Positions 1 through 64,000 of a stretch of 64,000 bases of DNA are shown here, one piece after another. A program made the translations under genes and the position numbers. This DNA is from Arcticibacter sp. (lineage in GTDB: Bacteria; Bacteroidota; Bacteroidia; 2-12-FULL-35-15), in contig JAJNQB010000014.1 in NCBI GenBank assembly GCA_021155045.1, forward strand, positions 85,025 to 149,024, in the 5' to 3' direction. Position 1 is the stretch's first letter. Each line of letters opens with the position of its first letter. The notes under the pieces were generated by a model. The model was not told the origin of the DNA, made no database searches, and was given only the letters and a program-made list of their open reading frames with translations.

Positions 1-302
1 GTTATCGCACCATGATTGACAGAATTAGAAGGGATAAAAAACAAGGCGATATGACGGAAGCAAACCTGAAAAGCCTAAATCATAGCAAACAATACAGTGA
101 TTTAAAAGAAATATTAAATGAAGCATTAAATAAATTACCAGAAATACAACGTTCTGTTATTTTATTAAGAGATTATGAAGGTTATAACTATGCTGAAATA
201 GGAGAAATAACCAACTTAAATGAATCGCAAGTAAAAGTTTACATATTCAGAGCTAGGGCTTTTTTGAAAAACTATATTGGCGCAATGGAGAATGTTATTT
301 AA
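1..302 (+). CDS. RNA polymerase ECF-type sigma-70 factor, 5'-truncated by the window edge; only region 3/4 is visible
   Basis: The C-terminal sigma-70 region 4 HTH pattern (VILLRDYEGYNYAEIGEITNLNESQVKVYIFRARAFLK) is present. It is followed 45 bp downstream by a single-pass membrane protein, as in sigma/anti-sigma pairs. Confidence 0.75.
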   Translation, partial: YRTMIDRIRRDKKQGDMTEANLKSLNHSKQYSDLKEILNEALNKLPEIQRSVILLRDYEGYNYAEIGEITNLNESQVKVYIFRARAFLKNYIGAMENVI

Positions 303-320
303 ATAAAACACACACCCCTG

Positions 321-336
321 CCCCTCTCAAGAGGGG
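321..336. promoter_or_regulatory. Perfect 6-bp-stem/4-nt-loop GC hairpin (CCCCTC-TCAA-GAGGGG) between the sigma and anti-sigma genes; no U-tract follows
   Basis: Read directly from the sequence. It is a GC-rich island in an AT-rich intergenic region and is preceded by a second CCCCTG copy. Confidence 0.3.
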
Positions 337-347
337 AATAAAAAAAG

Positions 348-1628
348 ATGAATATTAACAAACATAACTACGAAGCATTTTTCCTTGATTATTACGAAGG
401 AAAATTAACACCAAATGAGGTGGCTGAATTGTTATTGTTTATTGAACAACATCCTGAAGTAAAAGAGGATTTTGATTCGTTCGAAAATATTACACTTGAC
501 AATTCTTCTTTTGTTTTTGAAAATAAAGAAGAATTAAAAAAAGAAATTACGTTCAACAATAAAGATGAATTCTTTATTAAAGCTATTGAAGGAAACATCA
601 CTAAAACAGAAAATGAATTGTTGAATTCATTTTTAAAACAACATCCCCAGTCGTTTTATGAATTAGAATTATATAAAAAAACAAAACTGTATCCAGAATT
701 AAATATTGTTTTTGACAATAAAGACACACTAAAACAGATTTGTACTCCGCAAGACGAGCTATTAATTTCAGCACTTGAAAATCAACTGAGCTTACCAGAG
801 CTTGAACTATTGAATCAACAGTTTGAAGCTGATATTAGCTTTAAAAGTGAATATGCGCTTTTTCAAAAAACAAAATTAAAAGCAGATTCTTCTGTTGTAT
901 ATGAAAACAAAGAAAAACTAAAACGTAAAGAGAAAAAAATAATTCCTCTTTATTTTCGCTATGCGGCTGCAGCAGCAATTTTATTGCTTTTTGGACTGTT
1001 TTATATTTTTAATAAACCCAACCAACCGAAAAGTTTTGCGCATAAAAACACTGTTGCTCCTACAAAAAATAATGGCAGTGTAGTTGAAAACAAGAAAGAA
1101 AGCACAACAACTACTACAACAAATTTAAATGCTGTGGCGAATACGACTATTAGAAAAAATAAAGAAAAAAATAATTTTGAAAATGCGCCAAACAACACTA
1201 TAATTGAAAATAAAATTACTCCTCCTGAATTTGTTTTCACAAACAACGAAAAAGTTAACGAAGAAATTATTGTTTCTAATAACAATGAAAATGCGATTGC
1301 AAATGCAAACAAAAAAGAAAATGAATCGCTTTTAGCTGATAATTCTTCCAAAAATAAAGCAACAAAAAATGATTATTTATCATTGAAAGAAACAGTGGCT
1401 ACAAAAATCAAAGAAAAAACATTTGATGTTGCTTCCATAGAAAATCAGAAAGAAAATGGAAGAATAAAAAAATTTAATTTTTGGGATGTAGCGCAAGTTG
1501 TTGCAAATGGCATTAGTAAATTAACTGGAAAAGAAGTTATAAAAGTAAAACCCGAATATAACGAAGAAGGTGCGGTTACTGCGTATGCTTTAGGTGCTGG
1601 CGGATTCGAAATAAGTAAAGGAAAGTAA
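348..1628 (+). CDS. Putative anti-sigma factor: cytoplasmic N-domain, one TM helix, low-complexity N/T/K-rich extracytoplasmic domain
   Basis: It lies immediately downstream of the ECF sigma gene. A hydrophobic segment (RYAAAAAILLLFGLFYIF) sits mid-protein. The N-terminal region shows three internally repeated ~60-aa segments (motif FL..HPE...EF..FE...L). Confidence 0.6.
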   Translation: MNINKHNYEAFFLDYYEGKLTPNEVAELLLFIEQHPEVKEDFDSFENITLDNSSFVFENKEELKKEITFNNKDEFFIKAIEGNITKTENELLNSFLKQHPQSFYELELYKKTKLYPELNIVFDNKDTLKQICTPQDELLISALENQLSLPELELLNQQFEADISFKSEYALFQKTKLKADSSVVYENKEKLKRKEKKIIPLYFRYAAAAAILLLFGLFYIFNKPNQPKSFAHKNTVAPTKNNGSVVENKKESTTTTTTNLNAVANTTIRKNKEKNNFENAPNNTIIENKITPPEFVFTNNEKVNEEIIVSNNNENAIANANKKENESLLADNSSKNKATKNDYLSLKETVATKIKEKTFDVASIENQKENGRIKKFNFWDVAQVVANGISKLTGKEVIKVKPEYNEEGAVTAYALGAGGFEISKGK

Positions 1629-1696
1629 TACTTGGTTGAATGATTTATTTGTTTACTAGTAAAAAACGAATGAACCAATCAACGAATGAACTAAAT

Positions 1697-2665
1697 TCAA
1701 ATCCAACCTTTTTCCAAAATATCTTTTGTATGATAAGTGATAATCAAGTTTGCTCCTGCCCTTGCAAAAGCATACATATTTTCCATCACTATTTTTTGTT
1801 CATCAATCCAACCTTTTGCAGCCGCAGCTTTTACCATAGAATACTCACCAGAAACATTATAACAAGCGATAGGTAATAATGTATGTTGTCTTAAATTAAA
1901 AATTACATCCATATATGCCAAGGCTGGCTTCACCATTAAAACATCTGCTCCTTCTGATTCGTCCAACAATCCTTCCGTCATTGACTCATTTCCATTTCTA
2001 AAATCCATTTGGTAGGATTTTCTATCTCCTTTTTGCGGTGCAGAATCAGCAGCTTCACGAAATGGACCATAATAAGCAGATGCATATTTTATGGAATACG
2101 ACATGATAGCTGTGTTCTCAAAACCTTTTTTATCAAGTAAACTACGCATGGCTCCTATTCTTCCATCCATCATATCGCTAGGTGCAACCATGTCTGCACC
2201 AGCTTGTGCATGTGATAAAGCCATTTTTGCTAATACTTCTACTGATGAATCATTGTGCACATAATCGTCATGAATAATACCGCAATGTCCATGTGTTGTA
2301 TATGCACATACACATACATCGGTAATAACATAAAGTGATTCTCCGAATTTATCTTTTAATGCCTTTACAGCTTTTACAATTATTGAATTATTGCTGAATG
2401 AAGAACTTGCATCTTCTGTTTTTTGTTCGCCAACACCAAAAAGTAAAATTTTATTGATTCCTAATTTTAATCCTTTTTCAACATCTTTAATTAATTCATC
2501 AATCGAAAAATGATTAACGCCTGGCATGGCATCAATAGGATGAACAATATTTTTACCTTCAACTACAAAATAAGGGTAGATAAACATATCTTTTGAAAGA
2601 CGAGTTTCTGCTACCATTTCTCTGGAGATGGCTGTTTTTCTTAATCTACGTGGACGGTGTATCAT
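1697..2665 (-). CDS. hemB: Porphobilinogen synthase (delta-aminolevulinate dehydratase)
   Basis: The HRPRRLR N-terminal motif is present and the protein is ALAD-like throughout, with active-site Lys regions. The ORF track starts at a GTG at 2677; the ATG 4 codons in (MIHRPRRLRK) is the likelier start. Confidence 0.9.
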   Translation of the reverse strand: MIHRPRRLRKTAISREMVAETRLSKDMFIYPYFVVEGKNIVHPIDAMPGVNHFSIDELIKDVEKGLKLGINKILLFGVGEQKTEDASSSFSNNSIIVKAVKALKDKFGESLYVITDVCVCAYTTHGHCGIIHDDYVHNDSSVEVLAKMALSHAQAGADMVAPSDMMDGRIGAMRSLLDKKGFENTAIMSYSIKYASAYYGPFREAADSAPQKGDRKSYQMDFRNGNESMTEGLLDESEGADVLMVKPALAYMDVIFNLRQHTLLPIACYNVSGEYSMVKAAAAKGWIDEQKIVMENMYAFARAGANLIITYHTKDILEKGWI

Positions 2666-2667
2666 AG

Positions 2668-2700
2668 TATAGAACACAAATTTTTATGATTGTTACGATT
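2668..2700. repeat. Copy A of an intergenic ~30-bp repeat (ATAGAACACAAATTTTTATGATTGTTACGATT); it forms the left inverted repeat flanking GxxExxY copy 1
   Basis: An inverted partner lies at ~3116-3143 and a third copy at ~4718-4748 (coordinates ±2). Confidence 0.6.
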
Positions 2701-3097
2701 TTTTATGTTTTTTATATTCGTTATTGAAAACCTTACGTTTATACTCCGCTTCTTTTCCAAAATTTAAGAGTAAGCCTCCCTCGATGTCTGTGGCACGAAG
2801 ATAATTCACCAATTGAGCTTCGTGCTCTTCAATTAAACAATCTGCTGCTTTTAATTCAATAATTACACAATCATTTACAATTATATCTGTAAAATATTGT
2901 CCTACATTTATTTCATCATAAAAAACCCCAATCGGACATTGTTTTTGGCAATTTAACCCAAGTTTTTTTAGTTCTATCATCATTGAATTTTCGTATACCT
3001 TTTCTAAAAAACCATATCCAAGTTTATTATACACATTGTAAAATGCTTTAATAATCAAACCCGTTATATCTGAATGCAAAAAATTATTCCCTGACAT
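2693..3097 (-). CDS. GxxExxY family protein (PD-(D/E)xK nuclease superfamily), copy 1, inserted between hemB and hemCD
   Basis: Family signature GYGFLEKVYENSMMIELKKLG ... DIIVNDCVIIELKA ... EAQLVNYL; length ~130 aa. Confidence 0.8.
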   Translation of the reverse strand: MSGNNFLHSDITGLIIKAFYNVYNKLGYGFLEKVYENSMMIELKKLGLNCQKQCPIGVFYDEINVGQYFTDIIVNDCVIIELKAADCLIEEHEAQLVNYLRATDIEGGLLLNFGKEAEYKRKVFNNEYKKHKKS

Positions 3098-3115
3098 AAT
3101 TTATCTTAACTCATC

Positions 3116-3143
3116 ATCATAATCCTAAAAATCCGTGTTCTAT
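3116..3143. repeat. Copy B (inverted) of the hem-operon intergenic repeat; it forms the right inverted repeat flanking GxxExxY copy 1
   Basis: The reverse complement ATAGAACACGGATTTTTAGGATTATGAT matches copy A at about 24 of 28 positions. Confidence 0.55.
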
Positions 3144-4702
3144 CACACCCCGAAAACAGCTTCCACCAAACCAACTTCATCAAAAGATTGTGGCAAAATG
3201 CAATTTTCAACATTATATTCTTTTAATTTTTTTTCTGTTGATTTTCCAATTGCAACTACTTGTTGTTTGTCAGAAATTTTTGCTTTAGTGAAAAACGAAT
3301 CAACATTTGAAGGGCTCGTAAATACAACTATTTCAGCAGTTGGAATTGTTGTGCTTTCTTTTTTACCAGTTTCATAAACAACTAAATCAGTTAGTTTTGT
3401 TTGATCTTCGAATTGTTGTTGAATCGTTCTTAATCCTCCTTTTGCTTGTGGAAATAAAACTTTTTCTGCTCCTACTGTTTTTGCGAATTTTTTTCCAACA
3501 ATTTTTGTATCGTTTATACTCCCAACAAATGCTGCATTTTTATTATGTTGCTTTAATGCTTGCTCCGTTGATTTCCCAATAACTCCAAATTTAATTTTGC
3601 TTTTTAACTCTGGATTTTGTGCAAAGAAAAAATCAACAGCATTGCTACTTGCAAAAAATATCCAATCGCATTCAGGTACTGAATTATATTTCACTTCTTT
3701 TGTTTCTATGAATGAAATTCCAGTAACAGTATATTTATTCCCTTCTAATGTTTTTTTGAAAAAAGAATCTTCATTCAAATCACGAGTAATTAAAACAGAA
3801 CAAGGTTTTATTGAATTTAATGCTTCTACAATTTTTTGAGCTAAACCATCATTCGTAAATGATTCTTTGTAAATACGTTTTGGCATTGTATTCCAACTAT
3901 CCGACTTGGATGCCCATACTTTAAATTTATTATCTTCTTTAATACAGTAAACACCCAATGGCAATTGACAACCGCCATCAAACAAGTTTAACACCTTCCG
4001 TTCAACGCCAATAATGTCTTCTACTTTTTCGAAATTTAATTTATTAATGTATTGAAACAATTCATGATCTTCTTCTCTTATTTGCAAAGCAAGAACACCT
4101 TGTGCAGGAGCAGGGATAAATTCTTTTGGGTCAAGTCGTACAACTTTGAATTCGCTTAAATCAATTCTTAATCGCTCAACACCCGCAGCAGCAAGCATGA
4201 TGGCATCGTATTTTTTATCTCGTAATTTCTGAATACGAGTAGGAACATTTCCTCTTAAATCTTCAATTTTAATATCTCCTCTAAAAGCAAATAATTGTGA
4301 TTTTCTACGTGCAGAAGAAGTTCCAATAATAGCATTTGTTTTAAAAGAAAATTTTTGTGTTTTATCAAACGATTCTTTTCTGATAATAATTAATTCAGCA
4401 GAATCTTCTCTTTCAGAAACAGCAGCAATTTGAAGTCCTTCTGGCGATGTTGTTGGTAAATCTTTATGAGAATGAACAGCTAAATCAATTTCTTTTTTTA
4501 ATAGAGCTTCTTCAATTTCTTTTGTAAAAAAACCTTTTCCTTCAAGCTTATCAAAACTCAAATCTTGAATTTGGTCTCCTTGAGTTTTAATTATTTTTAT
4601 TTCAGCTGTAAGCCCAAGCTTTTGAACTTTCCTTAATACATGATTGGCTTGCCACAATGCCAATTCGCTTCCTCTTGAACCTATTATTATTTTACGAGTC
4701 AT
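3143..4702 (-). CDS. hemCD: Bifunctional hydroxymethylbilane synthase / uroporphyrinogen-III synthase (HemC-HemD fusion)
   Basis: The N-terminal ~275 aa are PBG deaminase (MTRKIIIGSRGSELALWQ, cofactor Cys in GGCQLPLG). The C-terminal ~240 aa are a HemD-like fold (VLITRDLNEDSFF..., VVFTSPSNVDSFF). Confidence 0.85.
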   Translation of the reverse strand: MTRKIIIGSRGSELALWQANHVLRKVQKLGLTAEIKIIKTQGDQIQDLSFDKLEGKGFFTKEIEEALLKKEIDLAVHSHKDLPTTSPEGLQIAAVSEREDSAELIIIRKESFDKTQKFSFKTNAIIGTSSARRKSQLFAFRGDIKIEDLRGNVPTRIQKLRDKKYDAIMLAAAGVERLRIDLSEFKVVRLDPKEFIPAPAQGVLALQIREEDHELFQYINKLNFEKVEDIIGVERKVLNLFDGGCQLPLGVYCIKEDNKFKVWASKSDSWNTMPKRIYKESFTNDGLAQKIVEALNSIKPCSVLITRDLNEDSFFKKTLEGNKYTVTGISFIETKEVKYNSVPECDWIFFASSNAVDFFFAQNPELKSKIKFGVIGKSTEQALKQHNKNAAFVGSINDTKIVGKKFAKTVGAEKVLFPQAKGGLRTIQQQFEDQTKLTDLVVYETGKKESTTIPTAEIVVFTSPSNVDSFFTKAKISDKQQVVAIGKSTEKKLKEYNVENCILPQSFDEVGLVEAVFGV

Positions 4703-4717
4703 TGATTAATTTATATG

Positions 4718-4748
4718 GAACACTGATTTTTATGATAGTTATGATTGT
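4718..4748. repeat. Copy C of the hem-operon intergenic repeat (GGAACACTGATTTTTATGATAGTTATGATT), between hemCD and hemA; it is followed by a complementary AAAATCATAAAAAAATCATAATT segment that can pair with it
   Basis: It is the third occurrence of the motif GAACACnnATTTTTAnGATwnTTAyGAT within 2.1 kb. A local inverted repeat follows at 4730-4790. Confidence 0.5.
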
Positions 4749-4798
4749 TTAAGATTTTACCAGCGAAAATCATAAAAAAATCATAATTAATCTGCGTA

Positions 4799-6052
4799 CT
4801 ATTTTTGATTGGTCAAAATGTCTTTTGCCATTTTCATAGGTACGCTGATGTATTTTTTTTCCATGTATTGAAGTATTTTATCTAACACCTCTTTTGAACC
4901 TGCATCCATTGACAATAATTCTTTAGCAAATACTTCATTGAGTGCAACTTCACGAATCTCCTTAACTTTTTTAGGAACTTCACTCATTGCCAACTCTACT
5001 TTTCTTGTTCTTAAAATTTGTTCGAACTCTTGAATATTATTTTCAATGATTATTTTACAAGCTTCCAGCTCTTGTTCACGTGCTTGCATGTTTTCTTTAG
5101 CAACTTCTTGTAAATTATTTATTGCAATTAAATTTACATCATAATTGTTTAAAATTTCAGCGTCCAAATCGTTAGGAATTGCTAAATCAATTACTATCTT
5201 TTTTGATTTATCATTACCAACTAATTTCTTATAGATAGCAGGAGTAATTACGCTTTCGGCAGCGCCAGTACAAGTAACAATAATATCAAATCCATCTGTA
5301 TAATTTTCTAATGCTGATAAAGGAAATGCTTTTCCATTTAACTCTGCTGCTAATGTTTCAGCATTTGCAAGCGTTCTATTAAAAATAGTAAAATTAGTAA
5401 ACTTATGTTTTTTCAGATACTTCGCCATATTGGTATTTGTTACACCCGAACCAATAATTAAAAAACGAGCATCTAATTTTGCATTTAAGGAGCGCAACTT
5501 GCGATATGCTAAAGAAACTACAGAAACAGGATTGCGAGCAATATTAGTATGTGTATAAACATCTTTTCCAACTTCAATTGTTCGTTTGATTACTAAGCGA
5601 ATTAAATCACCAGTTAAATTTAGTTGATTGCATTTTTCATAAGCATTTCTTACTTGCGTAATAATTTCTCTTTCGCCAACCACCAATGAATCAATAGAAG
5701 AAGCAACACTAAACAAATGGCGTAAAGCATTTTCTCCTTCATACACTTGAGCATTTTCAACAGACCAATTAATTTCATTTTCAGTCCAAGAAGAATCGAA
5801 TGCGGTGAAAAATTTGTTTAGAAATGTTTTATCTAAAGATTCGGCAACCGAAAGCAAAAATTCAACTCTGTTACATGTAGATAAATAAAGAAGTTCTTGT
5901 GCATTCACAGAAGCCTTTAAAAAATTTAAACGTTCTGCTAAATCTTTTTCATCAATATGAAAATTGCCAATATCATTAATATCGGTAGTTTTGTGAGTGA
6001 ATGCTATGATTTTAAAATTATTCAAATCGGCTACTTTTCTTTTACAGCACAA
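4799..6052 (-). CDS. hemA: Glutamyl-tRNA reductase
   Basis: The catalytic Cys lies in an STCNRVE context, the HLFSVASSIDSLVVGEREI motif is present, and a C-terminal NAD-binding/dimerisation region is visible. Confidence 0.9.
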   Translation of the reverse strand: MCCKRKVADLNNFKIIAFTHKTTDINDIGNFHIDEKDLAERLNFLKASVNAQELLYLSTCNRVEFLLSVAESLDKTFLNKFFTAFDSSWTENEINWSVENAQVYEGENALRHLFSVASSIDSLVVGEREIITQVRNAYEKCNQLNLTGDLIRLVIKRTIEVGKDVYTHTNIARNPVSVVSLAYRKLRSLNAKLDARFLIIGSGVTNTNMAKYLKKHKFTNFTIFNRTLANAETLAAELNGKAFPLSALENYTDGFDIIVTCTGAAESVITPAIYKKLVGNDKSKKIVIDLAIPNDLDAEILNNYDVNLIAINNLQEVAKENMQAREQELEACKIIIENNIQEFEQILRTRKVELAMSEVPKKVKEIREVALNEVFAKELLSMDAGSKEVLDKILQYMEKKYISVPMKMAKDILTNQK

Positions 6053-6076
6053 ATTTGCAAAGCATTACAAGTAGTT

Positions 6077-6097
6077 TTGTCATAGAATTGTCATAGA
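6077..6097. promoter_or_regulatory. Two direct copies of TTGTCATAGA with an 11-bp period, ~25-45 bp upstream of the hemA start codon; candidate operator
   Basis: Read from the sequence (TTGTCATAGAATTGTCATAGA). A repeat at helical-turn spacing is typical of dimeric regulator sites. Confidence 0.25.
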
Positions 6098-6276
6098 AAT
6101 AATTTAGAACACTTCTAAATAAGAAAATCTTAGAATACCCTAATTTTATTAGCTTTCAAAACAAAATCAAGAAACTGATTTTAGTCATTTTGAAGTATGA
6201 TTTACTCACAAACATTTTGACCTTATGAATTATTATAAATACTACCTTTGCGGGTAAATTCAAAAATTAATAAATC

Positions 6277-7668
6277 GTGCAATTTGAATTTACAACAGAA
6301 TTTTTAGAAACGCTCCAAAGTTCCATAGTTACTGGCAACAAAGAGTCTGTTCGTATACAACTGAAAGAGTTGTACCCACCTGATATTGCCGAAATTTTAA
6401 ATAAACTTGAACTAGAACAAGCTCTTTTTGTATATAAATTATTAGATGAACAAGTTTCAGCCGATGTGTTGGTTGAATTAGAAGAAGACATCCGGGAGCA
6501 AATATTAAATTCATTAACATCAAAACAAATTGCGGAGCAATTAATTGATAATATGGATTCGGATGATGCAGCCGATGTTATTGCTGAATTGCCTGATAAA
6601 ATGCAGGGGGAAGTACTTGCGCAATTAGAAGATAGTGAACAAGCTAGTGATATCGTTGATTTATTAAATTACGATGAAAACACTGCTGGTGGTTTAATGG
6701 CAAAGGAGTTAATTCGTGTTCATGTAAACAGTAGTGCTATTGAATGTGTAAGAGAGATAAGAAATCAAGCAGATGATGAAGAAGACATATATGCTATTTA
6801 TGTAGTGGATGATGATGAAAAACTTGTTGGTATTTTACAATTAAAAAAATTAATTATTTCTCCTACTCGTGCTAAGGTAGCCGATATATATGATGCGAAG
6901 GTTATCTCTGTAAAGACAAATACTGATGCCGAAGAAGTTGCCAACGTTATGGATAAATACAACCTTGTAATTTTACCTGTTGTAGATGCTTTAGGAAGAT
7001 TGGTTGGGAAAATTACAATTGATGATGTGGTTGATGTTAGAAGAGATGAAGAAACAGAAGATTTACAAAAGATGGCTGGTATGGAAGCTTTGGACGAACC
7101 ATACATGAACATTTCTTTGTTTTCTATGCTAAAAAAACGTGCAGGCTGGTTGGTAATACTTTTTATTGGTGAAAGTTTAACCGCTACTGCAATGAGTTTT
7201 TTTGAAAATGAAATTGCAAAAGTTGTTGTGCTTGCTATGTTTGTTCCTTTAATTATTTCGAGCGGAGGAAATACGGGATCACAAGCTTCAACGCTAGTTA
7301 TTCGTGCATTGGCTTTAAATGAAATTACTATTAAAGATTGGTGGAAAATTATTCAAAAAGAAATTAAAGTTGGCTTGATACTTGGCTTAATGCTAGGAAT
7401 AATAGGCTTTACAAGAGTTGTTTTGTGGGCACAATTTGTAAATATCTACGGACCAAACTGGCTAGAAATTGGATTAACTGTTGGTATTTCATTAATTGGA
7501 GTTGTACTTTGGGGGAATACCGTAGGTTCTCTTTTCCCAATTATATTAAAACGCTTAGGACTCGACCCAGCAGTTTCTTCTGCTCCTTTTGTTGCTACAG
7601 TTGTTGATATTACCGGATTACTAATCTATTTTACAGTAGCATCAATCTTATTAAGTAGTATTTTGTAA
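6277..7668 (+). CDS. mgtE: Magnesium transporter MgtE
   Basis: Domain order is an MgtE N-domain, tandem CBS domains, then a C-terminal 5-TM MgtE channel domain (PLIISSGGNTGSQAS). Confidence 0.9.
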   Translation: MQFEFTTEFLETLQSSIVTGNKESVRIQLKELYPPDIAEILNKLELEQALFVYKLLDEQVSADVLVELEEDIREQILNSLTSKQIAEQLIDNMDSDDAADVIAELPDKMQGEVLAQLEDSEQASDIVDLLNYDENTAGGLMAKELIRVHVNSSAIECVREIRNQADDEEDIYAIYVVDDDEKLVGILQLKKLIISPTRAKVADIYDAKVISVKTNTDAEEVANVMDKYNLVILPVVDALGRLVGKITIDDVVDVRRDEETEDLQKMAGMEALDEPYMNISLFSMLKKRAGWLVILFIGESLTATAMSFFENEIAKVVVLAMFVPLIISSGGNTGSQASTLVIRALALNEITIKDWWKIIQKEIKVGLILGLMLGIIGFTRVVLWAQFVNIYGPNWLEIGLTVGISLIGVVLWGNTVGSLFPIILKRLGLDPAVSSAPFVATVVDITGLLIYFTVASILLSSIL

Positions 7669-7688
7669 TTATATTTTTACATAAAAAA

Positions 7689-7712
7689 AGCGAAGTAAAA
7701 TTTTACTTCGCT
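7689..7712. terminator. Bidirectional rho-independent terminator between convergent mgtE and the ppiD-like gene
   Basis: Perfect palindrome AGCGAAGTAAAATTTTACTTCGCT, flanked by an A-run upstream and a T-run downstream. Confidence 0.6.
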
Positions 7713-7738
7713 TTTCTTTTTAATTTTTTTAAAAGAAA

Positions 7739-9928
7739 TTAAAATCCAAATTTAACAAGATGTTCTGTTATTTCCGCTTTCTCTTTTAGTGCTTCATATA
7801 ATTCATTATCTACTTTATATTGCATTTGAGATGTTTGCATATTTTGTTGTCCTTTAACATCTGTTAATGCTGGAGCATCTGTTGCTGCATCCACATAAAC
7901 TAAAAACACGCCCTCATTACCAATTAATGGTTTGCTCATTGTTTTTGCTTTTAAGACAGAAGCTGCTGCAATTACAGCTGGTTCACTTGATGAGCCAGGA
8001 ATCGAGAAGGTATTAAAATTAATATTGTTTGCTTGTTCAATATTTAATTTTAGCGTGTTGGCTACTGCTTCAATAGTTGCTCCTTTCGAAGCTGTTTCAA
8101 ATTCTTTAATAAACATTTCCGCTTTTTTCTCTTTAATTACTTTAGCTGTAACATCATCTTTTACTTGTTCTAATGGTGCAATTCCTTTTTCTCTTACTTC
8201 AATTAATGAAGCAACCACATATTTATTTCCAATTTCCATTGGAGCAGATACGCTTCCTTTTTTATTTTCATACGCCCATTTTACTAACTCACGAGGAGCT
8301 TCTAATCCAGCAATTGTTTTGTCGTTTTCTTTAACCTTTTCAGCAATACGTTTGTTTAACTTTTGGTCAATTACTGCTTTTTGGAATAATTCGTTTGTAT
8401 TATTTTCTGACGCAAATTTACTTGCTTCAATATTTATAGCAGATAATGTTTTGCTACTTGGTTGTACAACTTTATCAATCGTTACAACTTGTATTTTCTT
8501 TTGAGAACCTTTTGAATCTAGTACTTCTATAATATGGTATCCATAGTTAGATTCCGCAATTACTATATCTCCTTTTTTATTGTCTAAACCTGCATTCTTA
8601 AATGGATCCACAAAACCAGAGTTTGCATTTATCCAACCATAATCTCCGCCCTTACCCATGTAGTATTCTCCAGCTTTTTTGTTTGGAGGCATTGTTTTTC
8701 CACCATCATCAGAGTGCTTATCTACAAATTCAACAAATTTTGCATTGCTCTTTTTTAATAATACAAGTAAACTATCTGCCATTTTTTTAGCATCTGTTTT
8801 TGAACGAGTAACCGCCTCTGATGCACCAGAGCCTTGGTAAGCAATTAATATATGACGCACTTTTGCAGAGTCAGCCGAAGTTTTTGTTTTAACAAGTTTA
8901 GCAACTATGAACGCTGCATTTTCTTTGTAGGGTCCCACTACTGTCCCAACTGAAGCTGCAAACATTGTAGAATCTATTTGTGGTGACAATGTTCCTGTAG
9001 CATGGAAAGTCATATCAAAGTTACGGCTATCCGATTCTGAAACTACAAAAGCGGAATCTTCTTCTGGCTTTTTAGTTCTAAAATCATCAGCAACTTTTTC
9101 CATTTCTTTTTTAGTTTCATCAATATCTTCTTGTGATGGAACTAAATTAAAAGTAATGTATTCAATATCTCTTGATGCTTCTTGTTTGTATTGATATTGA
9201 TGCGCATTGTAATATTTATTCAAATCTTCATCCGTAACTTTTACGGTGCTATCAGCGACTGTTTTGTAGTTTTTAATAACATATTTAATGTTCACAGAAG
9301 AACTTTGAGCAATATAGTTGCGTTTTGCAAAAGCAGCAGGAGTGTACATTCCTTTTTTGAAAACATTCACATATTTTTCATACATACGTACTTGGCGCAT
9401 ATATTTTTCCAACTCTATCCATTGTGTTTCTACTTCATCAGTCATTGATTGAACAAACTGACGAATTTTTGAAGGACTTACTTCTCCCGTTTTTTCATCT
9501 GCAAATTGAGGTGCAATATTTCCTTGTTGGTCACTTAAATTACGAATAATAGAAGGATGTGGATGATCAATCATCATATCTGTTAGTTCGTCACCCGAAA
9601 CAGAAACTCCAAGTTTGGCATATTCTTTCTGCATTACTTGTTCGTTAATGAACTGATTCCAAACTTGAGTTGCAATACCATCCAGTGTTTGTTGGTCTAG
9701 CGTAGTTGTTCCACTATTACGTTTTTGAGTTTCAACAGCTTCATTATACTTTGTAGCAAACATATCATAGTCGATTGACTTTCCAGCAATCTCGCCTATT
9801 GTTTTGTCATTTTTGAAAAAGAAGTTTCCTGATTCAAAGGCACTTTGCAGAATAAATACCAATAATGCAACACCAATGATACCAACAAGTAATCCTGCTC
9901 TGCTTCTAATTTTTTCTAAAACACTCAT
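7739..9928 (-). CDS. Periplasmic chaperone / peptidyl-prolyl cis-trans isomerase, PpiD/SurA-like (parvulin domain)
   Basis: It has an N-terminal TM anchor, a parvulin PPIase motif (VRHILIAYQGSGAS) and chaperone-like flanking domains; length 729 aa. Confidence 0.8.
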   Translation of the reverse strand: MSVLEKIRSRAGLLVGIIGVALLVFILQSAFESGNFFFKNDKTIGEIAGKSIDYDMFATKYNEAVETQKRNSGTTTLDQQTLDGIATQVWNQFINEQVMQKEYAKLGVSVSGDELTDMMIDHPHPSIIRNLSDQQGNIAPQFADEKTGEVSPSKIRQFVQSMTDEVETQWIELEKYMRQVRMYEKYVNVFKKGMYTPAAFAKRNYIAQSSSVNIKYVIKNYKTVADSTVKVTDEDLNKYYNAHQYQYKQEASRDIEYITFNLVPSQEDIDETKKEMEKVADDFRTKKPEEDSAFVVSESDSRNFDMTFHATGTLSPQIDSTMFAASVGTVVGPYKENAAFIVAKLVKTKTSADSAKVRHILIAYQGSGASEAVTRSKTDAKKMADSLLVLLKKSNAKFVEFVDKHSDDGGKTMPPNKKAGEYYMGKGGDYGWINANSGFVDPFKNAGLDNKKGDIVIAESNYGYHIIEVLDSKGSQKKIQVVTIDKVVQPSSKTLSAINIEASKFASENNTNELFQKAVIDQKLNKRIAEKVKENDKTIAGLEAPRELVKWAYENKKGSVSAPMEIGNKYVVASLIEVREKGIAPLEQVKDDVTAKVIKEKKAEMFIKEFETASKGATIEAVANTLKLNIEQANNINFNTFSIPGSSSEPAVIAAASVLKAKTMSKPLIGNEGVFLVYVDAATDAPALTDVKGQQNMQTSQMQYKVDNELYEALKEKAEITEHLVKFGF

Positions 9929-10046
9929 ATTCTTATTTTATTTTGTTTCTGTTATATTTACTAACTTAAGGGTTGCAAATATAAGATTCTTAACCAAATA
10001 AGAAAAAAGAATTTCAGTAAAAAAAGGGAAGTTTTTAGAATTCTAT

Positions 10047-10205
10047 CAAAAAAAGGCTTTTATTAGCTCGAATAGCTCTATTTTATGCCATTTTGGGCAA
10101 TCGCCACAACGGTTTTTTTTCTTAAACATATAACAACTCGAAAGAGAAGCAAAAAGCATAAAAATAGTGATGTAAAAGAATGATTTTTTAAAAAATGCTT
10201 TCATT
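10047..10205 (-). CDS. Candidate small lipoprotein (52 aa) with a CGDCPKWH motif; below the ORF-track size cutoff
   Basis: Hand translation gives MKAFFKKSFFYITIFMLFASLSSCYMFKKKNRCGDCPKWHKIELFELIKAFF*. It has a hydrophobic signal plus an LSSC lipobox-like site. There is no other support. Confidence 0.2.
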
Positions 10206-10301
10206 TAAGGACGTATATTTACGTTTACAAATTTATTAAAAATAATTGGCTTCAGCCATTACTTAAATTATTATTATTTTTAGGCAAATTTAAAATCATC
10301 T

Positions 10302-11042
10302 ATGAAAATCCTTTTCCATTTTGGAAGATATTTTATTTTAATAAAACGAGCTTTCGGCAAACCCGAAAAGTTTTCGGTTTATATAGATAGGATTTTTGAA
10401 GAAATAAACATTTTAGGAGTTGGTTCATTAGGTATTGTTGCTATCATTTCTGTTTTTATGGGAGCAGTTATAACCATTCAATCAGCCTTTAATTTTGAAA
10501 GTCCTCTTATTCCTGTTTATGCTGTTGGTGTTGCTGTTCGTGATTCTATGATACTTGAATTTTCTCCTGCTATTGTAAGTTTAATATTGGCTGGTAAAGT
10601 TGGTTCGAGCATTGCTTCAGAAATTGGAACAATGCGTGTATCCGAACAAATAGATGCGTTGGAAATCATGGGAATTAATTCTTCTGGGTATTTAATATTC
10701 CCGAAAATTGTCGCTTCTGTTTTGTTCAATCCTATTTTGGTTGTTTTTTCTATGTTTTTAGGAATTTTAGGCGGATATGTATTTGGGTTGTTTGCAGGGG
10801 TGGTTACTGATTATGAATATGTATATGGTATTACTTATGAATTTAGACCGTACAATGTTATTTACGCTTTAATCAAATCGGTATTTTTTGCATTTATTAT
10901 AGCTTCCGTTCCTGCATATCATGGCTATTACACAAGTGGTGGTGCGTTAGAAGTAGGTCGCTCAAGCACAAAAGGAGTTGTATATAGTAGTGTGCTTATT
11001 TTATTATTCGATTTAATTTTAACTCAATTACTTTTAGTTTGA
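10302..11042 (+). CDS. mlaE: MlaE-family ABC transporter permease
   Basis: The protein is of MlaE/YrbE length and hydropathy. Its stop overlaps the downstream ATPase start (ATGA at 11039-11042). Confidence 0.8.
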   Translation: MKILFHFGRYFILIKRAFGKPEKFSVYIDRIFEEINILGVGSLGIVAIISVFMGAVITIQSAFNFESPLIPVYAVGVAVRDSMILEFSPAIVSLILAGKVGSSIASEIGTMRVSEQIDALEIMGINSSGYLIFPKIVASVLFNPILVVFSMFLGILGGYVFGLFAGVVTDYEYVYGITYEFRPYNVIYALIKSVFFAFIIASVPAYHGYYTSGGALEVGRSSTKGVVYSSVLILLFDLILTQLLLV

Positions 11043-11794
11043 TTCAAGTAAACAACATATCAAAAGCTTTTTCGGAAAGAACTGTTTTAAACGACATTAC
11101 TTTTAAGTTTGAAACAGGAAAAACCAATATGATTATTGGTGAAAGTGGTTCTGGAAAAACAACGCTACTTAAATGTATGGTTGGCTTGAATGATATTGAT
11201 ACCGGACAAATTTTGTACGATGGAAGAAGTTTTACAGAATTAAATGTAAAAGAAAAACAAGAAGTTAGAAAAGAAATAGGCATGCTTTTTCAGGCTGGAG
11301 CTTTATTTGACTCCAAAACAGTTGAAGAAAATGTTGTTTTTCCTTTGTCGATGTTTACGGACATGAATGAAAGCGAAAAAAAAGACAGAGCCAATTTTTG
11401 TTTGCAACGTGTAAATTTAAAAAATGCGAATAATCTTTATCCATCCGAAATTAGTGGAGGGATGAGAAAACGAGTTGCTATTGCTCGTGCAATATCTGTT
11501 CAACCCAAATATTTGTTTTGCGATGAACCTAATTCTGGCTTAGACCCCAAAACATCCATTGTAATTGATAATCTTATAAAAGAAATTACACAAGAATATA
11601 ACATTACTACCATAGTTATTACGCATGATATGAATTCGGTAATAGAAATTGGCGATAACATTATGTTTATTTATCAAGGCCAAAAATGGTGGGAAGGAAA
11701 CAAGCAAGAAATTTTAAAAACTAAAAATCAGGAAGTCTGTGATTTTGTTTATGCAACAGAATTCATGAAAAACTTAAAAGAAAAATTTCAATAA
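11039..11794 (+). CDS. mlaF: MlaF-family ABC transporter ATP-binding protein
   Basis: Walker A GESGSGKTT, signature SGGMRKRVAIARA and Walker B LFCDEP are all present. Confidence 0.85.
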   Translation: MIQVNNISKAFSERTVLNDITFKFETGKTNMIIGESGSGKTTLLKCMVGLNDIDTGQILYDGRSFTELNVKEKQEVRKEIGMLFQAGALFDSKTVEENVVFPLSMFTDMNESEKKDRANFCLQRVNLKNANNLYPSEISGGMRKRVAIARAISVQPKYLFCDEPNSGLDPKTSIVIDNLIKEITQEYNITTIVITHDMNSVIEIGDNIMFIYQGQKWWEGNKQEILKTKNQEVCDFVYATEFMKNLKEKFQ

Positions 11795-11811
11795 CCCTAA
11801 AATTATAAAAA

Positions 11812-12288
11812 ATGAAACTACCAGAAATTACAAAACTAGTTGAGAATAGCATTACAGCTCTTAAGATAGATGTTGCTGCTAGTCGCGGAGCAAAAGAAGG
11901 ACAATGGTCATTAAAAGTAAAAGACTCTACTGTTTGGATTGATGCTTTTAATTTTCAAACCAATCCTGATAAATATTATTTTCAGGTAATGAGTCCATTG
12001 TGTGCTGTTACTGACAAAAATAAAGAAGCATTTTTTCAAGATTTATTGGAAATAAATTATTCATTGTATGGATGCTCTATTTGCAAAAAAGAAAATTGGA
12101 TGTATGTTTTAGTTTTGCGTGAAGCAGAAAATTTAGATCAATCGGAAGTGGATGCTGCAATTGACCGTGTTGGTTTTTACAGCAGTGATTATTACAACAA
12201 ACTAAGCTTTAAATACAAAGATTGTTGGTTACCAAAACCGCCTAATTCTGGCACTGCTGATGGCGCACCACCAAGTTCGGGACAATAA
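11812..12288 (+). CDS. Hypothetical protein (possibly YbjN-like)
   Basis: It is an ORF with compositional coding signal. The YbjN-like assignment is tentative. Confidence 0.5.
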   Translation: MKLPEITKLVENSITALKIDVAASRGAKEGQWSLKVKDSTVWIDAFNFQTNPDKYYFQVMSPLCAVTDKNKEAFFQDLLEINYSLYGCSICKKENWMYVLVLREAENLDQSEVDAAIDRVGFYSSDYYNKLSFKYKDCWLPKPPNSGTADGAPPSSGQ

Positions 12289-12290
12289 CA

Positions 12291-12641
12291 ATGAAAAAAA
12301 TAGTTGTTTTACTTTTTATAATTTCAGCATCATTTGGTTGTTCGGGTGACGCTGAAATTTCTATTCCAGAAAACGTACTTCCAAAAGAAAAAATGGCTGC
12401 TGTGATGCTAGACATTCATTTAACAGAAGCAAGTATGAATTTGAGTTTAAATCCTCAAACCATAAATATAAATCATAGTGATATTAAAGTTGATATTTTA
12501 AAAAAACATCAACTAGAAAAAAAACAGTTTGATGAAAGCTTTGCTTTTTACACACAAAATCCTGCACTACTTAACGAAGTTTACCAAATTGTGCTTGATG
12601 ATTTAAGCAAAATGCAAGCACAAGTGATGAATGAAAAGTAA
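12291..12641 (+). CDS. Small lipoprotein (DUF4296-like)
   Basis: It has a signal peptide with a lipobox (SASFGCSG). It is tightly linked to the upstream ORF. Confidence 0.5.
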   Translation: MKKIVVLLFIISASFGCSGDAEISIPENVLPKEKMAAVMLDIHLTEASMNLSLNPQTININHSDIKVDILKKHQLEKKQFDESFAFYTQNPALLNEVYQIVLDDLSKMQAQVMNEK

Positions 12642-12642
12642 A

Positions 12643-13659
12643 CTATTTTGCAACATCCTTCAAAAACAACTCACAAGTATCCTTCAATGATTGTTCTACT
12701 GAAATAAATTTATAATCAGGAAATTGTTTTAATATTTTTTTATTGGAGTATGCACTTTTTCGGTTTGCTGAACGTGCTGTTTCTTTTGTAATTAAAGGGT
12801 TTGAACCTACAAGCAAATACCTTAGCTTTTCCATACGCCAAGCAAACGAACTTAAAAATTTATTTGCTTTTATACTTGGTTTGGGGTTTCCAAATTGTTC
12901 ATGAATTAAATCAAAAAAATATTTGTAGGTTTTGTTTTCTGCATTTAATAAAAAACGTTCTGCAAAAATATTGTTTCCCATTAGCCTAACCATAATGTTT
13001 ACAACATCTCTTACATCAACAAAACCATTTGTTCCATCGGTATAAAATTTTATTCCTTTGTATGCCTTAGTAAACATATTACTACTACTCTGCGTCCAAT
13101 TTCCAGCACCAATTATCAATGAAGGATTTACAATTACTACATTCAACCCTTCTTCTGCTCCTCGCCAAACCTCTCTTTCGGCATTATATTTACTTATAGA
13201 ATAATTGGAATTGTCGGGCGAATTTTTCCAAAACATTGTTTCATCATATTCACTTACATTTTCAGGTTTTCCAATAGATGCAATTGAACTAACATGACAA
13301 AATTTTTGAACTTTTTTTTCCAATGCAGCGTTTACCATATTAATTGTTCCCTCCACATTTACTCGCATCATTTCTACTTCATCTTTTGGGTTAAATGATA
13401 CCATTGCTGCACAATGATATATTTCGGTAATATCTTGCATTGCTTCTATTAATGAATGAATATCAAGTATATCAGCATCATACCATTCAATTAATTTTAA
13501 TAATTCATCAGGAGTTACAGAATAATAAGAAAAAACTTTTTTTACGTTGGAGATGTTACTGCTTGCCCGCTTCAAAACACGAATCCTTTTTCCCTGCTTT
13601 GCTAAATCATATAACAAATGCGAACCCACTAAACCTGTACCACCAGTAACTAAAATCAT
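12643..13659 (-). CDS. NAD-dependent epimerase/dehydratase family protein
   Basis: Rossmann motif MILVTGGTGLVGSHL at the N-terminus, and a YxxxK region. Confidence 0.8.
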   Translation of the reverse strand: MILVTGGTGLVGSHLLYDLAKQGKRIRVLKRASSNISNVKKVFSYYSVTPDELLKLIEWYDADILDIHSLIEAMQDITEIYHCAAMVSFNPKDEVEMMRVNVEGTINMVNAALEKKVQKFCHVSSIASIGKPENVSEYDETMFWKNSPDNSNYSISKYNAEREVWRGAEEGLNVVIVNPSLIIGAGNWTQSSSNMFTKAYKGIKFYTDGTNGFVDVRDVVNIMVRLMGNNIFAERFLLNAENKTYKYFFDLIHEQFGNPKPSIKANKFLSSFAWRMEKLRYLLVGSNPLITKETARSANRKSAYSNKKILKQFPDYKFISVEQSLKDTCELFLKDVAK

Positions 13660-13726
13660 TATTGTTTTTTTGTGTTACGAAGTTATACATTTATTTATCT
13701 TTGCTTACCAAAATATTTAAACGAAT

Positions 13727-15007
13727 ATGATTAAAAACTTTGTTGAAGAACTAAAATGGAGAGGCATGCTTCATGACATAGTGCCTGAAACAGAAGCTTT
13801 GCTGAACAAAGAAATGGTTATTGGCTATATTGGCTTTGATCCTACTTCTGATTCATTGGGTGTTGGCAACATGGTTCAAATTATGACCTTATTACATTTT
13901 CAAAAAGCAGGACATAAACCTATTGCTTTGGTTGGTGGCGCCACAGGAATGGTTGGTGATCCATCTGGAAAATCAGCAGAAAGAAATTTATTAGATGAAG
14001 CAACACTAAATCATAATTTATCTTGCCAAAAAAAACAGTTAGAAAAGTTTTTAGATTTTAATTGTGGTGCAAACAGTGCCGAAATTGTAAATAATTACGA
14101 TTGGTTTAAAGGAATTAGTTTTTTAGAATTTATACGCGATGTTGGAAAACACATTTCTGTAAATTATATGTTGGCAAAGGATTCCGTAAAAAATCGATTG
14201 GAAAACGGAATGAGCTTTACAGAATTTAGCTACCAACTGGTACAAGGTTATGATTTTTATTATTTATGGAAAAACAAAGGCGTTAAGCTTCAAATGGGCG
14301 GTTCCGACCAATGGGGAAATATTGTTACCGGAACAGAATTGATTCGAAGGAAAGTTAGTGGCGAAGCGTATGCTTTAACTACTCCATTAATAAAAAAAGC
14401 TGATGGTACAAAATTTGGAAAATCAGAAAGTGGTAATGTTTGGTTGGATAAAAATAAAACTTCTGCTTATAAATTTTATCAATTTTGGTTAAATGCAAGT
14501 GATGAAGACGCAAAAACATACATCCGCATTTTTACTTTATTTACTAAAGATGAAATAGAAGCTTTGGAAACAGAACATGAAAAAGCTAAACATTTGCGTG
14601 TTTTACAAAAAACATTAGCAAAAGATATTACCACCCGAGTTCACTCGGAGGCTGATTATAATTCAGCGGTGGAAGCATCTGAAATTTTATTCAACGGAAC
14701 AATTGATGATTTAGGAAAACTAAATGAAGATTTGTTTTTGGATATTTTTGATGGTGTTCCTCAATTTGAAATGTCAAAATCAGAATTAGAAAATACAATT
14801 TCTATTATTGACTTATTAGCAGACAAAACAAAAATTTTCCCATCAAAAGGTGAAGCACGCAAGATGTTGCAAGGTGGTGGCGTTGCTTTAAATAAAAGCA
14901 AAATAGAAGATTTAGAATTTAAAGTAACAAACCAAAATCTGATAAATCAAAAATACATTTTAATCCAAAAAGGAAAGAAAAATTATTTTTTGGTGATTAT
15001 AAAGTAA
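13727..15007 (+). CDS. tyrS: Tyrosine--tRNA ligase
   Basis: The class I HIGH-region context ([13 protein letters not shown]) and KMSKS-like KFGKS are present. A C-terminal S4 domain is visible. Confidence 0.95.
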
Positions 15008-15008
15008 A

Positions 15009-15314
15009 TTACTTCTTCTTTAATTTTTTCTTTGGATTTTGTCTTGTATCCCAAAAACTAATGAGTTCAACTCGTTTAGAGTTTTCAACTATCTGATACA
15101 AAAGTAAATTATGCTTCGTAATCAATGCTTCATGTACATTTACTTTTGAGGAGCCACGAAATAAAAAAGGATTTTTTTCGAGTAAAAAAACTGTTTGCTC
15201 TACATCGTCAATAAATCTCGTTACTTCTTTTTTTGACCAATGTTTGCTAAGGTAATCTATAATGTTATCAAAAGTATTAACGGCTTCAGGAGCCCAAATT
15301 ACTTTGTACGCCAT
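15009..15314 (-). CDS. Type II toxin-antitoxin system toxin, RelE/ParE family
   Basis: It is ~100 aa, has a ParE-like fold signature (LLYQIVENSKRVELISFW) and overlaps an upstream small partner gene. Confidence 0.7.
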   Translation of the reverse strand: MAYKVIWAPEAVNTFDNIIDYLSKHWSKKEVTRFIDDVEQTVFLLEKNPFLFRGSSKVNVHEALITKHNLLLYQIVENSKRVELISFWDTRQNPKKKLKKK

Positions 15315-15532
15315 TTCTTATATTTTTTCATCACTTCTTTGTGGGCAATACCTTCTCCATTTACTAATTGAATTTTTGCTTTTTCAACAGAGGACTTTTG
15401 TTCTTCAGTTAATTCATCCCACAAATCCGTTTTATGGGCTTTTAACAATGCTTTTATCTGCTTTAAGATAACTTCACTATTTATTTCCAAAAGTTGTTTA
15501 GTTAATTCTATTTTTTGAGCATGAAGATTCAT
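15299..15532 (-). CDS. Putative antitoxin / addiction-module component
   Basis: It is a 77-aa helical protein that overlaps the toxin gene by 16 bp. The antitoxin-first order is typical. Confidence 0.6.
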   Translation of the reverse strand: MNLHAQKIELTKQLLEINSEVILKQIKALLKAHKTDLWDELTEEQKSSVEKAKIQLVNGEGIAHKEVMKKYKKWRTK

Positions 15533-15551
15533 AATACAAATTTAAGAATTT

Positions 15552-16844
15552 TTATTTGAACGCAATCTCCACAGCTTCCGCAAAAGCATTTGCTGTTTTA
15601 GTTAAATCTTCTTTTGTATGTGCTTCACAAACAAAGCCTACTTCGTAACCAGAAGGACCTAAATAAATTCCACGTTCCAATAATTCTTTGTGTAATACTC
15701 TAAAATATTTCATGGAGTCTGCGTCAATTTCTTCAGCAGAACGAATTGTATCTTTATCTGTAAAAGCAATCCAGAATATGGAACCAACAGAAAAAATTTG
15801 GAGATTTTCGATTTTCGATTTTAGACTCCCAAAAATTGTGTCAATCAAAAATTGTGTTTTCTTTTCTAAGTCTTGATAAAAATTTGGTTTTAAACATTCT
15901 GTTAATTGCGCTATTCCTGCTGCCATTGCCACAGGATTGCCGCTTAATGTTCCAGCTTGATAAACATTTCCTTCTGGAGAAATATTGCTCATAATTTCTT
16001 CGCTTGCCCCATACATTCCAACTGGCAATCCTCCTCCAATAATTTTTCCGTAAGTAATAATATCGGGTTGTATTTTATAATAACCAGCAGCACCTTCAAA
16101 ACCTATTCTAAAACCATTAATTACTTCATCAAAAATTAAAAGTGTTTTGTTTTCAGTACAAATGTCACGTAAAAACTGTAAGTATTCTTTTCGTTGTAAT
16201 AATAAACCATTGTTTGCTGGAATAGGCTCAATAATTACACAAGCAATTTGATTTTTAAATTCAACAAATGCTTGCTTCACTGCTTCTTCATTATTTAATG
16301 AAACAACAATTGTTTCGTTCACAAAACTTTCGGGAACACCTGCAGATGAAGTATTACCAAATGTTACTAATCCAGAACCTGCTTTCACCAGTAGCGAATC
16401 GCTATGGCCATGGTAACAGCCTTCAAACTTTAAAATTTTATTCCTTTTTGTATATCCTCTCGCCAAACGAATTGCACTCATCACTGCTTCTGTTCCAGAG
16501 CTAACAAATCGTATTTTCTGAATATATTTATTATTATTTAATATCAATTCGGCCAACTCATTTTCTAAAGCTGTGGGTGCGCCAAATGAACTTCCATTTT
16601 CAACTGTTTTTTTAATGGCATCTACTACTTTTGAGTTTGCGTGACCCAAAATCAAAGGTCCCCAAGAACCGCAGTAATCAATAAATTCATTCCCATCTGC
16701 ATCCCAAATATGTGATCCTTTTCCTTTTTGAATAAACAATGGTGTGCCTCCAACCGAACGAAATGCGCGTACAGGACTGTTTACACCACCCGGAAAATAT
16801 TTTTTAGCTTTTTCAAATAATGCTTCTGATTTTTCTCTCTTCAT
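15552..16844 (-). CDS. hemL: Glutamate-1-semialdehyde 2,1-aminomutase
   Basis: The protein is a class III aminotransferase (FPGGVNSPVRAF; PLP Lys region). The ORF track extends to 16979, but the MKREKSEALFEKAKKYFPGG start at 16844 fits the family and avoids overlapping the GxxExxY cassette. Confidence 0.9.
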   Translation of the reverse strand: MKREKSEALFEKAKKYFPGGVNSPVRAFRSVGGTPLFIQKGKGSHIWDADGNEFIDYCGSWGPLILGHANSKVVDAIKKTVENGSSFGAPTALENELAELILNNNKYIQKIRFVSSGTEAVMSAIRLARGYTKRNKILKFEGCYHGHSDSLLVKAGSGLVTFGNTSSAGVPESFVNETIVVSLNNEEAVKQAFVEFKNQIACVIIEPIPANNGLLLQRKEYLQFLRDICTENKTLLIFDEVINGFRIGFEGAAGYYKIQPDIITYGKIIGGGLPVGMYGASEEIMSNISPEGNVYQAGTLSGNPVAMAAGIAQLTECLKPNFYQDLEKKTQFLIDTIFGSLKSKIENLQIFSVGSIFWIAFTDKDTIRSAEEIDADSMKYFRVLHKELLERGIYLGPSGYEVGFVCEAHTKEDLTKTANAFAEAVEIAFK

Positions 16845-16888
16845 AATTGAATAAATTATGCTACAAATATATATCTTTGGAATGGATT

Positions 16889-17342
16889 TCTCGCAGAGCC
16901 GCTGAGTACGCTGAGAAAATTTATTATGAAAGAAAATGATATTACTGGTGCACTGATTGATATCTTTATAAAGGTACATTCTCAGCTAGGACCAGGCTTG
17001 TTTGAGAGTGTTTACGAAGAAGTAATTTGCTATGAATTAAAGAAAAGAAGCTTAACATATAAAAGACAGCAAGAAATTGGAGTGTTTTATGATGATATAA
17101 AAATGGATATTGGATTTAGAGCCGACCTAATTATAGAAAACAAAGTGATTGTGGAAATTAAATCAGTTGAACTTTTAGCACCTGTTCATCACAAACAACT
17201 ATTAACCTACTTAAAATTAACAAACAAGAAAGTAGGATTGCTAGTTAACTTTAACGTGAGTTTGGTTAAAGATGGAATCGTAAGAATTGTAAATAATTAT
17301 TAATAAAAAACAGAGCTCAGCGAACTCAGCGGCTCTGCGAGA
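16889..17342. mobile_element. TIR-bounded GxxExxY cassette, copy 2 (MITE-like): perfect 19-bp terminal inverted repeats TCTCGCAGAGCCGCTGAGT / ACTCAGCGGCTCTGCGAGA
   Basis: The inverted repeats were read directly (±2 bp). The element is ~454 bp and carries one gene. Confidence 0.45.
16926..17303 (+). CDS. GxxExxY family protein (PD-(D/E)xK nuclease superfamily), copy 2
   Basis: Signature GPGLFESVYEEVICYELKKRS ... DLIIENKVIVEIKS ... HHKQLLTYL. Confidence 0.8.
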   Translation: MKENDITGALIDIFIKVHSQLGPGLFESVYEEVICYELKKRSLTYKRQQEIGVFYDDIKMDIGFRADLIIENKVIVEIKSVELLAPVHHKQLLTYLKLTNKKVGLLVNFNVSLVKDGIVRIVNNY

Positions 17343-17351
17343 AACACAAGT

Positions 17352-18620
17352 ATGAACTACGAGAATACATTAGAATTTGCAAAACAACAAGATGCAAACG
17401 ATCCATTAAAAAAGTATCGTGAAAAATTTTATTTCCCAATGATGCATGGTCGTGAAACTGTTTATTTTACTGGGAATTCGCTCGGACTTCAACCAAAGGC
17501 AACGCAAGATTATGTTTTGAATGAATTAGAAGATTGGGCTACATTTGGTGTTGAAGGACATTTCCATGCACGAAAACCTTGGATGTCATACCATGAACAA
17601 TTTGCTGAACCGCTTTCAAAAATAGTAGGTGCAAAACCCGAAGAAGTTGTTGTAATGAATCAACTTACAGTTAATTTGCATTTATTGCTTGTTAGTTTTT
17701 ATCGTCCTACAAAAACACGTTATAAAATTTTATGTGAAGCAAAAGCATTTCCTTCCGACCAATATGCTTTGGAGTCGCAAGTGAAATTTCATGGATACAT
17801 CCCTGATGATGCTATCATTGAAATAGCTCCACGTGAAGGAGAAGTATGCATCCGTCATGAAGATATAATTTCGGCAATCGAAAAAAATAAAGATTCTATC
17901 GCTACCATTATGATTGGTGGAATAAATTATTACAACGGACAAGTGTTTAACATGAAAGCTATTACAGAAGCTGGTCATAATATTGGAGCGACTGTAGGAT
18001 TTGATTTAGCACATGCTGCCGGAAATTTAAAATTAGAATTACACAATTGGAATGTGGATTTTGCTTGTTGGTGCAGTTATAAATATTTGAATTCAGGACC
18101 AGGAGGTGTTGCAGGAATTTTTATCCATGAACGTCATTTGAACAAGCCCGAAATTCCTCGTTTTGCAGGATGGTGGGGGCACGATAAAAATTCTCGTTTT
18201 AAAATGGAGAAAGGATTTATTCCTATGCCAACAGCCGAAGCTTGGCAAATGAGCAATGCGCCTGTATTGTCGATGGCAGCACATAAAGCATCAGTAGATA
18301 TTTTTAATGAAGTAGGAATGGATGCTTTGGTCGCAAAATCAGAAAAATTAACTGGTTTTTTAGAATTTATAATTGACGACATAAATAATTCGCTTAAACA
18401 AAAATTAGAGATTATCACACCAAGAGATAAGGCTCAAAGAGGTTGTCAATTATCTATTGTAGCACACGGAAAAGGAAAAGAATTATTTAATAAACTTACA
18501 GAAGCAGGAGTAATTAGTGACTGGAGAGAACCGAATGTCATTCGATGTGCCCCAGTACCATTATATAATTCTTTCGAAGATATTTTTAGATTTGGAGAAA
18601 TTTTAAAAACATCTCTTTAA
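17352..18620 (+). CDS. kynU: Kynureninase
   Basis: Class V aminotransferase fold with the kynureninase-specific WCSYKYLNSGPGGVAGIF PLP region. Confidence 0.85.
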   Translation: MNYENTLEFAKQQDANDPLKKYREKFYFPMMHGRETVYFTGNSLGLQPKATQDYVLNELEDWATFGVEGHFHARKPWMSYHEQFAEPLSKIVGAKPEEVVVMNQLTVNLHLLLVSFYRPTKTRYKILCEAKAFPSDQYALESQVKFHGYIPDDAIIEIAPREGEVCIRHEDIISAIEKNKDSIATIMIGGINYYNGQVFNMKAITEAGHNIGATVGFDLAHAAGNLKLELHNWNVDFACWCSYKYLNSGPGGVAGIFIHERHLNKPEIPRFAGWWGHDKNSRFKMEKGFIPMPTAEAWQMSNAPVLSMAAHKASVDIFNEVGMDALVAKSEKLTGFLEFIIDDINNSLKQKLEIITPRDKAQRGCQLSIVAHGKGKELFNKLTEAGVISDWREPNVIRCAPVPLYNSFEDIFRFGEILKTSL

Positions 18621-18682
18621 ATATGAACGAATAAAAATACTGCGAACATTGCGCCTTCTCTGTTTGCACTGTAGTAAAAAAT

Positions 18683-19300
18683 ATGGCTAGATCCAAAATA
18701 AAACACAATCCGAACGCCAAACAATTGATTGACGAAGGAATAGCAAGCGCAGAGCCCTTTGCTCAAGCAATTTGTAAAAAGTTGCGTGCTATTATTTTAA
18801 AAACAGACCCTGCTATTATTGAAGATTGGAAATGGGGACCAAATTATTATAAAGATGGAATGGTTTGCGGTTTTTGGTATTTTAAAAAACATTGCACTCT
18901 TGTATTTTATCAAGGGGCATTATTAAAAGATAAAAAAAAGGTGTTGCTGAAAAATGAAGGCAATGTTCATAATCGACATTTAAAATTTACCGATGTAAAA
19001 CAAATAGATGAAAAATTATTAATAGAATATATTACAGAAGCAATAATAAATAATGAGAAGGGATTAAAAATTATAGAAACAAAAAATAAAACGGTAATTA
19101 TTCCTGATGATTTTATAAAGATATTGTCAAAAAATAAGCTTCTTAATTATTTCGAAAACCTTAGTTATTCCCATAAAAAAGAATATATAATGTGGATTAA
19201 TGACGCAAAAAAAGAAGAGACACGATTGAGAAGAATGGATACAGCCGTGGAAAAATTAAGTGCAAAACAAGGGTTGAATGATAAATATTTAAAGAAATAA
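18683..19300 (+). CDS. DUF1801 / YdeI-like domain protein
   Basis: Domain-level resemblance only. Confidence 0.55.
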   Translation: MARSKIKHNPNAKQLIDEGIASAEPFAQAICKKLRAIILKTDPAIIEDWKWGPNYYKDGMVCGFWYFKKHCTLVFYQGALLKDKKKVLLKNEGNVHNRHLKFTDVKQIDEKLLIEYITEAIINNEKGLKIIETKNKTVIIPDDFIKILSKNKLLNYFENLSYSHKKEYIMWINDAKKEETRLRRMDTAVEKLSAKQGLNDKYLKK

Positions 19301-19470
19301 ATTGTCTCGCAAAGACGCAAAGTACGCAGAGAAAGAGTTTATGAATTCAGTTTTTGAAAATTTAAATGCAAAACAAGGGTTAAACGATAAATACATCAAA
19401 AGATAATTTGTCTCACAAAGACGCAAAGTACGCAGAGAAGCAGTTTATGAATTCAGCCAATAAAGAATTA
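19260..19470. repeat. Two tandem ~106-bp units covering the DUF1801 gene 3' end, the left TIR of GxxExxY copy 3 and its ATG
   Basis: The units TGCAAAACAAGGGTTGAATGATAAATATTTAAAGAAATAAATTGTCTCGCAAAGACGCAAAGTACGCAGAGAAAGAGTTTATGAATTCAG and TGCAAAACAAGGGTTAAACGATAAATACATCAAAAGATAATTTGTCTCACAAAGACGCAAAGTACGCAGAGAAGCAGTTTATGAATTCAG match at about 90%. Confidence 0.7.
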
Positions 19471-19871
19471 AATGAAAATGAAATTTCAAAAATATTATTA
19501 AACATTTTTATTTCTATTCATTCACAACTCGGACCAGGATTGCTTGAAAGTGTTTATGAAGAAATAATATGCCATGAATTAGATAATCATGGAGTTAAAT
19601 ATAAAAGACAACAAGGAATTGCTGTCGTTTACAATGAAATTAAACTTGATATCGGTTTTAGAGCAGATATAATAGTATCGGATAAAGTAATAATTGAAAT
19701 TAAATCTGTTGAGCAACTTGCTCCTGTTCATCATAAACAATTATTAACTTACCTAAAATTGACAAATAAAAAACTTGGTTTGTTGGTTAACTTTAATGTA
19801 AATTTAATCAAAGATGGAATTGTAAGAATTGTAAATAATTTATAACCTTGCGAGCTTTGCGTCTTTGCGAG
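19411..19871. mobile_element. TIR-bounded GxxExxY cassette, copy 3: 18-bp TIR TCTCACAAAGACGCAAAG / CTTTGCGTCTTTGCGAGA with 1 mismatch
   Basis: Read directly from the sequence. The TIR is related to that of copy 2 (shared TCTCGCA...AGTACGC.GAGA frame). The upstream duplicated unit carries a perfect-match left TIR copy. Confidence 0.45.
19447..19845 (+). CDS. GxxExxY family protein, copy 3
   Basis: About 75% identical to copy 2, with a near-identical C-terminal 30 aa. The ORF track begins at a TTG at 19408, which lies inside the TIR; the ATG at 19447 is the likelier start. Confidence 0.75.
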   Translation: MNSANKELNENEISKILLNIFISIHSQLGPGLLESVYEEIICHELDNHGVKYKRQQGIAVVYNEIKLDIGFRADIIVSDKVIIEIKSVEQLAPVHHKQLLTYLKLTNKKLGLLVNFNVNLIKDGIVRIVNNL

Positions 19872-19885
19872 AAAAAAATAGAAAT

Positions 19886-21232
19886 ATGAATAAAAAAGTA
19901 AATATTATTGGTGCTGGCTTAGTTGGTTCTTTGTTATCCATCTATCTTGCAAAACGTGGATATAAAATAAATATTTTTGAACGCAGACCAGATATGCGAA
20001 AAGCAGCAATGTCTGCTGGAAAATCAATCAACCTTGCATTAAGCGACAGAGGATGGAAAGGACTTGAAGGTGTTGGCATTGCTGATGAAATTAAAAAAAT
20101 TGCTATTCCAATGTATGGCAGATTTATCCATCATAAAGATGGCTCAACAGCTTACCAACCTTATGGAAAAGAAGGCCAAGCAATCTATTCTGTTTCAAGG
20201 GCAGAAATAAATATGAGATTGATGGATTTAGCAGAACAACAAAAAAATGTTACTATCCATTTCAATGAAAAATGTATTTCTGTTGACAAACAAAATCTAT
20301 CTGCTGAATTTGAAAACACGGAAACAAACACCATATCTAAACATAAAAGTGATTTAATCTTTGGTTCGGATGGAGCTTTTGCTGCCTCTCGTTTAAACTT
20401 ACAATTAACAAGCGATAGATTTGAGTACAATCAACATTATATTGAAGCTGGTTATAAAGAACTTATAATACCTCCTGGTCCCAATGGAGAATTTTTAATT
20501 GAGAAGAACGCATTGCATATTTGGCCTCGCGGAAGTTTTATGATGATTGCATTACCAAACATGGATGGTAATTTTACTTGCACTCTATTTTTACCATTTG
20601 AAGGAGAGTTTTCTTTTGAAAAATTAAGAACAGAAGAAGATATTTCTACATTTTTTAATGAACAATTTCCTGATGCTGTGCCTTTAATGCCAACTCTTAT
20701 TGATGATTTTATGAACAACCCAACATCATCACTTGTAACTGTAAAATGCTATCCTTGGACTTTTGAAGACAAGATTGCATTGATTGGCGATGCTGCCCAT
20801 GCTGTTGTTCCGTTTTACGGACAAGGAATGAATTGCGGGTTTGAAGATTGTGTGGTATTAAACGAACTAATAGGAAAGCATAATGAAGATTGGAACAAAA
20901 TCATGAACGACTATCAAGAACTTCGAAAACCTGATGCCGATGCAATTGCTGATTTAGCCATTGCAAATTTTGTGGAAATGCGTGATAAAACTGCAGACCC
21001 AAAATTTTTATTACAGAAAAAAATTGAAGCTAGATTTAGTGAAAAATATCCCGAAAAATGGATTCCTCTATATTCAATGGTAACATACAGCCCTCACATT
21101 CGCTACTCAACCGCAATGAAAGAAGGACAAAAGCAAGAATTAATCATGCAAAAAATTATGGCGATGCCTGAAATAGATAAAAAATGGGATAGTGAAGAAG
21201 TTGAAAAGGAAATTTTAAAAAGTATCAAGTAA
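19886..21232 (+). CDS. kmo: Kynurenine 3-monooxygenase (FAD-dependent)
   Basis: FAD-binding VNIIGAGLVGS motif, with KMO-like homology throughout. The start was moved to MNKKVNIIG, downstream of the cassette's right TIR. Confidence 0.85.
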   Translation: MNKKVNIIGAGLVGSLLSIYLAKRGYKINIFERRPDMRKAAMSAGKSINLALSDRGWKGLEGVGIADEIKKIAIPMYGRFIHHKDGSTAYQPYGKEGQAIYSVSRAEINMRLMDLAEQQKNVTIHFNEKCISVDKQNLSAEFENTETNTISKHKSDLIFGSDGAFAASRLNLQLTSDRFEYNQHYIEAGYKELIIPPGPNGEFLIEKNALHIWPRGSFMMIALPNMDGNFTCTLFLPFEGEFSFEKLRTEEDISTFFNEQFPDAVPLMPTLIDDFMNNPTSSLVTVKCYPWTFEDKIALIGDAAHAVVPFYGQGMNCGFEDCVVLNELIGKHNEDWNKIMNDYQELRKPDADAIADLAIANFVEMRDKTADPKFLLQKKIEARFSEKYPEKWIPLYSMVTYSPHIRYSTAMKEGQKQELIMQKIMAMPEIDKKWDSEEVEKEILKSIK

Positions 21233-21288
21233 ATAGTATTAAGTATCAAGATTTAACCTATTACTACCTGATACTTAATATTTGATAC

Positions 21289-21600
21289 TTGTTACTAATA
21301 AAAATGATTTACGATAAAAAATATCTTCAAGTAAAACTCCTTTTAGAAAATGTTTCGAACTATGAATTAATGGGTGTTTACCGTCCTCAAGCTTATTTGC
21401 AAGGCGCAGGAAAATATTGTACTGAATGTCAAATAAATTTGTTTAAAGCGCCCATTGAGCCAGGAAAAAGCGAAATTGTAAATGCAGTTCTTTTTGCCCC
21501 ACATGGTTATGGCGAACATTTACTTACAGGAAGTTTATTAACTTTACGTAACGGAATTGAGATAGAAGCAAAAGCCGTTGTTTTGGAAATAATAGGATAG
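21289..21600 (+). CDS. Hypothetical protein
   Basis: Open reading frame only. A later start at MIYDKKY is possible. Confidence 0.35.
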   Translation: MLLIKMIYDKKYLQVKLLLENVSNYELMGVYRPQAYLQGAGKYCTECQINLFKAPIEPGKSEIVNAVLFAPHGYGEHLLTGSLLTLRNGIEIEAKAVVLEIIG

Positions 21601-21607
21601 TAAACAA

Positions 21608-23431
21608 TTGAAAATCAAAAACAAAATATTTTTTTTTCTAGCACTTGTTTTTACAAGTGGAATAGCTGTTGCTCAACCAAACACTGATGAGCAGTTGGCT
21701 TTGCAATTTTATCAAAACAAAGAATTTGATAAAGCTTTGGATTACTATGAAAAATTGTATAACAAAAAATCTCCTCAAATCTATTATTCCCAATATCTAA
21801 ACTGTTTAATCGAAACAAAAGATTTTAAAAAAGCAGAAAAAATAGTTAAAAAACATATCAAACAAAATCCAACTTTTTTAAATTATCAAATCGACTTAGG
21901 AATTGTTTACACAAAAAATGAAGAGCCAGAAAAAGCAAAAAGTGCTTGGGAACAGGCTGTAAAATCTATAAAATACGATGACCAAGTGTTTTCTTTAGCT
22001 AATGGATTTATTGCTATCCGACAATACGATTATGCAATTGCAGCTTACCAAAGAGGAAAAAAAATATCCCAAACAAATTATCCTTACAGCTTTGAGCTTG
22101 CCGAAGTTTACAAAACAAAAGGTGATAAAATTTTAATGATTAATGAACTTTTAGATGCTTTAGAAATAAATGATTCGTATTTACAAAGTGTACAAAATGG
22201 ATTACAAACAAGTTTTGGAGCTGATGCTGACACAAAACAAAATGAGCTTTTAAAAACTGAATTATTAAAACGCATTGCGAAACATCCAGACAAAACAATT
22301 TTTTCAGAACTATTAATTTGGATGCAAATACAATTAAAGGATTGGGATGGAGCATTTGTTCAAGCAAAAGCTTTAGACAAAAGAAAAAAAGAAGAAGGCG
22401 GAAGAGTTATGGGACTTGCTCAACTTTTTTCACAAAATGAAGCGTATGAGGTGGCAGCAAAAGCTTATCAATATGTGATTTCAAAAGGAAAAGACAATTA
22501 CTTTTATACAAATGCTCGAATGGAGCTATTGAATGTACAATACACAAAAGTAGTTTCAAAAGGCGATTATACGCAACTTGATTTAACAGAGCTTGAAAAA
22601 AACTATTCCATCACCATCGAAGAACTTGGAAAATCTGCAAGCATTGTTTCTCTTTTAAAAAATTATGCACACTTAAAAGCTTTTTACTTAAATAAAGCAG
22701 ATGAGGCTATCAAAATTTTAGATGATGCTATTGCAATGCCACAACTATCGGCTGTTCAACAGGCAGAGTGCAAATTGGAATTAGCCGATATTCTATTAAT
22801 GACAGGAGAAATTTGGGATGCATCTCTTTATTATTCTCAAGTTGAAAAAAGTTTTAAATATGATGTTATTGGTCAAGAAGCTAAATTTAGAAATGCAAAA
22901 ATTTCGTATTACACAGGAGATTTTAAATGGTCGCAAGCACAACTGGATGTTTTAAAAGGTGCTACTTCAAAACTTATTTCGAATGATGCAATGGATTTAT
23001 CATTGTTAATAAGCGATGCGCTAGCTATTGATACGAATGAAGCTCCTCTGCTTATTTTTGCAAGAGCCGATTTATTAGCTTTTCAGAATAAAGATGAACA
23101 AGCAAAAATTACACTTGATTCTATCAATAAACTTTACCCCAACCATGCCTTAGCAGATGATATTCTTTATAGAAAAGCAAAAATTGAATTAAAACATTCC
23201 AATTATACTGAAGCAGCAAAATATTACGAAGAAATAATAAACAATTATGGTTTTGATATTTTAGGTGATGATGCTACATTTAATCTTGCAGATATAAATG
23301 AGAATCAATTTAAAAACATCGAAAAAGCAAAAGAGCTGTATCAACAATTATTAGAAAAATATCCTGGTAGTTTATATGTAGTAGAAGCTCGCAAACGCTA
23401 CAGAAAATTAAGAGGTGATGCAATTAATTAA
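21608..23431 (+). CDS. Tetratricopeptide-repeat protein with signal peptide
   Basis: It has a signal peptide and multiple TPR-like W/Y-spaced helices. Confidence 0.7.
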   Translation: MKIKNKIFFFLALVFTSGIAVAQPNTDEQLALQFYQNKEFDKALDYYEKLYNKKSPQIYYSQYLNCLIETKDFKKAEKIVKKHIKQNPTFLNYQIDLGIVYTKNEEPEKAKSAWEQAVKSIKYDDQVFSLANGFIAIRQYDYAIAAYQRGKKISQTNYPYSFELAEVYKTKGDKILMINELLDALEINDSYLQSVQNGLQTSFGADADTKQNELLKTELLKRIAKHPDKTIFSELLIWMQIQLKDWDGAFVQAKALDKRKKEEGGRVMGLAQLFSQNEAYEVAAKAYQYVISKGKDNYFYTNARMELLNVQYTKVVSKGDYTQLDLTELEKNYSITIEELGKSASIVSLLKNYAHLKAFYLNKADEAIKILDDAIAMPQLSAVQQAECKLELADILLMTGEIWDASLYYSQVEKSFKYDVIGQEAKFRNAKISYYTGDFKWSQAQLDVLKGATSKLISNDAMDLSLLISDALAIDTNEAPLLIFARADLLAFQNKDEQAKITLDSINKLYPNHALADDILYRKAKIELKHSNYTEAAKYYEEIINNYGFDILGDDATFNLADINENQFKNIEKAKELYQQLLEKYPGSLYVVEARKRYRKLRGDAIN

Positions 23432-23454
23432 CACCAATTATAAACTTATTTTTT

Positions 23455-23754
23455 ATGATAATTTACAATGTAACAGTTAATGTAGAAAATGATGTTCGTG
23501 ATGAATGGGTAAAGTGGATGAAAGAAATTCACATCCCAGAAGTTATGAAAACAGGTTATTTTACTGAAAATAAAATTTGCAAAGTATTGGTAGATGAAGA
23601 GCAAGGAACTACTTTTTCAGTACAATATACTTGCAAAAGTATTGATGTACTAAAAGATTACCAATCAAAAGAAGCTCCTCGCTTACAAAAAGATCACAAC
23701 GAAAAATACGGAACAAAAGCTGTTGCCTTTAGAACTTTACTTGAAATTTTATAA
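23455..23754 (+). CDS. DUF4286-like small protein
   Basis: A small conserved ORF abutting ksgA (stop/start ATAATG). Confidence 0.5.
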   Translation: MIIYNVTVNVENDVRDEWVKWMKEIHIPEVMKTGYFTENKICKVLVDEEQGTTFSVQYTCKSIDVLKDYQSKEAPRLQKDHNEKYGTKAVAFRTLLEIL

Positions 23755-24536
23755 TGAGCGAAAACGTAAGAGCAAAAAAACATTTAGGTCAGCATTTCTT
23801 AAAAGATGAAACAATCGCTCTTGATATTGTTAAGGCGCTTAAGCATACATCTAAATATAAAAAGGTTTTAGAAGTAGGTCCAGGAATGGGTGTACTCACT
23901 AAATATTTGATTCAAGAAAAAGATTTCGAAACGCATATTATTGACATTGATAAAGAATCGATTGCTTATCTAAAAAAAAACTTTCCTGTTTTAGAAAATA
24001 AAATAATTGATGGTGATTTTTTAAAATTGGATTTTACATCTTTATTTAACAAGGAGCCTTTTGCAGTAATCGGCAATTTTCCATATAATATTTCTACTGA
24101 AATTTTATTTAAAGTTCTCGACCACAAAAATCAAGTGCCGGAAGTTGTTGGTATGTTCCAAAAAGAAGTAGCAGAACGAATCGCTGCAAAACCAAAAAAT
24201 AAAACGTATGGCATAACCAGTGTTTTACTTCAAGCATATTATGATATCGAGTATTTATTTACTGTTCACGAAAATGTTTTTATCCCACCACCACGAGTAA
24301 AATCTGCTGTTATTCGTTTAACTCGAAATACTGTTGCGTCACTTGATTGCAACGAAAAATTATTTAAGCAAGTGGTAAAAGCTGGATTTAATCAACGAAG
24401 AAAAACATTAAGAAACTCTATAAAAGCTTTTAAGCTTAAACCTGAATTTTCTGACAATATCTATCTAAGCAAACGTGCTGAAGAACTTTCTGTAGCAGAC
24501 TTTGTTACGCTAACAAATATGGTGGTGCAAGAATAA
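23754..24536 (+). CDS. rsmA: 16S rRNA (adenine1518/1519-N6)-dimethyltransferase
   Basis: LGQHFL motif, SAM-binding VLEVGPGMG and NFPYNIST are present. Confidence 0.9.
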   Translation: MSENVRAKKHLGQHFLKDETIALDIVKALKHTSKYKKVLEVGPGMGVLTKYLIQEKDFETHIIDIDKESIAYLKKNFPVLENKIIDGDFLKLDFTSLFNKEPFAVIGNFPYNISTEILFKVLDHKNQVPEVVGMFQKEVAERIAAKPKNKTYGITSVLLQAYYDIEYLFTVHENVFIPPPRVKSAVIRLTRNTVASLDCNEKLFKQVVKAGFNQRRKTLRNSIKAFKLKPEFSDNIYLSKRAEELSVADFVTLTNMVVQE

Positions 24537-24539
24537 ATT

Positions 24540-25964
24540 TTAATTGAAAAACAAACCTTCTAAATCAGGTAGTTTTATTTTTTTATACTTACCAAACTTT
24601 ACAACCGAATAAATTATTTGATAGCTAAAAAATAAAAATAAAATCAACACAGGTAAAATTCTAGTCAAACGAATAAGTGTTAATGATTGTGCGCTCAAAT
24701 AATCGCTATTTCTCAATAAAAAATACAAGCTAGGCAAACAAACCAACAAGCCAATAACAAAAAATAATTTCAATTGTTTATTATAAAAAACTTGTTTTTC
24801 TTTTAAAATTGGCAACAATGCAATTACAGGCAAGGCTGATGAATATTGGTATTCCCAAACAGTATTGTAACTCAAATAAAATGTAAAAGATATTGAAAAC
24901 AATACTAACAAGGCACTTTGCATTCGTATTTTTTTATCCTCAATAAATGGAACTAAAAAAGAAAAAATCAAACATAAATAAATTGGTAATTTATATATCC
25001 TTGCAGAAGTTTCATAACCAAGCAGTGTATCTACAAAAACAGGAAGTGAAAAAACATCAATATGCATTAACTTATAATCACTTTGTGCAATTAAATTAAA
25101 CCAATGGATACTATTATCTTTCATATACTCATTCAGCACAAAATTATTTTGAAAAATATTCATTGTGCTTTTAATAAATTCAAAATCGAATGCTGTACTA
25201 TAAATTCTGCTCCAACCAATTGATTGAGGATTAAAGATCGGCAGCAATAAAAACAGCAAGGACACAATTACATAAGCAATTAAACTTTTCACAGTAGTTT
25301 TTCTTGTTTCTTTTAACAGCAATAATAGTGGCAACATTAGCAATACTATTGGTTTTGTAAAAAAGGACAATAGCAAGCCTGCCATCAACAGTTTGTTTGC
25401 TCTTTCGCTATTTTCAGCATTAGTATATTCTAAAAATGAAACAAAAATTAAAGATAGAGCCAATACCAATGGCGCATGCATATTCCCCACAAATAGCGTC
25501 CAATAGGTTGGCATCCCACAAAGGACAATAAAATATGTTATTTGTTTTTTAAAATTATCACTAGTTTGAGATGCAATAAATTTTGCTGAAAGAAAAAACA
25601 GAAAAAGCGAAAAAACAACAAACAAAGAATAACTCACCCAAGGGGTAAAAAACGAAAACCAGCTTGCTACAAAAACGCTAAAAGCAGGATGTGCCAAATA
25701 CCAAGTGGCTTTATCGCCATAAGGAAGTCCTCCCCATGTATCGTAAATACTACGTTTTTCTAATAGGTTAAGAAAGGACTTCGGCAAAGCAAAGTAATCA
25801 ATGCCTTGCACATTTGCATGTTCTGCGCCAAAGAAAAATACATTTAGCCATCCAAAATAAAGCGATAATAAAAACACAGCTATTATAGCTATTATTAAAA
25901 AAGGAAAGTATTTAATTGCTTGCTTCATTTTCATCAAAAATAATTCTTTTTTGATTGTATTCAA
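24540..25964 (-). CDS. Polytopic integral membrane protein (GT-C-like; possible glycosyltransferase)
   Basis: At least 10 predicted TM helices. It has no soluble domains and is aromatic-rich. Confidence 0.5.
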   Translation of the reverse strand: MNTIKKELFLMKMKQAIKYFPFLIIAIIAVFLLSLYFGWLNVFFFGAEHANVQGIDYFALPKSFLNLLEKRSIYDTWGGLPYGDKATWYLAHPAFSVFVASWFSFFTPWVSYSLFVVFSLFLFFLSAKFIASQTSDNFKKQITYFIVLCGMPTYWTLFVGNMHAPLVLALSLIFVSFLEYTNAENSERANKLLMAGLLLSFFTKPIVLLMLPLLLLLKETRKTTVKSLIAYVIVSLLFLLLPIFNPQSIGWSRIYSTAFDFEFIKSTMNIFQNNFVLNEYMKDNSIHWFNLIAQSDYKLMHIDVFSLPVFVDTLLGYETSARIYKLPIYLCLIFSFLVPFIEDKKIRMQSALLVLFSISFTFYLSYNTVWEYQYSSALPVIALLPILKEKQVFYNKQLKLFFVIGLLVCLPSLYFLLRNSDYLSAQSLTLIRLTRILPVLILFLFFSYQIIYSVVKFGKYKKIKLPDLEGLFFN

Positions 25965-26868
25965 CCTTAAATATATGAAACAAATTCTATTACCTTTGTC
26001 ATCGGTAAAAATGGCACTATTCGGACTATTTAATAAAGTAAAAGACCCTAATCAACTTTCGTTTTGGGGGCATATTGATGCATTGCGAGGGCATTTGTTC
26101 CGTTCATCAATTGTGGTGGTTGTAATTGCTGTTACTTTGTTTTGTTTCCCTAGCTTTTTATTCGATACCATAATTTTTGGTCCTATTCACAATGATTTTT
26201 TAACCTACAAAGCATTCTGCAAATTAGGATATTGGCTTCATCACCAAGGCATGATGGACGATATGAATGGTTTGTGTTTTGGAAATTATACTTTTAAGCT
26301 TCAAGCATTGGGTTTATCCGACCAGTTTACTTCTCAAATGTGGATTGCATTTGTTGGCGGCTTGGTGCTTGGTTCACCGTATGTACTTTTCGAAATATGG
26401 AAATTCATTAAACCTGCACTAAAAGAAAAAGAAAAAAAAGGAGCTGTTGGATTTATATTTTCGGCAAGCACACTTTTTGTATCGGGCATTTTATTTAGTT
26501 ATTTTATCATTGTTCCATTAACAATTAATTTTTTAGGAAATTATAAAATCAGCGACCAAATTGAAAATAATTTCACCATGGATTCTTACATCTCTTTGGT
26601 AACAACACTTTCTTTTGCAACAGGCTTGGTTTTTGAATTGCCTGTTTTAGTTTTCTTTTTATCAAAATTTGGAATTATTACCCCCGAATTTATGCGCAAA
26701 TACCGCAAACATGCTGTTGTAGTAATATTAATTGCTGCAGCCGTTATTACACCTTCTCCTGATGTTACATCGCAAATGTTGGTAGCATTCCCCTTGTATT
26801 TCTTGTACGAAGCAAGTATATTTGTTTCTCATTATGTAGTGAAGAAAAAAGCAAAACAAACAGCATAA
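25951..26868 (+). CDS. tatC: Twin-arginine translocase subunit TatC
   Basis: HIDALRGHLFRSSIVVVV matches the TatC N-terminal consensus, and the protein has 6 TM helices. The true start is probably at 25975 or 26011, because the ORF-track start overlaps the opposite-strand gene. Confidence 0.8.
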   Translation: MIVFNLKYMKQILLPLSSVKMALFGLFNKVKDPNQLSFWGHIDALRGHLFRSSIVVVVIAVTLFCFPSFLFDTIIFGPIHNDFLTYKAFCKLGYWLHHQGMMDDMNGLCFGNYTFKLQALGLSDQFTSQMWIAFVGGLVLGSPYVLFEIWKFIKPALKEKEKKGAVGFIFSASTLFVSGILFSYFIIVPLTINFLGNYKISDQIENNFTMDSYISLVTTLSFATGLVFELPVLVFFLSKFGIITPEFMRKYRKHAVVVILIAAAVITPSPDVTSQMLVAFPLYFLYEASIFVSHYVVKKKAKQTA

Positions 26869-26908
26869 AAGCTGTACATTTAATACTCGTTTTAATAAAC
26901 AAATAAAT

Positions 26909-27253
26909 ATGTCGGATACAGTAAAAGAGTTTAACGATTATCGTGCTAAAATGAATGAAAAAATATTAGCTGCTGATAATGTTGTTTTAAAAAGATTATT
27001 CAATCTGGATACCAACACTTATGCCGAAGGAGCATTGCAAGTTAAAACAAAAGAAATGCTTGGACTTGTAGCTTCTATGGTGTTGCGTTGCGATGATTGT
27101 ATAAAATATCATTTAGAAAAATGCAAAGAAAATGGAGTAAGCAAAGCGGAAGTGTTTGAAGTGTTTGCTGTTGCCAATATCGTTGGCGGAACAATAGTTA
27201 TACCTCATACACGAAGAGCAGTAGAATTTTGGGAAGAATTAGAAAAATTATAA
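26909..27253 (+). CDS. Carboxymuconolactone decarboxylase family protein (AhpD-like)
   Basis: CMD-fold length with a CDDCIKYH motif. Confidence 0.65.
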   Translation: MSDTVKEFNDYRAKMNEKILAADNVVLKRLFNLDTNTYAEGALQVKTKEMLGLVASMVLRCDDCIKYHLEKCKENGVSKAEVFEVFAVANIVGGTIVIPHTRRAVEFWEELEKL

Positions 27254-29743
27254 TTGAACTTTTTAATTAAAAATATTTTGGTTTTAGCCTCTCTCTTTTT
27301 CTTAATGGAGAGCAGTTATTCTTACGCACAAACAACAACAAAAATTACTGGAAAAATTGTAGATGCCAACACACGAGAGCCATTGCCTTTTGTAAATATT
27401 GTTTTTAAAGGAACAAGCATAGGAACTACTACGGACATTGATGGAAAATATAATTTAACTACATCTCAAAAAGTTGATTCTATTTTAGTTTCTTTTATTG
27501 GCTATTCAAAATATACTAAAGCCATTAAATATGGTGTAACTCAAGAATTAAATATTGCCTTGCAACAAGGTGTTGAGTTAAGCGTTATTGAAGTAAAACC
27601 AGGAGAAAACCCAGCACATCGCATTCTAAGAAAAATTATTGCTCACAAAGACCAAAACGACAGAGAAAAATATAGCTCTTATGAATATGAAGTATATAAT
27701 AAAGTAGAATTTGATTTGAATAACCTAAGTGAAGATTTTCAAAACAATAAATTATTAAAACCTTTTTCATTTATTTTCGAAAATATTGATAGTTCAAACA
27801 CAAAAGAAAAACCTTATTTACCTGTGTTTATGACAGAATCATTATCTGATTTTTATTATCGAAAAAATCCAAAAACAAGAAACGAAGTTATTAAAGCAAG
27901 TAAAGTTGCAGGCATTGAAAACGCTAGTGTATCGCAGTTTATGGGCGATATGTATCAAAATGTAAACATTTATGAAAATAATATTATTGTATTTGGTAAA
28001 AATTTTGTTAGCCCAATTTCTGACAATGCACTATTCTACTACAAATTTTATTTAATAGACAGTATAGATATTGATGGGCATAAATGCTACCAATTACAAT
28101 TCAAGCCAAAGAGAAAACAAGAATTAACTTTTACTGGAAATCTTTGGGCTACCGACACATCATTTGCTATCAAACAAATTGAAATGAGCATTGCCGATGA
28201 TGCAAACATTAATTTTATTAACGCAACCTATGTTGTTCAAACATACACACAAGTGGACAGCCTGTGGATGATGGAAAAAGAAAAACTAGTGATAGACTTT
28301 AACCCTTTCCCCGTTGAAAATAAAAAGAAAAAGATGATGGGGATTTATGGCAGAAAAACAGCATCCTACAATAATTTCAAAATTAATAAACCAAGAGAAG
28401 ATAAATTTTATTCGCTCACAGAAAATTTAAAAGTAAACGAAGATGCTTTTAAAAAGAATGAAGAGTTCTGGGAAACGCATCGACATGATTCTCTTTCAAA
28501 AAATGAGAAACAAATTTATCACATGGTTGATACGCTTCAATCATTGCCTATCTACAAAACATGGGTTGATGTTCTTCAAATTTTTATAACAGGCTATAAA
28601 GTAAAAGGAAATTTTGAGTATGGTCCTTATTACAATATGTTTAGCTTTAATGCAATTGAAGGAAACCGTTTCAGGTTTGGCGTTAGAACAAGTAACCAAT
28701 TTAGCAAATGGTATGAGCTAAGTGGTTATTTAGCTTATGGAACAAAAGACGAGCAGTTTAAATACCGAATGGGTGTGAGAGCATTTTTGGATAAAAATCC
28801 AAGAACAATGGTTGGTCTTTATTATAAAAACGATAATGAAATTTTAGGGCAAAGTCAAAATGGTTTTACTACTGATAATATTTTAGCTTCTGTTTTACGA
28901 ATTACTCCATTGCGAAAATTAACAAGAGTTAAAGAAGTAAATTTTTATATCGAAAGGCAATGGTTTACTGGCTTCACAAGCAGAATAAGTTTTTTCAATC
29001 GACAAATGATCCCGCTTGCCGATTTTCATTATGAATATTATAAAACATCCAACCAAATTGCTTTTAAAGATCAAATTACAACTACCGAAATACGTTTTAT
29101 GACACGCCTTGCTTACAACGAAAAATATTTGGATGGTGTTTTTAATCGTGTAAGCTTAGGAACCCGCTATCCAATTATTCAAGCACAATATACATTGGGA
29201 ATAAAAAATGTATTTAAGAGTGATTATGACTACCATAAGCTTGTTGTGAATTTGGAAGACAGAATTAGAATTAATCCAATTGGTTATTTTGACTATACCT
29301 TACAATATGGAAAAATATGGAAGCAATTACCATATCCTCTTTTAGAATTACACGGAGGCAACGAAACATATACATTTGATTATTATGCATACAACAGTAT
29401 GAATTTTTATGAATTTGTTAGCGATGAATTTGCTAGTGCTAGTCTTGAACATCATTTTGATGGTTTTTTTCTAAATCATATTCCATTAATGAAAAAATTA
29501 AAATGGCGAGAAGTTGCAGGAGCTAAGGCATTAGTAGGTAGGGTTAATTCTCAAAATAGAGCTCTTTTGATTTTTCCTAATGATTTGTACAATTTAAATA
29601 GAGTTCCTTTTTTTGAAGCAAACATAGGCATCGAAAATATTTTAAAAGTATTTCGTTTTGATGGAGTTTGGCGTTTAAGCTACTTGGATAATCCAAGAGT
29701 AACACCATTTAGCATTCGATTCTCAATGCAATTTAATTTCTAG
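27254..29743 (+). CDS. CarboxypepD_reg-like domain / DUF5686 outer-membrane protein
   Basis: Signal peptide, then a KITGKIVDANTREPLPFVNIVFKGTSIGTTTDIDGKYNL carboxypeptidase-regulatory-like domain, then a long beta-rich C-terminus. Confidence 0.65.
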   Translation: MNFLIKNILVLASLFFLMESSYSYAQTTTKITGKIVDANTREPLPFVNIVFKGTSIGTTTDIDGKYNLTTSQKVDSILVSFIGYSKYTKAIKYGVTQELNIALQQGVELSVIEVKPGENPAHRILRKIIAHKDQNDREKYSSYEYEVYNKVEFDLNNLSEDFQNNKLLKPFSFIFENIDSSNTKEKPYLPVFMTESLSDFYYRKNPKTRNEVIKASKVAGIENASVSQFMGDMYQNVNIYENNIIVFGKNFVSPISDNALFYYKFYLIDSIDIDGHKCYQLQFKPKRKQELTFTGNLWATDTSFAIKQIEMSIADDANINFINATYVVQTYTQVDSLWMMEKEKLVIDFNPFPVENKKKKMMGIYGRKTASYNNFKINKPREDKFYSLTENLKVNEDAFKKNEEFWETHRHDSLSKNEKQIYHMVDTLQSLPIYKTWVDVLQIFITGYKVKGNFEYGPYYNMFSFNAIEGNRFRFGVRTSNQFSKWYELSGYLAYGTKDEQFKYRMGVRAFLDKNPRTMVGLYYKNDNEILGQSQNGFTTDNILASVLRITPLRKLTRVKEVNFYIERQWFTGFTSRISFFNRQMIPLADFHYEYYKTSNQIAFKDQITTTEIRFMTRLAYNEKYLDGVFNRVSLGTRYPIIQAQYTLGIKNVFKSDYDYHKLVVNLEDRIRINPIGYFDYTLQYGKIWKQLPYPLLELHGGNETYTFDYYAYNSMNFYEFVSDEFASASLEHHFDGFFLNHIPLMKKLKWREVAGAKALVGRVNSQNRALLIFPNDLYNLNRVPFFEANIGIENILKVFRFDGVWRLSYLDNPRVTPFSIRFSMQFNF

Positions 29744-29750
29744 TTCACAA

Positions 29751-29782
29751 AAAAGGTTTTCATAAAATTGAAAACCTTTTTT
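29751..29782. terminator. Bidirectional terminator between the DUF5686 gene and efp
   Basis: Palindrome AAAAGGTTTTC-ATAAAATT-GAAAACCTTTT, followed by a T-run. Confidence 0.6.
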
Positions 29783-29803
29783 GAATACATTTTGTATTAA
29801 TTT

Positions 29804-30364
29804 CTATTTTACACGCTCTACATAAGCATTTGTGCGGGTATCGATTTTTATTTTTTCGCCTTCATTTACAAACAACGGAACATTCACAACAGCACCTGTT
29901 TCAAGTGTTGCTGGTTTTAATGTATTGGTAGCGGTATCACCTTTTACTCCTGGCTCAGCATACGTTATAACTAATTCAACAAACACAGGAGGTTCTGCCA
30001 AAATGGGTTCATCGCCTTCAAATGAAATTTTTACTTCCATTCCTTCTTTTAAAAATTTTAAAGCATCGCCTACCATTATACTTGGCAAATAAACTTGCTC
30101 AAATGTTTCATTGTCCATGCACACAATAAATTCTCCTTCAGGATAAATGTATTGCATCATTTTGTAATCCACACGAACTACTTCTACTGCTTCTCCAGAG
30201 CGGAAACGGTTTTCAACGATTTTACCTGATTTCAAATTACGCATACGTGCTTGATAAAATGCACGTAAATTTCCTGGTGTACGGTGTTGATATTCTTCAA
30301 TCCTACACAATTCTCCGTTAAATCGAATTACTGAACCAACTCCAATGTCGCCTGTATTTGCCAT
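29804..30364 (-). CDS. efp: Elongation factor P
   Basis: N-terminus MANTGDIGVGSVIRFNGELCRIEEYQH, with the KOW/OB architecture. Confidence 0.95.
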   Translation of the reverse strand: MANTGDIGVGSVIRFNGELCRIEEYQHRTPGNLRAFYQARMRNLKSGKIVENRFRSGEAVEVVRVDYKMMQYIYPEGEFIVCMDNETFEQVYLPSIMVGDALKFLKEGMEVKISFEGDEPILAEPPVFVELVITYAEPGVKGDTATNTLKPATLETGAVVNVPLFVNEGEKIKIDTRTNAYVERVK

Positions 30365-30439
30365 TTTTATTAAAAATTAAGTTTTAGTTTTTTTATTTAG
30401 GTATGCAAAGATATTATTTATAGCTATATGAACAAACTG

Positions 30440-31627
30440 CTACCATTTTCTATATTTTTCTGTTGTATCAAAGATATGAGACAAAATGTTTTGTTCTGTT
30501 TCGTCAAAATTCATGTTTCTTCTTTCAAAAACCCTTGTAGCCACTTCAAAAGCATCTTTTATTTTATAGGTTGAAAATCCGGCTGCCCCACCCCAAGAAT
30601 AAGAAGGAACAAAATTTCGTGGAAAACCCGAACCAAAAATATTTGCACTCACTCCTACAACAGTTCCTGTATTAAACATGGTGTTGATTCCACATTTACT
30701 ATGGTCGCCCATTATAAGTCCGCAAAATGTTAAACCAGTGGGTGTAAATCTTTCTTTGTTATAATTCCAAAGTTTTACTTCTGCATAATTATTTTTTAAA
30801 TTAGAATTATTGCTATCTGCTCCTATATTACACCATTCGCCTAAAACAGAATTTCCTAAAAACCCATCATGTGCTTTATTTGAATATCCAAAAATTACGG
30901 AGTTATTTACTTCTCCTCCAACTTTAGAGTGTGGTCCAATGGTAGTTGGTCCATATATTTTTGCACCTAATTTTAAAGTTGAGTGTTCACATAAAGCAAA
31001 TGGTCCACGAACAATTGAACCTTCCATTATTTCGGCATCTTTGCCAATATAAATAGGACCAGTACTTGCATTTAATATAGCACATTCAACCTTTGCCCCT
31101 TCTTCAACAAAAATATTTTCTACTCCAATTACTTGATTTGTTTTGCTTAATGTTAAAGATTTTTTACCAGCAGTTAATAATTCAAAATCCTCTTTTATTG
31201 CTGCTCCATTTTTTGAAAATATATCCCACAAATTTTCGACTCTCAAAGGCTTTGCATGTGATTCATACTTAGTGAAATTTTCAGCAAAAAAAATGTTATT
31301 ATCTTTAGAACTTCCAGCATTTGTAGCTATAACAACTCCCATTTCCAACAACGCTTCTTTGGGTTTTAAAGATTTTATTTCTTCCATTAATTTTGAATTA
31401 GGGCAATATGCACCATTTATCCAAATGTTATCCGTATCAATTGAAAATTCTGTTGGAAATTTTATGGAAAGATATTCTTCTGTTTTAGAAGATGTTTTTA
31501 CACCAAGAAGTTTTTCCCATTTTTCTCTTATCGTCAAAATTCCAATACGTATATCAGCCACAGGTCGCGTGTACGTTAATGGCAACAAATTGATTCTATT
31601 ACTGTCGTCAAAAAGGATGTAGTTCAT
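30440..31627 (-). CDS. Putative sugar nucleotidyltransferase/acyltransferase with a left-handed beta-helix (GlmU-like)
   Basis: Hexapeptide-repeat region (IGAKIYGPTTIGPHSKVGGEVNNSVIFG) with a nucleotidyltransferase-like N-terminus. Confidence 0.6.
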   Translation of the reverse strand: MNYILFDDSNRINLLPLTYTRPVADIRIGILTIREKWEKLLGVKTSSKTEEYLSIKFPTEFSIDTDNIWINGAYCPNSKLMEEIKSLKPKEALLEMGVVIATNAGSSKDNNIFFAENFTKYESHAKPLRVENLWDIFSKNGAAIKEDFELLTAGKKSLTLSKTNQVIGVENIFVEEGAKVECAILNASTGPIYIGKDAEIMEGSIVRGPFALCEHSTLKLGAKIYGPTTIGPHSKVGGEVNNSVIFGYSNKAHDGFLGNSVLGEWCNIGADSNNSNLKNNYAEVKLWNYNKERFTPTGLTFCGLIMGDHSKCGINTMFNTGTVVGVSANIFGSGFPRNFVPSYSWGGAAGFSTYKIKDAFEVATRVFERRNMNFDETEQNILSHIFDTTEKYRKW

Positions 31628-31633
31628 TATTAT

Positions 31634-32203
31634 TTAGTTTAAACTTACTTCAGGTTTATTTAACATAGTAATATAAGTATCAACCTGACGTAAAAAATAT
31701 TTTAATTTTTGAGTATTGTCTGAATCAATCATCATATCATAAATTTCTTCATCTTTCTCTTTATATTTTCCTACTTTAAATTTTGCTTTGGAAAGTGCTG
31801 AAATATATCTCAAAGCAAAATGATCATATATATTTAAGTCAATTAATAAATCATATTCTTCAGCAATAAAATTATTTATTATATGTGTGCTTGGTTTACC
31901 ATACCAATTTAATTCTTTTAGTGAAAAAAAATCATATTCCAATTTTGAATATGTGAGCGAAGGAATTTGCTTTGTACTAAAAAAACCTAAAACTTTAACT
32001 TTTTTAGAATGTTCTCGCAAATAAACAACATATCTTTTTACTAAATCATAATCTTCTGTGTTGGAAGCATCAAACAAGATTCCAACTGTTTTAATTTCGT
32101 TGAAATTAAATTTATTTGCCCTTGATTCACGCTTATGTTGCTTTAATTCTTGTTTTAAGGAATTGTTTGCAACCGAAAGCTTTATATTTTTAATAATTCC
32201 CAT
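31634..32203 (-). CDS. Hypothetical protein
   Basis: Open reading frame only; it is co-oriented with the neighbouring genes. Confidence 0.45.
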   Translation of the reverse strand: MGIIKNIKLSVANNSLKQELKQHKRESRANKFNFNEIKTVGILFDASNTEDYDLVKRYVVYLREHSKKVKVLGFFSTKQIPSLTYSKLEYDFFSLKELNWYGKPSTHIINNFIAEEYDLLIDLNIYDHFALRYISALSKAKFKVGKYKEKDEEIYDMMIDSDNTQKLKYFLRQVDTYITMLNKPEVSLN

Positions 32204-32216
32204 AATTTAAGCAAAG

Positions 32217-34265
<2,049 letters not shown>

Positions 34266-34274
34266 TTACTAAAT

Positions 34275-35069
34275 CTATTTTTGTTCGCCTGCACTGTTGT
34301 CTTTAAACTCTTCGTTCAACCTAAAATAAATAGGAATAAACATTTGACTTCGAACCCATTTATTTTTATGAACAGCAGGTTGCCATTTGGTTAATTCTAT
34401 TAATCGAATGGCTTCTTGGTCGCACCCTCCCCCAACGGATTTGTCAATGCCAATGTTTGTTACCATTCCACTTGGTTCAACAATAAATCTTACTTTTACT
34501 ACACCTTGAATATTTGCCAATTGAGCTTGTTTTGGATAATCTAAATTTTCTTTAATATAATCTTCGAAAGCATAATTCCCATTGTAATATATTGCTGTTT
34601 GTTCTGGAGTTTTATACAGTTTAAAAGTAGAATCAACTTTATATTCATTCCTATACTCAATTATTTTATAGCCTCTTTTTTTACAAATCTTAGCATATTT
34701 ATCTGGATAAAATTCAAAAGCAATATTCCATTGAGCTGAAACTCTTTTGCCTTCTTTAATTGCAGGCACCCATTGATATAAAGCAAAAAGTCTTAATGCT
34801 TCTGCATCTATTTCTGTGTTTACGCCAGAAGATATTTTTACATCAGTTACTGAGCTATCAGCATTTACAACAAAAGCAATATTTACTTTGCCGCCAATTT
34901 TTTTTTCAAGAGCATCAGTTGGATATAATAATTCTTGTTCAAATACTCTTTTAAATTCTATTTTGCCGCCAACATTTGAAGGAAATCCATCAACACTATA
35001 TGAAATTTGAGATTGAATTTCTGCTTGCCATAAAAAGGACAAAATACAGATAGAAATAATTTTTTTCAT
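34275..35069 (-). CDS. TonB C-terminal-domain family protein with two tandem TonB_C-like domains
   Basis: Signal peptide. GGKVNIAFVV...EF and QGVVKVRFIV...YF form a repeated TonB_C pattern. Confidence 0.6.
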   Translation of the reverse strand: MKKIISICILSFLWQAEIQSQISYSVDGFPSNVGGKIEFKRVFEQELLYPTDALEKKIGGKVNIAFVVNADSSVTDVKISSGVNTEIDAEALRLFALYQWVPAIKEGKRVSAQWNIAFEFYPDKYAKICKKRGYKIIEYRNEYKVDSTFKLYKTPEQTAIYYNGNYAFEDYIKENLDYPKQAQLANIQGVVKVRFIVEPSGMVTNIGIDKSVGGGCDQEAIRLIELTKWQPAVHKNKWVRSQMFIPIYFRLNEEFKDNSAGEQK

Positions 35070-35082
35070 TTGAAAAATAAAT

Positions 35083-35955
35083 CTAAATATTACCTTGCAA
35101 GATACGATTTTTATTGCTCAAATCTTTTAGCAACATTACATTTTTGAAGCCTTTTTGCTTCATTATATTGGCTGTTTCTTCTCCATATCTTTCATTAATT
35201 TCAAAATACAAGCTGCCATCAATTTTTAAATGTTTTAATGCGAAATCTGAAATGGCTTCGTAAAAAACCAAAGGATTTTTATCATCCACAAATAGCGCCA
35301 AATGTGGTTCAAAATCTGTTACATTTTTATTCATTTTGTTTTTCTCAGAAAAACCAATGTAAGGCGGATTACTCACAATAATATCAAAACCGCATTCAAT
35401 GGATTCAAAGGAATTTAAAGATAAAATATTATTTAAAACAAATTGAATTTCTGTTTTATTTAATTCTGAATTTTGCTTTGCAACAACAAGTGCTTTTTCA
35501 GAAACATCCATTGCATAAACTTTTGAATTTTCTATGTTCTTTTTTAAACTAATTGCAATGCAACCGCTTCCTGTTCCTATATCTAAAATAGATATCGATT
35601 TATTTTTCTTTGTATAATTTTTGATAATCAAGCTTACTAGCTCTTCTGTTTCTGGTCTCGGAATTAAAACATTTTCGTTTACTATAAATTTTAACCCATA
35701 AAAATCAGCTTCATTTAAAACATACTGAATAGGTTTGTTTTTTTTAAGTTCTTTAATTACAAAATTAATTTTTAATAATACTGATTCCGAAACCGTTTCA
35801 TCTAATTTTAAAGAAATATCGGCACGTTTTATGTTTAAATATTTTTCGAAACAAAAAACAATCATTTGTTCTATTTCACCCGATTCATATATTGGATTTA
35901 ATTCGTTTTTAAAAAAACGAATAATGTCTCTTATTTTATTTGAAGGGATTAACAC
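35083..35955 (-). CDS. prmC: Release-factor glutamine N5-methyltransferase
   Basis: NPPY motif (IVSNPPYIG) and SAM-binding DIGTGSGCIA. Confidence 0.85.
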   Translation of the reverse strand: MLIPSNKIRDIIRFFKNELNPIYESGEIEQMIVFCFEKYLNIKRADISLKLDETVSESVLLKINFVIKELKKNKPIQYVLNEADFYGLKFIVNENVLIPRPETEELVSLIIKNYTKKNKSISILDIGTGSGCIAISLKKNIENSKVYAMDVSEKALVVAKQNSELNKTEIQFVLNNILSLNSFESIECGFDIIVSNPPYIGFSEKNKMNKNVTDFEPHLALFVDDKNPLVFYEAISDFALKHLKIDGSLYFEINERYGEETANIMKQKGFKNVMLLKDLSNKNRILQGNI

Positions 35956-36021
35956 AGAATTTAAAATTACACATTTTGTTACGTATAAAACTATTACATT
36001 TACATTAATAAAGCCATTAAA

Positions 36022-36768
36022 ATGATTTTAAGAGCCGAAAAAATAGTAAAAAAATACAAAAATAGAACTGTTGCAAACGAAGTAAGTGTGCAAGTAAAAC
36101 AGGGTGAAATTGTTGGGCTTCTAGGTCCAAATGGAGCAGGAAAAACCACTTCTTTTTATATGATTGTAGGAATGGTTACTCCTAACTCAGGGCAAATTTT
36201 TTTGGATGATTTAGAGATTACCCATGAACCTATGTATAAAAGAGCTCAACTTGGGATTGGTTATTTGGCTCAAGAAGCCTCTGTTTTCAGAAAGCTAAGT
36301 GTTGAAGATAACATTCGAGCTATTTTGGAAATGACTAAATTATCAAAACAGGAACAAAATGAGAAACTAGAAGAATTGTTAAACGAATTCCATTTGCAAC
36401 ATGTTAGAAAAAATCTAGGCGATAGGCTTTCTGGAGGCGAAAGAAGAAGAACAGAAATTGCAAGATGTTTGGCATCAAATCCAAGTTTTATTTTGTTGGA
36501 CGAACCTTTTGCTGGTGTTGATCCAATTGCTGTTGAAGACATACAAAGCATAGTAGCAAAGCTAAAAGAAAGAAATATTGGCATTTTAATTACCGACCAC
36601 AACGTTCAAGAAACATTACAAATAACGGATAGGGCTTATTTATTATTTGAAGGAAAAATATTGAAAGCAGGAACTGCAGAAGAACTAGCAAATGACGAAC
36701 AAGTGAGAAAAGTATATTTAGGTCAAAATTTTGAACTCCGTAACAATAAAAAAACAGCAACCAATTAA
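36022..36768 (+). CDS. lptB: LPS export ABC transporter ATP-binding protein
   Basis: Walker [10 protein letters not shown], signature LSGGERRR, LptB-like C-terminus. Confidence 0.85.
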
Positions 36769-36779
36769 GTTTGCTACTG

Positions 36780-36900
36780 GACAGAAATTGCCACAGTGGC
36801 GGGGTTAAATCCTCGTCCCTGTCCCCACGCACAAAAGTAAATAACATGCACAACACTTTGATTTACCACTGTCCCCGCCATTGTCGGCAATTGGTGTATA
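36780..36900. other. GC-rich structured element between convergent genes: imperfect 17-bp inverted repeat TTGCCACAGTGGCGGGG / CCCCGCCATTGTCGGCAA, ~85 nt apart, enclosing GGGGACAG-type repeats
   Basis: Read from the sequence. GC content here is far above the local ~30% average. Confidence 0.3.
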
Positions 36901-36914
36901 GGCAGGTTTTGTTT

Positions 36915-38144
36915 TTATTGCTTCATCACTTTAATTGTCTGCTTGTTTTCTTGTCCTACTTGAAAGAAATATACTCCTACGGGAAATGAACTAATGTCAA
37001 CCGTTGTAGTTTCGTTACTTAATTTACCAGTCAAAACTTGTCTGCCTAATTGGTCTGTAATAATAAAATTTGACCCTAATAATCTGCTATCTGCTGTAAT
37101 TAAAATTAGGTCGTTAGCAGGGTTAGGATAAATTGCAATATTGGTGGAATTAAATACTTGTTCATTTATTCCAACGGTTATTCCTCTTCTATAAATACCC
37201 AAATTAGGAGATACTAGGTTGTAACCAATAAATGCATATCCGTTAAACTCCATAATTTTACTTGCATTCAAATCAGAAGCAGATAAATTTCCAGTAATAT
37301 TTGTCCAAGTTGTTCCTTCATTAGATGTAACATAAACACTGTCTTTTAGTCCCCCTGAAAAATGACGAGCTTCAAGATATAAGTTTCCCCCGCTTCTATA
37401 AATTTCAAGAGGAGCTAACCCAAATACTGCTGGTTTTGTCCATACAGTCCATGTTGCACCATCATTGGCACTAGTATAAGAACCTCCCCCTTGTGCATAA
37501 TAATATAAGTTTGTTCCCATACGCCACACCATAGCTCCATTTAAATCTCCCCCTGCAATACCTGAATTTGACTGCACCCAAGTAGAGCCATTGTCAGTAG
37601 AAATAAAAACACCTCCACCAATAGAACAAGCAACTATTTTACTGTTGATTACTTCCATCCATGTAATATTTAAATTACTCAAACCACTTATAGTTTGTGT
37701 CCAATTCACACCACCGTCAGATGATTTATATATTCCTTTGTTAGAAGTATAAGCAAAGATGTCAGTTGATAAACTCATAAAGCCCCTAACGACACTCGCT
37801 GTCGGAGAGCCAACACCCACACTCCAAGCTGTTCCGTCATTCGAGGAATAATAAATACAGTCAGTTGATGCGTTAAGTCCAGAAAAATATTTTCCGCTAA
37901 AATAATAACCACATTCTGGAACATTAGAAACAATCGGAGGTGTAATTTCCGACCAATTATTCCCGTTGTCGTTGCTACGATACATTTTCCCTCCCGAAAG
38001 AGTTCCTGAAAATATATAGTTGGCAGAATGTCCAAGCGTAGTTGCTCCTTGTGATAGATTTGCAATGCCGTTGTTTACCTGTGTCCATTGAGCAAAGCAA
38101 GTAATGCTCGAAAGAAATGTAATTGTAAATAGTAATTTTTTCAT
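36915..38144 (-). CDS. T9SS cargo protein with BNR/Sortilin-like repeats and a type-A C-terminal sorting domain
   Basis: Signal peptide, then six S.DGG.WT-like BNR motifs (SNDNGNNWSEI, SSDGGVNWTQT, STDNGSTWVQS ...). The C-terminus is IYPNPANDLILI...VGVYFFQV. Confidence 0.8.
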   Translation of the reverse strand: MKKLLFTITFLSSITCFAQWTQVNNGIANLSQGATTLGHSANYIFSGTLSGGKMYRSNDNGNNWSEITPPIVSNVPECGYYFSGKYFSGLNASTDCIYYSSNDGTAWSVGVGSPTASVVRGFMSLSTDIFAYTSNKGIYKSSDGGVNWTQTISGLSNLNITWMEVINSKIVACSIGGGVFISTDNGSTWVQSNSGIAGGDLNGAMVWRMGTNLYYYAQGGGSYTSANDGATWTVWTKPAVFGLAPLEIYRSGGNLYLEARHFSGGLKDSVYVTSNEGTTWTNITGNLSASDLNASKIMEFNGYAFIGYNLVSPNLGIYRRGITVGINEQVFNSTNIAIYPNPANDLILITADSRLLGSNFIITDQLGRQVLTGKLSNETTTVDISSFPVGVYFFQVGQENKQTIKVMKQ

Positions 38145-38426
38145 TTGTTTTTGTTTTAAAGTTTAAATTGAAGATTATTTAGCGTTGTTTTATGACTGAC
38201 GGGAAAGTCAATGTGTTTTGCCAGTCGTTAAGAACTGTCAAACCGCAACAATGGTGGTTCTCGTGTCTGTCTGCTCATGCTGTGTCGTTTTTTAAACTTG
38301 CCATCACTCATTGCACATTTAATTATAACAAACTGTACTCTACAAATAAATGGTAAAATATGATAGGTATCAAATCAAAAAACATAAAATCTTACTAAAT
38401 TTGCCTACCATATAATCATTTAAGTT

Positions 38427-39842
38427 TTGAGCCAATTACATTCACTATTACAATCATTAAATAAAAACGAAATTGCTCTTATTAAATCAAAGAGACTCAT
38501 TGGAAAAGAAAAAGAGCTATTTGGTTTTATATGTAGCTATGCAAATAGCGCTCTTCCTGACACTGAAATAGTTTTAAAAAAAGTAAATCTTTCTAACAGC
38601 CATTACTACAAAATACATTCAATTCTTCTAAAAAAATGCTACGATTGGCTTGTTCCAACAAACACTTTAGACTTACTCCTGTTTTTGAAAAGAAAAAATT
38701 TATTCAATTTATTACGACACGAAATACTCGCCCAAGAAAAACATTTAAAGAAAAACATATCTGAATCCGAAATATTTTACTTAAAGTGTTTTCATCTATT
38801 TATTGACTTCCCTTACAAATACTATGACAAGGAACTAACAGATAGCTTCGGAGCAAAATATTTAAAAAACAAAAAAGTAGCAACAGAAACAGATAAGCTC
38901 TACGTAAAATACCACAAACTTTTTTCAGATGTGAATAGAATTGCTGCAAAAAAAAATCCTATTAAAGCACTTGGAATCAGTATTAATGATTTATATACTG
39001 AAGAGAAAAAGCTAGAAAAGACCACACATCACTTAGCTAAATATTATTTGTATAGAAGCATTTGTAGCTATTACACCTACTATGAAAAAAATAATTCCAA
39101 AGTAATTGAATACTTAAAAAAAGGAATTGCACTTAAAAAACACATTGCTTATTTTTTTCCTATAAATATTGTTCAATTTTTAGAACTGCTTTATGCAGAT
39201 GCATTATTCACAAACAACAATATTTCTGAAGCATCAGAAATTTACCATTCAACTTTTTCGTCAGGCGTATCAGAGGATATGTATGGTTATCATTACCACT
39301 ATGAACAATTTTGTTTAATCTTAATTATTGAAAATAAATTTGATAGTGCATTATCTATTTTAAATACAACTTTTCAGCCTTGCATAGATAATAAAATGGA
39401 TATCTATGCAACCAGGGGTGCGATGACATATGCAAAACTCTTTATTAGCAACAATGATTTGAAAAATGCGCTTACTTATTTGAATATTGCAAAAATTATA
39501 AACGAAAAAGCATTTTACCTTCCTTTTGATATCCAGTTAAGAGTGATAGAAAATATTTATTTTTTCATGAAAAAGGATTATGAGTTTGCTCACCAATTAG
39601 CCACGAAAAACATTAAATTTTTAAGAAGTCAAGAGCAAGGAAAAATATTTGATGATTATATTTTACTTTGGAAGTTCATACAGTCATTAATTAACTGCAT
39701 ATTTAAAAAAGTAGCGATGGATAAGGTGTTAGAAGATGAGTTCGAATATTTACATTTAAGATACATTAACCTTTATTGCAACTTAATTTCAAAAATTTAT
39801 TATCAAACAAAAATTGCACTAAAAATTAATTCCAAACCTTAG
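38427..39842 (+). CDS. Hypothetical all-helical protein, paralogue A (shares an N-terminal motif with 57062..58546)
   Basis: N-terminus LHSLLQSLNKNEIALIKSK versus LHQLIQSMSMSEKRYFKIY in the paralogue. It is transcribed divergently from a T9SS cargo gene. Confidence 0.55.
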   Translation: MSQLHSLLQSLNKNEIALIKSKRLIGKEKELFGFICSYANSALPDTEIVLKKVNLSNSHYYKIHSILLKKCYDWLVPTNTLDLLLFLKRKNLFNLLRHEILAQEKHLKKNISESEIFYLKCFHLFIDFPYKYYDKELTDSFGAKYLKNKKVATETDKLYVKYHKLFSDVNRIAAKKNPIKALGISINDLYTEEKKLEKTTHHLAKYYLYRSICSYYTYYEKNNSKVIEYLKKGIALKKHIAYFFPINIVQFLELLYADALFTNNNISEASEIYHSTFSSGVSEDMYGYHYHYEQFCLILIIENKFDSALSILNTTFQPCIDNKMDIYATRGAMTYAKLFISNNDLKNALTYLNIAKIINEKAFYLPFDIQLRVIENIYFFMKKDYEFAHQLATKNIKFLRSQEQGKIFDDYILLWKFIQSLINCIFKKVAMDKVLEDEFEYLHLRYINLYCNLISKIYYQTKIALKINSKP

Positions 39843-40848
39843 TTCCTTCTGTACAATTTTTACATATATCAATTTCAGCGCGAGAACGCAGTAAAGAACT
39901 TCTGAAATTATTATATTTATCATTATGCCAAATTGTTTTAAAACTTTCTTCTTTTAAATCGCCCAACTGATGCTTTGCATCTTTATCAAAGCAACAAGGC
40001 ACTATCAATCCATCCCATGTAATTACGGTACTATGCCATAATCTCCAACAATGATTTAACAATTTATTTTTAATTTCAAATGTTCCCTCCTTATTTTTTT
40101 TATAACGTGAATACGATTCAATTGTTGGAATTAAATCACTACCATTTTCATACTCATAAATTTGAGCTGTTTTAAATTTTATTTCATTTACCCCTAAATC
40201 TTTTGCTAATTTTTTTGCGTCTTCAATTTGGTGTTGATTAGGTTTAACTACTAAATATTGGAAAACAATATGCGGTGTAGAAGATTTTAGTTCATTTTTC
40301 CAATGAATAATGTTTTTTGTGCCTTCAATTACTTTAGATAAGTCTCCTCCTATCCTATACTGCTCATAAGTTTTTTGTGTTGTTCCATCAATAGAAATAA
40401 TCAAGCGTTTTAATCCACTTTCTATCGTTTTTTTTGCATTTTCATTATTCAAATAATGCGCATTCGTGGAAGTAGCAGTATAAATTTTTTTGTCCGATGC
40501 ATACTTAACCATTTCCAAAAATTTTGGATTTAAATAAGGTTCGCCTTGAAAATAAAAAATTAAATAAGCTGTATGCCTATAAATTTCATCAATTGTTTTT
40601 TCAAAAAAATTCTGTTGAAGCATTCCAGTCGGCCTTGTAAAATTTCTCAAACCGCTGGGGCATTCTGGACATCTTAAATTACAAGATGTTGTTGGCTCGA
40701 TACTTATACTTATAGGAACTCCCCATTGAATGGGCTTTTTTAGCCATTTAGCTAAATAAAAACTTATTAAAACTTTCTTTGCATTGAAAATTTTAGACAA
40801 AGACAAAGTGCCTATAAAATTTTTAGTATCTAATATTTTATTACCCAA
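39826..40848 (-). CDS. Radical SAM / SPASM-domain protein (peptide-maturase-like)
   Basis: The CxxxCxxC motif lies in EPTTSCNLRCPECPSG (PqqE-like CNLRCPxC). The C-terminal Cys-rich SPASM-like region is PCCFDKDAK...DICKNCTEG. Confidence 0.75.
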   Translation of the reverse strand: MGNKILDTKNFIGTLSLSKIFNAKKVLISFYLAKWLKKPIQWGVPISISIEPTTSCNLRCPECPSGLRNFTRPTGMLQQNFFEKTIDEIYRHTAYLIFYFQGEPYLNPKFLEMVKYASDKKIYTATSTNAHYLNNENAKKTIESGLKRLIISIDGTTQKTYEQYRIGGDLSKVIEGTKNIIHWKNELKSSTPHIVFQYLVVKPNQHQIEDAKKLAKDLGVNEIKFKTAQIYEYENGSDLIPTIESYSRYKKNKEGTFEIKNKLLNHCWRLWHSTVITWDGLIVPCCFDKDAKHQLGDLKEESFKTIWHNDKYNNFRSSLLRSRAEIDICKNCTEGTKVWN

Positions 40849-40900
40849 TGAAATTAAAGTATAACTTGTTTTGTAAAGGTAATAATCATTTTTTATCTAT

Positions 40901-40949
40901 TTGAAAACAAAAGAGGCAGCCGCTAGGCTGCCTCCTCATTATTTTTTTT
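40901..40949. terminator. Rho-independent terminator (9-bp GC stem GAGGCAGCC-GCTA-GGCTGCCTC) downstream of the T9SS cargo gene at 40959-41891, with T-runs on both strands
   Basis: Read from the sequence. It separates the rSAM gene from the upstream cargo gene's transcript. Confidence 0.65.
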
Positions 40950-40958
40950 CAAAATAAA

Positions 40959-41891
40959 TTATTTTGCTACTTCGAATTTTCCTCTGTGTACAATTTGTTT
41001 TTTATCATTTGTAATGGTATAAAGATATAAACCATTTGAAAAATTAAACGTTTCAATTGTTACTTTGCTATCATTCATTTTATATTCAGCAATGTTTCTT
41101 CCTGTAATATCCATAACTTGAATAAATGAAACATCGGCAGAGCTTTTAAAAGAAATTTGTTCCCTCGCAGGATTAGGATATTTAGTGATAGTAGCATTAC
41201 TTCCACTAATATCATCTATGCCCACATTACCTAACCATGTAAGAGCATCAATATAGAATGTACTACCTTGCTTAGCTCCATATGTTCTATAGATACTGGA
41301 AGAAACATAAACATGTTGAGAATCTGGAGCAACAATTGAGGCTCCCCAAGACAAAGTTAAATTTTGTGGTGTCCATGTTAATACTTGAGTATTAGTACCA
41401 AAAAAGCCTCTTGCCACCGTGTCTCTTTGAGTTCCAGCCCATTTAGTTAAATAAACAACAACAAATCCACTATCACCAATTACAGGATTGTATTTATAAG
41501 CAAAATCTAAAGATGCAGGAGTTTGTGTGAAAGGCTTTCCGAAAATAACAGGAGCAGTAGAAGATACTTGTGTTTTACCTGTAACTAATAAACCAACGGT
41601 ATCCATATTCTCGGCAGAGTTAAACGGATTAGGTATCATAACAGATGAAGGAAGTACTTCCGTAACTATTCTTGCTGATGTTGTTCCAACGTATGGAGCG
41701 GCTGTTTCTTTAAAAACAGTTTGATTCATCCCAGCAATTACCACAGCATTAAAACTTGCCCAGCCAACGGGATCTTGTATAGTAGAACTTAATGGAACAT
41801 TTGTCCATGTTTCAAATCCGTAATCAGGGGCTTGAGCAACTCCATTTGAAATGCTTGCACCAAGAATTAATGATAGTATAATTTTTTTCAT
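40959..41891 (-). CDS. T9SS type-A sorting-domain cargo protein
   Basis: Signal peptide. C-terminus KYPNPAREQISF...GLYLYTI...GKFEVAK. Confidence 0.75.
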   Translation of the reverse strand: MKKIILSLILGASISNGVAQAPDYGFETWTNVPLSSTIQDPVGWASFNAVVIAGMNQTVFKETAAPYVGTTSARIVTEVLPSSVMIPNPFNSAENMDTVGLLVTGKTQVSSTAPVIFGKPFTQTPASLDFAYKYNPVIGDSGFVVVYLTKWAGTQRDTVARGFFGTNTQVLTWTPQNLTLSWGASIVAPDSQHVYVSSSIYRTYGAKQGSTFYIDALTWLGNVGIDDISGSNATITKYPNPAREQISFKSSADVSFIQVMDITGRNIAEYKMNDSKVTIETFNFSNGLYLYTITNDKKQIVHRGKFEVAK

Positions 41892-42029
41892 AATATTTTT
41901 TTAAAAGTTAATATTTCAAAAGTATTTAATAAGTTTTGAATTAAAAATTAATTCTATTCAAATTCTTACTTATTCAAAAGAAAAACGCTCCATAAACTAG
42001 GAGCGCTTTTTACTTAGAAATAGGATTAA

Positions 42030-43106
42030 TTATTTAGCAACAGTAAATTTGCCTCTATTTAAAACAGAATTGTTTTTACCTACAATTGAATAAGTATAAA
42101 TTCCATTTGCTAAAGTTGAAACATCTATTTGCTGGTTGTTTACAGAAACGGAATAAGCATTCACCATTTTACCGGTGATATCATAAATTTGAATTGTTTG
42201 AGCTTTTGACGCATCTAAATTAAAGGTTATAACATCTTGAGCGGGATTAGGATAAACATTAATTGCTTCAGCATTAACATGCTCATTTATTCCTACTATT
42301 GGTAATGATGGCAACCAAGTTGCGCTCATAGCATTTTCGGTAACCCAATCAACCGTAATGGACGCTAAGTTAAATCCAATACCATTTGCCCACCAATCAT
42401 AAGTTTTAGAAGAATCCATTGTTTGTTGAACATCAAACCAACCTGTAAATGAATTATATGCAAATAAAGAATCTGTATTCCATTTTAAAGTTTCAACTCT
42501 TAATGCATTATAAGTTCCAAGTGGCGTTGTTACTGAACCCCAACCATCGAAGGTTACTGTTTTTGTAACATTAGAAACTATCTTGAAAGAATCAATTGTA
42601 AATCCTATTCCTGGATCGTATCCATAATAAAAACTTCCTTTGCTAACGTACGTATTGTTAAAGTTTGAATTATACGTTGAAGGGAAATTGGTAATGATTT
42701 CTGCTGGATTGTTCTTAATAACTCCTGTGGCAGGGTTTCCTGCAATATCAAGGGTTGCTTGAATTCCAAGCGCTGTCAAACTAGAAGAATTGTTAACAGC
42801 AAATACATTTGTGTTTTGCCCTTGTTGTTTCATTTTAATAACAAGATTGGCTGTTGGAAAGCTACTTGCTCCTGGAACACCTACTGGAGAAACAAAATGC
42901 ATTGTATCTTGTGTGTGATTATTTAACGCACTTAAATTCCATGTTTGACTTGTACCAGAATTACCAATATTAACAGTTGGCATGGTATCGTTTCTTTGAA
43001 AAATAGTTTTACCAATAGTTGCAATATCGGAAGTTGTAATTGAAATTTGCGCACTAACTGATAGCGCAAAAAATGCTGTTGATAATAATAGTAGTTGTTT
43101 TTTCAT
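42030..43106 (-). CDS. T9SS type-A sorting-domain cargo protein (paralogous CTD)
   Basis: Signal peptide. C-terminus VYPNPAQDVITF...GIYTYSI...GKFTVAK. Confidence 0.75.
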   Translation of the reverse strand: MKKQLLLLSTAFFALSVSAQISITTSDIATIGKTIFQRNDTMPTVNIGNSGTSQTWNLSALNNHTQDTMHFVSPVGVPGASSFPTANLVIKMKQQGQNTNVFAVNNSSSLTALGIQATLDIAGNPATGVIKNNPAEIITNFPSTYNSNFNNTYVSKGSFYYGYDPGIGFTIDSFKIVSNVTKTVTFDGWGSVTTPLGTYNALRVETLKWNTDSLFAYNSFTGWFDVQQTMDSSKTYDWWANGIGFNLASITVDWVTENAMSATWLPSLPIVGINEHVNAEAINVYPNPAQDVITFNLDASKAQTIQIYDITGKMVNAYSVSVNNQQIDVSTLANGIYTYSIVGKNNSVLNRGKFTVAK

Positions 43107-43212
43107 GAGATTATTTTATTTGGTTATTTTTAAAAAGTAAATGTTTAATCAAAAATAGAATATTTTTCGTGATTTTTAATAGCTCGTATCAAAAATAAAA
43201 TCAGTTTCTTAC

Positions 43213-45057
43213 TTATACAAAAGATTGTAAATCGTATAACTTTTTATAGGTGCCCCCCTTTTCCAATAATTGGTTGTGATTTCCTCTTTCAACAATGAGT
43301 CCTTTTTGCATAACAATAATTTCATCCGCATGTTGAATAGTTGATAAACGATGCGCAATTACAATGGAAGTCCTATTTTTCATCAATTTATTAAGTGCAT
43401 CTTGCACCAATCTTTCGCTTTCTGTATCTAAAGCCGATGTTGCTTCATCTAAAATTAAAATGGGTGGATTTTTCAATACAGCTCTTGCAATGCTTATCCT
43501 TTGACGTTGTCCTCCCGACATTTTTCCCCCTCTATCTCCAATATTAGTTTGATATCCATTTGGCATTTGAGAAATAAACTCGTGTGCATTAGCAATTTTT
43601 GCAGCTTCTATAACTTGTTGTTCAGTAACATTATCTATTCCAAAAGCTATATTATTAAAAACTGTATCATTAAACAAAATAGATTCTTGGGTTACAATAC
43701 CCATTAAATTTCTAAGATCTTTAATTTTAGATTGTTTCAAAGGTGTACCATCTATTAGTATCTCTCCATTAGTTGTATCATAAAAACGAGGAAGCATGTC
43801 CGCCAAAGTAGTTTTGCCAGAACCCGACTGGCCAACCAATGCAATTGCTTTTCCTTTTTCAATTTTCAAATTGATATTATCTAATACCCAACCTATTTCT
43901 CCTTGTCTGTAAGCAAAAGAAACATTTTTATATTCAATTTCTTTTTCAAAAGAATTAATTGTTTTTGCATTTTCTGCATCTTTTATTGAAACTTCGGCAC
44001 TTAAAATTTTATCGATACGCTCAGCAGAAGCCATCCCTTTTTGAATGCTAGAGTATGCACTTGCAAAAGCTTTTGCAGGTGTAAGCAATTGCGAAAACAT
44101 TGCCAGATAAGTTATAAAAACTGCTCCATCCATTGATTTATCTTGAATAACCATTATTCCACCAAAATAAAGCAGTATTACCAAAACCGTAACGCCAAAA
44201 AATTCACTCAAAGGCGAAGCTAAATCGCCTTTTCGAGTTACACGAATACCAATTTTAGTAAATAAATTATTTTCTTCTTCAAATTTTTCATTTACTTTTT
44301 TCTCAGCATTAAAGCCTTTTATGATTCTTAATCCGCCCAACGTTTCGTCCATCATAGAAAGTATAATTCCCATTTTTTCTTTTGCTTTTCCAGACGAACG
44401 CCTTAAACTGCGCCCCACTTTTCCAATTAAAATAACAGTTATAGGAAGCAATATAAATGCTATTAACGTTAGCTTAGGACTCATAGCAAGCATCATCACT
44501 AAAAATATGGTGATGCTTAATGGTTCTCTGAAAATCATTTCAAGCGATTGCATGATATTCCATTCAATATCTTGAACATCAGTTGTCATACGGCTTATGA
44601 TATCTCCTTTTCTTTCTTCTGAATAATACGAAAGCGGTAGATCTAATGTTTTTTTAAATATTTTATTTCTTAAATCTTTTACAACACCATTCCTAATAGG
44701 CGCCAAACTATACATTGCTAAATAACGGAATAAGTTTTTGAAAAAAATTGTAGAAATAATAAACACACAAATAGCAAACAAAACATAGATTTTACCATTA
44801 TCAATTGTAGCTTCAGCAAGTGTATAGTTAATATAGTTTAATATTGCATCTGTTGAAAAAGAAAAAATAGGTTTACCTTTTTCAACAAGCTGAACAAGCT
44901 TTGTGGAATCATCAGAAAATAACACCTGCAAAAAAGGGAAAAGCATCGCAATTGAAAACACCGAAAATACTACTGATAAAATATTGAATGTGATATTCCA
45001 AACAGCATACTTCCAATAACCTTTTAAGTAGGGAAAAAAGCCAAAAACATTTTTCAT
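43213..45057 (-). CDS. ABC transporter ATP-binding/permease protein (MsbA-like exporter)
   Basis: Six-TM N-terminal domain followed by an NBD with GQSGSGKTT, LSGGQRQR and ILILDEATSALD. Confidence 0.85.
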   Translation of the reverse strand: MKNVFGFFPYLKGYWKYAVWNITFNILSVVFSVFSIAMLFPFLQVLFSDDSTKLVQLVEKGKPIFSFSTDAILNYINYTLAEATIDNGKIYVLFAICVFIISTIFFKNLFRYLAMYSLAPIRNGVVKDLRNKIFKKTLDLPLSYYSEERKGDIISRMTTDVQDIEWNIMQSLEMIFREPLSITIFLVMMLAMSPKLTLIAFILLPITVILIGKVGRSLRRSSGKAKEKMGIILSMMDETLGGLRIIKGFNAEKKVNEKFEEENNLFTKIGIRVTRKGDLASPLSEFFGVTVLVILLYFGGIMVIQDKSMDGAVFITYLAMFSQLLTPAKAFASAYSSIQKGMASAERIDKILSAEVSIKDAENAKTINSFEKEIEYKNVSFAYRQGEIGWVLDNINLKIEKGKAIALVGQSGSGKTTLADMLPRFYDTTNGEILIDGTPLKQSKIKDLRNLMGIVTQESILFNDTVFNNIAFGIDNVTEQQVIEAAKIANAHEFISQMPNGYQTNIGDRGGKMSGGQRQRISIARAVLKNPPILILDEATSALDTESERLVQDALNKLMKNRTSIVIAHRLSTIQHADEIIVMQKGLIVERGNHNQLLEKGGTYKKLYDLQSFV

Positions 45058-45096
45058 TTATTCTTTTCTTGTTTTTTTGAAAGCACAAATATACGT

Positions 45097-45123
45097 TTTG
45101 TTGGGCTTTATTTGTTAATTTTG
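45097..45123 (+). promoter_or_regulatory. Possible Bacteroidota sigma-A promoter (-33 TTTG, -7 TAATTTTG) upstream of rbfA
   Basis: The -7 motif TAnnTTTG lies ~23 bp upstream of the ATG. The TTTG spacing of 15 nt is shorter than the consensus 19-21. Confidence 0.3.
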
Positions 45124-45145
45124 AATTTCATAAAAAATTATAAAA

Positions 45146-45484
45146 ATGGATTCTACAAGGCAGTTAAAAGTTTCGAGGTTGGTACAAAAAGAATTGGGAG
45201 AAATTTTTCAACGCGAAACACGCTTGTTATTTGGCAATGCATTAATTACCGTTACAGTTGTAAGAGTGAGCCCCGACTTATCTGTTGCTAGGGTTTATGT
45301 GAGCTTATTTAATGTTCCTGATCCTAAAGTATTACTGAAATCAATTCAAGAAAACACAAAAGAAATAAGAACAAAATTAGCTACTCGAATAAAAAAACAA
45401 GTACGTGTTATTCCTAATCTAGTTTTTTTCCATGATGACTCATTGGATTACGCAATGCGTATTGACGAACTTTTAAAAAAATAA
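45146..45484 (+). CDS. rbfA: Ribosome-binding factor A
   Basis: RbfA KH-like length, with an N-terminus RQLKVSRLVQKELGEIF. Confidence 0.85.
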   Translation: MDSTRQLKVSRLVQKELGEIFQRETRLLFGNALITVTVVRVSPDLSVARVYVSLFNVPDPKVLLKSIQENTKEIRTKLATRIKKQVRVIPNLVFFHDDSLDYAMRIDELLKK

Positions 45485-45500
45485 TTTTCTTAACAACCCC

Positions 45501-46712
45501 TTGAATTTACCTATTTTCATAGCAAAACGATATTTGATTTCAAAAAAATCGCACAATGCAATTAACGTAATCTCATACATTGCCATTACAGGAGTTTGCA
45601 TTGCTACTATGGCTTTAGTAATAGTTTTGTCTGCATTTAATGGTTTATCGGATTTAGTAAAATCACTATACAATTCATTTGATGCAGAAATTAAAATCAG
45701 TCCAATAATTGGAAAAACATTTCTTTCAAATAGTGCTGAGTTGGCTGAATTAAAAAAAATAAAAGACATTGCTTTTTATACCGAAGTAATAGAATCAAAA
45801 GCCCTTTTAAAATACAAAAACAAACAAGCAATCGTTACTATAAAAGGTGTGAGTGCTGATTTTTTAAAAATGAGTGAATTCAACAATTTGATTCATGATG
45901 GAGAATTTAATATTGAAAAAAACAATGTGGTAATGGGTAAAGGAATTTATTATAAACTGCAAACAAGTATAAATGATTTTTCATCACCATTATCCATTTT
46001 CGCTCCCAAAAGAGGAAACACAAATTCTATCAATCCTGATGACGGTTTAAATGAAATAAAAGCTTTTACCGCTGGCACTTTCAGCATTAACGATGATTTT
46101 GATGATAAGTATGTAATTATGAACATTGAAAATGCTCGTGCTATTTTCGATTACACAAACGAAATCACATCAATAGAATTGAAACTCCAAAGTACTGCGA
46201 ACAAACAATCAATCGAAGAAAAAATAAAATCAATTCTTGGAAAAAATTTTACAATTCAAAATAAAGAAGAACAAAATGCCTTGCTATTTAAAACGTTTAA
46301 ATCCGAAAAATTATGGACGTTTATAATACTTGTATTCATATTAATAATTGCCACATTTAATGTGATTGGCTCCATTACTATGCTTATCATAGAAAAGAAA
46401 AAAGACATTGCTATTTTATCACATTTGGGTGCTGATTCAAAAACCATAAAAAAAATATTTTTATCAGAAGGCTTAATGATCAGCCTTGTTGGTGCTTTAT
46501 CAGGATTAATTCTTGGCGTTTTATTTTGCTGGATTCAAATAAAATTTTCCATCATTACTTTTTCTGAAGGTTATGTGGTAGATGCATACCCAGTAAAAAT
46601 GGAAATTACAGATATTTGCTTAATTTTGCTCATTGTACTTGTAGTTGGCTTTTTTGCGGCATGGTACCCTATTCAAAATTTATTTAAAACAAAATCAAAC
46701 GCTTTAAACTAA
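45501..46712 (+). CDS. LolC/LolE-like FtsX-family ABC transporter permease
   Basis: N-terminal TM, then a large periplasmic loop, then a C-terminal 3-TM FtsX domain. Confidence 0.8.
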   Translation: MNLPIFIAKRYLISKKSHNAINVISYIAITGVCIATMALVIVLSAFNGLSDLVKSLYNSFDAEIKISPIIGKTFLSNSAELAELKKIKDIAFYTEVIESKALLKYKNKQAIVTIKGVSADFLKMSEFNNLIHDGEFNIEKNNVVMGKGIYYKLQTSINDFSSPLSIFAPKRGNTNSINPDDGLNEIKAFTAGTFSINDDFDDKYVIMNIENARAIFDYTNEITSIELKLQSTANKQSIEEKIKSILGKNFTIQNKEEQNALLFKTFKSEKLWTFIILVFILIIATFNVIGSITMLIIEKKKDIAILSHLGADSKTIKKIFLSEGLMISLVGALSGLILGVLFCWIQIKFSIITFSEGYVVDAYPVKMEITDICLILLIVLVVGFFAAWYPIQNLFKTKSNALN

Positions 46713-46716
46713 AAAA

Positions 46717-47358
46717 ATGAAAAAAATAGTACTCTTCTTATTTGCAATTACTTCATCGATTGCTTTTTCACAAACTATTAATTGTATTGATTTTTGTGTT
46801 TTGTCTATCAACAATATAGATACAGTTGCAAATACCCTAGATGTTACCATCTATAATGGAGATACCAACCAAGTAAATTATCCAACCGTAGTTGTTACCG
46901 ATGCAATGGGAGATACAGTAGCAAACATCAATAATCAATTTTACTATTTTGCACAAATGGACAGTACTACTCTTGTTCATACTATTCCTACAACGTTAAA
47001 TACCATTCCTACTGGATTTACAGGAACAGTATATCTAACGGATAGGATTTGGGACATTACTTGCTCTTTTGCATATCCAATGACTTGTACGGTAGGAATT
47101 GCTGAGCAGGAAATTGCTACAAACAATGTTACTCTTTTTCCGAATCCTAGTTCTGATAATTTTAACATTGTAATTGTAAATAATGAGTGGAACAATGCTA
47201 CAATATCAATACTTGATTATACTGGCAAACTGATTGAAGAAATAAAACCTCAATCTTCTATAACAACTATTTATAGAGGAAATATGAGTTCAGGATTCTA
47301 TTTTGTCGTTACCAAAACTCCTAAAACAAGTTATACCAACAAATTGATTATAAAATAG
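46717..47358 (+). CDS. Small T9SS type-A sorting-domain protein
   Basis: Signal peptide. C-terminus LFPNPSSDNFNI...GFYFVV. Confidence 0.7.
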   Translation: MKKIVLFLFAITSSIAFSQTINCIDFCVLSINNIDTVANTLDVTIYNGDTNQVNYPTVVVTDAMGDTVANINNQFYYFAQMDSTTLVHTIPTTLNTIPTGFTGTVYLTDRIWDITCSFAYPMTCTVGIAEQEIATNNVTLFPNPSSDNFNIVIVNNEWNNATISILDYTGKLIEEIKPQSSITTIYRGNMSSGFYFVVTKTPKTSYTNKLIIK

Positions 47359-47493
47359 CCACGAATCATCTCTTTTTCTGTTAATTTGTCATAATTTCCC
47401 AAAGGGAATAATCTTTGACTTTTAGAGCCTAAACTCTTGCAAAAAATGTTATTTTTGTAGCCCTTATATTAACAGTAAAACCTATTATTACTA

Positions 47494-50400
47494 ATGTTAG
47501 ACTTAATCACCAAAAACATTTCTAAACTATTTGGAACAAAATCCGATAGAGATTTAAAAGAAATAAATCCCATCGTTGATAAAATATTAGCAGAATATGC
47601 CAAATTATCAGCCATATCAAATGATGCACTTCGTGAAAAAACAGCAACATTCAAATCAACAATTACAAACTATACTAAAGCAGAACAAACTCAAATAAAT
47701 GAGTTAAAAGATAAAGCTGAAAACGATTCTCAATTGAGCATTGATGAAAAAGAAAAAATCTATGAACAAATTGATGAGTTAGAAAAAGAAGTTGTAAAAA
47801 AAGAAAAAGAAGTTTTAGCCGAAATACTTCCTGAAGCTTTTGCTGTGATGAAAGAAACGGCTCGCAGATTTAAAGAAAATTCAAAAATAGAAGTTACTGC
47901 TTCTGCAATGGATAAAAACATTGCTGCTAAACGTAAATCTGTTGAAATAGTCGGAGATAAAGCTTTTTGGCATAACACATGGATTGCCGCTGGTAATGAA
48001 GTTACTTGGGACATGGTACATTATGATGTTCAGTTGATTGGTGGTATTGTATTACATGACGGAAAAATTGCTGAAATGGCAACAGGTGAAGGAAAAACAC
48101 TTGTTGGAACATTGCCAATTTATTTGAATGCACTTACAGGAAGGGGAGTTCACATTGTAACGGTAAACACTTATTTATCAAAACGTGACTCTGAATGGAA
48201 TGGTCCTTTATTTGAATTTCATGGACTTTCTGTTGATTGTATTGATTTGCATGAGCCCAATTCAGAAGCGCGCAGACTAGCTTACTTAGCTGATATCACA
48301 TACGGAACAAATAATGAATTTGGTTTTGATTATCTGCGTGATAACATGGCGCGAAGCCCAGAAGATTTGGTTCAACGCCCACATAATTATGCTATCGTGG
48401 ATGAGGTAGATAGTGTTTTGATTGATGATGCAAGAACGCCATTAATCATTTCTGGTCCAACACCTAAAGGTGATGATCAAGAATTTTCTCAACTAAAACC
48501 AAGAATTGAAAAAATTGTAACAGCACAAAAAGCTTTCGTAAATACTGCATTAACGGAAGCAAAAAAATTGATTGCTGAAGGCAAAACAGGAGAAAAAGAA
48601 GGCGAAGGAGGAATGGCATTACTAAGAGCTCACAGAGGCTTGCCAAAAAACAAAGCCATTATTAAATATTTAAGCGAACCAGGCATTAGAGCGATTTTAC
48701 AAAAAACAGAAAACCACTATTTGCAGGATCAATCACGTGAAATGCACAAAGTAGATGAGCAATTATTTTTTGTGATTAATGAAAAACAAAATTCTATTGA
48801 ATTAACCGAAAAAGGAATTGAATTAATTTCTAATTCTTCAGAAGATGCAAAGTTTTTTGTACTGCCAGATGTTGGTTCAGAAATTGTTGCAATAGAAAAA
48901 TCGACCCTTCCGTTAGAAGAAAAAGCAAAACAAAAAGAAGAATTAATTCGAGATTTTTCAATAAAATCAGAACGTGTTCATACCATCAATCAATTATTAA
49001 AAGCATATACCCTTTTTGAAAAAGATGTTGAATATGTAATTATTGATAGTAAAGTTAAAATTGTAGATGAACAAACTGGGCGTATCATGGAAGGAAGAAG
49101 ATACTCGGATGGTTTGCATCAAGCAATTGAAGCAAAAGAAAATGTAAAAGTAGAAGCAGCCACACAAACGTATGCTACAATCACTTTGCAAAATTATTTC
49201 CGTATGTATAACAAACTTTCTGGGATGACAGGAACTGCAGAAACAGAAGCAGGAGAGTTTTGGGATATCTACAAATTAGATGTAGTAACCATTCCTACGA
49301 ACAGACCTATTCAACGTAAAGACCATGAAGATTTAGTTTTTAAAACTACCAGAGAAAAATACAATGCTGTAATTGATGAAGTTGTAAAATGTGTGGAAGC
49401 AGGACGACCTGTTTTAGTTGGTACAACATCTGTTGAAATTTCTGAATTATTAAGTAGAATGCTTAAACTTCGTGGCATCAAACACAATGTATTAAATGCT
49501 AAACTACATCAACGTGAAGCCGAAATTGTTGCTGAAGCAGGATTAGCAGGTACGGTTACCATTGCAACAAACATGGCTGGTCGTGGAACTGATATTAAAC
49601 TTGGACCAGGAGTAAAAGATGCAGGAGGTTTAGCAATTATTGGTACAGAACGCCATGATAGTAGACGCGTGGACAGACAGTTAAGAGGTCGTGCGGGACG
49701 ACAAGGCGATCCAGGCTCTTCACAATTTTTTGCTTCTTTAGAAGATTCATTGATGCGTTTGTTTGGTTCAGAACGAATTGCAAAAATGATGGACAGAATG
49801 GGAATTGAAGAAGGAGAAGTAATTCAACATTCCATGATTACAAAATCCATCGAAAGAGCACAAAAGAAAGTGGAAGAAAATAATTTTGGTGTTCGTAAAC
49901 GATTGATTGAATATGATGATGTGATGAATTCGCAACGTGAAGTTGTTTACAAAAAAAGAAAACACGCCTTGTATGGCGAACGACTTGCATTGGATGTTGC
50001 AAATGCTATTTATGATACTTGCGATAGCATTGTAAATGAATATCATGATGCGAAAGATTTTGAAGGATTTAAAATTGAATTATTAAGAGTATTAGCAATT
50101 GAATCTCCATTCAATGAAAATGAATTTTTAAAATTGAATACACATGAACTTGCTCAACAAGTTTATGGATTGGCAGACTCAACCTACAAACATAAATGCG
50201 AACAAATAGCATCAAAAGCTTATCCTGTTATCAAAGATGTTTATACCAACCAAGGAAATACATTTGAAAATATTGTTACACCTTTAGGTGATGGAATAAA
50301 AACGTTGCAAGTAGTAATAAATTTAAAACGTGCTTTTGAAACTAAAGGAAGAGAATTGGTACTAGGTTTAGAAAAAGGAACGGTGTTAGCAATGATTGAT

Positions 50401-50790
50401 GATTCTTGGAAAGAGCATTTACGTGAGATGGACGATTTAAAACAATCGGTACAGAATGCTGTTTACGAACAAAAAGACCCATTATTGATTTATAAGTTTG
50501 AATCATTTGAATTATTTAAACAAATGATGACGAGTGTAAATAAAGAAATAGTTTCATTTTTAATGCGAGCTAATTTGCCAAATGAAAATGCAAATGTTCA
50601 ACAAGCAAGAGTACAAGCTAAACCGAAAGAACAAATACAAACTGGCAGAAGCGAAGTTGGTTCTAATAATTCAGGAGAAGAGCAAGAACGCCCAAAATCA
50701 CAACCTATAAAAGCAGAAGTAAAAGTAGGAAGAAACGATCCTTGCCCTTGTGGAAGTGGTAAAAAATTTAAAAATTGTCATGGGCAATAA
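47494..50790 (+). CDS. secA: Preprotein translocase ATPase SecA
   Basis: DEAD-motor Walker A (MATGEGKT), length 1098 aa and a C-terminal zinc-binding [14 protein letters not shown]. Confidence 0.95.
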
Positions 50791-50808
50791 TTGAAATTTT
50801 AATAAACA

Positions 50809-50845
50809 AAAAAATCCTCAACATTTCTGAAGAGGATTTTTTTGA
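50809..50845 (+). terminator. Rho-independent terminator after secA
   Basis: AAAATCCTC...GAGGATTTTTTT stem, followed by a T-run. Confidence 0.55.
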
Positions 50846-50919
50846 TTATAAACTAAACCCAACCGCACAATGAAAAACGTCAACTATCGGGGTGATATTA
50901 TTTGTTTTTCAAGATTTTT

Positions 50920-51981
50920 TTAAATCCTTGATTTAAAATGTTTGTTACCAAAAGCATTTGGATATACCCAACGCAATGAAATTTCAAATCCACCACGGGT
51001 AGAAGTAACCGCCCGTAGTTTAGATAAATTTACATCATAACTAAAGCCAATAGAATAATTTGAATATTCAAATCGTACAATTCCAATAAATGCATCGCGC
51101 ATACGGTAATATGCTCCTAATGAAAATGCGGATGATTTTTTTAAACCTGTATATTTTGATCCTTCTTGAAGAATATACTGAAACGTCATACCGGGAGTAA
51201 TTTCTTTTACTCCACCTTGTATAAAAACAATGTAAGAAGGTTTTAAAACTAGATTACTATTTGGCATACCTATAGCAGCATTCCCACTTAAAACAAATTT
51301 TGTATGTAAACGTTGTGTTTTATCTCCATAAAAAGAATATGCAGGTCGGTGAGGATGAAAAACAGCAACACCCAAATTTACTTTTCTAGCATTGTTAGCT
51401 GAAATGTATCCTTCGTCTGTTCCGTAACTATAATTTAAACCAGCACCTAAATCAAAAAAAGAAAAATTATTGGTAGAAACTTCGCCACTTGCAATATTTT
51501 CGTTGAATTGCATGCCATCGTATTGGCTTCCCCATTGTAATTTGGCAGGGTTTAAGCTGCGTTGTGCAAAACCTCCCATAAGTCCACCAGACAATAAACT
51601 TTTATCATTTAAATTAATAATACCTGTAAGAGATAAGTTCACTTGATTAGAACCAAAAGCAGCATCACCAGATTTATCACTAAAAAAATCTATACCTAAA
51701 CCCATTTGATGCTTTTTCTTTTTCAGCATTCTGAAATCACCAGAAAAAGCATAGGTACGATAAGGAGAGCCAACAGCTTGCCATTGATTTTTAAAATTTA
51801 AAATAAATCGTGTTTCGTGTTGTACTCCAGCATTTGCAGGGTTTAACTGCAAAGGCGTTTCGTCAAACTGCGAAAAATGTATGTCTTGCGCCATAGCTTT
51901 GTTTGTAGTAGAAACGAAAGCTATGGAACTAAACAATACTGCTCGCAACATAACAATACAATTGTTTTGTTTTGTTTTCAT
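50920..51981 (-). CDS. T9SS membrane protein PorP/SprF family
   Basis: Signal peptide followed by the family N-terminal motif QDIHFSQFDETPLQLNPANAG and a beta-barrel-like composition. It lies immediately downstream of the SprB-like adhesin gene. Confidence 0.8.
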   Translation of the reverse strand: MKTKQNNCIVMLRAVLFSSIAFVSTTNKAMAQDIHFSQFDETPLQLNPANAGVQHETRFILNFKNQWQAVGSPYRTYAFSGDFRMLKKKKHQMGLGIDFFSDKSGDAAFGSNQVNLSLTGIINLNDKSLLSGGLMGGFAQRSLNPAKLQWGSQYDGMQFNENIASGEVSTNNFSFFDLGAGLNYSYGTDEGYISANNARKVNLGVAVFHPHRPAYSFYGDKTQRLHTKFVLSGNAAIGMPNSNLVLKPSYIVFIQGGVKEITPGMTFQYILQEGSKYTGLKKSSAFSLGAYYRMRDAFIGIVRFEYSNYSIGFSYDVNLSKLRAVTSTRGGFEISLRWVYPNAFGNKHFKSRI

Positions 51982-52102
51982 TCTGTTTTTTTTAGTAGTT
52001 TACTTTTGTTGAGCGAATTATTTTTAGAAAATAATTACGCAAATCATGTTAGTAGTTGTTTTCATGTTGATTGTAATTGTTTTTGGTTATTATCTATTTT
52101 TA

Positions 52103-55100
52103 TTATTTAACTAAAGTTATGTTTCCATGCTGTTTTACTTGTATTCCATTAACAGTAGCTGTTAAGTAATAAACAAACACAGCAGCATCCAAAGGTTTTC
52201 CTCCATAAGTTCCGTCCCAACCAAATGCTTGGTTTGTAGTTTCAAAAACTTTTTCGCCCCAGCGATCAAATATTGAAAATTCAAGATTTGTAACACAATT
52301 TCCCATTACATAAAGCATATCATTATGTCCGTCATTGTTTGGTGAAAATGCATTTGGTACAAACAAATCACCGCAAGGAATATCAACAAAAACAGTAACA
52401 GTATCCGTTGCAGAACAACCGTTTTGGGTTACAGTTAAGTAATAGGTTGTAGTTTGTGTTGGGCTTGCTGTAGGGTTTTGACAATTGGTACAACTTAATC
52501 CTGTTGGTGGAGTCCAGCTATATGTTGCTCCTACAGGACCTGTTCCTGTTAAAACAGTACTTGCTCCTTGTGTAATAATTACATCTATTCCTGCATTTGC
52601 TGGGATAGAGCCAGATACACCAACTGTTCCAGAAGCACTTGCTGTACAACCATTAGCATCTGTAATGGTAACAGAATAGTTTCCTGCTGCTAGATTTGTG
52701 ATAGTGCTATTGTTACTTCCAGTATTCCAAAGTGGAGTTAAAACACCGTTCCCTCCTGTAGCATTAACGCTAGCTGTTCCATCAGTTTGTCCACAAGTGG
52801 CGGGTGTTGTTGTAACAACAGGTACTATTGCGTTTGGTTGAGTAATAGTAACGGTAGAAGTATTGGAACACCCGCTTCCATCAGTAACTGTAATGGTATA
52901 TGTTCCAGCAGTTAAATTATTTGCTGTTGTTGTATTTCCTCCGCTTGGCGACCAAGAATAGGTTAATGTTCCCGTTCCGCCAGTAGCTGAAGCTGTTGCA
53001 CTTCCTGTATTTCCGCCAAAGCAAAGAATATTTGTTTGAGAAGCAATACTTACTGTTGGTCCTCCGCTATTTGCAACTGTTGCTATGGCGGTAGATGTAC
53101 AACCATTAGCATCGGTAGCAGTAACAGTGTAAGAACCAGCAGCTAAACCTGTGGCAGTAGCAGTACTTCCACCAGTTGGAGCCCAAGAGTAAGTAATTGT
53201 TCCGGTACCACCTGTTGCTGTAGCTGTTGCTGCTCCGTTACTAGCACCACAATTTGTTGGAGTAGTACTTGATATAGATGCTGAAACAGCACTGGTAGGT
53301 TGAATAATCGTAACTGTAACAGTTCCATTACAGCTTGTAGCATCTGTAGCAGTAATAGTATAAGAACCGGCAGCTAAGTTTGTTTGAGTCGCCCCACTCA
53401 AGCTGCCTGGCATCCATGAATAAGTATAAGGACCCGTTCCGCCAGTTGCATTAACAGTAGCAGCACCCGTACTTTGTCCGAAACATAAAACATTTGTTTG
53501 TGAAGTTATTGATACTGTTGGTCCTCCAGAGTTTGTAACAGTAGCAATAGCAGTAGCAGTACAATTATTAGCATCTGTAGCGGTAACGGTATAAGAACCG
53601 GCAGCTAAACCTGTAGCAGTAGCAGCACTTCCTCCAGTTGGAGCCCAAGAGTAGGTGATTGTTCCCGTTCCGCCAGTAGCAGTTGCAGTTGCTGAACCAT
53701 TCGTTCCTCCACACGTAGCAGGAGTTGTTCCTGTTATACTTGTAGATACAGCACTTGTGGGTTGAGTAATCGTAACCGTAACAGTTCCATTACAGCTTGT
53801 AGCATCTGTAGCAGTAATAGTATATGAACCGGCAGCTAAGCCTGTTTGAGTAGCACCACTCAAACTTCCTGGCATCCATGAATAGGTATAAGGTCCAGTT
53901 CCTCCTGTAGCATTAACAGTAGCAGCACCCGTACTTTGCCCAAAGCATAAAATATTTGTTTGTGATGTAATTGAAACCGTTGGCCCTCCTGTATTTGTAA
54001 TAGTTGCAATTGCAGTTGCTGTACAATTGTTAGCATCCGTAACGGTAACAGTATAAGATCCAGCAGCTAATCCTGTGGCTGTGGCTGCACTTCCACCAGT
54101 TGGAGCCCAAGAATAAGTTAATGTTCCTGTTCCGCCCATTCCACTAGCTGTTGCAGCGCCATTACTGGTGCCACAGGCTGTAGGGGTTGTGCTAGAAATA
54201 GATGCAGAAACAGCGCTAGCAGGTTGAGTAATAGTAACGGTAACTGTACCTGTACAAGAAACACCTTGAGTAGCAGTAACCGTATAGGAACCAGCAGCTA
54301 ATCCTGTTTGAGTAGCACCACTTAAACTTCCTGGCATCCATGAATAGGTATAAGGTCCAGTTCCTCCTGTAGCATTAACAGTAGCAGCACCCGTACTTTG
54401 CCCAAAACATAAAACGTTTGTTTGTGATGTTGTATTAACAGTAATTGTTGGACAAGCAGTACAAGGAGGGATTCCTGCAAGAGTAGTAATAGTTAATGTT
54501 GTTCCACTATTATCAACTACTTGTATTGGTTGAGACGGAAAAGACGCGGGTAAAGTTCCAGAGTTTGTTCCTGTTGCAAAAGTTGACCAATAGCCAGGGG
54601 TAGTACAACTTGTTATTGGAGTTGCGCCATTCAAACAGCTTCCGAAGAACCAAGTTCCTCCACAAGCAGTACATGTAGCAGAATTCGTTACTGTAGTTGT
54701 TACGGGTGGATTATAAACTTGCCAAGTATAAGGACCAACACCATTTGAAACATCTAAGCTTCCATTTGTTTGTTGACAAACATTTAAAGTAGCGCAAGGA
54801 GAAACGATTATAGTAACTGAATCCATTCCACAAGCTAATGCGTAGTGAATAACATGTGTACCAACTCCTGCCGTTGCTGGGTTAAAAGAGCCTGTTACAG
54901 CATTAACGCCAGTTCCACTGAATGTTCCACCGGCAGTAGCAACAGTAAGTGTTATAGGAGATGCTGTAGTACATAATGTTGTTGGTTGGCAAATTGTAGC
55001 ATCGCAACATGTTTGTGTCATTGGCGCACAAGCCGACATATTTACAACTTGAACCGTTCCTGTACGTGTTGCTGTTCCAGAGTTTCCTGTTGTTCCACAA

Positions 55101-56893
55101 ATTACAACTTCGCCACCACTTGTTACATGAACATCATACACTTTAAATGTTGTAGCAATGGATGTTATCAAATTTAAATTTGCATCATATTTAACAACTC
55201 TATCGCTTGATCCAATATAAACATTACCGCAGTCATCAATATCAATTCCACTATTGCTTACCGAAAAATCACCAAGTGAAGATGTAGCTGCTCCTCCTGG
55301 TATAGTTGCCGTTGTTATAATTGCTCCTGTTGCTAGTGATCGTTTATGAACGTTGGTTCCATTTTGTGTGTAAACAAAATTTCCGTTAGCACGAACAGCC
55401 ATTATACCAGAATTATTTTTTCTATAATTTTCACATTTATATCCTAAGTTGTAAGTACTGTTTGCTTTAAATAATGTGCTGCTTCCACTCGGACAAAGCG
55501 AGAAATTTTGGTTGATATAACCAATCGTATCAAGGGTTAAAAAATAATAGCGACCATTTTTTGCAGGAGTAATTGAACGTACTTCTTGAATACTAGGAGG
55601 AAAACTAAACATATTTCCATACCCTACAGTTTGTGATGAATTTACATTTCCAGTAGAAGTATTCATGTCATAAATTACTCCTCGAAGAGAAGATAAGGGG
55701 TTGCCACCAGTACCACCAATTATTAATTTTGTTTGGTCGCAGTTAAAAGCAATATTCCAAAACTCTGCACTTGAAAGAGCTCCTCCTGGGCTTGGATTAT
55801 TCCATATAACAGCTCCTGCGGTACTTACCTTAACAATAGCAGCAACTGAACCTTGCGTAACATAGGAGTTTCCAAGTAAGTCTGTTGCAAAGGTTCCTAA
55901 CCAAGAAGTTGTGTCATAAGGAGTATTATAAGTCCATTGGATAACTCCAGTTGAATTATATTTTATTAATTGCAAAGGCATTACTCCTCCAATAATATAA
56001 ATATTTCCTGCGCCATCTCTTTCGCATTCCCACACACAATCCCAGTTTGTAGCAAAATTAGGAGATTGGGTCCAAGGATCAATAACAATAGTTTTTGTGT
56101 TGTCGTAATTATCTAATTTAAAAGAAACGTATTTCCCTTTTTTAACAAAAGAAGAGTTGATGGTTAAGCTTTTATTGTCTTCATAAAAGGTTGTTGGCGC
56201 ATGATCAATTATATCTCCAAATTTTGATGAAATATGCACATCCGCTGATTTTAAGTTTACAGCATTTGAATATTTCATTTTTATATCGTTTGGATTTGCT
56301 CCAGGGTGAAGGATGATACTGTACTTTATACCAGATATGGGATGTATTTCATAAACAACATCAATATTGTTGTATAGATTTTTATAGATAATTTTTTTGA
56401 ATGATTTTACTTTATCTATATTAGTATATGCTCCATTCGAATTTCTGTAAGTGTAGCTTTGGTAAGCTGTTGTTATGTTTTCTGCTACAATTTCTACTGA
56501 TGAGTTTGAGTTTTCCCAAATCATATCAACTGTTTCTGTTTCATATTCCAGAGAACGTTCTTCAGCCTCTATTTTTTTATATTCTTCAACTGTTTTAAAG
56601 CTTTTCTCTTTTTCTCTTTCTTTCTCTTCATCTTTCCATGTTTTTAAGAATGAAAATGTTAATCCTTCTTTTGTAAAATAATATTTAGTGGTGCTTGCGT
56701 CAATACCGTATAAAATTTTAGAGTTATTAAGTTTAGAAGGGTTTTTTTGAAATTGTCCTTTGTTTTCAATAAAAATTTTCCCTTTTTCTAATTTGGTCGT
56801 CCAGCTTGCCATTGCGCTATTTTGAGCGTAGTTTTGAGCAACAACAAGCAGAGTGAAAAAGAAAGCAAATAAAAAATTTGGTCGTAGTCCCAT
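52103..56893 (-). CDS. SprB-repeat cell-surface adhesin with a T9SS type-B (gliding-motility-associated) C-terminal domain
   Basis: About four tandem ~157-aa SprB-type repeats (..CFGQSTGAATVNATGGTGPYTYSW..LAAGSYT.TATD..C..). The C-terminus VPNAFSPNNDGHND...GWDGTYGGKPL is a type-B CTD. Confidence 0.85.
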   Translation of the reverse strand: MGLRPNFLFAFFFTLLVVAQNYAQNSAMASWTTKLEKGKIFIENKGQFQKNPSKLNNSKILYGIDASTTKYYFTKEGLTFSFLKTWKDEEKEREKEKSFKTVEEYKKIEAEERSLEYETETVDMIWENSNSSVEIVAENITTAYQSYTYRNSNGAYTNIDKVKSFKKIIYKNLYNNIDVVYEIHPISGIKYSIILHPGANPNDIKMKYSNAVNLKSADVHISSKFGDIIDHAPTTFYEDNKSLTINSSFVKKGKYVSFKLDNYDNTKTIVIDPWTQSPNFATNWDCVWECERDGAGNIYIIGGVMPLQLIKYNSTGVIQWTYNTPYDTTSWLGTFATDLLGNSYVTQGSVAAIVKVSTAGAVIWNNPSPGGALSSAEFWNIAFNCDQTKLIIGGTGGNPLSSLRGVIYDMNTSTGNVNSSQTVGYGNMFSFPPSIQEVRSITPAKNGRYYFLTLDTIGYINQNFSLCPSGSSTLFKANSTYNLGYKCENYRKNNSGIMAVRANGNFVYTQNGTNVHKRSLATGAIITTATIPGGAATSSLGDFSVSNSGIDIDDCGNVYIGSSDRVVKYDANLNLITSIATTFKVYDVHVTSGGEVVICGTTGNSGTATRTGTVQVVNMSACAPMTQTCCDATICQPTTLCTTASPITLTVATAGGTFSGTGVNAVTGSFNPATAGVGTHVIHYALACGMDSVTIIVSPCATLNVCQQTNGSLDVSNGVGPYTWQVYNPPVTTTVTNSATCTACGGTWFFGSCLNGATPITSCTTPGYWSTFATGTNSGTLPASFPSQPIQVVDNSGTTLTITTLAGIPPCTACPTITVNTTSQTNVLCFGQSTGAATVNATGGTGPYTYSWMPGSLSGATQTGLAAGSYTVTATQGVSCTGTVTVTITQPASAVSASISSTTPTACGTSNGAATASGMGGTGTLTYSWAPTGGSAATATGLAAGSYTVTVTDANNCTATAIATITNTGGPTVSITSQTNILCFGQSTGAATVNATGGTGPYTYSWMPGSLSGATQTGLAAGSYTITATDATSCNGTVTVTITQPTSAVSTSITGTTPATCGGTNGSATATATGGTGTITYSWAPTGGSAATATGLAAGSYTVTATDANNCTATAIATVTNSGGPTVSITSQTNVLCFGQSTGAATVNATGGTGPYTYSWMPGSLSGATQTNLAAGSYTITATDATSCNGTVTVTIIQPTSAVSASISSTTPTNCGASNGAATATATGGTGTITYSWAPTGGSTATATGLAAGSYTVTATDANGCTSTAIATVANSGGPTVSIASQTNILCFGGNTGSATASATGGTGTLTYSWSPSGGNTTTANNLTAGTYTITVTDGSGCSNTSTVTITQPNAIVPVVTTTPATCGQTDGTASVNATGGNGVLTPLWNTGSNNSTITNLAAGNYSVTITDANGCTASASGTVGVSGSIPANAGIDVIITQGASTVLTGTGPVGATYSWTPPTGLSCTNCQNPTASPTQTTTYYLTVTQNGCSATDTVTVFVDIPCGDLFVPNAFSPNNDGHNDMLYVMGNCVTNLEFSIFDRWGEKVFETTNQAFGWDGTYGGKPLDAAVFVYYLTATVNGIQVKQHGNITLVK
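52620..54450 (-). repeat. Intragenic tandem array of ~471-bp SprB-repeat coding units (~3.9 copies, near-identical)
   Basis: The protein-level repeats were mapped back by codon counting (±15 bp). Confidence 0.7.
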
Positions 56894-57061
56894 GGTAGTT
56901 TTTTGTTATTTGATACTCAAAAATAAAGTACATTTTAGTTAATTCAACTAAAAAAATGGTTTATTATTGGAAGTCTGATTGAATATGTATATAAATAAAT
57001 AGTATATTTATCAGCTATTTTAAGACAATAAAATGTATTTATTATTATAAATGAGCCTACC

Positions 57062-58546
57062 ATGAAACCCTCCGAAGATTTACATCAATTAATACAAAGT
57101 ATGAGTATGTCTGAGAAGAGATATTTTAAAATATATTCATCTCGACATATTATAGGGCACAACAACAATTATATACATCTGTTTGATGCTATTGATAAAC
57201 AAAAGGAATATGATGAAGAAAAAGTAAAAAAATATTTTGCTGGAGAAAAATTTATAAAGCATTTGCCTTCTGAAAAACATTATTTATATAATTTGATTTT
57301 AGATGGTTTAAATGCTTTTCATAAAGACAGAACTTTTTTAACTCGGTATTCTAATATTTTAATAAACATAGAAATCCTATTTAATAAAGGCTTGTTTGAG
57401 CAATGTAAACGCCTTATTACAAAAGCAAAAAAAGAAGCCTACTTATTAGAAAAATTTTCTATTTTATACTTAGTTGTTCGTTGGGAGACTTTAATTTTTA
57501 TTAAAGATGAAGATGTCAAGGGGCTGTACAAAAGCTTTGACGAAGAGTTACGAATTTTAGAGGTAATTCGAATTCAATCAGCACTCACCCGTATTGCTTT
57601 TAATATTCAAATCGAGATATACAAAGGAAGAGTAAATAATGCCTTTTTAAAAAATCAAGAGGTAGAATTGAAAAAGCATTATCCACCTAAAAAAGAAGTA
57701 AATAGTTTTTGGGCTCAATATTATTACCATTCTGCGATGGGTTTAATTTTTTCTGCCCGAAAAAAATACTTACAATGCTTTAATTGCTATAAGGACATAA
57801 ATATATTAATGCAAAATTCAAAACAATTTATTGTTGATTTGCCTCATATATATCATACAAACAATAATAATATGGTAAACCTAATGTTTGTGCTTGAAAA
57901 TTATGACAAAGTTTTGCCCTTGCTACAGCATCAGCGAATATTCACAGACATTTATAGAATAAAAAATCAAGCATTAAGCCAAAAGGTATTTTTAAATACA
58001 AGCGAAAGCGAATTGTATTTATACTATAAAACAGAAGAGTATGAAAAAGGGGTAAGCGCTATAAAAAAGATTGAACCAGAATTAAAAAAAATTAAACTAA
58101 ATTTTAGCCCTTCTCTTTTCGACTTATTTTTTATGATGTCCGTAATTTTTCTTGGGGAGCAAGATTTTAAATCGGCAATAAAATGGTTGAACAAAATATT
58201 GAATAACGAAAAAGAAGTAAATATTAGAAAAGAGTTGCAGATTAATGCACGTTTACTTTATTTAATTGTATTGTTTGAAAAAGAGGATTTGTTTTTTGAA
58301 AATCAATATCAATCTGTAAAACGTTTTATTGCAAACCAAAAGGAGTTTAAAAATCAAACTTTAATATTAGAAGCAATCAAACTTTTGGCAGAGCAAAGAT
58401 TAAATGATGTAAAAAAAGGGAAATTGAAACAGCTTGTTAAGCATCTGGAAAATGATTCTGCCGAAGTTGTTGTTGAGTCATTAAACCCTCAATTTGATTT
58501 TCAACAATGGATTGAAGGAATGATGATTCATAAAAAAATTAAATAA
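57062..58546 (+). CDS. Hypothetical all-helical protein, paralogue B
   Basis: It shares the N-terminal motif and its ~480-aa length with the protein at 38427..39842. It is divergent from the SprB-like gene. Confidence 0.55.
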   Translation: MKPSEDLHQLIQSMSMSEKRYFKIYSSRHIIGHNNNYIHLFDAIDKQKEYDEEKVKKYFAGEKFIKHLPSEKHYLYNLILDGLNAFHKDRTFLTRYSNILINIEILFNKGLFEQCKRLITKAKKEAYLLEKFSILYLVVRWETLIFIKDEDVKGLYKSFDEELRILEVIRIQSALTRIAFNIQIEIYKGRVNNAFLKNQEVELKKHYPPKKEVNSFWAQYYYHSAMGLIFSARKKYLQCFNCYKDINILMQNSKQFIVDLPHIYHTNNNNMVNLMFVLENYDKVLPLLQHQRIFTDIYRIKNQALSQKVFLNTSESELYLYYKTEEYEKGVSAIKKIEPELKKIKLNFSPSLFDLFFMMSVIFLGEQDFKSAIKWLNKILNNEKEVNIRKELQINARLLYLIVLFEKEDLFFENQYQSVKRFIANQKEFKNQTLILEAIKLLAEQRLNDVKKGKLKQLVKHLENDSAEVVVESLNPQFDFQQWIEGMMIHKKIK

Positions 58547-58548
58547 CT

Positions 58549-59037
58549 CTATTTTTTAGGAAATTCATATAAAAATAATGTTGCGGTTTGAAAATTAAAA
58601 TCTTCCCATTTGTCATTTTCTATTTTTAAACCAACCATTCCACAAGTAGGAATATTATCTGTAAATGCTTTTGTGAGATAATTGGATAATTCCGTAATGC
58701 TTGGATTGTGTGCAAATATCATTATGGATTTGGTGTTATTGTTTACAGAATGGATTAAGTCTAAATAATTTTTATACCCACTTTCATAGAGATTGTTTGT
58801 AATGCAAATTTTTGAATCGTCATATTTTAAATTTCTACTAAAAATTAATGCAGTTGAAATTGCTCTAATAGCAGCACTTGAAATAATTAACTCTGGAACT
58901 ATGTTATTTTGTTTTAACCAATTACTCATTTTGTAAGCATCATTATACCCTCTGGCATTTAATGGACGGTCAATATCTTTGAGGTTTTCATTTGCCCATT
59001 CCGATTTTGCATGGCGAATAAGATATAATGTTTTCAT
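58549..59037 (-). CDS. Histidine phosphatase family protein (SixA-like)
   Basis: Catalytic RHA/G motif in LYLIRHAKSEW; ~160 aa. Confidence 0.75.
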   Translation of the reverse strand: MKTLYLIRHAKSEWANENLKDIDRPLNARGYNDAYKMSNWLKQNNIVPELIISSAAIRAISTALIFSRNLKYDDSKICITNNLYESGYKNYLDLIHSVNNNTKSIMIFAHNPSITELSNYLTKAFTDNIPTCGMVGLKIENDKWEDFNFQTATLFLYEFPKK

Positions 59038-59069
59038 TTTATTTACCTTTATACAAAATTAAATGTACA

Positions 59070-59879
59070 ATGTTTTTTAGAGAAATCCGAATACTTTTTT
59101 TCTTTTTAATAGTCTTGTTTTTTTCTAGCTGGTTTGTGCAATCCAATACTTTTATCCACAAATTAAATCAATCAGACACAACTCATAAATTTCTCAATAA
59201 TTTTTTTCCTAAAATTTCGAAGAAAGATGAAATAATAAAACATACTGCATATACTTTATGTTATAATGAAAAACACGAACAAGCCACATGGGTTGCATAT
59301 CGATTAACAGACGAAATGTGTAATAATAATGGAGAAGAACGAAGCAATAATTTTAGAGTAGATCCATTGGTAAAAACCTATTCTGCAACACCTGATGATT
59401 ATAAAAAGAGTGGTTATGACAGAGGGCATCTTTGCCCGGCAGGAGACATGGGTTGGAGCGAATTAACTATGAGCGAATCGTTTTTTATGAGCAACATGAG
59501 TCCGCAAGTACCAACATTTAATAGAGGCATTTGGAAATATTTAGAAGCAGATGTTCGTGAATGGGCAAAAAAAAATTATGAATTATTTATTGTTACTGCT
59601 GGTGTTTTAGAAGATAGTTTGCCAACGATTGGATTTGCCAATAAAATTTCTATCCCAAAATATTATTATAAAATTGTTTTAGACTACCGACTGCCTGAAT
59701 ACAAAGCCATTGGCTTCGTTATGCCCAATAAAGGAAGTAAAAAATCTGTTTTTAATTATGCTGTTACAATTGATTCTATTGAACGTTTAACTGGAATAGA
59801 TTTTTTTTATGCATTGCCGGATTCTATTGAAAATTATTTGGAATCGCATATTGATACTTTACTTTGGAAAATAAAATAA
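59070..59879 (+). CDS. Secreted DNA/RNA non-specific endonuclease (NUC / Serratia-nuclease family)
   Basis: Active-site DRGHLCPAGD motif. The signal peptide begins at MFFREIRILFFF; the ORF-track start at 59028 would overlap the divergent sixA-like start. Confidence 0.75.
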   Translation: MFFREIRILFFFLIVLFFSSWFVQSNTFIHKLNQSDTTHKFLNNFFPKISKKDEIIKHTAYTLCYNEKHEQATWVAYRLTDEMCNNNGEERSNNFRVDPLVKTYSATPDDYKKSGYDRGHLCPAGDMGWSELTMSESFFMSNMSPQVPTFNRGIWKYLEADVREWAKKNYELFIVTAGVLEDSLPTIGFANKISIPKYYYKIVLDYRLPEYKAIGFVMPNKGSKKSVFNYAVTIDSIERLTGIDFFYALPDSIENYLESHIDTLLWKIK

Positions 59880-59883
59880 TTAG

Positions 59884-61683
59884 TTGGAAGCTCCAGAAAA
59901 CATACAGCAACTTTTAAAAACACTTCCTGACAATCCAGGTGTTTATCAATACTATGATGTTGATGGAAAAATTCTTTATGTTGGAAAAGCAAAAAATTTA
60001 AGAAAGAGAGTCGCATCCTATTTTAATAAAGACCAGTACGAAAATGGAAAAACAAAAGTACTTGTTAAAAAAATTGCAGATATTAAATACATTGTGGTTG
60101 ATACTGAAATTGATGCGCTATTGTTAGAAAATAATCTCATTAAAAAATATCAGCCCAGGTATAATGTTATGCTTAAGGATGACAAAACGTATCCTTGGAT
60201 TTGTATTAAAAATGAACGATTCCCCCGCATATTTTCAACAAGAAACATTATAAAAGACGGTTCTCATTATTTTGGACCCTACGCTTCTGTTCGGGTAATG
60301 AATACTGTTTTAGATTTGGTAAAACAATTATACACACTGCGCAATTGCAATTATAATTTAACCGATGAGAGCATTAAAAAAGAAAAATTTAAAGTGTGTC
60401 TAGAATACCATCTAGGTAACTGTAAAGCGCCTTGCGTTGGAAAAGAATCGGAAGAAGATTATAATCAAACGATTTCAAATATTAAAGAAATAGTAAAAGG
60501 GAACATAAATTCAGTAGCGCGCTATTTAAAAAATTTGTTACAAGAGCATATTGAAAAATTAGAATTTGAAAAAGCACAAATCATTAAAGAAAAAATTGAT
60601 TTGTTAGAAAAGTTTCAAAGTAAATCCACCATAGTAAATCCATCAATAAACAATGTTGATGTTTTTTCAATAGTTACAGACGAAAGATATGGATATGTTA
60701 ATTTTTTGAAGGTAGTAAATGGTGCAATTATACAATCGCATACGGTTGAATTAAAAAAGAAATTAGATGAAAGCTCAGAAGAGCTTTTAACACTTTCAAT
60801 AGCAGAGCTTCGAGAGCGATTTGCTAGCAATTCAAAAGAAATAATTGTTCCTTTTGAATTAGAAACAATATTTCCTGAAATTGAATTTATTATTCCTCAA
60901 CGAGGAGATAAAAAACACTTATTAGAACTTTCGCAGCGAAATGCTGAATATTATAGACGCGAAAAAATTAAAAAAGAAAATTTAGTTGATCCGGAGCGCC
61001 ATAGCAATAGAATTTTGGAACAAATGAAAAAAGATTTACGCTTGCTAGAATTACCAAAACATATCGAATGTTTTGATAACTCTAATTTTCAGGGAGACTA
61101 TGCAGTTGCTGCAATGACAGTTTTTAAAAATACAAAACCAAGTAAAAAGGATTACCGTCATTTTAATATTAAAACAGTTGAAGGTCCAGATGATTTTGCA
61201 TCCATGGAAGAAGTTATTTTTAGGCGTTACAAAAGAGCTTTAGAAGAAAAACAAGAATTGCCGCAGTTAATTGTTGTTGATGGCGGAAAAGGACAATTGA
61301 GTTCTGCTTTGGCTAGTCTAGAAAAACTTGGTTTAAGAGGGAAAATAGGAATTATAGGAATTGCTAAAAAGTTGGAAGAAATATATTTTCCTGAAGATTC
61401 TATTCCATTGTATTTGGATAAACGAAGTGAAACATTAAAAATAATTCAACAAATACGAGATGAAGCGCACCGTTTTGGTATTACACATCATCGTAATAAA
61501 AGAGCAAAAGGAACATTTAAAACTGAATTAACGGAGATAAAAGGAATAAGTGATACTACATCTCAAAAACTATTATCACACTTTAAATCAGTTACAAAAA
61601 TTAAACTTGCTTCAGAAAAAGAAATCGAAAAAATTATTGGTAAAACAAAAGCTAAATTAGTTTTTGAATATTTTAATAAATAA
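59884..61683 (+). CDS. uvrC: Excinuclease ABC subunit C
   Basis: GIY-YIG (PGVYQYYD...ILYVGKAKNLRKR), UvrBC and C-terminal HhH domains. A TTG start immediately follows the upstream stop. Confidence 0.9.
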   Translation: MEAPENIQQLLKTLPDNPGVYQYYDVDGKILYVGKAKNLRKRVASYFNKDQYENGKTKVLVKKIADIKYIVVDTEIDALLLENNLIKKYQPRYNVMLKDDKTYPWICIKNERFPRIFSTRNIIKDGSHYFGPYASVRVMNTVLDLVKQLYTLRNCNYNLTDESIKKEKFKVCLEYHLGNCKAPCVGKESEEDYNQTISNIKEIVKGNINSVARYLKNLLQEHIEKLEFEKAQIIKEKIDLLEKFQSKSTIVNPSINNVDVFSIVTDERYGYVNFLKVVNGAIIQSHTVELKKKLDESSEELLTLSIAELRERFASNSKEIIVPFELETIFPEIEFIIPQRGDKKHLLELSQRNAEYYRREKIKKENLVDPERHSNRILEQMKKDLRLLELPKHIECFDNSNFQGDYAVAAMTVFKNTKPSKKDYRHFNIKTVEGPDDFASMEEVIFRRYKRALEEKQELPQLIVVDGGKGQLSSALASLEKLGLRGKIGIIGIAKKLEEIYFPEDSIPLYLDKRSETLKIIQQIRDEAHRFGITHHRNKRAKGTFKTELTEIKGISDTTSQKLLSHFKSVTKIKLASEKEIEKIIGKTKAKLVFEYFNK

Positions 61684-61728
61684 TTGAAATTTAAACTTAT
61701 CAGCTTTTAAAAATGAGTTTAGCTCGTG

Positions 61729-63039
61729 CTAATTTTGTAGCGATTCCGAAAATTTGGTAATGAGTTTAAAAAGATTTTCAAACTCATTTAAAGGAAGTGT
61801 TTCTGCTTTATCGTAAATATCATGGTAAGCTTTTATTCCTCCCATGGTGTAAATAAAAAAGGCTTTTACACCTTTTTCAGAAAAATAATAATGGTCGCTA
61901 TTTGCGGCTTTACCTCTTATTTTTATTTCTTTGATATAATTATTATCGGTGTTTATTTGTTTTAGTTTGTCAAACTCATTTTTAAAAATGCTTCCATTAA
62001 CGACAGTGATGCCTTCTTCGCCAGTACCCATAATATCCATATTTAAAACAAATTTTATTTTGTTTAATGGAACCAAAGGGTTTTCAGTAAAATATTTTGA
62101 GCCAACTAAACCTACTTCTTCCGCTCCGAAAGCAATAAATAAAATAGAGTATTTTGGTTTGTTTTCAGGTTTGGAATAATACTTCGCTAAATTCAAAAGC
62201 ATTGCACATCCACTTGCATTATCGTTTGCTCCCGGAAAATAAATATTTTCTCCCATTTGCCCTAGATGGTCATAATGAGCAGAAAAAACAAAAAATGAAT
62301 CAGGGTAAATTGAGCCTTGTACATAACCGATTACATTTTGAGATTGGTAATTTGGAATAAATTTACTTTCTGCTTGATATGCAACATAACATTTTTTTGT
62401 TTTATCAATTAATTTTCTAGTTGAGTCGTTTACCAATAATTCTATCGTTGGAAAGCTTGATACGTTTTGAGAACAAGTCCATGTAAGTTTATTTTCTTGT
62501 ATTACCCCTATTCCATGTGCTTTATAGGGGTTTGTTTTTATATATTCTAAGGTTTTTAAAATTTCTTTATCAACAATTCCTTTCTTGTCAATAATTATCC
62601 ATTTGTTTTTGAATTTTTGTTTTTGAAAATGTTTGAAATTATTTTCACTACAAATAGTGGTGCTATCACACCAAACTATTTCTAAGTTTTTTAATTTTTT
62701 GATTGGTGGAGAAGTTGCAGAAACAAGATAGTTTTCTGCAGGAAACCAATTTATACTTATATAATCTGTAGATAAATAAGGTGTATTTGGAAACGTATTA
62801 ATATCAAAATTAAAATGCTGATAATAATTATTGTTGAACGTTTTTAATCCAAATTTTTCAAACTCAGTTTTAATATAGTTTGCTGCTATTTTATCACCGC
62901 TGTTTACATAGCCTCTTCCATGCATGCTTTCGGATGCCATAGTATCCACGATTTTGCGGGCATAATTGTAAACTTCGTTTTGAGAAAAAAGTATTTTTGA
63001 ATAAAAGAAAAGACAAAAAATAAAAATGGATTTATTCAT
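61729..63039 (-). CDS. M28-family peptidase (aminopeptidase)
   Basis: Signal peptide. Zn ligand regions HYDHLG, DNASGCAMLLNLAKYY and FGAEEVGLVGS. Confidence 0.8.
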   Translation of the reverse strand: MNKSIFIFCLFFYSKILFSQNEVYNYARKIVDTMASESMHGRGYVNSGDKIAANYIKTEFEKFGLKTFNNNYYQHFNFDINTFPNTPYLSTDYISINWFPAENYLVSATSPPIKKLKNLEIVWCDSTTICSENNFKHFQKQKFKNKWIIIDKKGIVDKEILKTLEYIKTNPYKAHGIGVIQENKLTWTCSQNVSSFPTIELLVNDSTRKLIDKTKKCYVAYQAESKFIPNYQSQNVIGYVQGSIYPDSFFVFSAHYDHLGQMGENIYFPGANDNASGCAMLLNLAKYYSKPENKPKYSILFIAFGAEEVGLVGSKYFTENPLVPLNKIKFVLNMDIMGTGEEGITVVNGSIFKNEFDKLKQINTDNNYIKEIKIRGKAANSDHYYFSEKGVKAFFIYTMGGIKAYHDIYDKAETLPLNEFENLFKLITKFSESLQN

Positions 63040-63063
63040 ACTGTACTTTTCGTTTTTATAAAA

Positions 63064-63690
63064 TTAAGAATATCTACGCTCTATTAAGTTTAGTAATCGT
63101 TTAACAGTTTCGTGTTCTAAATCCCAATTGTAAAGCTTTTGTAAACTATTAAAATACATTGTTGCAGATTCCATGTTTTCTGAAGAATTAAATTGTTGTA
63201 TTGCAATTTCATATTCTTGCATATTGCCTTCAAATAATTCGTTTGCAATTTGAAATTTATCGTTTATCCCAATTGCAGATTTTATATCTGTCAGATTAAT
63301 TTTAGATGGTTGCTTTGCTTCTTCTTTTTTTTCTGTTTCCACCTTAATTTCCACTTTTGGTGATTCTGTGGCTTTTTTTTCTGGTTCACTAAATAAATCA
63401 GTAGGAGTTGCTGTTGTGGCATCTATCGATTGTGAATCTTCTTTTTTAGAAATTTTGACCATTATTTTTTCTTCAATAGTGGTACTAGGAATTTCTTTTT
63501 GAATTTTTTCTTCGGGAACAGAATTTAGGTAATTGAAAACAATTGATTTTTCGTACAACGATTTAATTTTACTTAATATTAATTCTAACTCCAATTGAGG
63601 AATATGCTTATTGTCCCCTATCTCGTCAGAATGGTTTTTGATGCTATCTATCAGTGTTGCAATTTCTTTTCTAATCTTGTTTTTGTCCAT
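63064..63690 (-). CDS. Hypothetical protein
   Basis: Open reading frame only; K/E-rich central region. Confidence 0.45.
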   Translation of the reverse strand: MDKNKIRKEIATLIDSIKNHSDEIGDNKHIPQLELELILSKIKSLYEKSIVFNYLNSVPEEKIQKEIPSTTIEEKIMVKISKKEDSQSIDATTATPTDLFSEPEKKATESPKVEIKVETEKKEEAKQPSKINLTDIKSAIGINDKFQIANELFEGNMQEYEIAIQQFNSSENMESATMYFNSLQKLYNWDLEHETVKRLLNLIERRYS

Positions 63691-63791
63691 ACAAATTTAA
63701 TTTACGGGAATTGACTATAAACAACGCTTTTTTAGTAGATTTGTTGTTCAATAGCAGCTATAAAAATACGTTAATTTTCTTATTAAATAAA

Positions 63792-64000
63792 AAATGTTTT
63801 TAGAAAACACCATACATCCAAATAAGCGGAAAGGCTCCATTGAAGTGATTTGTGGTTCAATGTTTTCTGGCAAAACAGAGGAATTAATCAGGCGAATGAA
63901 ACGTGCCCAGTTTGCTAAACAAAAAGTGGAAATTTTTAAACCTTCTGTTGATACACGTTATGATGAACAAAAAGTAGTTTCTCACGATAGCAATTCAATT
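63792..64000 (+). CDS. tdk: Thymidine kinase, 3'-truncated by the window edge
   Basis: P-loop [19 protein letters not shown], then the TK family N-terminus. Confidence 0.85.

Follow-up and report, generated by a model that had tools for sequence, protein, structure and literature searches.

In the 64-kb window, i.e., the whole stretch of Arcticibacter sp. DNA that was analysed, a small gene of the GxxExxY family lies between the divergent genes hemL (- strand) and kynU (+ strand). It is enclosed by two inverted arms and occupies the 5' leader of kynU; its position between the two genes and its orientation, shared with kynU, were already given in the initial annotation. The ORF (16926-17303, + strand) encodes 125 aa, in agreement with the earlier description of a single PD-(D/E)xK-like gene of about that length, and scores 141 bits against TIGR04256 (GxxExxY) and 139 bits against PF13366 (PDDEXK_3). 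The 19-mer TCTCGCAGAGCCGCTGAGT occupies 16889-16907, and 17324-17342 reads as its exact reverse complement. The perfect 19-bp inverted pair that had been reported around the gene was true but understated, since the inverted repeat reaches 29 nt (16887-16915 and 17316-17344, both read on the + strand) with 28 of the 29 positions (97%) complementary. These arms are rich in G+C compared with 31.7% G+C for the window. When the 19-mer was searched for with up to three mismatches, just two matches were returned from the window, both belonging to this element (hereafter cassette 1), against 0.01 expected. The initial annotation had read the arrangement as a MITE carrying cargo and had named the lack of further pairs of the same terminal inverted repeat as an argument against it; no further pair occurs in the window, where a strict MITE reading fails by this yardstick. 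Two independent read-level assemblies (L001 and L002) hold an identical cassette 1, which rules out an artefact of assembly.

The arms are themselves repetitive. The left arm ends 10 nt 5' of the ATG and carries three units in tandem, CGCAGAG (16892-16898), CGCTGAG (16900-16906) and CGCTGAG (16909-16915). The right arm begins 12 nt 3' of the stop codon, ends 7 nt before the kynU ATG (17352) and holds the mirrored units CTCAGCG (17316-17322), CTCAGCG (17325-17331) and CTCTGCG (17333-17339). A promoter-like box, TATCTTTG, is located just 5' of the left arm at 16872-16879 (+ strand), separated from it by 7 nt (16880-16886) and with a TTG 17-23 nt upstream. It has the form TAnnTTTG, which is the published consensus of the Bacteroidota -7 promoter motif, and is the sole box of this form on the + strand within 16800-17360, none being present inside or after the cassette in that interval. 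All relatives conserve the box, and the surrounding sequence, GCAAATATATATCTTTG, is conserved across the hemL-kynU spacers of relatives. We take the box to be the common promoter of cassette 1 and kynU, a function assigned from the Bacteroidota consensus.

PDDEXK_3 was the sole domain found in the protein, a minimal PD-(D/E)xK nuclease in which E27, D67, E77 and K79 are conserved. The nuclease core is present, the catalytic E...D...ExK residues are invariant, and the fold is of the PD-(D/E)xK type, resembling restriction enzymes, Hjc and Cas4. A sequence-profile search of the PDB gave no match, and Foldseek against the PDB returned weak, generic PD-(D/E)xK matches only. Judged by its sequence, the cargo is a small, catalytically intact PD-(D/E)xK nuclease. 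The dN/dS of the ORF (0.03-0.04) equals that of kynU, and among hemL-kynU orthologues, where synonymous divergence is near saturation (pS 0.64-0.74), the arms are still conserved.

The window contains two further GxxExxY genes, which the initial annotation did not mention, and each of the three has its own inverted arms, giving three different arm-pair sequences. The three proteins score 141, 136 and 133 bits against TIGR04256 (cut-off 35) and 139, 132 and 137 bits against PF13366 (cut-off 22). Copy 2 (19447-19845, + strand) lies between a DUF1801 gene and a gene for a FAD-monooxygenase (KMO-like); counted from the ATG used by homologues of 85-92% identity it encodes 132 aa, and its protein is 72% identical to that of copy 1. 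Its left arm is present twice. The distal one (TTGTCTCGCAAAGACGCAAAGTACGCA; 19302-19328, + strand) begins 1 nt past the stop codon of the DUF1801 gene upstream, and the proximal duplicate (19407-19434, + strand) belongs to a tandem duplication of ~105 nt, which takes in the leader of the cassette and the 3' end of the DUF1801 gene as well. The right arm (TGCGAGCTTTGCGTCTTTGCGAGAAAAA; 19849-19876, + strand) stops 9 nt short of the KMO-like gene, whose ATG is at 19886. Copy 3 (2693-3097, - strand; 134 aa, ~43% identical to copy 1) sits in an operon of the order hemA-hemCD-[Gxx]-hemB. Its upstream arm (sense ATAGAACACGGATTTTTAGGATTATGATGAT; 3113-3143, - strand) abuts the hemC/D stop codon, and its downstream arm (2669-2699, - strand) overlaps the stop codon of the cassette ORF and abuts the hemB start. 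No TAnnTTTG box was found in or near copies 2 and 3.

In copies 1 and 2 the arms consist of triplets of tandem 8-9-nt units, (N)CGCAGAG, CGCTGAG or CGCAAAG, with the general form CGC[A/T/C][A/G]AG, a composition that had likewise gone unmentioned. Within the window, such units are clustered at the cassettes and nowhere else (5 clusters against 0.12 expected), and dispersed gene-less copies of the arm motif are absent from its 64 kb. A search of the whole window against Rfam at gathering thresholds gave no match, i.e., no rRNA and no intron or ribozyme family.

Arms and operon context across the family

The wider comparison drew on two sets of 80 loci each, one anchored on kynU and taken from species-representative genomes, the other made up of diverse GxxExxY loci found in metagenomes. 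MAGs and contigs of metagenomes make up the relatives, and the source genome is represented by the window. The family is very large, with at least 8,000 candidates in each homologue search, and its members are found by the thousand between unrelated housekeeping genes. A search of viral contigs turned up a single relative and thus no sign of a phage link. We scored upstream and downstream flanks for an inverted repeat (score of at least 28) in 92 distinct GxxExxY genes for which both flanks were available and in 806 control ORFs, and found it in 76% of the former versus 3.9% of the latter. The initial annotation had asked whether every GxxExxY copy carries such repeats: all three in the window do, and among the sampled genes it is a large majority and not all, an arm pair being undetected in about 20-24% of family members. 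That the genes are multicopy, as had been stated there for some genomes, is borne out by the three in the window, and most members of the family have arms.

Where present, the arms have a median length of 30 nt; the median distance is 17 nt from the end of the left one to the ATG and 9.5 nt from the stop codon to the start of the right one. Their consensus is (T)CTCGCAAAG-nCGCAAAG-nCGCAAAG together with its mirror image, and the outermost ends are conserved as TC[T/A]CGC...GCG[A/T]GA. The subfamily of copy 3 (~43% protein identity) has a motif that differs from this one and is conserved just as well, ...GGnAC[G/A]C[T/G]GATTnTTATGAT.... Across the family, 47 of 55 proteins had the same arm unit type as their nearest protein neighbour (31.9 expected; maximum of 44 in 1,000 shuffles), and as such the unit type tracks protein relatedness, which indicates that arms and gene descend together. 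Left and right arms of the CGCAAAG type spaced 250-700 nt apart essentially always surround GxxExxY genes. Other gene families inside such arms were considered, and the apparent exceptions (L111 and L083) proved to be host genes between two adjacent elements.

Orientation agrees with that of the downstream gene for 48 of 57 cassettes and with that of the upstream gene for 38 of 50. Often 1-4 nt lie between the upstream stop codon and the left arm, and a median of 17.5 nt separates the right arm from the following ATG. Given the promoter boxes, the spacing and the co-orientation, the cassettes are most likely transcribed as part of host operons. Their typical position is a short operon spacer, where they have the orientation of the neighbouring genes and no dedicated promoter.

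The two arms of a cassette are matched to one another. The median pairing score was 41 for arms of the same locus versus 24 for arms of different loci, and an arm's own partner was its best match in 20 of 67 comparisons. When 15 cassettes were aligned, both sides had changed at 11 of 27 pairs, with 28 compensated cells compared to 12.4 ± 2.9 after shuffling (none of 500 shuffles reached the observed value), and 88% of cells were paired in register versus 26-53% when the partner was slid. Two double substitutions separate the arms in the window from those of the orthologue L003, and paired variants also occur in the copy-3 clade (GGAAC/GTTCT, GGGAC/GTCCC and GGTAC/GTACC). In the predicted RNA fold of cassette 1, MFE and centroid structures alike have the entire cassette closed by the arms (dG -125 kcal/mol, z = -7.7). 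The initial annotation had offered long-range pairing of the mRNA ends as an alternative to a mobile element. This closing stem makes it physically plausible and the co-orientation fits it, whereas the arm mismatches speak against selection on RNA pairing as such, as those on the sense strand have no excess of G:U over A:C (49 versus 52) and the complementarity is thus not visibly tuned for RNA. It could reflect maintenance at the level of DNA, or homogenisation between the arms. Moreover, all six units of an element switch together from CGCAGAG to CGCAAAG in the 15-cassette alignment; this concerted switch forms part of the 'compensatory' signal and agrees with co-evolution of a recognition motif no less than with pairing.

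Two sets of observations are available. Co-orientation with host operons, the want of a promoter within the cassette, the long near-perfect stem and the precedent of intervening sequences (IVSs) speak for a role in RNA, and RNase III is expected to cut near-perfect dsRNA of 20 bp or more. Recognition of the units by a protein is favoured by a motif that is conserved and clade-specific and by the six-unit switch, such a motif not being required of a plain RNase III substrate. Given that evidence of both kinds is present, we adopted a model with two levels, RNA and DNA.

Gain, loss and relocation

Empty hemL-kynU sites, which the initial annotation proposed to look for, do exist in relatives. 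The spacer is gene-free and 51-176 nt long in most of them, and the cassette is present in 9 genomes only. In the kynU tree, the 9 occupied sites all fall within one inner clade, where they are interleaved with empty and remnant sites, and the outgroups are empty. Synonymous divergence of the cassette at this site equals that of kynU. Taken together, the tree pattern and the equal divergence point to one ancient gain followed by vertical descent and repeated loss, and the hemL-kynU copy is an old, vertically inherited resident with no sign of recent movement. The occupant of the same spacer in L017 is of the copy-2 type, which points to replacement or to a further insertion.

The gain of copy 2 is more restricted, this copy being present only in the window and in L187/L188 among the sampled relatives. 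The corresponding spacer is cleanly empty, without a hairpin, in L003, L010, L013 and L023. There, L019 has the right arm and a 3' remnant of the gene, L009 has a right-arm remnant alone, and L012 and L014 have gene-less hairpins. The clean empty sites, which have no pre-existing hairpin, indicate that the arms arrive together with the gene. Proteins 85-91% identical to copy 2 are encoded at three junctions of the same operon, i.e., DUF1801-KMO, DUF1905-DUF1801 and directly after kynU.

Target-site duplications, proposed in the initial annotation as a feature to be sought just outside the arms, were not detected: over 53 cassettes, flanking direct repeats were at the level of the cross-locus control by both exact and shift-tolerant comparison, and none was seen at the window copies. 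The 1.2 Mb of fetched DNA contains at least 24 gene-less hairpins of the same units with loops of up to 60 nt (~30 when loops of up to 141 nt are allowed) and 16 outward-facing right-left arm junctions, and some genes are flanked by two complete hairpins. Decay products, namely gene-less hairpins and solo arms, are common. Arms and gene behave as a unit, being acquired, passed on, relocated and lost as one.

Competing explanations

We consider it probable that the element is a stem-loop gene cassette, in which a nuclease gene lies within two inverted arms of about three 8-9-nt units, that in layout it is the operon-spacer counterpart of the ORF-bearing IVS of 23S rRNA, and that it works in four steps. 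The cassette would be transcribed from a host promoter within a host mRNA, as the promoter boxes, spacing and co-orientation suggest. Its arms would then pair in the transcript to form a stem of ~29 bp around the nuclease ORF, in line with the computed fold and with the co-variation. By analogy with the IVSs, host RNase III may cut this stem, which would release the nuclease mRNA and leave the flanking cistrons usable, making the insertion tolerable. The last step is the weakest: the clade-specific units would probably be DNA recognition sites of the encoded nuclease, which might in this way maintain or propagate the cassette without target duplication.

Inverted termini with conserved outermost ends, presence/absence polymorphism at two sites and gene-less derivatives whose arms are joined by short loops are also features of a classical MITE or small transposon with cargo, the 19-29-bp terminal inverted repeats of which would bind a transposase supplied in trans. 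Of this reading as the initial annotation gave it, the single unit of insertion and deletion formed by gene and arms has held up, as have the empty sites, but there is no duplication, no arm sequence shared between copies and no transposase, and one copy is old and vertical. Flanking repeats are no more frequent than in the control, and the three copies in 64 kb differ in their arms, the exact 19-mer being unique to cassette 1. Arms co-vary within a locus instead of all copies fitting one consensus, and the ORF and arms at hemL-kynU are as old as the host gene and strongly selected. Symmetric ends also predict no strong co-orientation with operons, though selection after insertion could yield it, and we regard a MITE as very unlikely. 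The age and constraint of that copy (vertical inheritance, dN/dS ~0.03) are instead consistent with an ordinary, immobile host gene whose patchiness is the result of loss only, and in which a stem between the 5' and 3' ends of the mRNA controls the stability, processing or translation of the nuclease message. The stable closing stem in the RNA fold and the co-orientation with neighbours are in keeping with this, and the left arm, with its end ~10-17 nt 5' of the ATG, is close enough for the footprint of a ribosome to reach it. Yet outgroups with a conserved hemL-kynU pair are empty, which implies a gain, and copy 2 is limited to the window and L187/L188 among the sampled relatives, with close relatives at other junctions of the same operon. 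Nor does an immobile gene account for a multicopy family with thousands of members between unrelated housekeeping genes. A plain stem would require no conserved tandem motif, and the enrichment in G:U that an RNA stem should leave is absent, all of which makes a purely resident gene unlikely in our view.

Two further explanations remain. The arms may be DNA-level half-sites, i.e., arrays of three sites, for a dimeric or oligomeric GxxExxY nuclease that cuts unoccupied or gene-less palindromes or single-stranded DNA hairpins, the element spreading through homing-like repair copying or through hairpin excision and integration and the RNA stem being a by-product. A clade-specific motif repeated three times per arm with all six units changing in concert, a symmetric mismatch spectrum, abundant gene-less palindromes of the same units and the lack of target duplication all agree with such an element, as does a fold like that of restriction enzymes, Hjc and Cas4; PD-(D/E)xK homing endonucleases, e.g., I-Ssp6803I, exist. 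It is nevertheless at odds with clean empty sites that offer no palindrome to target, it leaves the strong co-orientation with host transcription unexplained, and we hold it to be improbable. Alternatively, a domesticated GxxExxY nuclease could disseminate or maintain gene-less hairpins, analogous to REPINs, with its own gene flanked by the substrate repeats in the manner of REP/RAYT systems. The flanking repeat is indeed found as gene-less hairpins and as clustered right-left junctions in operon spacers, and the protein is under strong purifying selection, but every arm cluster in the 64-kb window belongs to a cassette, the genes are multicopy with private arm variants where RAYT systems typically have one gene for many REPs, and the enzyme is of the PD-(D/E)xK and not the HUH/Y1 class. 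To this last possibility we give the least credence of all. The stem-loop cassette acting at both levels remains our preferred reading.

The GxxExxY/PDDEXK_3 proteins form a very large family of unknown function, and the packaging of most members in cassettes gives the family a concrete genomic behaviour, while the repeated arm units offer a testable candidate substrate for the nuclease. For annotation, the results mark insertions of 400-500 bp in the operon spacers of Bacteroidota as structured units that probably affect the processing of housekeeping mRNAs; in the window, the operons concerned are those of the heme and kynurenine pathways.

Comparison with known systems

Several familiar arrangements can be set aside. 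Integron gene cassettes do not apply, given that the repeats on both sides of the ORF pair with one another, the neighbours are housekeeping genes, and neither attC nor an integrase is present. A toxin-antitoxin pair would need a partner gene, of which there is none, and no T-run follows the stem as it would in a terminator. With MITEs and small insertion sequences the cassettes have in common terminal inverted repeats, small size, an intergenic position, presence/absence polymorphism and short gene-less derivatives. Empty orthologous sites, a criterion for MITEs, are present in relatives, and the pattern at hemL-kynU is one of a single old gain and several losses. They differ from MITEs and insertion sequences in having no target-site duplication and no identical ends across the cassettes of the window (the part of the genome covered), in arms that co-vary per locus, and in the ancient, vertical descent of the hemL-kynU copy; we know of no cognate transposase.

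In common with the REP/BIME-RAYT systems (REPtrons), a nuclease-type gene lies between inverted copies of a short palindromic repeat, and gene-free repeats, often clustered in alternating orientation, occur in operon spacers right after stop codons. We rejected a REPtron as such, because the encoded protein, in which only PDDEXK_3 was found, is not an HUH/Y1 (IS200/IS605-like) transposase. The cassettes further depart from REPtrons in being multicopy genes with arms of their own, and in the lack of dispersed gene-less copies within the window. Homing endonuclease genes of the I-Ssp6803I type, or those borne by introns or IVSs, offer another parallel, namely a small PD-(D/E)xK nuclease inside an element that, if the analogy holds, would be removable at the RNA level. 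Like homing endonuclease genes, the cassettes cause no target duplication and have both occupied and empty alleles. Unlike them, they have no intron or ribozyme (by Rfam), they occupy many unrelated insertion sites, and their empty sites are without an obvious conserved target.

The closest known system is the ORF-bearing IVS of 23S rRNA, found in Leptospira, Coxiella burnetii and Brucella. The IVS of Coxiella is 428-444 nt long, and its terminal inverted repeats pair into a stem of 28 bp (PMC4990558). Three tandem heptamers (GACAGAT) precede an ORF in the loop that encodes S23p, a four-helix-bundle protein, and the element is cut out by RNase III, while its origin and mobility are still unknown (PMC4990558). 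The GxxExxY cassettes match this plan in size (~430-450 nt), in the single small ORF placed in the loop without a transposase, and in terminal inverted repeats that enclose the element in a stem of ~28-29 bp that has one or two mismatches. Some three repeats of heptamer type in tandem are likewise found in the 5' arm just before the ORF, and the distribution is similarly patchy, suggesting gain and loss. The differences concern location and cargo. The 23S rRNA IVSs lie in helix 9, 25 or 45, whereas the cassettes lie between protein-coding genes, in operon spacers and in a 5' UTR, and being outside rRNA they are not strict members of the IVS class. Their cargo is a PD-(D/E)xK nuclease (TIGR04256) and not S23p, and it is under strong purifying selection, in contrast to the decaying ORF of Coxiella. 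Excision by RNase III is a property of the IVS that the cassettes may share by analogy.

The literature on GxxExxY, on related family names and on IVSs with inverted repeats yielded no description of this arm architecture, and we rate the operon-dwelling, IVS-like stem-loop cassette with nuclease cargo as a variant absent from the published descriptions found. Genes for four-helix-bundle proteins resembling those of IVSs were also present in the fetched loci, and about half of 10 had sub-repeated arms, with other motifs (for L085 and L065, the four-helix-bundle identity comes from sequence motifs and mutual similarity). As such, the architecture spans at least two cargo families. The GxxExxY family is in this way tied to an old question, the nature and origin of the 23S rRNA IVSs, and should cassettes and IVSs prove to be elements of one kind, ordinary operons would offer a place to test IVS biology. 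It is a tentative and rather doubtful extension of the comparison that GxxExxY cassettes, S23p/four-helix-bundle cassettes and ORF-bearing 23S rRNA IVSs make up one widespread, unrecognised mobile class of 'stem-loop cassette'. The three-unit arms of this class would be recognised by the cargo protein, its members would spread without target duplication into operon spacers and the hairpin loops of rRNA, excision by RNase III would spare the host, and the GxxExxY nuclease would act as the enzyme of mobility or maintenance.

The hemL/kynU spacer and its neighbourhood

Between hemL and kynU, two Bacteroidota-type -7 boxes stand back-to-back within 16864-16879, one for each gene: that of hemL, TATATTTG, is on the minus strand and that of kynU, TATCTTTG, on the plus strand. 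Both lie within the motif GCAAATATATATCTTTG, which is kept in the hemL/kynU spacers of nearly all relatives.

Between hemL and a tyrS-like gene lies what looks like a toxin-antitoxin pair, i.e., two overlapping minus-strand ORFs, a ParE/RelE-like toxin ORF of 101 aa (15009-15314) and, upstream of it, an ORF of 77 aa (15299-15532). The same pair of ParE/RelE-like and small ORFs was found in the relative L003, the ParE_toxin Pfam match being weak.

Duplications around the cassettes

In L023, another relative, the hemL/kynU gap spans 1260 nt (4740-6001) and holds the cassette, i.e., the GxxExxY nuclease gene between its inverted arms, together with a repeated segment that carries a second copy of the right arm and a duplicated kynU start ('atgaaatacgaaaacact...'), which indicates that the duplication was local, around the cassette.

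The second GxxExxY gene of the window (19447-19845, plus strand) has two left arms because its upstream junction was duplicated in tandem. This duplication of ~105 nt (19265-19455), the copies of which are ~85-88% identical as judged by eye, takes in the DUF1801 gene's 3' end as well as the left arm, the cassette leader and the first codons. A second left arm ~100-130 nt 5' of the ATG was also found in L189, L019, L023, L028, L111 and L128.

Hairpins and repeat arms beyond the GxxExxY cassettes

Gene-less hairpins of the CGCAAAG/CGCAGAG type, the unit types of the cassette arms, form arrays in L083 (3150-3850), L161 (1-1100) and L155 (2392-3003). In L083 they stand at both sides of an ordinary RidA-like gene, at least four follow each other in tandem in L161, and in L155 two near-identical 89-nt hairpins bracket a GxxExxY gene.

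In the window, a gene-less hairpin (21212-21248/21269-21305; 37-nt arms, 78% complementary, 20-nt loop), its arms made up of AGTATCA/AGTATTA-like sub-repeats, occupies precisely the spacer that separates the KMO-like gene, whose stop codon is at 21230-21232, from the following ORF, whose ATG is at 21305. The orthologous spacer of L003 (9322-9419) also holds a hairpin, with 35-nt arms of unrelated sequence.

In the Chitinophagaceae- and Ferruginibacter-like relatives L045, L048, L052, L054, L065, L078 and L079, a four-helix-bundle gene, similar to 23S IVS proteins, lies 5' of the RidA/kynU genes (~4700-5400 in each), and in L065 it appears to be joined in frame to the RidA-like gene downstream. 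Several of these genes have tandem sub-repeat arms, e.g., CGTTTCT/AGAAACG or TTTGTTGTTTGG.

Follow-up and report, generated by a model that had tools for sequence, protein, structure and literature searches.

The origin and the mobility of the intervening sequences (IVSs) of 23S rRNA have been open questions since the 1990s. In the Coxiella IVS, a 28-bp terminal stem encloses a sense ORF in its loop, three tandem heptamers (GACAGAT), variable in number, stand before the ORF start, and the stem is where RNase III cuts (PMC4990558). ORF-bearing IVSs are regarded as selfish, and their mobility is not explained (PMC4990558). Palindromic repeats also flank the RAYT or TIRYT genes of REPtrons and TIRtrons, as REPs or TIRs (PMC3733652), and intergenic arrays of heptamers, with a function that is unexplained, are described for Xanthomonas (GGGAATC, often in inverted pairs) and for cyanobacteria (STRR) (PMC4692102). 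The GxxExxY proteins, with 17,501 clusters at 50% identity, are among the largest uncharacterised nuclease families, and we found no functional or architectural description in the literature under the GxxExxY, PDDEXK_3 or TIGR names. Free-standing homing endonuclease genes, such as the seg and mob genes of phage T4, represent intronless homing, and I-Ssp6803I is a homing enzyme of the PD-(D/E)XK type. Correia/NEMIS-type MITEs are co-transcribed and cut by RNase III; they have TA target duplications, carry no ORF and are restricted to a genus.

Here we present the case of a GxxExxY gene that sits inside a long hairpin of 7-base repeat units, between two kynurenine-pathway genes of Arcticibacter sp., in the spacer from DUF1801/OmdA to kmo. 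It is copy 3 of the window, by which we mean the whole stretch of 64,000 nucleotides analysed. The gene (19447..19845, + strand, 132 codons) is preceded by a proximal left arm (19407..19438, +; TCTCACAAAG-A-CGCAAAG-TA-CGCAGAGA) that ends 8 nt before its ATG. It is followed by a right arm (19849..19876, +; TGCGAG-CTTTGCG-T-CTTTGCGAGA), in which the left-arm heptads return as their reverse complement and which is paired with the left arm in the MFE structure and the centroid structure alike, and then by the A-rich leader and start codon of kmo (19877..19888, +; ATG at 19886). Upstream there is a duplicate, distal left arm (19302..19328, +; heptads TCTCGCAAAG-A-CGCAAAG-TA-CGCAGAG). The 18-mer TCTCGCAAAGACGCAAAG occurs three times in the window at one mismatch or fewer, where 0.02 matches are expected by chance from shuffles: perfectly in the distal arm (19305-19322, +), with one mismatch in the proximal arm (19411-19428, +), and perfectly on the opposite strand in the right arm (19855-19872, -). 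The first-pass annotation had described a proximal arm with one mismatch and a perfect upstream duplicate, and every feature that it gave for copy 3 is in place. By repeat search, the arms reach 27-28 nt (19302-19328 or 19407-19434 versus 19849-19876), and it is the distal left arm that pairs better, with 89% complementarity to the right arm for 19302-19328 and 86% for 19407-19434.

The two left arms belong to a tandem duplication of 106 nt (19235..19446, +; units 19235-19340 and 19341-19446, 82% identical). Each unit consists of the 3'-terminal ~55 nt of the DUF1801/OmdA gene, the left arm and 'ATGAATTCAG'; between the units, the coding-fragment part is ~78% identical and the arm part differs by one base. 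The second coding fragment reads as a relic ORF of 21 codons (19341..19406, +; MNSVFENLNAKQGLNDKYIKR before the stop), a diverged copy of the DUF1801/OmdA C-terminus (MDTAVEKLSAKQGLNDKYLKK before the stop) in which several changes are synonymous or conservative (TTG/TTA, AAT/AAC, TAT/TAC). The relic is probably the footprint of a co-transferred flank, by its parallel with the related locus L020, where 5' fragments of kynU are duplicated beside the right arm. A DGR, with the units as a VR/TR pair, does not account for the duplication: the differences are not adenine-specific and there is no reverse transcriptase nearby.

The window holds two more cassettes. Copy 2 (16887..17344, +; ORF 16926-17303; arms 16887-16915 and 17316-17344, 29 nt and 97% complementary) lies in the kynU 5' UTR, just 3' of the conserved TAnnTTTG promoter of kynU (TATCTTTG, -7 type, 16871-16878) and 5' of the kynU start. 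Each arm of copies 2 and 3 is made of three tandem CGCWRAG heptads spaced 9-10 nt, and these heptads are the common frame that the first-pass annotation had noticed; two cassettes of one arm type are thereby found within 3 kb. Copy 1 (2669..3142, -; ORF 3097-2696), between a hemC-hemD fusion gene and hemB, has arms of another unit type (GAACACGGAT / TTAGGAT / TATGAT; 3142-3113 and 2690-2669). Its site is also filled in L229, and its arm type is found in L218/L228 as well. There are also arms without a gene: an ORF-less hairpin with copy-1-type arms (GGAACACTGATTTTTATGAT...; 4717..4798, -) one spacer further along the hem operon, and degenerate arm remnants (ACTGCGAACATTGCGCCTTCTCTG; 18621..18682, +) in the kynU-to-DUF1801 spacer, where L002 has ORF-less arm arrays.

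The copy 3 ORF matches TIGR04256 with 136.1 bits (cut-off 35) and PF13366 with 131.3 bits (cut-off 22). Its catalytic set is intact (G31-E34-Y37, D74, E84-x-K86, H95, Q98..Y102). In 85 family sequences, G31, E34, Y37, D74 and K86 never vary, and conservation of E84 is 90% or more. The AF2 model of the protein (pLDDT 91) has an alpha-beta-beta-beta-alpha-beta core. A fold comparison ranks Cas4 SSO0001 and lambda-exonuclease-type nucleases highest, with the Cas4/RecB-type entry 4ic1 at the top (probability 1.0) and TM-scores of only 0.4-0.5; matches to Cas4 HMMs are weak. Profile match, catalytic residues and modelled fold suggest that the product would work as a minimal Cas4/RecB-like PD-(D/E)XK nuclease. 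Aligned over 124 aa, the proteins of copies 2 and 3 share 72.6% of their residues, close to the ~75% first estimated. The accompanying claim that they are recent paralogues does not hold: dS is 1.8 (saturated) with dN/dS of 0.10, the near-identical C-termini reflect conservation across the whole family, and the two copies are ancient. We found no relative of copy 2 in viral contigs.

In a survey of 80 related genomes, whose compared loci we denote by L-numbers (e.g. L005, L020), the ORF and both arms are present or absent together at fixed intergenic sites, in agreement with the first reading of ORF and arms as one unit. Presence and absence are interleaved on the host tree, and the same sites are filled in divergent genomes, in a patchy distribution. 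Turnover of the sites is rapid among close relatives, where a site may be naked, have other arm types or be occupied. The cassettes are under strong purifying selection, with dN/dS of 0.03-0.14 at dS above 1 (0.08 for the copy 3 ORF against its L002 orthologue), and G1-type cassettes are conserved to the same degree as the adjacent hemB/hemCD and serS/leuS genes. One pair stands apart. L005 and L020 share their cassette at 97% identity (dS 0.11), with flanking genes that are saturated at synonymous sites (kynU dS 1.9, hemL dS 2.8); nucleotides 1-38 of the L020 kynU are identical to L005, and the L020 sequence from nucleotide 39 onward agrees with the cassette-less sister L008. Such a cassette with 38 nt of shared kynU amid saturated flanks indicates a homing-like horizontal transfer. 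It is the one clear horizontal event, and the remaining pairs look vertical, congruent with the host. As read from these alignments, a cassette is kept for long under purifying selection, is repeatedly lost, and has reached the corresponding site of a different lineage at least once. If DNA were simply taken up and recombined by homology, the L005/L020 pattern would arise with no nuclease involved.

Genes here do not in general have an inverted repeat in their flanks: the flank-repeat alignment score is 29-53 for all 12 GxxExxY genes (window and related loci), compared with a median of 17 for 666 other genes (95th percentile 25, 99th percentile 36). RNA folding of a whole cassette places the two arms opposite each other as the closing stem (z = -2.8 for copy 3, -7.5 for copy 2). 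Across 13 cassettes, 88.9% of cells are paired and none of 500 shuffles attains the observed covariation score; the second spacer between heptads is unpaired in most. Arms have three CGCWRAG units, and 4-5 in some hairpins. Across cassettes, the type of arm goes with the clade of the protein. The heptad sequence itself is conserved beyond pairing although synonymous sites are saturated, which points to a sequence-specific reader, and such a reader might just as well work on DNA. As for the intrastrand triplex motif (PMC4666352), the arms are not homopurine. Rfam has no family for the window or for ten ORF-less hairpins, and the only matches are spurious ones to miRNA precursors that reflect the hairpin shape.

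We propose that copy 3 is an IVS-type selfish cassette in an mRNA spacer, a promoterless nuclease gene in the loop of a heptad-armed hairpin, and we give this reading an even chance. The cassette would owe its transcription to read-through, as a part of the kynU-DUF1801-kmo transcript. All the GxxExxY ORFs that we examined point the same way as the gene downstream of them, and the 8-17 nt from arm to ATG leave no room for a promoter of its own (the host promoter is upstream of copy 2), so that read-through, as the first-pass annotation had suggested, appears to be the natural reading. In the transcript, the arms would pair into a stem of ~28 bp that RNase III probably cuts, by analogy with the 23S IVS, and the cut would free the nuclease mRNA while the flanking cistrons stay usable. 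An A-rich leader always comes after the right arm, and the next host start codon lies 9-20 nt beyond the arm in every cassette examined, from which we infer that the insertion is harmless. At the DNA level, spread and persistence would come about by recombination in the host flanks in a homing-like manner, most likely aided by the cassette's own putative nuclease, and not by cut-and-paste transposition. Hairpins that have these arms and no ORF would belong to the same element family and be its more frequent form. Homing as such has no need of arms, which is a point against the proposal. Other points against it are the arm mismatches, where sense-strand G-U is as frequent as A-C (13 each) and gives no sign of RNA-level selection on the stem, the heptad conservation, which would suit a reader of DNA as well, the single clear transfer, the surplus of ORF-less hairpins, and the directly tandem heptamers of Coxiella.

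In Chitinophagaceae, heptad hairpins of this kind in mRNA spacers hold four-helix-bundle ORFs of the IVS protein family (TIGR02436). We see no rRNA in the window or in the 218 loci checked for its signatures, and no case of a GxxExxY gene in rRNA. A wider reading, which we put forward as a long shot, is that GxxExxY nucleases and heptad hairpins make up a phylum-spanning, undescribed class of mobile elements. A Cas4-like mini-nuclease would read heptads in a palindromic 'vehicle' and drive homing-type spread into fixed spacers of housekeeping genes, the stem would insulate the insert at the RNA level, and the ORF-bearing 23S IVSs would be the rRNA-resident branch.

The arm pattern of copies 2 and 3 is present in at least 120 metagenome stretches, mostly as ORF-less hairpins. 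In 45 of 58 paired hairpins the loop is 250 nt or less, arms also enclose loops of 8-40 nt, and a screen of 80 hairpin contigs for the protein found a GxxExxY gene in only 4. The first-pass annotation had allowed that its TIR-like sequences might turn out to be generic intergenic palindromes, for example terminators, at loci without GxxExxY genes. Palindromes of this sort they largely are; intrinsic terminators they are not, as the arms have neither a U-tract nor a plus-strand terminator call, and T's precede and A's follow them. Hosts of the pattern extend from GC-31% Bacteroidota to a GC-63% gammaproteobacterial contig, and the hairpins are mostly downstream of genes, in 13 convergent, 11 co-directional and 2 divergent contexts. 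ORF-less hairpins far outnumber cassettes, and L088 is the only one with remnants of a cassette in the loop and the only one that fits an internal-deletion derivative; the ORF-less hairpins may be independent elements merely occupied by the ORF.

These hairpins bring in a first alternative, similar to the REPIN/RAYT systems, in which they are dispersed non-autonomous palindromes and an arm-flanked, vertically inherited GxxExxY nuclease would read the heptads and cut, spread or preserve the hairpins. The abundance of short-loop hairpins, their REP-like gene contexts, the heptads conserved across phyla as far as the gammaproteobacterial contig, the purifying selection with long vertical residence, and an arm type that tracks protein clade all agree with it, and the REPtron/TIRtron concept is on record (PMC3733652). 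The enzyme, however, is a PD-(D/E)XK protein and not a HUH tyrosine transposase; there are several cassettes per genome, including the two same-arm ones of the window, where RAYTs have about one gene per repeat family; and few of the screened hairpin contigs have the gene. The 64-kb window, moreover, contains no intact ORF-less CGCWRAG hairpin and no further copy of the copy-3 arm 18-mer. We regard this alternative as unlikely. At the DNA level it overlaps with our best explanation.

The first-pass annotation had called the arms TIRs, which in the transposon sense describes a classical cassette or MITE moved by a transposase that acts on terminal inverted repeats. A unit bounded by inverted arms, its presence/absence polymorphism, and the existence of ORF-less derivatives, one of them the internal-deletion form in L088, are what such an element would look like. 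The expected marks of transposition are missing. There is no target-site duplication, that is, no direct repeat at the arm tips, at any filled site (window, L002, L004-L006, L011, L016, L020), and no transposase family is encoded, the sole ORF of the cassette being the 132-aa nuclease. Identical proteins in several contexts would reveal recent transposition, and the three that we looked up (P0110, P0074, P0335) have one genomic context each. The age of the window paralogues and the filling of the same sites across divergent genomes also count against it, and 38 nt of host flank came along in the sole detected transfer, a sign of recombination and not of insertion at the arm tips. We consider transposition of this kind improbable.

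Comparably improbable in our judgement is that the hairpins are RNA elements in the service of the host, which stabilise or process mRNA in operon spacers as REPs do, with the GxxExxY ORF an incidental or domesticated passenger. Hairpins in transcribed spacers, mostly 3' of genes, are consistent with such a role, as are the stable folds, the ORF-less tri-heptad hairpins directly 5' of kynU in L032 and L034, and a protein conserved at the level of housekeeping genes. Against it are the fast turnover of sites among close relatives, identical heptads across phyla, which argue for horizontal spread, the missing U-tract and terminator call, and the lack of a G-U bias in the arm mismatches (13 sense-strand G-U versus 13 A-C). 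That the arms are recombination sites of an inverton that flips the ORF, as 27-29 nt inverted repeats around a 400-nt segment might suggest, is hardly credible given the constant ORF orientation relative to the downstream gene in all cassettes examined, the absence of an invertase gene nearby, and the same arms around 8-40-nt loops.

The IVS architecture of heptad stem and sense ORF is also at home in mRNA spacers, and a cassette of this type can hold a nuclease that is, judged by its residues, catalytically intact and under purifying selection. Such a cassette can be exchanged between genomes along with host flank. If the wider class of mobile elements were real, the IVS would at last have a candidate mechanism of mobility. 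In practical terms, cassettes break short-read assemblies, their arms create spurious N-terminal extensions and small ORFs, and their presence or absence is a fast-evolving marker within otherwise conserved operons.

The GxxExxY protein shares the D..ExK..QxxxY core of the Cas4/RecB domain, and it differs from Cas4 in its size (~125 aa) and in having neither the Fe-S cluster module nor a CRISPR context. Like the cassette arms, the described heptamer arrays line up heptamers in tandem within spacers, and they often face each other in convergent pairs that could fold into hairpins; their unit sequences are other ones, and no nested ORF is reported for them. Correia/NEMIS elements are similar as TIR hairpins inside operon transcripts with RNase III processing, which for the cassette is proposed, and they differ by their TA target duplications, the lack of an ORF and their confinement to a genus. 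Free-standing homing genes resemble the cassette in several respects: a small nuclease gene between conserved essential genes, the same site filled patchily in divergent genomes, purifying selection despite frequent loss, and an age younger than that of the flanks with a short co-conversion tract (here in one pair, L005/L020). The T4 genes reside in a phage, whereas the cassette is in a bacterial chromosome, where its putative nuclease would have to cut the empty site. To our knowledge, homing systems have no counterpart of a flanking heptad hairpin with ORF-less relatives. In REPtrons, as here, inverted copies of a palindromic repeat that is otherwise dispersed without an ORF stand on both sides of a gene, which is inherited vertically and evolves under purifying selection (PMC3733652). 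The REPtron enzyme is a HUH Y1 protein in place of a Cas4-like PD-(D/E)XK one, and the cassette has arms of tandem heptads and many copies per genome. The 23S IVSs of Coxiella and Leptospira sit in helix 25 or 45 of 23S rRNA, in contrast to the mRNA spacer or 5' UTR of the cassette, and their ORF is the S23p four-helix bundle instead of a PD-(D/E)XK nuclease (PDDEXK_3). The Coxiella heptamers are directly tandem (period 7) and those of the cassette are 9-10 nt apart, and excision by RNase III is a feature of the IVS where the cassette has a predicted stem. What the two have in common is the overall design: ~430-500 nt in length, a stem of ~28 bp interrupted by a mismatch or bulge, heptamers in tandem beside the ORF start, and in the loop a promoterless sense ORF of ~125 aa that, in the cassette as in the IVS, would be expressed only within the host transcript.

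The three GxxExxY genes in the window (TIGR04256 / PF13366 PDDEXK_3) each form a unit with two inverted arms. Copy 1 (3097-2696, minus strand) lies between the hemC-hemD fusion gene and hemB, copy 2 (16926-17303, plus strand) between hemL and kynU, and copy 3 (19447-19845, plus strand) between the DUF1801/OmdA gene and kmo. The window has a GC content of 31.7% and the character of a Bacteroidota MAG, and its nearest kynU relatives are uncultured Bacteroidia. The first-pass annotation described copy 3 as flanked by terminal inverted repeats, and these flanks are real: an 18-mer occurs three times in the window against 0.02 expected by chance. The arms of copy 3 reach 27-28 nt (19302-19328 and 19407-19434 against 19849-19876), and those of copy 2 are 29 nt with one mismatch; the arm sequence of copy 1 differs from both. 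The 12 GxxExxY genes of the window and 81 related loci all score 29-53 for flank inverted repeats, compared with a median of 17 and a 95th percentile of 25 for 666 other genes.

We aligned the arms of 13 cassettes, taken from different genomes and all belonging to the copy-2/3 clade. Their layout is three tandem heptads, TCT-CGCWRAG-N-CGCWRAG-NN-CGCWRAG, in which the C, G, C, A and G positions are nearly invariant in every heptad. Between arms, 88.9% of cells are paired, versus 32-53% when the partner is slid, and 500 shuffles all fall short of the observed score for covariation. Across the arms, the R position co-varies (GC in 8 cassettes, AU in 5), and most cassettes leave the 2 nt between heptads 2 and 3 unpaired. 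In whole-cassette RNA folds, both arms pair as the closing stem (z = -2.8 for copy 3, -7.5 for copy 2). Two observations speak against a role of the arms in RNA only: G-U is no commoner than A-C among the arm mismatches (13 vs 13), and the heptad sequence is itself conserved. Between copy 3 and its orthologue in the related locus L002, 20 of 21 left-arm heptad positions are identical despite a dS of 1.3, and the heptad sequence is under constraint.

The arms also occur elsewhere. A search of metagenomes with the 26-nt arm pattern gave at least 120 stretches, and the contigs among the matches listed span 30% to 71% GC. One of them, L133 (63% GC), is gammaproteobacterial by its bioB, 77-80% identical to Chromatiales/Sedimenticola, and carries a CGCAAAG tri-heptad hairpin (1753-1860); therefore the arm sequence crosses phyla. 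Because the heptad is conserved at that distance, horizontal spread, a sequence-specific reader or both are implied. Among the matches listed, paired hairpins have loops of at most 250 nt in 45/58 and at most 60 nt in 30/58, only one ORF-less loop (L088) keeps cassette ends, and 13 contexts are convergent, 11 co-directional and 2 divergent. These contexts are REP-like, i.e. transcribed spacers. A GxxExxY gene is present on only 4 of the 80 arm-pattern contigs screened for the protein. The arms are thus largely what the first-pass annotation named as its counter-case, a palindrome generic to many loci lacking the gene, but they are neither terminators nor random; no plus-strand terminator was predicted at the arms. 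Other hairpins stand in the window itself: one at 4717-4798, ORF-less and with copy-1-type arms (GGAACACTGATTTTTATGAT...), one spacer further on in the hem operon, and an AT-rich one at 21212-21305 overlapping the kmo stop codon (37-nt arms 78% complementary, 20-nt loop), made of AGTATCAAG units in the same repeat-in-arm style as the cassettes and of low GC. A GC-rich 146-nt spacer with internal complementarity (36769-36914), with convergent genes on either side, has no Rfam match.

The GxxExxY family comprises 17,501 clusters at 50% identity (E ≤ 1e-3) and is essentially uncharacterised in the literature. Across 85 sequences there is no variation at G31, E34, Y37, D74, K86, H95 or Y102, and at least 90% of these sequences share E84. 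The AF2 model of the copy 3 protein is confident (pLDDT 91). The solved structures that it matches best are those of Cas4 SSO0001, lambda-exonuclease-type enzymes and Bax1, in line with weak Cas4 HMM matches; tRNA-splicing endonucleases match only weakly. The protein is a predicted minimal nuclease core of the RecB/Cas4 type, and it most likely acts on DNA. Orthologues have dN/dS of 0.03-0.14 with dS mostly above 1, and the intact predicted nuclease is under purifying selection. Some proteins (P0121-P0123, P0128 and others) are 270-295 aa long and have two GxxExxY domains; they may be genuine fusions or tandem cassettes read through as a single ORF.

Cassettes reside at fixed sites and have been lost repeatedly. 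A comparison with 80 kynU loci from named MAGs finds a cassette at the hemL-kynU site of the window, L004, L005, L006, L011, L014, L016 and L020; many other loci lack one there, and cassette-bearing and empty genomes are interleaved in the kynU tree. Empty sites are naked in L009 and L024, hold complete tri-heptad hairpins without ORF in L032 and L034, and elsewhere hold different heptad arrays. At the DUF1801-kmo site, the window and L002/L003 have a cassette, and L006 has only the right-arm tip left. Copy 3 and its L002 orthologue were probably inherited vertically, since their dS of 1.3 equals that of flanking kynU and hemL. Copies 2 and 3, taken earlier for recent paralogues, are old ones because their dS is 1.8; their alike C-termini are a family-wide feature. 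Copy-1-type cassettes are present at the hemCD-hemB site of a distant 4.5-Mb genome and at a leuS-serS site in two lineages, with divergence comparable to that of the adjoining enzymes. All have arms of the GAACRCNGAT/TTATGAT type; therefore arm type goes with protein clade rather than with site or host. The kynU-to-DUF1801 spacer has degenerate CTGCG/TTGCG arm remnants in the window (18621-18682), and larger ORF-less arm arrays with an extra DUF1905-OmdA gene in L002. Adjoining hemL on the minus strand are two short ORFs of 101 and 77 aa that overlap each other (15009-15532); they are kept in L002, have no NCBIfam match and may be a toxin-antitoxin-like pair.

One cassette has moved horizontally, carrying flank with it. 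The L005 and L020 cassettes have 97% nucleotide identity (dS 0.11), versus about 80% for their flanks (dS 1.9 for kynU, 2.8 for hemL). High similarity spans the cassette from one arm to the other and continues across the leader behind the right arm; nucleotides 1-38 of L020 kynU are identical to L005, and from nucleotide 39 it matches the close, cassette-less sister L008. This places a recombination breakpoint inside kynU and marks a co-conversion tract. Insertion at the arm tips would not yield it, and no target-site duplications are visible at any site; the pattern is the expected product of homing or flank-mediated homologous recombination. P0110, P0074 and P0335, the three identical proteins that were looked up, each have one genomic context.

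Duplications of 106-120 nt, comprising one arm and the adjoining host-gene end, occur in the window, L020 and L025/L212. The window has a 106-nt tandem duplication (19235-19446) of a left arm and the final ~55 nt of the DUF1801/OmdA gene. Its second unit encodes a 21-aa relic (19341-19406), a diverged DUF1801 C-terminus in which several of the differences are synonymous, as though another lineage were its source. Arrays of ~110-120-nt units (L020 3771-4060 and 4440-5000, L025 6270-6830, L212 1100-1700) combine one arm with the 5' end of the GxxExxY ORF (x3) or kynU (x5); L020 has three duplicated units on the left and five on the right, and some loci are arranged R-ORF-R or L-R-ORF-R. The arms look like duplication hot spots, and the duplications may have been left by imprecise flank co-transfer or have arisen through slippage at the arms. 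All eight Logan contigs carrying P0110 (L204-L211) stop ~60 nt past the cassette, and the right arm seems to be a break point of short-read assemblies.

Between the left arm and the ATG of the GxxExxY ORF there are 3-17 nt, in which there is no room for a promoter, and the right arm ends 9-20 nt before the next host gene's start codon, followed by an A-rich leader. Copy 2 lies within the kynU 5' UTR, because it directly follows a conserved 'tgcaaaTATATATCTTTG' motif, the Bacteroidetes TAnnTTTG -7 element, which is present in all related loci. The cassette would be transcribed by read-through. By analogy with 23S rRNA intervening sequences, there is perhaps an even chance that the arms then form a stem in the transcript and that an RNase III cut insulates the insert. 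We propose more tentatively that nuclease-assisted homing or arm-specific cleavage underlies spread and persistence.

We found no description of GxxExxY genes in heptad hairpins in the literature searched. The cassette resembles free-standing homing endonuclease genes. It likewise resembles REPtrons and TIRtrons, whose genes have their own dispersed palindromes on either side (PMC3733652), and Xanthomonas inverted heptamer arrays (PMC4692102). Of what has been described, the ORF-bearing 23S rRNA intervening sequence (IVS) comes closest. The 428-nt Coxiella IVS, of unexplained mobility, has terminal inverted repeats that pair as a 28-bp stem containing one mismatch and a bulge, three tandem GACAGAT heptamers, variable in number, just 5' of a sense ORF of ~125 aa, and an RNase III cut within the stem at the first heptamer (PMC4990558). 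In Chitinophagaceae kynU loci (L042, L062, L063, L064, L082), ORFs of the IVS protein family itself (TIGR02436, '23S IVS protein', four-helix bundle) sit in like heptad hairpins in mRNA spacers, flanked by inverted arms of tandem GGTTAAT, GTTTCTC/GTTTGTT or GGTTGAA units, and ORF-less hairpins of the same units flank kynU and the RidA gene. The GxxExxY cassette shares the architecture of the IVS but differs from it on two defining points, lying outside rRNA and having an ORF from another family.
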